Origin: Octopus sinensis
Taxonomy: Eukaryota
Length of the DNA stretch: 16,795 nucleotides
Assembly (NCBI RefSeq): GCF_006345805.1
Contig: NW_021825005.1
Coordinates: 1 to 16,795 of the forward strand
Reading direction: 5' to 3'
The position numbers and the translations under genes are program-made. The notes under the pieces were generated by a model. The model made no database searches. It saw only the letters and a program-made list of their open reading frames with translations, and was not told the origin of the DNA. Positions within the stretch are counted from its first letter, which is position 1; the number at the start of each line of letters is the position of its first letter. Positions 1-16,795 of the stretch are shown in pieces.

Positions 1-547
1 GTACTAAGAATGCGTAACAGTTAATATTACATTCCAGTGAGTTCGAGACAGTAGTACGTGATGGAGTTCGTAGTGGTAGGTTGGGGGGGGGGACTGAGAT
101 AAAATCGAAAGAAAGTGAGAGAATATAGAGACTAAAAGGGAAAAGGAGGGTGTAATCTACATAGTGCTAGACAACCAGCCTCTCACTCGACTTGTTAGTA
201 GTTTACATATTGTGACGGACGACACATAGCTCGATAAACCGATCCTCCAACTAGCTGTAGTTAAATACTGCGCGTTATTCCACCATTATGAGACTTTGTA
301 ACTGACTGAGGTTATTACACATTAAAGTACAAAGTAGAGAGAACTTGGGCTACGAAACAACGCTATGAACATTTATAAGATAATAATAAATTACAATAAT
401 TTTTAAATGGATAATTTACATACAATAAGCAATTTTTTTTTTCATAGTTTTCTTTTTAATCTAACATTGTAATTTTTAAGTGTGTACGCCTCTGGCATTT
501 ACGCAAATTAACTCTAATAATCTAGGCGATTGCAAACTACTCAGGAA

Positions 548-864
548 CACAAACACATACATACGCACACAAAAGCATACACATTCTAACATTCACACAT
601 ACATGCATACACACAGCGCGCACATGCAAGCTCATACAAACACGTATATAGATATGCGCACATACACAAACACATATATATATATATACATATATACATG
701 TGTATGTATGTATGCATATATGTGTATGTGTATGTGTGTGTGTGTGTGCACACGCGCAGAGACAGATGTATGTACACAAGACTCTCACACATAAACATAT
801 ATACACATACTCGCGCAAGCATCTATATATATTTATATATATACAGTGTGTGTGTATGTATGTA

Positions 865-899
<35 letters not shown>

Positions 900-990
900 T
901 TGCAGAGACCGAAGAATGTACATACACATACTCGAGCAAGCATGTATTTATATACATATATATATATATATACATACATACATATATATA

Positions 991-1072
<82 letters not shown>

Positions 1073-1193
1073 AAGGTGACTGCATGCGTATCAGTGCGTA
1101 CGTCTATGCATGCATATGTCTGTGTGTGAGGGCGTGTGTGTGTGTTTGTGTGTGTGTGTGTGTTGTGTGTGTGTGCGTGCGTGCGTGCGTGCA

Positions 1194-1229
<36 letters not shown>

Positions 1230-1240
1230 TGTGAGTGTGT
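548..1240. repeat. Compound microsatellite/low-complexity block: (CA)n/(CATA)n, (TA)n, (TG)n, (GTGC)n
   Basis: Directly visible dinucleotide and tetranucleotide runs. They explain all ORFs at 480-1284 (YI/CV/HT repeats). Confidence 0.97.
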
Positions 1241-1610
1241 ACACCACCGACTTCCTTGCATCTGACGGTCGGTTATCTTTTTAAGCTACACATAATTATA
1301 AACAAACACTGCACTATCCAATATCCCATGGCCCAGCAGACAAGTTTAACTGGGTGGCCACAGGGCGACGCTAGTGTGTCATTTCCCATCACTTCAATAC
1401 TTAGATTCTGATGTGTTTTGCAGCTCCAGTGTTTTAGAGAGATTTCTCGCCTATTTTACTTCTACTTATAACTGTACTGTAAAGAAATTAAACCGGAATA
1501 TTAAAGGTGATTACCGAGAAGGATGGCTACTAAAGTTTTAAGAACCATCATGGAAATTCTCAACATAAAATTTGATGAAAAAATTGTCTACAAACCAAGA
1601 AGGGCCTGAA

Positions 1611-2333
1611 AGGCGGCGAGCTGGCAGAAACGTCAGCACGCCAGGCGAAATGCGTAGCCGTATTTCGTCTTCCGTTACGTTCTGAGTTCAAATTCCGCCG
1701 AGGTCGACTTTGCCTTTCATCCTTTCGGAGTCGATTAAATTAAGAACAAATTATGCACTAGGGTCGATGCCATCGACTTAATCCGTTTGTCTGTCCTTGT
1801 TTGTCCACTCTGTGTTTAGCTCCTTGTGGGTAGTAAAGAAATAGGTATTTCGTCTGCCGCTATGTTCTGAGTTCAAATTCCGCCGACGTCGACTTTGCCT
1901 TTTAAATCCTTTCGGGTCGAAATAATAACTACCAGTTACGCACTGGGGTCGATAAAATCGACTTAATCCGTGTGTCTGTCCTTGTATGTCCTCTCTGTGT
2001 TTAGCCCCTTGTGGGTAGTAAAGAAATAGGTATTTGGTTTGCCGCTATGTTCTGAGTTCAAATTCCGCCGAGGTCGACTTTGCCTTTCATCCTTTCGGAG
2101 TCGATTAAATAAGTACCAATTACGCACTGGGGTAAATATAATCGACTTAATCCGTTTGTCTGTACTTGTTTGTCCTATCTGTGTTTAGTCCTTGTGGGTA
2201 GTAAAGAAATAGGTATTTCACCCCACGCTACGTTCTGAGTTCAATATCGGCGTCGATAAATTAAGTAGGAGTCAAATACTGGGGTCAATGTAATCCCAAC
2301 CCACACAAATTCTAGTAGAAAAGATTATTATTA
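1611..2333 (+). mobile_element. SINE family A tandem multimer: one tRNA-like head, three ~185-bp units and a degenerate terminal unit
   Basis: Head AGGCGGCGAGCTGGCAGAAACG (box A-like) at 1611, with box B-like GAGTTCAAATTCC. Units at 1660-1844, 1845-2029 and 2030-2212 each start GTATTT and end AAAGAAATAG. The last unit (2213-~2333) ends TAGTAGAAAAGATTATTATTA. Confidence 0.9.
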
Positions 2334-2354
2334 CCAGTGATTATTATAAGTACT

Positions 2355-2445
2355 AGTGAAGCACTGGGGTGATGTAGACGACTGGGTCCCCTCTCCCAAA
2401 ATTCATGGTCTTATACCTATAGTAGACAGAATTATCATTATTATT
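2355..2445 (+). mobile_element. 5'-truncated SINE family A copy
   Basis: AAGTACTAGTGAAGCACTGGGGGTGATGTAGACGACT...CCTATAGTAGACAGAATTATCATTATT matches the 3' half of the other family A copies. Confidence 0.75.
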
Positions 2446-2450
2446 AAAAT

Positions 2451-2651
2451 GGCGGCGAGCATCGTTAATACGCCAGGCGAAATGTTTAATGTCATTTCGT
2501 CTGTCTTTACGTTCTGAGTTCAAATTCCGCCGAAGTTGACTTTGCCTTTGATCCTTTTGGAAGTCGATAAATTAAATACCAGTGAAACACTGGGGTCGAT
2601 GTAATCGACTAGTCTATTCCCCTTGTGCCTTTAATAGAAAGGATTATTATT
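2451..2651 (+). mobile_element. SINE family A, near full-length monomer
   Basis: GGCGGCGAGC head, GAGTTCAAATTCCGCCG box B region, CTGGGGTCGATGTAATCGACT module, and an (ATT)n tail. Confidence 0.88.
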
Positions 2652-2788
2652 AAGTTTTTAGTCAAGAGACTAATGGGAAGGAAGGAGTAAGGAATCTTCA
2701 AACCGAACGCTTGGTTCTAATACTTCAAGGTGCCAGGTGGTGGCCTTAATTAAAGTAACAGATTCACTCGACAACCCAGTTAGAACAT

Positions 2789-2913
2789 GACGGAATTTGA
2801 ACTCGAAATACAAAGAGTCTCAAGGTATTCGGTCCGACATTTTTACAAATCCGCAATCCAACTGCTCTGGGTCGTTACATTTTTATTGACTCCGAAAGGA
2901 TTATAGGAAAGCT
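2789..2913 (-). mobile_element. Degenerate fragments of family A-like SINE
   Basis: CGGAATTTGAACTC is the reverse complement of the family A box B. TTTTATTGACTCCGAAAGGA is the reverse complement of the TCCTTTCGGAGTCGAT module. Confidence 0.5.
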
Positions 2914-3860
2914 TAGTTCTACTTATGCAAATAAATGATAATTGTGGTGGTAACGTCCTTCATCAAAGTCCACCTAGAAAAGCAAATACTGTCCACACTA
3001 AAAAAAAAAGGTTAAAGTTTAAGTAATGGCTTACCTCGAAGTGTGAAAATGCAAACTATGGAAATACTGACAATGTAATGTTGTATAAAAAGAGAGTAGT
3101 AATCTTTTACTTGAGTATGCAAAAAAAAAATCTTTCTGAAAGTAAGGCTAAGGATATTGCAAGGCTTAAAGGAAAGAAATTTTGTCGATGGAATGAATGT
3201 TACCTAAGCATTTCCTGTTGGGTATATAATTATTATGGATCTCGATTTTTTAGATATAGTTATGGACCCCGGAAGAAGAAAACAATGAAATTAATGTTAC
3301 TGACAATTAAAATGATAATATAACTAAAGGCATTACTTATTGATAAGTTGAGTTTTATGAACTAACTAAACCACTAGAGCAACGTGACTTCGTGTCAGTA
3401 CAAGAACTAGTGAATTGTCATTCGATACATGCAAAACAAAACTAGAAAAGCTCATGGCACAGGCAAGAATAATGAGTCTTAGTGCAGTCGTCTAGCTTTT
3501 CGAATTCCTTAAACTTAAAATAACCTGGGAGTTCCAATTATCTGCATCACCTCAAGCCTCCGAGGCCACTCTCAAAAATCCAAGCAGCCCACCTTTTCTA
3601 CAAATTTCCGATTAAATGTACTGCGTTGCTTTGGAAGAGGAAGTATTACAGCAGTGTAATCAATTCTCTGTATCCGCCTGTAATTATTTGATTAAAGCAA
3701 ATTAATTATCGTTATTTATTAATAACTTTTAATACGAAACCTTTCAGAGGCTCCATTTCTTATTTGATTTATTCTGAGGCCAGAGATTATGTGAATTTTC
3801 AAAGTGTTTAGTTTGAAAGTAGAAGACTTCCTTCTATACGTTACACCCGTCTGTGGCATT

Positions 3861-4005
3861 GGTACTTACTTTCAGATGATTATACGGGAGCAACATGAAA
3901 TGTGACGTCTTAATCAAGAGTACAATATGCTAACCAGGCTCAGAATCGAACCCACGACCTAACAATCACAGCCCAACGCTTTAACCACTAGACTATGCTG
4001 TTTCA
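3861..4005 (-). mobile_element. Old tRNA-derived SINE head, family C-like
   Basis: The reverse complement reads TAGTCTAGTGGTTA (box A) ... GGGTTCGATTC (box B) ... CTTGATTAAGACGTCACATTTCATGTTGCTCC, colinear with the 8461 element. Confidence 0.7.
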
Positions 4006-4556
4006 TATTACTTATTCACTAGAAACATATTATGAAGACTTCAAAAACCGCTTTCAACCCCTTATCTATAATTATATGAAGGCTAACATATCTAAAAGTG
4101 CGTTTACTTCCTGCGTAGCTTTACTCTCGTAAAGCAAATATAAAGACCATGTTCTGTAAGAACTTAATGTCCATCAGGGAGAAGATACTATTTCATGAAT
4201 ATAAAGAGAAAAGGTAACAATAAATCCTAAACAGTTATGTTTGAGGAATGAATTCAGGAGGAAGGTACCTTCGGATCAGAAAAGCCAGAAGGAAAGGGTT
4301 CTACTAGTTAGGAGGTTCTGGTACAAATTGCCAAGATACTAGAATTTCAACCTGTTGCATTATATTTCGCTTTAAACAGTTAGGGCATTATTTGCAAGGA
4401 GCGTGTTTCTACATTAGGAATATGCTTGGTGAATAAACAAAAATGTGCTGTGGTGATTTGTTAACGAAATTGCCATTTCTCCAAGATATTTACACTGAAG
4501 TATTATGTGACTTATTGCAATCCAGCAAAACGGATAATCCGGTACAAGTTTGGAAC

Positions 4557-4563
4557 TGAATAC

Positions 4564-4609
<46 letters not shown>

Positions 4610-4633
4610 ACTTACATGTGTGTGTGTGAATAC

Positions 4634-4664
<31 letters not shown>

Positions 4665-4669
4665 AATAC

Positions 4670-4712
<43 letters not shown>

Positions 4713-4790
4713 CGTATGTGAGTGTGTGTGTGTGTGTGTGTTTGTGTGTGTGTGTTGCGCGCGCGCGCGCGAGTATAAACACACACGCAC
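4557..4790. repeat. (TG)n microsatellite punctuated by four copies of TGAATACTTACA, with short (CG)n runs
   Basis: 12-mer at 4557, 4605, 4627 and 4663, separated by (TG)n of varying length. (CG)n near 4704-4713 and 4757-4771. Confidence 0.95.
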
Positions 4791-5270
4791 TCGTTTTCAA
4801 GTTCTCATTTAATATAATCAAATTCAAACTAGCTTAACATTTTTTCAGATATTCGCGTGCACACGTTTGCGCGAGTGTGAGTATATGTTTGCGTCTGGGA
4901 GCGTATCTATGTGGGTGAGTGGTGTGTGTTAAGGTAAAAGTATACGGAAACACACTAATCAAGCGAAAGAAAATAATAAAATTAAAATTATATCTCATAA
5001 AATATGCATACGTAATCATTGTCGATGTTCTATTTTTCCCATTTTTACCACTTCCCGCCCTATACAATATCCTGCTTTGCAAACCTTTAGTTAAAGCTTT
5101 CATTTTATAATACCATTTTTCTCTCTCTTATTACGTAGCAAAAGAAACTAAACCCGCATTTTCCGCTCCCAAAAAACATTTATAAGCCATCAGTTAACTC
5201 TTAGTTTTTTTCTTCTGCAAACAACTAAAGTATACTTTTTCATTTGATATTTCAATATTTTGATGTTTCA

Positions 5271-5633
5271 AGGCGGCGAGCTGGCAGAAACGTTAGCACG
5301 CCGGGTGAAATGCTTAGCAGTAGTTCGTCTGTCTTTATCTTCTGAGTTCAAATTCCGCCGAGGTCGACTTTGCCTCTGTCTGTCCTTGTTTGTCCCCTCT
5401 ATGTTTAACCCCTTGTGGGCAATAAAGAAATAAGAAACGTTAGCACGCAGCGCGAAATGCTTAGCGGTAGTTCGTCTGTCTTTACGTTCTGAGTTCAAAT
5501 TCCACCGAGGTCGACCTTGCCTTTCATCCTTTCGAGATCGATAAAATAAGCACCTATCAAATAATGGGGTCGATATAGTCGACTAGTCCCCTAACCCAAA
5601 ATATCAGGCCTTGTGTCTATAGTAGAAAGAATT
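5271..5633 (+). mobile_element. SINE family A dimer
   Basis: Head AGGCGGCGAGCTGGCAGAAACGTTAGCACG at 5271. An internally deleted first unit ends in the CCCCTTGTGGGCAATAAAGAAATA module, and the element restarts at AGAAACGTTAGCACG (5433). It ends TAGTAGAAAGAATT. Confidence 0.9.
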
Positions 5634-5635
5634 AA

Positions 5636-5863
5636 AAGACGGTGAGCTGGCAGAATCGTTTGCACACCAGACAAAATGCGTAACAGCATTTCTTCCCGGC
5701 TCTACATTTTGGGCTCCAATGCCACCGGTGTCTACTTTGCCTTTCATCTTTTTTCGCGGTCAAGAAAATAAGTACCAGTCAAGTATTGGAGTCGATGTAA
5801 TCTACACCCTTCTACCCCTAGAATTGCCAGCCTTATACCAAAATTTGAAATAATTTTATTATT
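5636..5863 (+). mobile_element. Older SINE family A monomer
   Basis: AAGACGGTGAGCTGGCAGAATCGTT head, CTTTGCCTTTCATC, AATAAGTACCAGT, GGAGTCGATGTAATC and an ATT tail. Confidence 0.82.
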
Positions 5864-6056
5864 AAGCGGTAGTGTTAGAGCGTTAGACAAAAGGCTTAGC
5901 GATATTTCTTCTGACTCCTTCCACCGAGGTCGTTTTTGCCCTTCGTCATTTCGGGATTCGATAAAGTGAGTATCAGTCAAGTACTGGAGTCGATGTAATC
6001 GACTTTCTCCTTCCCTCAAGTATGTTGGCTTTGCGCCAAAGTTAGAAAGAATATTT
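5864..6056 (+). mobile_element. Older, partly deleted SINE family A monomer
   Basis: GCTTAGCGATATTTC, TTCCACCGAGGTCG, GTACTGGAGTCGATGTAATCGACT and TTAGAAAGAATATT. Confidence 0.75.
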
Positions 6057-7087
6057 TGGTTTGTGAAGAACATACCAAACCGTAAAGCCATATTTGACTA
6101 TTTGTTTCTTAATGGCGGAAGTCGTTTCGCTTAATCAATTGAAATTGAACTGCTATAAATTTAATGACATTGATATTGATTAAGTCAAATTAATTAATGT
6201 TAATATTTTGTGTCTGACCTTGTTGGCCTTGGTGTCCGGTGCAGTAGTAGATGAAAATCTACATATATACGATTACCTGTTAAGAGTAATTTCTCTTCAC
6301 AGAGGTCAGTAACGCCTCTTACAAAGGCATACACCAGACTCGATCTTATATGTCTTTCCTTATAAAACGTAAGATTTTTTGCCTATTTCTTTGAGAAAAT
6401 TATTATTCGTTTGCATGTCAAATTCTGCTTAGTTTAGAATTTTAAAATGTATAACTTAATTCCAATGGCTAAAGTTTTATATAAAACTTAGATGCATTTG
6501 TCTCTGTTATAGAACAAATGAAGTAAACTTCACAAAGTAAGACAGAACAAGTACAAGAAAGATTCGTTTTCGTGCAAGATGTTACCTTAGCTGTCAGCAA
6601 ATACCAAACAAATGCTTTCTTTGTCACGCAGAAAACAAGTCCAACTACAACTGGAATCAATCATGTTTGTTACCTTGCCGGAAAATGTTCAATTCTTCCA
6701 AAGTCAACGTCGTTTCTAGAAGCCATTAAGTAAAATAAAAGCCCAACATGAACATTACTCCACGCTTTACACATACCTATATCTCACTAGAGTTAAGCAT
6801 ATACGTACACATAACAAGAGACAGGCTGTCTAGGAAGGAAGCTACTGAAGGCAACCTTAACACAGTTACAGCACACTCAGCTGTCATGTATAGGCAACAT
6901 ATTGACTTAACAAATCTGTTGTTTGTAGAGAAGAACAACTTTAGTATTTTAAAATATGACTACGACCAGAGACCCAAACATCTCCTTAAACCCGTTTTGT
7001 GTGTCTATTGATTGGGAACGTGAAGATCTTTACGAATATGAAAATTTGAATAAATCATATATGTGTGTGTTTACGTACATAGCCCGC

Positions 7088-7093
7088 TCTCTT

Positions 7094-7138
<45 letters not shown>

Positions 7139-7289
7139 TGCTCTCGCTCTCGCTCTTTGTCTCTCTATTTATCTCTAACTCTCTTTCTCTCTCTCCGTTT
7201 CTCTCTCTCTTTATACATATGTGTGCGTGTGTGTGAGTGTTTGTGTGTGTATATGTGTGTGTGTGAGTGTTTGTGTGTGAGTATGTGCG

Positions 7290-7327
<38 letters not shown>
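7088..7327. repeat. Compound microsatellite (CT)n-(TG)n-(TA)n
   Basis: Directly visible. Confidence 0.95.
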
Positions 7328-7329
<2 letters not shown>

Positions 7330-7433
7330 GGAGTAAACACATAAATGTGAAACAAGGTGGAAAAAAGAGTACTCAAATACCAGTGGTAGAGTAATATGCT
7401 TTATTTTAAGCAGCATCTGGTACTTAAAATAAA

Positions 7434-7449
7434 GTATATATATATATAA

Positions 7450-7486
<37 letters not shown>

Positions 7487-7532
7487 AAGAATGAAATAAA
7501 TCGGTATATAGATAGGCGAATGGATAGATAGT

Positions 7533-7593
<61 letters not shown>

Positions 7594-7885
7594 CTGTATA
7601 CAAATATATATTCTATACACACAAATATACATACGTACGTACATAGTACTTACATACATGCATTCATACATACATGCATAGATAGATAGATAGATAGATA
7701 CATACATACATACATACATACATGCATACATACATACATACATACATACATACATACATACATGCATGCATGCATACATACATGCATACATACATACATA
7801 CATACATACATACATACATACATACATACATACATACATACATACATACATACATACATACGTACATACATACATACATCACACA
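7434..7885. repeat. Compound microsatellite (TA)n-(GA)n-(GATA)n-(CATA)n
   Basis: Directly visible. It is the source of the 236-aa MYVC/YLSI pseudo-ORF. Confidence 0.97.
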
Positions 7886-8055
7886 CAAGAATATGTGTGT
7901 TTGCCTGTACATCCGTTCATGAATAATCCGATAAACAGAATAGAAGTTTTCACTCACTTGACTTTAGATCAAGCTGACCGAGTTAGCTACTGTGGCAATC
8001 AATAGCGTGTGGCTAGGGCTCCACGAAATGGTAAAGTATCAGTTACCCTATCACC

Positions 8056-8393
8056 TTTTTTTTTTGTTTTGGTCATTGGACTGTGGTCATACTGGGGCAC
8101 TGCCATGAAGAGTTTAGTCGAACAAATCGACGCCACTACTTATTTTTGAAGTTTGGCGCTAATTTTGTCAGACACTTTAGATGAACTGCTATGTTTTAGA
8201 GATGTAAACAAACCAGCATTGGTTGACAAGTGCTGCAGTTCGACAAAAACACACATACATACATATACAAGATGCATAAATGTACACACATTCACACACA
8301 CGTGTGTGTGTATATATATATATATACACACACAAACACACACACACACACACACACATACATATATATATTATATATATATATATTATATAT

Positions 8394-8432
<39 letters not shown>

Positions 8433-8931
8433 CTTATACTACACACACACACACATGTCTGGAGGCGCGTGGCTTAGTGGTTAGGTTGTCGGCACCATGA
8501 TCGTAAGATTGTGGTTTCGATTCCTGGCCCGGGCGACGCGATATGTTCTTGAGCAAAACACTTCATTTTACGTTGCTTCAGTCCACTCAGCTGGCAAAAT
8601 TCAGTAACGCTGAGATAGACTGGCGTCCCGTCCAGCGGGTGAACACATACGCCATAGGAGCCGGGAAACCGGGCCCATGAGCCTGGCTAGGCTTTTAAAG
8701 GGCGCATTTATTTTATTTTTATACTTATATGTATATATATGTATATATAGAGAGAGGGGGGGAGGAAAGAGATAAATGACTGGCTTCCACACAGTTTCCG
8801 CCTACCAAATCCACTCACAAGGCTTTTCCCAGTTCAGGGCTATACAAGAAGATACTTGTCCAAGATGAGGCGCAGTGGGATTGAACCCGCATTCAGGTGT
8901 GCCAAATCTTAACCACACTGCTTTGTCTGTG
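8056..8931 (-). mobile_element. Old full-length SINE family B with internal microsatellite, split by a family C insertion
   Basis: The 3' half (8056-~8250: GGTCATTGGACTGTGGTCATACTGGGGCAC...GTAAACAAACCAGCATTGGTTGACAAG) and the 5' half (8777-8931: CAGTTTCCGCCTACCAAATCCACTCACAAGGCTTT...GCAGTGGGATTGAACCC...TAACCACAC) are colinear with the intact copy at 11124-11524. Confidence 0.85.
8461..8720 (+). mobile_element. tRNA-derived SINE family C with a CORE-like central domain
   Basis: Box A TGGCTTAGTGG (8470-8480) and box B-like GTTTCGATTCC (8514-8524). TGTTCTTGAGCAAAACACTTCA resembles the CORE motif TGACCTTGGGCAAGTCACTT. The tail is ATTT-rich. Confidence 0.85.
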
Positions 8932-9215
8932 AATATATAAGAAGTGATTCTAAAGAAGTTAATTTCATCCGAAAGAAAAAAAACATTTGAATTTACGTTT
9001 ATTGATGTTTGATGGCTTCACTGAAATGGAAAGTTATGTAACTTGGTCAACTAATTCTACCCTTAATCAATTATTAACGTAACGCTGATATTAATCCTTC
9101 TTCTACAAAGCAGACATCTATACGAGAGTTGTACATGCACCTAATACAGATATCAGCATTACTTCTTTTCTTACATGACTCTGGTCGTTCGAATCAAATC
9201 TCATTAACTTCTATC

Positions 9216-9327
9216 TTTTTTTGTTTTTTTATTTTGTTTCAGACATCAGACGGCGGCCATGCTGGGGCACCGCCTTGAAGAATTTTTTATTCAAATGAAT
9301 CGACTCTAGTAATTTTTTTTTCAAACC
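9216..9327 (-). mobile_element. 3' fragment of an older family B SINE
   Basis: GTTTCAGACATCAGACGGCGGCCATGCTGGGGCACCGCCTTGAAG...AATCGAC matches the family B 3' end. Confidence 0.78.
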
Positions 9328-9594
9328 TCTTTTACTCTCTCTTTTACTCTTTTACTCGTTTCAGTCATTTGACTGTGGCCATGCTGGAGCACTACCTTTA
9401 GTCGAGCATATCGACCCCAGGACTTATTCTTTGCAAGCCTAGTACTTATTCGATCTGTCTCTTTTGCCGAACCGCTAAGTTACGGGGACGTAAACACACC
9501 AGCATCGGTTGTCAAGCGATGTTGGGGGGACAAACACAGACACACACACATACATACATACATACATACATACATACATACATACATACATACA
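9328..9594 (-). mobile_element. Family B SINE, 3' half plus its internal (CA)/(CATA)n tract
   Basis: (TTTTACTC)n tail, then TTTCAGTCATTTGACTGTGGCCATGCTGGAGC...CCGAACCGCTAAGTTACGGGGACGTAAACACACCAGCATCGGTTGTCAAGCGATG. It is highly similar to 11124-11330. No head is found downstream. Confidence 0.9.
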
Positions 9595-10021
9595 TACGCT
9601 GAACTACTGAGAAATCTGCAGTTGCTCTATCCAGAGTAAAGTTCAGGTTTATACCTGTAATTACTGGGACACTGGGCTATATAACACACTGCCTAAATGC
9701 CAATCTTGAGAAATTAGGTTTCTCAAAACCAGAAAGGAGAAAACCGTTTCGAAGACTACAGATCCAAGTCATCACTGAAACTGTAAAAATCTGTAAAACT
9801 TTCCAGAAATTTATCATTTACATATATATGAGCATGTCTAGGCATGCAACTATATACATGAGAAAACATGCACAAAACAAAACCTACAAATCTGCACATA
9901 TACATACAAATAAAAATACCCTGTTGTTGATGGAGAAATTCCTATGAAGGAGACCTTGGATCTTGGTTAGAAACCGACTCTTTCTCTATTAGCAAGAAAT
10001 TTTGAAATAAAATTGATAATG
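9595..10021 (+). mobile_element. 5'-truncated non-LTR retrotransposon with a restriction-like endonuclease C-terminus (R4/Dong-like), ORF remnant plus 3' UTR
   Basis: Manual translation: 9595-9636 gives YAELLRNLQLLYPE. After a 1-nt frameshift, 9639-9818 gives KFRFIPVITGTLGYITHCLNANLEKLGFSKPERRKPFRRLQIQVITETVKICKTFQKFII. This fits the RLE-LINE C-terminal pattern (K)Y..L...; IP(I/V)(I/V)IGALG; L..LG; LQ.....GT..I. About 200 nt of UTR follows, running into ACATACATA. Confidence 0.78.
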
Positions 10022-10082
10022 ACATACATAAATACATACATATACACATACATACAAGCATACATGCATGCATAAATACATA
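10022..10082. repeat. Degenerate (CATA)n tract on the 3' flank of the LINE fragment
   Basis: ACATACATAAATACATACATATACACATACATAC. Confidence 0.85.
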
Positions 10083-10214
10083 TTCAACAGTTTGTTTATT
10101 CTACTTTCGCTTTCTCCTTCCTCTTGATTAATCGGCTCTGGAAATAATAAATCATGAATAGAAGGCTCAAATATGGATAGAATATTATACGCTACCTGTT
10201 TTGTATGCTTGCAG

Positions 10215-10605
10215 GGTCGCCCAACCCGTTTGAAATAACTGACAAATCGCCCTCAAATATCAGCTCATCTTAAATAATGGTTTAAAAGTTTGATACGCCA
10301 GCAGCATTTGAGGAAGGGTGAAGTAGATTACATCGACCCTAACACCTGCCTGGTCTTTATTTTATCTCCCCCTTAAGGAGGAAAGTCAAATCGTCCTCAG
10401 CGGAATTTGAATTTACAACAGAAAGACGAATGAAATGCCGCTAAGCATTTTATCCGGCATTTTAACGGTTCTGCCAGCTAGCTGCCTTCTTATATCATCT
10501 TTAATAATGAATGGAAACAGTAGCTTTTGTAGTGTCCGTCCTTAAATGACATGATGGTCACTTTTCAAATAGCTCATTTGGTTGATCAAGATAAGAAATA
10601 ACAAC
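10215..10605. repeat. Old interspersed repeat (family D), interrupted by a family A SINE
   Basis: GGTCGCCCAACCCGTTTGAAATAACTGACAAAT aligns in reverse complement with ATTTGGCTGATATTTCTAGCACGTCAAGCGACC near 16139-16171 (about 23/33 by eye). GATGGTCA (10553) is mirrored by TGACCATC (16039). Confidence 0.4.
10280..10494 (-). mobile_element. SINE family A monomer with a 15-bp target-site duplication
   Basis: Reverse-complement head TTCTGCCAGCTAGCTGCCTT, plus GCGGAATTTGAA and GATTACATCGACCC. It is flanked by TCATCTTAAATAATG (10265-10279) and TCATCTTTAATAATG (10495-10509), which differ by one mismatch. Confidence 0.85.
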
Positions 10606-11123
10606 TTCCATATTGTGAAATCTTATATTTATGATGAACCGAAGACACAAAAGGGCTGAATGAATGTGTATGTGTACTGGGTTACTTAGTTGCGATAATC
10701 TTATCTGACATCTAGATAAAATAAACAAATGACCTGGTGATTATATAATACTTAAGACCTTGTCACAACAATACAGATTCGCTGTGAAGCTAGCATACCT
10801 TCCGTACGGTTGGTATGTTGGGAATATAGATCTCACAATCAGTTTAATTTATCACTATCATTGCCCAGAAACCGCTGAGTGAGAAAAAAAATGCACACTC
10901 CAGAGAGACCCTTAAGTTAATTTTTGCAATTAAAAAATAGTATTTACACTGTTTGAATTGTATATCGTTGTAATAAACATGATATATAAACAAGGACAAG
11001 TTTATAACATATAAACTTTAATTAATGGCAAAGTCTGTTTATACAAATTAGGAATTACAAAAGACGTTTTATTGTTATGGGTGTTTTTTATCGTTTGTTT
11101 TAAAAGCCTCTACAGAGATTGTG

Positions 11124-11524
11124 TTTACTCTTTTACTCCTTTACTTGTTTCAGTCATTTGACTGTGGCCATTCTGGAGCACCACTTTTAGTCGAGCAAAT
11201 CGACCAAGGACTTATTGATTTTAAGTCTAGTACTTATTCTATCGGTCTCTTTTTCAGAACCGCTAAGTTTCGGGGACGTAAACACACCAACATCGGTTGT
11301 CAAGCGATGTTGAGGAGACAAACATATACACACACGTACATATATATATATATATATATATGACAGGCTTCTTTCAGTTTCCGTCTACCAAATCCACTCA
11401 CAAGGCTTTGGTTGGCTCGAGGCTATAGTAGAAGACACTTGCCCAAGGTGCCACGCAGTGGGACTGAACCCGGAACCATATGGTTGGTAAGCAAGCTACT
11501 TACCTCACAACCATCCCTACGCCT
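11124..11524 (-). mobile_element. Full-length SINE family B (tRNA head, CORE-like motif, internal (TA)n/(TG)n, (AAAGAGTA)-type tail)
   Basis: The minus strand reads AGGCGTAGGGATGGTTGTGAGGTAAG (box A-like), GGGTTCAGTCCC (box B-like, 11460-11471) and CCTTGGGCAAGTG. An internal microsatellite lies at ~11322-11361, and the 3' end is GCTCCAGAATGGCCACAGTCAAATGACTGAAACAAGTAAAG. Confidence 0.92.
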
Positions 11525-12198
11525 ATTACTTACCACACAGTCACTCCCATGTTTTGTTTAATATTCTGCTCTTTAGAGTAAGAAATGACGATACCGATAA
11601 GTTACTGTTGAGTAACTCAACAACTGGCAATTGCTGCATAGCTATTGTTTGCTGCCACTTCTGTCTGAAGCGATGCTGTAACTAGGGCAAAAGTGTAACG
11701 AGAGACGTTGTATCATGTCAGAAAACCAGGTACATTTGTTATGGTTCGCAAGAGGAACTTCATCAAATGTATTATCCTCATGACAACAGAAACAATTTAT
11801 TTCGAACGTAGATATTGATATACATACATACCCATATACACATACGCAAGATGCAATACAGATTTGGACTTACGGATATTTTCATGTTTGTAAGCAAACT
11901 GTCCTGCCTGCCTTAAGTAGAAAAGTAGATGACGTACGCGTTCTAAACAGCTGGAAAGTATTCTTTCAAGGCTACGGCAAATAAAAACTAATCCCTTAAA
12001 TTATTAAAAGAGAGAGAATGAAACGATGCAACTTAGAAATGGCTGTAGGTAACATATCAGGGAGTTGCTAAGGGAACTACTCAAAACATCTCTCATAGGC
12101 AACAAGCCTCTGATTAGCTAATGTTTTGGCTTGGCTAAAATTACACACGATACTTCTGATACAAGAAAATATATTCTGTGTAAGGTACGTTACTCGTG

Positions 12199-12503
12199 TG
12201 GAGCACATGGTCTAGTGGTTAGAGCAGCGGACTCGTGGTCGAGAGATCGTGGGTTCGAATCTCAGACCGGGCAATGTGCAAGTTTATGAGCGAAACACCT
12301 AAGCTCCACGCAGCTCCGGCAGAAGGTAATGGCGAACTTCTGCTGACTCTTTCGCCACAACTTTCTCTCACTCTTTCCTCCTGAATCTTGCAGCTCACCT
12401 GCGACGGACCGGCGTCCCGTCCAGGTGGGGAACCTATACGCCAAGGAAACCGGGAAACCGGCCCTTATGAGCCAAGCATGCCTCGAGAAGGAACAAAAAC
12501 AAA
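12199..12503 (+). mobile_element. tRNA-derived SINE family E, full length with a 12-bp target-site duplication
   Basis: Box A TGGTCTAGTGG (12208-12218), box B GGTTCGAATC (12252-12261) and an A-rich AACAAAAACAAA tail. The TSD is ACGTTACTCGTG (12187-12198) / ACGTTACTTGTG (12504-12515). Confidence 0.92.
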
Positions 12504-13379
12504 ACGTTACTTGTGGAAAGTAGAAATATCAGTAAAGCATTGAGCTTGACTATACTCTGTAAATATGTGACTTTTTGGCAAAGTTAGATATCAGCATAGA
12601 AGCATCTAGCTTCTAAATGCATAGATGCACTGATATTTTTATATATGTTAGCAATAACTGTGTATTTGAATAAGTGTATATTCATGTGCACTGATGAGTG
12701 AAAGCAAAAGCGGGAAGTCGAAGCATTGATATTGTTTAAAACTTTACTCTTAAAGAAAACTGTCTTGAAGAAGAGCTGTTCCGGTACCAATAAAAAAAAA
12801 TCTTCGTGATTTATATAGAAATTACGAAAACGAATGATGCTTCGCCAAAATACACACTACTTTATGTACTCTATCTGTCAAACAGCCCTCACAAAAATGT
12901 CAAGGAATATTTCTACAATAACTAACACCAATCCATCGACTAGCAGCTAGCAACAGTATTTTCGGATTGCCATTTTACGCAGCAATATATTTAATACGTA
13001 GTATTATTCTGCAGCAATTTCTACCATCTCTCTAACATATTTGTTGTTAGAAATCCTTTTTCCTTTTTTAATATATGTTTTTTTTTTACTTTTATATATA
13101 TTCGTATAAGAAAATATTGAACTCGCATCTGGAAATATGTCCCATGAGACTTCAAGAAAAAAAAAAGCATTACTTGTTATCAAATCTCAGTCACCATGGA
13201 GACAGCTGTATTGAGCGATAGTTATAAAAGTGAGTGAGATAACACATATAAAATACGTACATACGAAGTTGTGGTTTTACTCCCTCCTACTGCCAATATA
13301 CGGAAGCTGGTTCGTCTTTCTTATTTATTGCAGTTGATACACTATTTTCTCTCTACCCTCTCCAATACGCATTCGTCAA

Positions 13380-13700
13380 TATACACATAGACATATATAC
13401 ACACAGAGAAACACACACACACACATATATATACGTACGTATATATAGTTATTCTTAACATGAGACGAGATATAACATGAGATATGTGTGTATGAGAACG
13501 TCTAAGTGCGCCTCTGTAATGATTTGCATGTGCACGTATTTATGTATTTTGCAATGGTACGATATGTATGCGTCGCGCACTACTGTATGCTTATGTATAT
13601 GTATGTGAGACAGTGTATGTATGTGTGTGTCTGTGTATGTGTGTGTTGTGTGTGCATGCGTATATGTGTATGAGTGTGCATGTATATCGATATCTATGTT
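13380..13700. repeat. Degenerate (CA)/(TA) and (TG)/(TATG) low-complexity tracts
   Basis: Visible at ~13380-13446 and ~13585-13700. Confidence 0.85.
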
Positions 13701-13978
13701 CGAAATCAATTTTTCTGTTTCTTTATTCTATCGTTGCCAGGAGGGAGATATATTTCCTAAACAATGTAGTTTCTCTTGCGAACCATCACTTATAAGTGGA
13801 AAGATATATATTTTGTGAAGCGGTGGAGGCGTGGATGGGGAAAGATGGGGGAACGGGTGATTCTTAAAATGAAAATATTGCATGCTTCCGGGAAGACTAG
13901 AAAGAAAATTGAGGAGCTGAGTGTCAACTTCTGGATTCTCATCTTAAAATAGGAAGATCATTGGAATATGAAGAAGAA

Positions 13979-14030
13979 ATATATATATATACATACATGC
14001 ACACATATAATATATATATATATATATATA

Positions 14031-14072
<42 letters not shown>

Positions 14073-14099
14073 CATATATATATACAATGTATGTATAAT

Positions 14100-14135
<36 letters not shown>

Positions 14136-14148
14136 TATGTATATATTA

Positions 14149-14212
<64 letters not shown>

Positions 14213-14232
14213 CATATACATATATATACATA
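13979..14232. repeat. (TA)n microsatellite
   Basis: Directly visible. Confidence 0.97.
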
Positions 14233-14547
14233 CAGACGAGAATACAATACACCAAGCAATTGAATCGATAAAAATCTAACATGTATTTTCTTTTTTTTTT
14301 GTTGTTGTTGTTGCTGTTTTTGCTTGTTTGGTATTCATCTATTTTTTTTTTCTTCTTTTTGACCTATCGATAATAAAATATTTCTGTTATTAAGGTAGCT
14401 TTTTATTTGCTACATTCATTGCAAAGAGAAAAAAAAAATTCGCTTCCTTAAGCCATAACAAGTTTGAAGTAGCAGATTAAGAAAATATCAATGTTAAGGT
14501 CCATGAAGTTCCGGGGCAATGAATAATACTCGCAAAATGAAGGGAAG

Positions 14548-14643
14548 ATATATATATATATATATATATGGATGTATATATATATATGTATATATATATA
14601 TATTATATATATATTATATATATATATATTATATATATATATG

Positions 14644-14688
<45 letters not shown>

Positions 14689-14720
14689 AGATATTAATAT
14701 ACATATACATATCTATATAT
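14548..14720. repeat. (TA)n microsatellite
   Basis: Directly visible. Confidence 0.97.
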
Positions 14721-14921
14721 TAGTAATTTATACTAAATCATGAAAATACGAAATTTCCATTGTCGCCATTATAGAGTTGTATAATATGATGAGTTTTGTC
14801 AATCACGAAATATCTCGGAGGTTCGATATTTTTGTTCATCTTGCAAAGGATATAAATTTTCAGTGGAAGAAAATAGTCAACGTCAACGCCAGCTTCAGAA
14901 ACTAGCTGGTTTTTATACTGG

Positions 14922-15197
14922 TTTCAGATTTTGCACAAAGCCTGCAATTTGCGTAGGCGTGGAGTAAGTCGGTTATATGGCTCAACTAGGACTTATTTCA
15001 TTGACACCGAAAGGAGGAAAGGCAAGGTCGGCCCCGACGGCGTTTGAGCTCAGAATGTAAAGACAGACGAAATGCTGCTAAGCAATTTGCCCGAAGTCCT
15101 AACGATTTGCCATTTTACCACTTTAAGTGTCCTTTATATCAATGACCCTGGATAGATGAAATATGCAGTCGACCGTGGTTGAATTTGAACTTACAAG
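14922..15197 (-). mobile_element. Old SINE family A monomer (14922-15123) plus a second fragment (~15135-15197)
   Basis: CCGAAAGGAGGAAAGGCAAGGTCGGCC, TTTGAGCTCAGAATGTAAAGACAGACGAAATGCTGCTAAGCA and later GTCGACCGTGGTTGAATTTGAACT are reverse complements of family A motifs. Confidence 0.8.
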
Positions 15198-15251
15198 CAT
15201 GATGATAGCTGTTCTATATTTAAGAGATGAGGAATTATGTACATTATTTAC

Positions 15252-15455
15252 ATAAGGGTAGAGGAACATCGCAAAGCTGTGGCACGGGAGATATTGATAA
15301 ATCGGGTATAGCTAACCATGTATGGAAAATGGAGACCACCTCCCCTTGGGAGTTAAAATAAACACAATACACAGAGAACACCCTGGAAAAATACGATAAG
15401 TAAAAGAATATGGGAACCGGTATTAAGGAAGAATAAGAAAATATTAGATTTATAA
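15252..15455 (+). pseudogene. Frameshifted C-terminus of a PLE GIY-YIG endonuclease domain
   Basis: Stitching across frameshifts gives IRVEEHRKAVAR / GDIDKSGIANHVWK / NGDHLPL / VKI / ...RE..WK..R..KE / IWEPVLRKNKKILDL* (last segment 15408-15455). This fits the PLE pattern R..EH......G...S.IA.H.....H......KI...E.....R..KE...W..L. Confidence 0.75.
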
Positions 15456-15470
15456 GCCATAATTGCCCAC

Positions 15471-15540
15471 GGGCATATGGCGTAGTGGTTAAGAGCGCGG
15501 GCTACTAGCACCAAGATTCCGAGTTCGATTCCAGGCAGTG
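15471..15540 (+). promoter_or_regulatory. tRNA-derived segment (type 2 Pol III promoter) inside the PLE 3' region
   Basis: Box A TGGCGTAGTGG (15478-15488) and box B GTTCGATTCC (15523-15532) at tRNA-like spacing. The acceptor and anticodon stems are imperfect, so this is not a functional tRNA. Confidence 0.75.
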
Positions 15541-15606
15541 AATAATAGTATAATAATAATAATACTAATAATAAAATAATAATAATAATATAACAACAAC
15601 AACAAC
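15541..15606. repeat. (AAT)n-(AAC)n tract internal to the PLE
   Basis: Directly visible. Confidence 0.95.
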
Positions 15607-15654
15607 ATCGAAAAATACCTTAGGAATGAGAACCAGGGTTCGAAATGTCCCCAA

Positions 15655-15700
15655 GACACCTGATGAAGGCTGGAGGATATATCAGCCGAAACGTTGTGTT
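15655..15700 (+). ncRNA. Minimal type I hammerhead ribozyme
   Basis: Stem I GACAC (15655-59)/GTGTT (15696-700). Core CTGATGA (15660-66) plus one extra A. Stem II GGCTG (15668-72)/CAGCC (15683-87), then GAAA (15688-91). Stem III is palindromic and loopless (AACGTT), with a GUU cleavage triplet at 15693-95. Confidence 0.88.
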
Positions 15701-15799
15701 AACAACAAACAAAATGAGGACAAATATCCGTCAAATGTAAATAATGTAAATAATGTATGATGATAGCTGTATATCATTAGTTGAATTTATATTCTAACT

Positions 15800-15965
15800 G
15801 CTTTGTTGTTGTGATAGTGGTGTTTGTGGTAATAGTGGAGGTGGAGTTGTTAGTGAAGACAGCAGTGGGGGGAGTGGGGGAGTCAAGGTTGATAGGGTGG
15901 TGGTGCTTGTGGTAATGGATTTGAAGGTGATAGTGGTGGTTGTGGTGATAGTAGTGACAGTGACG
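15800..15965. repeat. Degenerate (GGT)/(GTT)/(GAT) triplet low-complexity tract
   Basis: G/T-rich imperfect triplet repeats. Confidence 0.75.
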
Positions 15966-15974
15966 ATGCTAGTT

Positions 15975-16175
15975 ATTGCTGCAATAGCTCCATATCAGTC
16001 CTGATTATTTAAACATATAGAGAAAGGAGTTCCATTCCTGACCATCAAGCCTCATTACACATCGAGCTCTACAAAGTTTTCAGTACATCATGTGTTTACG
16101 TAAGACAGCAGCGTTTGATCAAACGAATATTTGGCTGATATTTCTAGCACGTCAAGCGACCACAAGGAGATTTTC
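15975..16175. repeat. Old interspersed repeat (family D), opposite orientation to the 10215 copy
   Basis: Patchy inverted similarity to 10215-10605 (see that feature). Confidence 0.4.
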
Positions 16176-16320
16176 ACGATGCTATAGTGCCGACCATCCC
16201 TTCTGATTATCTTCTTTTAGCCACTAGAATAATCTCCTGGCATTAATGGAAATTCTTCTGTAACTCCTAAGCTTTTATTATCTCCTTATTTATTATGCAT
16301 AATTCCAAAATTGAACAATA

Positions 16321-16548
16321 GTCAGACTGTGAAGTTAAGAAGTTCGCTTCGCAACCACGTGGTTTCGAGACCAGTACAAGTGCGCGGCACCTTTGCCAAA
16401 TATTTTCTCCTTTAGCCCCAGCCGCCCTGTGCATTGTGATTAAATTTGGTAGGCGAAAAATGTACGGAAGCAACTGTAAGCCAAATTTGCTCCAATAAAA
16501 AGAAAAGTATGCAATGACCATTATTTTTAATGCGTGTTTGTGCTTGTG

Positions 16549-16579
<31 letters not shown>

Positions 16580-16599
16580 TGTGTGTGTGTGTGTGTGTG
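16321..16599 (+). mobile_element. Degenerate 5' half of a family B SINE followed by (TG)n
   Basis: CTGTGAAGTTAAGAAGTTCGCTTCGCAACCACGTGGTTTCG...GCGCGGCACCTTTGCCAA...TTGTGATTAAATTTGGTAGGCGAAAA is colinear with the reverse complement of 11362-11524. (TG)n lies at 16532-16599. Confidence 0.72.
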
Positions 16600-16795
16600 A
16601 TGGACTCTCATTGAAGACGCCGAATGAGCATTCAGCTTTTTTGTCAGACGATCTGCGCAAATGATTTGTTTATAATGATAAACAGGTTGTGCAGTACATT
16701 ATCTCACTCTCTCCATCAAATCGACGTTGCCTGAACACGTGAACGGTGTACCACACGTCAGTTGTCGAAATGACGGCAGAGCAATGTGAGACGAA

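What the first reader, a model, noticed from the sequence alone, without database searches (positions are those of the whole stretch)
15471..15700. Penelope-like element carrying a tRNA-derived Pol III promoter upstream of a hammerhead ribozyme: a possible self-contained promoter-plus-ribozyme small-RNA cassette
Seen in sequence: a tRNA-like box A/box B begins 16 nt after the stop of the GIY-YIG remnant. It is followed by (AAT)n(AAC)n and then a complete hammerhead core, all inside one TSD-bounded insertion. There is no run of three or more T on the + strand from 15471 to 15757, so no Pol III terminator. Established: PLE terminal repeats (pLTRs) commonly contain type I hammerheads. I do not know tRNA-type promoters as a standard pLTR component. 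Inference: Pol III could start near 15471 and the ribozyme could define the 3' end at 15695, giving an RNA of ~225 nt. That would make this region a SINE/retrozyme-like unit mobilised by PLE machinery, or an internal promoter for tandem PLE copies.
Basis: partly seen in the sequence, partly recalled or inferred. Interest (0 to 1): 0.82.

Follow-up and report, generated by a model that had tools for sequence, protein, structure and literature searches.

The report
Penelope retrotransposon with tRNA-type promoter
A high-copy, protein-coding Penelope-type jumping gene carries a tRNA-derived head in its terminal repeat and lacks four-T stop signals over its whole 2.6 kb, so it is likely read by RNA polymerase III, an enzyme thought to serve only short non-coding mobile elements.

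Summary
The tRNA-like A/B head (15471-15540) is a fixed part of the terminal repeat (pLTR) of one abundant Penelope/Poseidon-type family. It follows the ORF end in 25 of 30 loci chosen by protein alone. In tandem copies it lies upstream of the next ORF's ATG (15626).

Of 30 position-ordered copies, 19 begin at the head, and several are ORF-less units with their own TSDs. No site of the 2,578-nt unit has TTTT on the sense strand in more than 7% of copies (codon-shuffle P about 0.02; control PLEs show no depletion).

Best reading (0.5): a captured Pol III internal promoter drives both full-length RNA and SINE-like solo pLTRs.

The hammerhead is the ordinary minimal, dimer-type PLE motif, it lies inside the ORF, and 0 of 25 copies end at the cut site.

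Against: the boxes are not more conserved than their flanks; a hairpin and a TATA-like site could also explain the 5' ends; RNA reads were uninformative; translation of uncapped RNA is unexplained. I found no such PLE in print, but Repbase and Dfam could not be searched.

The parts
15199..15212 (+). Left target-site duplication, 14 nt
   Evidence: Exact repeat of 15757-15770; longest repeat between the two flanks
15213..15253 (-). Inverted copy of the family's 3' 'tail' (PLE-type 5' inversion)
   Evidence: Matches the 3' ends of other copies on the opposite strand at 88-100%
15252..15455 (+). Broken C-terminal remnant of the PLE endonuclease domain, with frameshifts and a 61-nt deletion; stop TAA 15453-15455
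   Evidence: tblastn to P0028 residues 706-774, E 4e-7; alignment to copy L045. The GIY-YIG label rests on recalled motifs; Pfam gave no hit
15449..15455 (+). TATA-like TTTATAA overlapping the stop codon; its TATAA starts about 34 nt upstream of tRNA position 1 in undeleted copies
   Evidence: Sequence; family context. Function untested
15457..15480 (+). Imperfect hairpin centred just before tRNA position 1; hot spot of fold-back inversions
   Evidence: -9.5 kcal/mol; 342 perfect fold-back sites against 398 natural junctions in G000
15471..15540 (+). tRNA-derived head: box A 15478-15488, box B 15523-15531; likely Pol III internal promoter
   Evidence: family-wide. No clear parent among 10 genomic tRNAs compared
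15541..15606 (+). (AAT)n(AAC)n tract of variable length; 5' leader of the ORF; other elements often insert here
15626..15754 (+). First 43 codons of the PLE ORF, beginning with ATG
   Evidence: Frame continues into the conserved N-terminus in L169; aligns with P0053 from its residue 22 (E 9e-38 for L169; E 8e-4 for the window)
15655..15700 (+). Minimal type I hammerhead: helix I 15655-59/15696-700, core 15660-66, extra A 15667, helix II 15668-73/15682-87, GAAA 15688-91, palindrome 15690-95, predicted cut after 15695
   Evidence: Helices I and II form in the predicted fold (z -1.92); fits the min-HHR consensus of PMC4209133
15757..15770 (+). Right target-site duplication; the copy ends at the first of the family's two 3'-end clusters

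Best explanation
The segment is the terminal repeat of an autonomous Penelope/Poseidon-type retrotransposon family that carries a tRNA-derived head upstream of its ORF start, and this head likely acts as a Pol III internal promoter that would transcribe both the full 2.6-kb element and short solo repeats. Shown: head, leader, ATG, hammerhead and tail lie in this order in the pLTR, at both ends of complete copies; most copies begin at the head; the sense strand has no family-wide TTTT. Inferred: Pol III starts 2-7 nt before tRNA position 1 of the upstream pLTR, reads through the ORF and the downstream pLTR, and stops at the first T-run of the flank. The element's RT starts inside the RNA at the two tail sites, as shown for the anole element PAc. 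Starting in the downstream pLTR gives full or 5'-truncated copies such as this window. Starting in the upstream pLTR, or on RNA of a solo pLTR, gives 300-400-nt SINE-like copies. The hammerhead would cut only as a dimer or with protein help and does not set the end of the mobile RNA. How an uncapped RNA is translated is unexplained; the A-rich leader or ribozyme-made circles are guesses.
For: Fixed position: 25 of 30 protein-selected loci have the head right after the ORF end; 25 of 30 position-ordered heads are followed by the hammerhead part; tandem order in L152, L159, L164, L167; complete two-pLTR copy L327. Discrete 5' end: exact 19-mer counts fall 8,121 > 5,275 > 1,005 > 624 along the element, about 2.7% per nt across the head start against about 0.2% per nt upstream. 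19 of 30 copies end between -22 and +7, none between -23 and -76 (rough Poisson P 2e-12). No terminator: 208 stretches (95 kb, at least 17 copies at every position) show no TTTT site above 7% of copies but 13 TTT sites above 50%. Near-full copy L091 has 0 against 3.1 expected from synonymous-codon shuffles (P 0.022-0.025) and 6.0 from base composition (P 0.0003). Controls: 61 other PLE ORFs 235 observed against 218 expected; 30 with similar T content predict 6.8 runs (P0 0.001); 19 other ORF groups of this genome 62 against 66.7 (summed by hand). Of 20 control PLE loci with a recognisable hammerhead, 0 have A/B boxes in the pLTR, 18 have TTTT there and 10 a TATA-like motif.
Against: Boxes are not more conserved than flanks: box A 8.4% and box B 3.4% substitutions against 5.0% (box B P 0.12). 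The lower CpG decay in box B (12% against 19%, P 0.03) is matched by an unrelated CpG at 13%. The TTTT result is one family and modest under the strictest null, and I had read L091 by eye before counting. GGGG is also absent family-wide (L091 1 against 1.9 expected), and 9 of 61 controls have no TTTT either. Control loci include several copies of the same families. A hairpin sits at the 5' cluster and fold-backs there are as common as natural junctions. A TATA-like site lies at a distance that also fits Pol II. RNA reads show no start at the head, though that library cannot show one well. Known Pol III-driven elements are non-coding and at most about 1.3 kb (PMC10886601).
Confidence: 0.5

Rival explanations
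1. The head is a passenger: an old tRNA-SINE fragment fixed in the pLTR of the source element. The element is transcribed by Pol II, from the TATA-like site at the stop codon or by read-through. Copies cluster at the head because the hairpin makes RT stop or fold back, or because the Pol II start falls there.
For: No excess conservation of the boxes; hairpin of -9.5 kcal/mol and 342 perfect fold-backs; 10 of 20 control pLTRs have a TATA-like motif; the promoter of D. virilis Penelope resembles LINE internal promoters (PMC2377424); needs no cap-independent translation.
Against: Does not predict the lack of TTTT over 2.6 kb. Many 5' ends at the head join the flank with little or no fold-back (L171, L193, L197, L161, L086). 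A stall would be expected at the hairpin's 3' base rather than its loop (inference). Neutral decay of dead copies predicts flat conservation under either model.
Confidence: 0.25
2. The head is a working Pol III promoter but matters only for short RNAs: solo pLTRs spread as a SINE of the PLE, while the ORF mRNA is made by Pol II.
For: Head copies outnumber ORF-linked ones about 5 to 1; TSD-bounded ORF-less copies exist; Pol III elements are short (PMC10886601); avoids the translation problem.
Against: TTTT is missing in the ORF as well as in the pLTR. Head-start (78) and ORF-linked (45) copies share the same non-CpG variants in like proportion, so no separate SINE lineage is seen. L150, L157 and L161 start at the head and run into the ORF.
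Confidence: 0.2
3. One reading: Pol III starts at the head and the hammerhead ends a roughly 225-nt RNA that is the mobile unit (retrozyme or Sm-alpha type).
For: Promoter and hammerhead are adjacent, as in schistosome Sm-alpha (PMC6765202); core bases are intact in this copy.
Against: 0 of 25 copies end at the cut site; coverage shows no step there; ends cluster further on; the motif lacks a helix III loop and lies in the ORF; for PAc, cleavage was not needed for insertion in vitro and no RNA-seq reads began or ended at the site (PMC11167929).
Confidence: 0.05

Closest known systems
Penelope/Poseidon-clade PLEs (D. virilis Penelope; PAc of Anolis carolinensis)
   Same: One ORF with RT and C-terminal endonuclease; partial tandems forming pLTRs; inverted 5' copies; 30-40-nt tail with two 3'-end sites; minimal hammerhead overlapping the ORF start; promoter in the pLTR (PMC8557442, PMC11167929, PMC2377424)
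   Different: The promoter position holds a tRNA-type A/B head; no T-runs in pLTR or ORF. Penelope has a LINE-like internal promoter with an intron; no intron was seen here
TRIMp3 elements: Cassandra (5S), Helenus (tRNA), Ajax (5S)
   Same: Small-RNA-derived Pol III promoter inside a terminal repeat, proposed to come from a SINE insertion; solo repeats outnumber full copies (PMC10886601)
   Different: Those are non-coding LTR elements of 311-1,263 bp with PBS and PPT; this is an autonomous, protein-coding PLE of about 2.6 kb
[quoted passage not shown]
   Same: tRNA-related Pol III promoter next to a hammerhead (PMC6765202, PMC2770079)
   Different: Non-coding tandem repeats with canonical hammerheads that release monomers; here the hammerhead is minimal, lies in an ORF and does not define copy ends
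tRNA-derived SINEs (SINE2)
   Same: Solo copies have a tRNA head, a 3' part recognised by a partner RT, and TSDs
   Different: Head and body are the partner's own terminal repeat; no separate lineage detected

Membership tests
Penelope/Poseidon PLE | Single ORF with RT followed by a C-terminal GIY-YIG endonuclease | tested here: met
   RVT_1 E 6e-10 in L043; L091 reads across RT to the endonuclease region; 48-63% to 19 RT-bearing or related proteins. The GIY-YIG name comes from recalled motifs; Pfam gave no hit
Penelope/Poseidon PLE | Partial tandems (pLTR), inverted 5' copies and an optional 30-40-nt tail | tested here: met
   3' ends cluster at 142-166 and 183-184 of the reference
Penelope/Poseidon PLE | No Zn-finger-like linker between RT and endonuclease (present in Neptune and Nematis) | tested here: inconclusive
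   None seen by eye in translations; no tree with named references was built
Metazoan PLE minimal hammerhead | CUGANGA, one extra base before helix II, long helix II, 4-5-bp helix I, palindromic 15.2-16.2 without loop | tested here: met
   consensus and Lottia examples with the same C-G-U-U in the supplement of PMC4209133
Metazoan PLE minimal hammerhead | Self-cleavage as dimer or with protein help | not testable with these tools
   Needs an in vitro assay
Pol III type 2 (tRNA-type) promoter | Box A and box B at tRNA spacing | tested here: met
   15478 and 15523, 45 nt apart
Pol III type 2 (tRNA-type) promoter | No run of 4 or more T inside the transcription unit | tested here: met
   No site above 7% of copies over 2,578 nt; P about 0.02 under the strictest null
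Pol III type 2 (tRNA-type) promoter | Boxes more conserved than flanks | tested here: not met
   little power among neutrally decaying copies
Pol III type 2 (tRNA-type) promoter | Transcript starts just upstream of box A, Pol III-dependent | tested here: inconclusive
   Genomic 5' ends cluster there; unstranded cDNA reads list no start there
Retrozyme or Sm-alpha type | Non-coding unit whose ends are set by the ribozyme | tested here: not met
   Hammerhead lies in the ORF; 0 of 25 copies end at the cut site
Independent tRNA SINE | Own lineage with diagnostic changes, or own TSD around head plus tail | tested here: not met
   No non-CpG site separates 78 head-start from 45 ORF-linked copies; 25 of 30 heads continue into the PLE hammerhead part
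TRIMp3 (Cassandra, Helenus, Ajax) | Non-coding LTR element with PBS and PPT | tested here: not met
   The repeats are PLE pLTRs flanking an RT-endonuclease ORF; PBS and PPT were not searched

The most novel reading that the evidence does not exclude
An autonomous, protein-coding retrotransposon has switched to RNA polymerase III: it captured a tRNA promoter, purged Pol III terminators from a 2.5-kb ORF, makes its RT-endonuclease from uncapped (perhaps ribozyme-circularised) RNA, and sheds its own terminal repeat as a SINE in tens of thousands of copies.
Probability: 0.45. Interest if true: 0.85.

Novelty: new variant of a known kind. Interest (0 to 1): 0.66.

Why it matters
The usual division is that autonomous retrotransposons use Pol II and SINEs use Pol III (stated in PMC10886601). 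A Pol III-driven PLE would break it and give a natural case of a long protein-coding Pol III RNA, which raises a testable question about cap-independent translation. It would also show a route to SINE birth directly from an autonomous element's terminal repeat, and offer a system to test what PLE hammerheads do, since ribozyme, start codon and promoter lie within 250 nt. Even if the promoter is dead, such solo pLTRs are likely to be miscounted as SINEs in repeat annotation.

Tried and rejected
Rfam and ARAGORN found neither head nor hammerhead. Pfam gave no GIY-YIG hit. Parent tRNA: best local scores were Arg-TCT 60 and Ala-TGC 59 among only 10 genomic tRNAs; undecided, and Ser tRNAs were not in the sample. 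A search for a sister PLE family in G000 returned the same family in all 30 loci and 14 stretches fetched. Run search: no RNA holder listed. Raw reads of three runs (one study, organism B, unstranded cDNA, about 6% of each read): depth follows copy number, 62-68% of laid reads run on into unlike sequence, no start listed at head or cut site, no GT-AG joint among 15 shown (22 not shown); uninformative for Pol III. A two-strand fold of the hammerhead did not show the dimer helix III. The lower divergence of head-start copies (5.7% against 7.5%) was set aside because many were chosen as best hits. Earlier findings: three look-ups, nothing shown. Ferbeyre 1998 and Lunse 2017 were not held. Rejected: private SINE insertion; chance motifs; ribozyme-ended mobile RNA.

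Full report
Observation. The insertion spans 15213-15756 between exact 14-nt TSDs. It holds an inverted 41-nt copy of the family's 3' tail, a broken endonuclease remnant, a stop at 15453-15455, a tRNA-like head with box A at 15478 and box B at 15523, an (AAT)n(AAC)n tract and a hammerhead core. There is no TTT between 15471 and 15785. Rfam and ARAGORN score neither motif. The organism looks like an octopus from its repeats; this is recalled, not shown by a call.

The family. The window is one decayed copy of a large family in G000. Exact 19-mers occur 8,121 times for the part before the hammerhead, 5,275 for the head, 1,005 for the 3' UTR just upstream of the head and 624 for the endonuclease. 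These are lower bounds, since copies differ from each column's commonest letter at about 6-8% of sites. Near-full copies encode RT (RVT_1, E 6e-10) followed by the endonuclease region. The best 19 of 21 homologues are 48-63% identical; the only named cluster members are uncharacterised barnacle proteins. Of 30 loci chosen by protein similarity alone, all belong to this family and 25 have the head directly after the ORF end. Of 30 position-ordered heads, 25 continue into the hammerhead part; the other 5 break off in the microsatellite. The head is therefore part of the pLTR. This copy has lost 14 nt after the stop and 61 nt of the endonuclease relative to L045.

What the pLTR is. In tandem copies the order is endonuclease end, head, microsatellite, hammerhead, tail, ORF body (L152, L159, L164, L167; both pLTRs in L327). 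The frame from ATG 15626 runs through the hammerhead and tail into the conserved N-terminus and aligns with the N-terminus of P0053 (E 9e-38). So the hammerhead is coding sequence, as in the anole element PAc, whose ORF starts at stem II (PMC11167929). The head lies in the 5' leader, where D. virilis Penelope has its internal promoter (PMC2377424).

The hammerhead. Helices I and II form in the predicted fold. There is an extra A before helix II and no helix III loop. This matches the minimal PLE motif, which did not cleave as a monomer and cleaved weakly as a dimer (PMC4209133). Control PLEs carry the same motif. Copy ends ignore the cut site: 0 of 25 end there, coverage has no step there, and 3' ends cluster at two sites about 50-75 and 92-93 nt further on (that count favoured long matches). 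Two such sites are the RT start sites in PAc.

Evidence for a start at the head. Among 30 position-ordered copies, 19 have their 5' end between -22 and +7 of tRNA position 1, none between -23 and -76, 6 further upstream and 5 inside the head (two rows are arms of one insertion, and ends beyond about -7 often reflect fold-backs). The genome-wide counts drop about ten times faster across this point than upstream of it. ORF-less copies with 11-13-nt TSDs exist (L171, L185, L197, L180, L063), and L150, L157 and L161 start at the head and run into the ORF. Head-start and ORF-linked copies share non-CpG variants, so the short copies are not a separate SINE lineage. A caution: a hairpin lies at this point, and perfect fold-backs (342 sites) are about as common as natural junctions (398). 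A TATA-like motif overlaps the stop about 30 nt upstream.

Evidence for Pol III over the whole unit. Pol III stops at four or more T (established, recalled). Across 208 aligned stretches covering each of 2,578 positions at least 17 times, no site has TTTT in more than 7% of copies, while 13 sites have TTT in most copies. L091 has none against 3.1 expected from shuffling its own synonymous codons (P 0.022-0.025), 3.7 from dinucleotide shuffles (P 0.03) and 6.0 from base composition (P 0.0003). Sixty-one control PLE ORFs of at least 300 codons show 235 against 218 expected, 9 with none. Thirty controls of similar T content predict 6.8 runs, and 2 of them have none. Nineteen other ORF groups in this genome, some probably spurious, show 62 against 66.7 (hand sum). 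A hammerhead was recognisable in 20 of 47 control loci: none has A/B boxes before it, 18 have TTTT in the pLTR, 10 a TATA-like motif; several are copies of one family. Limits: one family, a test that was not blind, and GGGG is also absent family-wide, though not significantly.

Results against. Box A is not better conserved than the rest of the head (8.4% against 5.0%), box B only slightly (3.4%, P 0.12), and its lower CpG decay is matched by an unrelated CpG. Raw RNA reads from a related organism follow copy number and mostly run on into other sequence, with no listed start at the head; they show the family in host transcripts, not its own promoter. No intact ORF was found. Translation from uncapped RNA is unexplained, and a two-codon upstream ORF sits in the head.

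Mechanism. Most likely (0.5) a tRNA-derived head, probably once a SINE with an (AAT)n tail, entered the pLTR of the source element and became its promoter. Pol III would read from the upstream pLTR through the ORF and the downstream pLTR into the flank, and internal RT starts at either pLTR would give long and short copies. Rivals: passenger head with Pol II (0.25), Pol III for short units only (0.2), ribozyme-ended cassette (0.05).

Comparison with print. Pol III promoters in terminal repeats are known for non-coding LTR elements (Cassandra, Helenus, Ajax; PMC10886601), and a Pol III promoter beside a hammerhead for schistosome Sm-alpha (PMC6765202, PMC2770079). Ten full-text searches listed no paper on a PLE with a tRNA-type promoter; three returned nothing, and most listed papers were seen only as listings. 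The library lacks most subscription journals, and Repbase and Dfam were not searchable, so the family may already be catalogued. Seen: parts 1-2 of 4 of PMC4209133 and of PMC11167929; passages of PMC8557442, PMC7761336, PMC6765202, PMC2770079, PMC10886601, PMC2377424, PMC8967140 and PMC13282606; supplement passages of PMC13282606 (one file) and PMC4209133 (one of its files could not be searched). Ferbeyre 1998 and Lunse 2017 are known only through citing reviews. Unseen supplements, such as curated mollusc PLE libraries of PMC8557442, may bear on novelty.

Verdict. A real, family-wide feature: a new variant of a known kind. Interest 0.66; 0.85 if Pol III transcription of the ORF is shown.

Noticed in passing
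window:15457-15470: The natural sequence upstream of the head is a reverse complement of the head's first 10 nt with a 2-nt insertion. It may be a fossil fold-back from the event that joined the head to the ORF end.
   Followed up: partly
L007, L010, L027, L192, L199 (microsatellite of the pLTR): Other non-LTR elements sit inside the (AAT)n tract of many copies; their ends resemble Dong/R4-type LINEs (label recalled).
   Followed up: no
hammerhead position N7 (window 15664): The one strongly variable non-CpG site in the hammerhead core is N7 (T 70%, A 28% of 119 copies), the free position of the ribozyme and an Asp/Glu change in the ORF; suggests several source elements under both constraints.
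   Followed up: partly
window:8457-8530, 12199-12270, 4010-3940 (minus): Three other tRNA-like heads with A and B boxes, from unrelated SINE-like repeats.
   Followed up: no
window:1610-2610, 5260-5950, 14990-15110 (minus): A different dispersed repeat, in part as a 185-nt tandem of 3.2 copies.
   Followed up: no
L086, L087, L089, L090; L005, L006; L141-L144: Identical insertions with identical flanks on several contigs: segmental duplicates or redundant haplotigs, so copy counts are somewhat inflated.
   Followed up: partly
L219-L221, L205, L217, L231, L251: Some control PLE ORFs also lack TTTT, but those with a visible pLTR have T-runs or a TATA motif there and no A/B boxes.
   Followed up: partly
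L281-L286: PLE-like RT sequences in contigs filed under prokaryote MAGs; likely host contamination.
   Followed up: no
L054 (minus strand, from 243): A 280-codon frame of a different RT element, possibly another PLE clade, beside a family copy.
   Followed up: no
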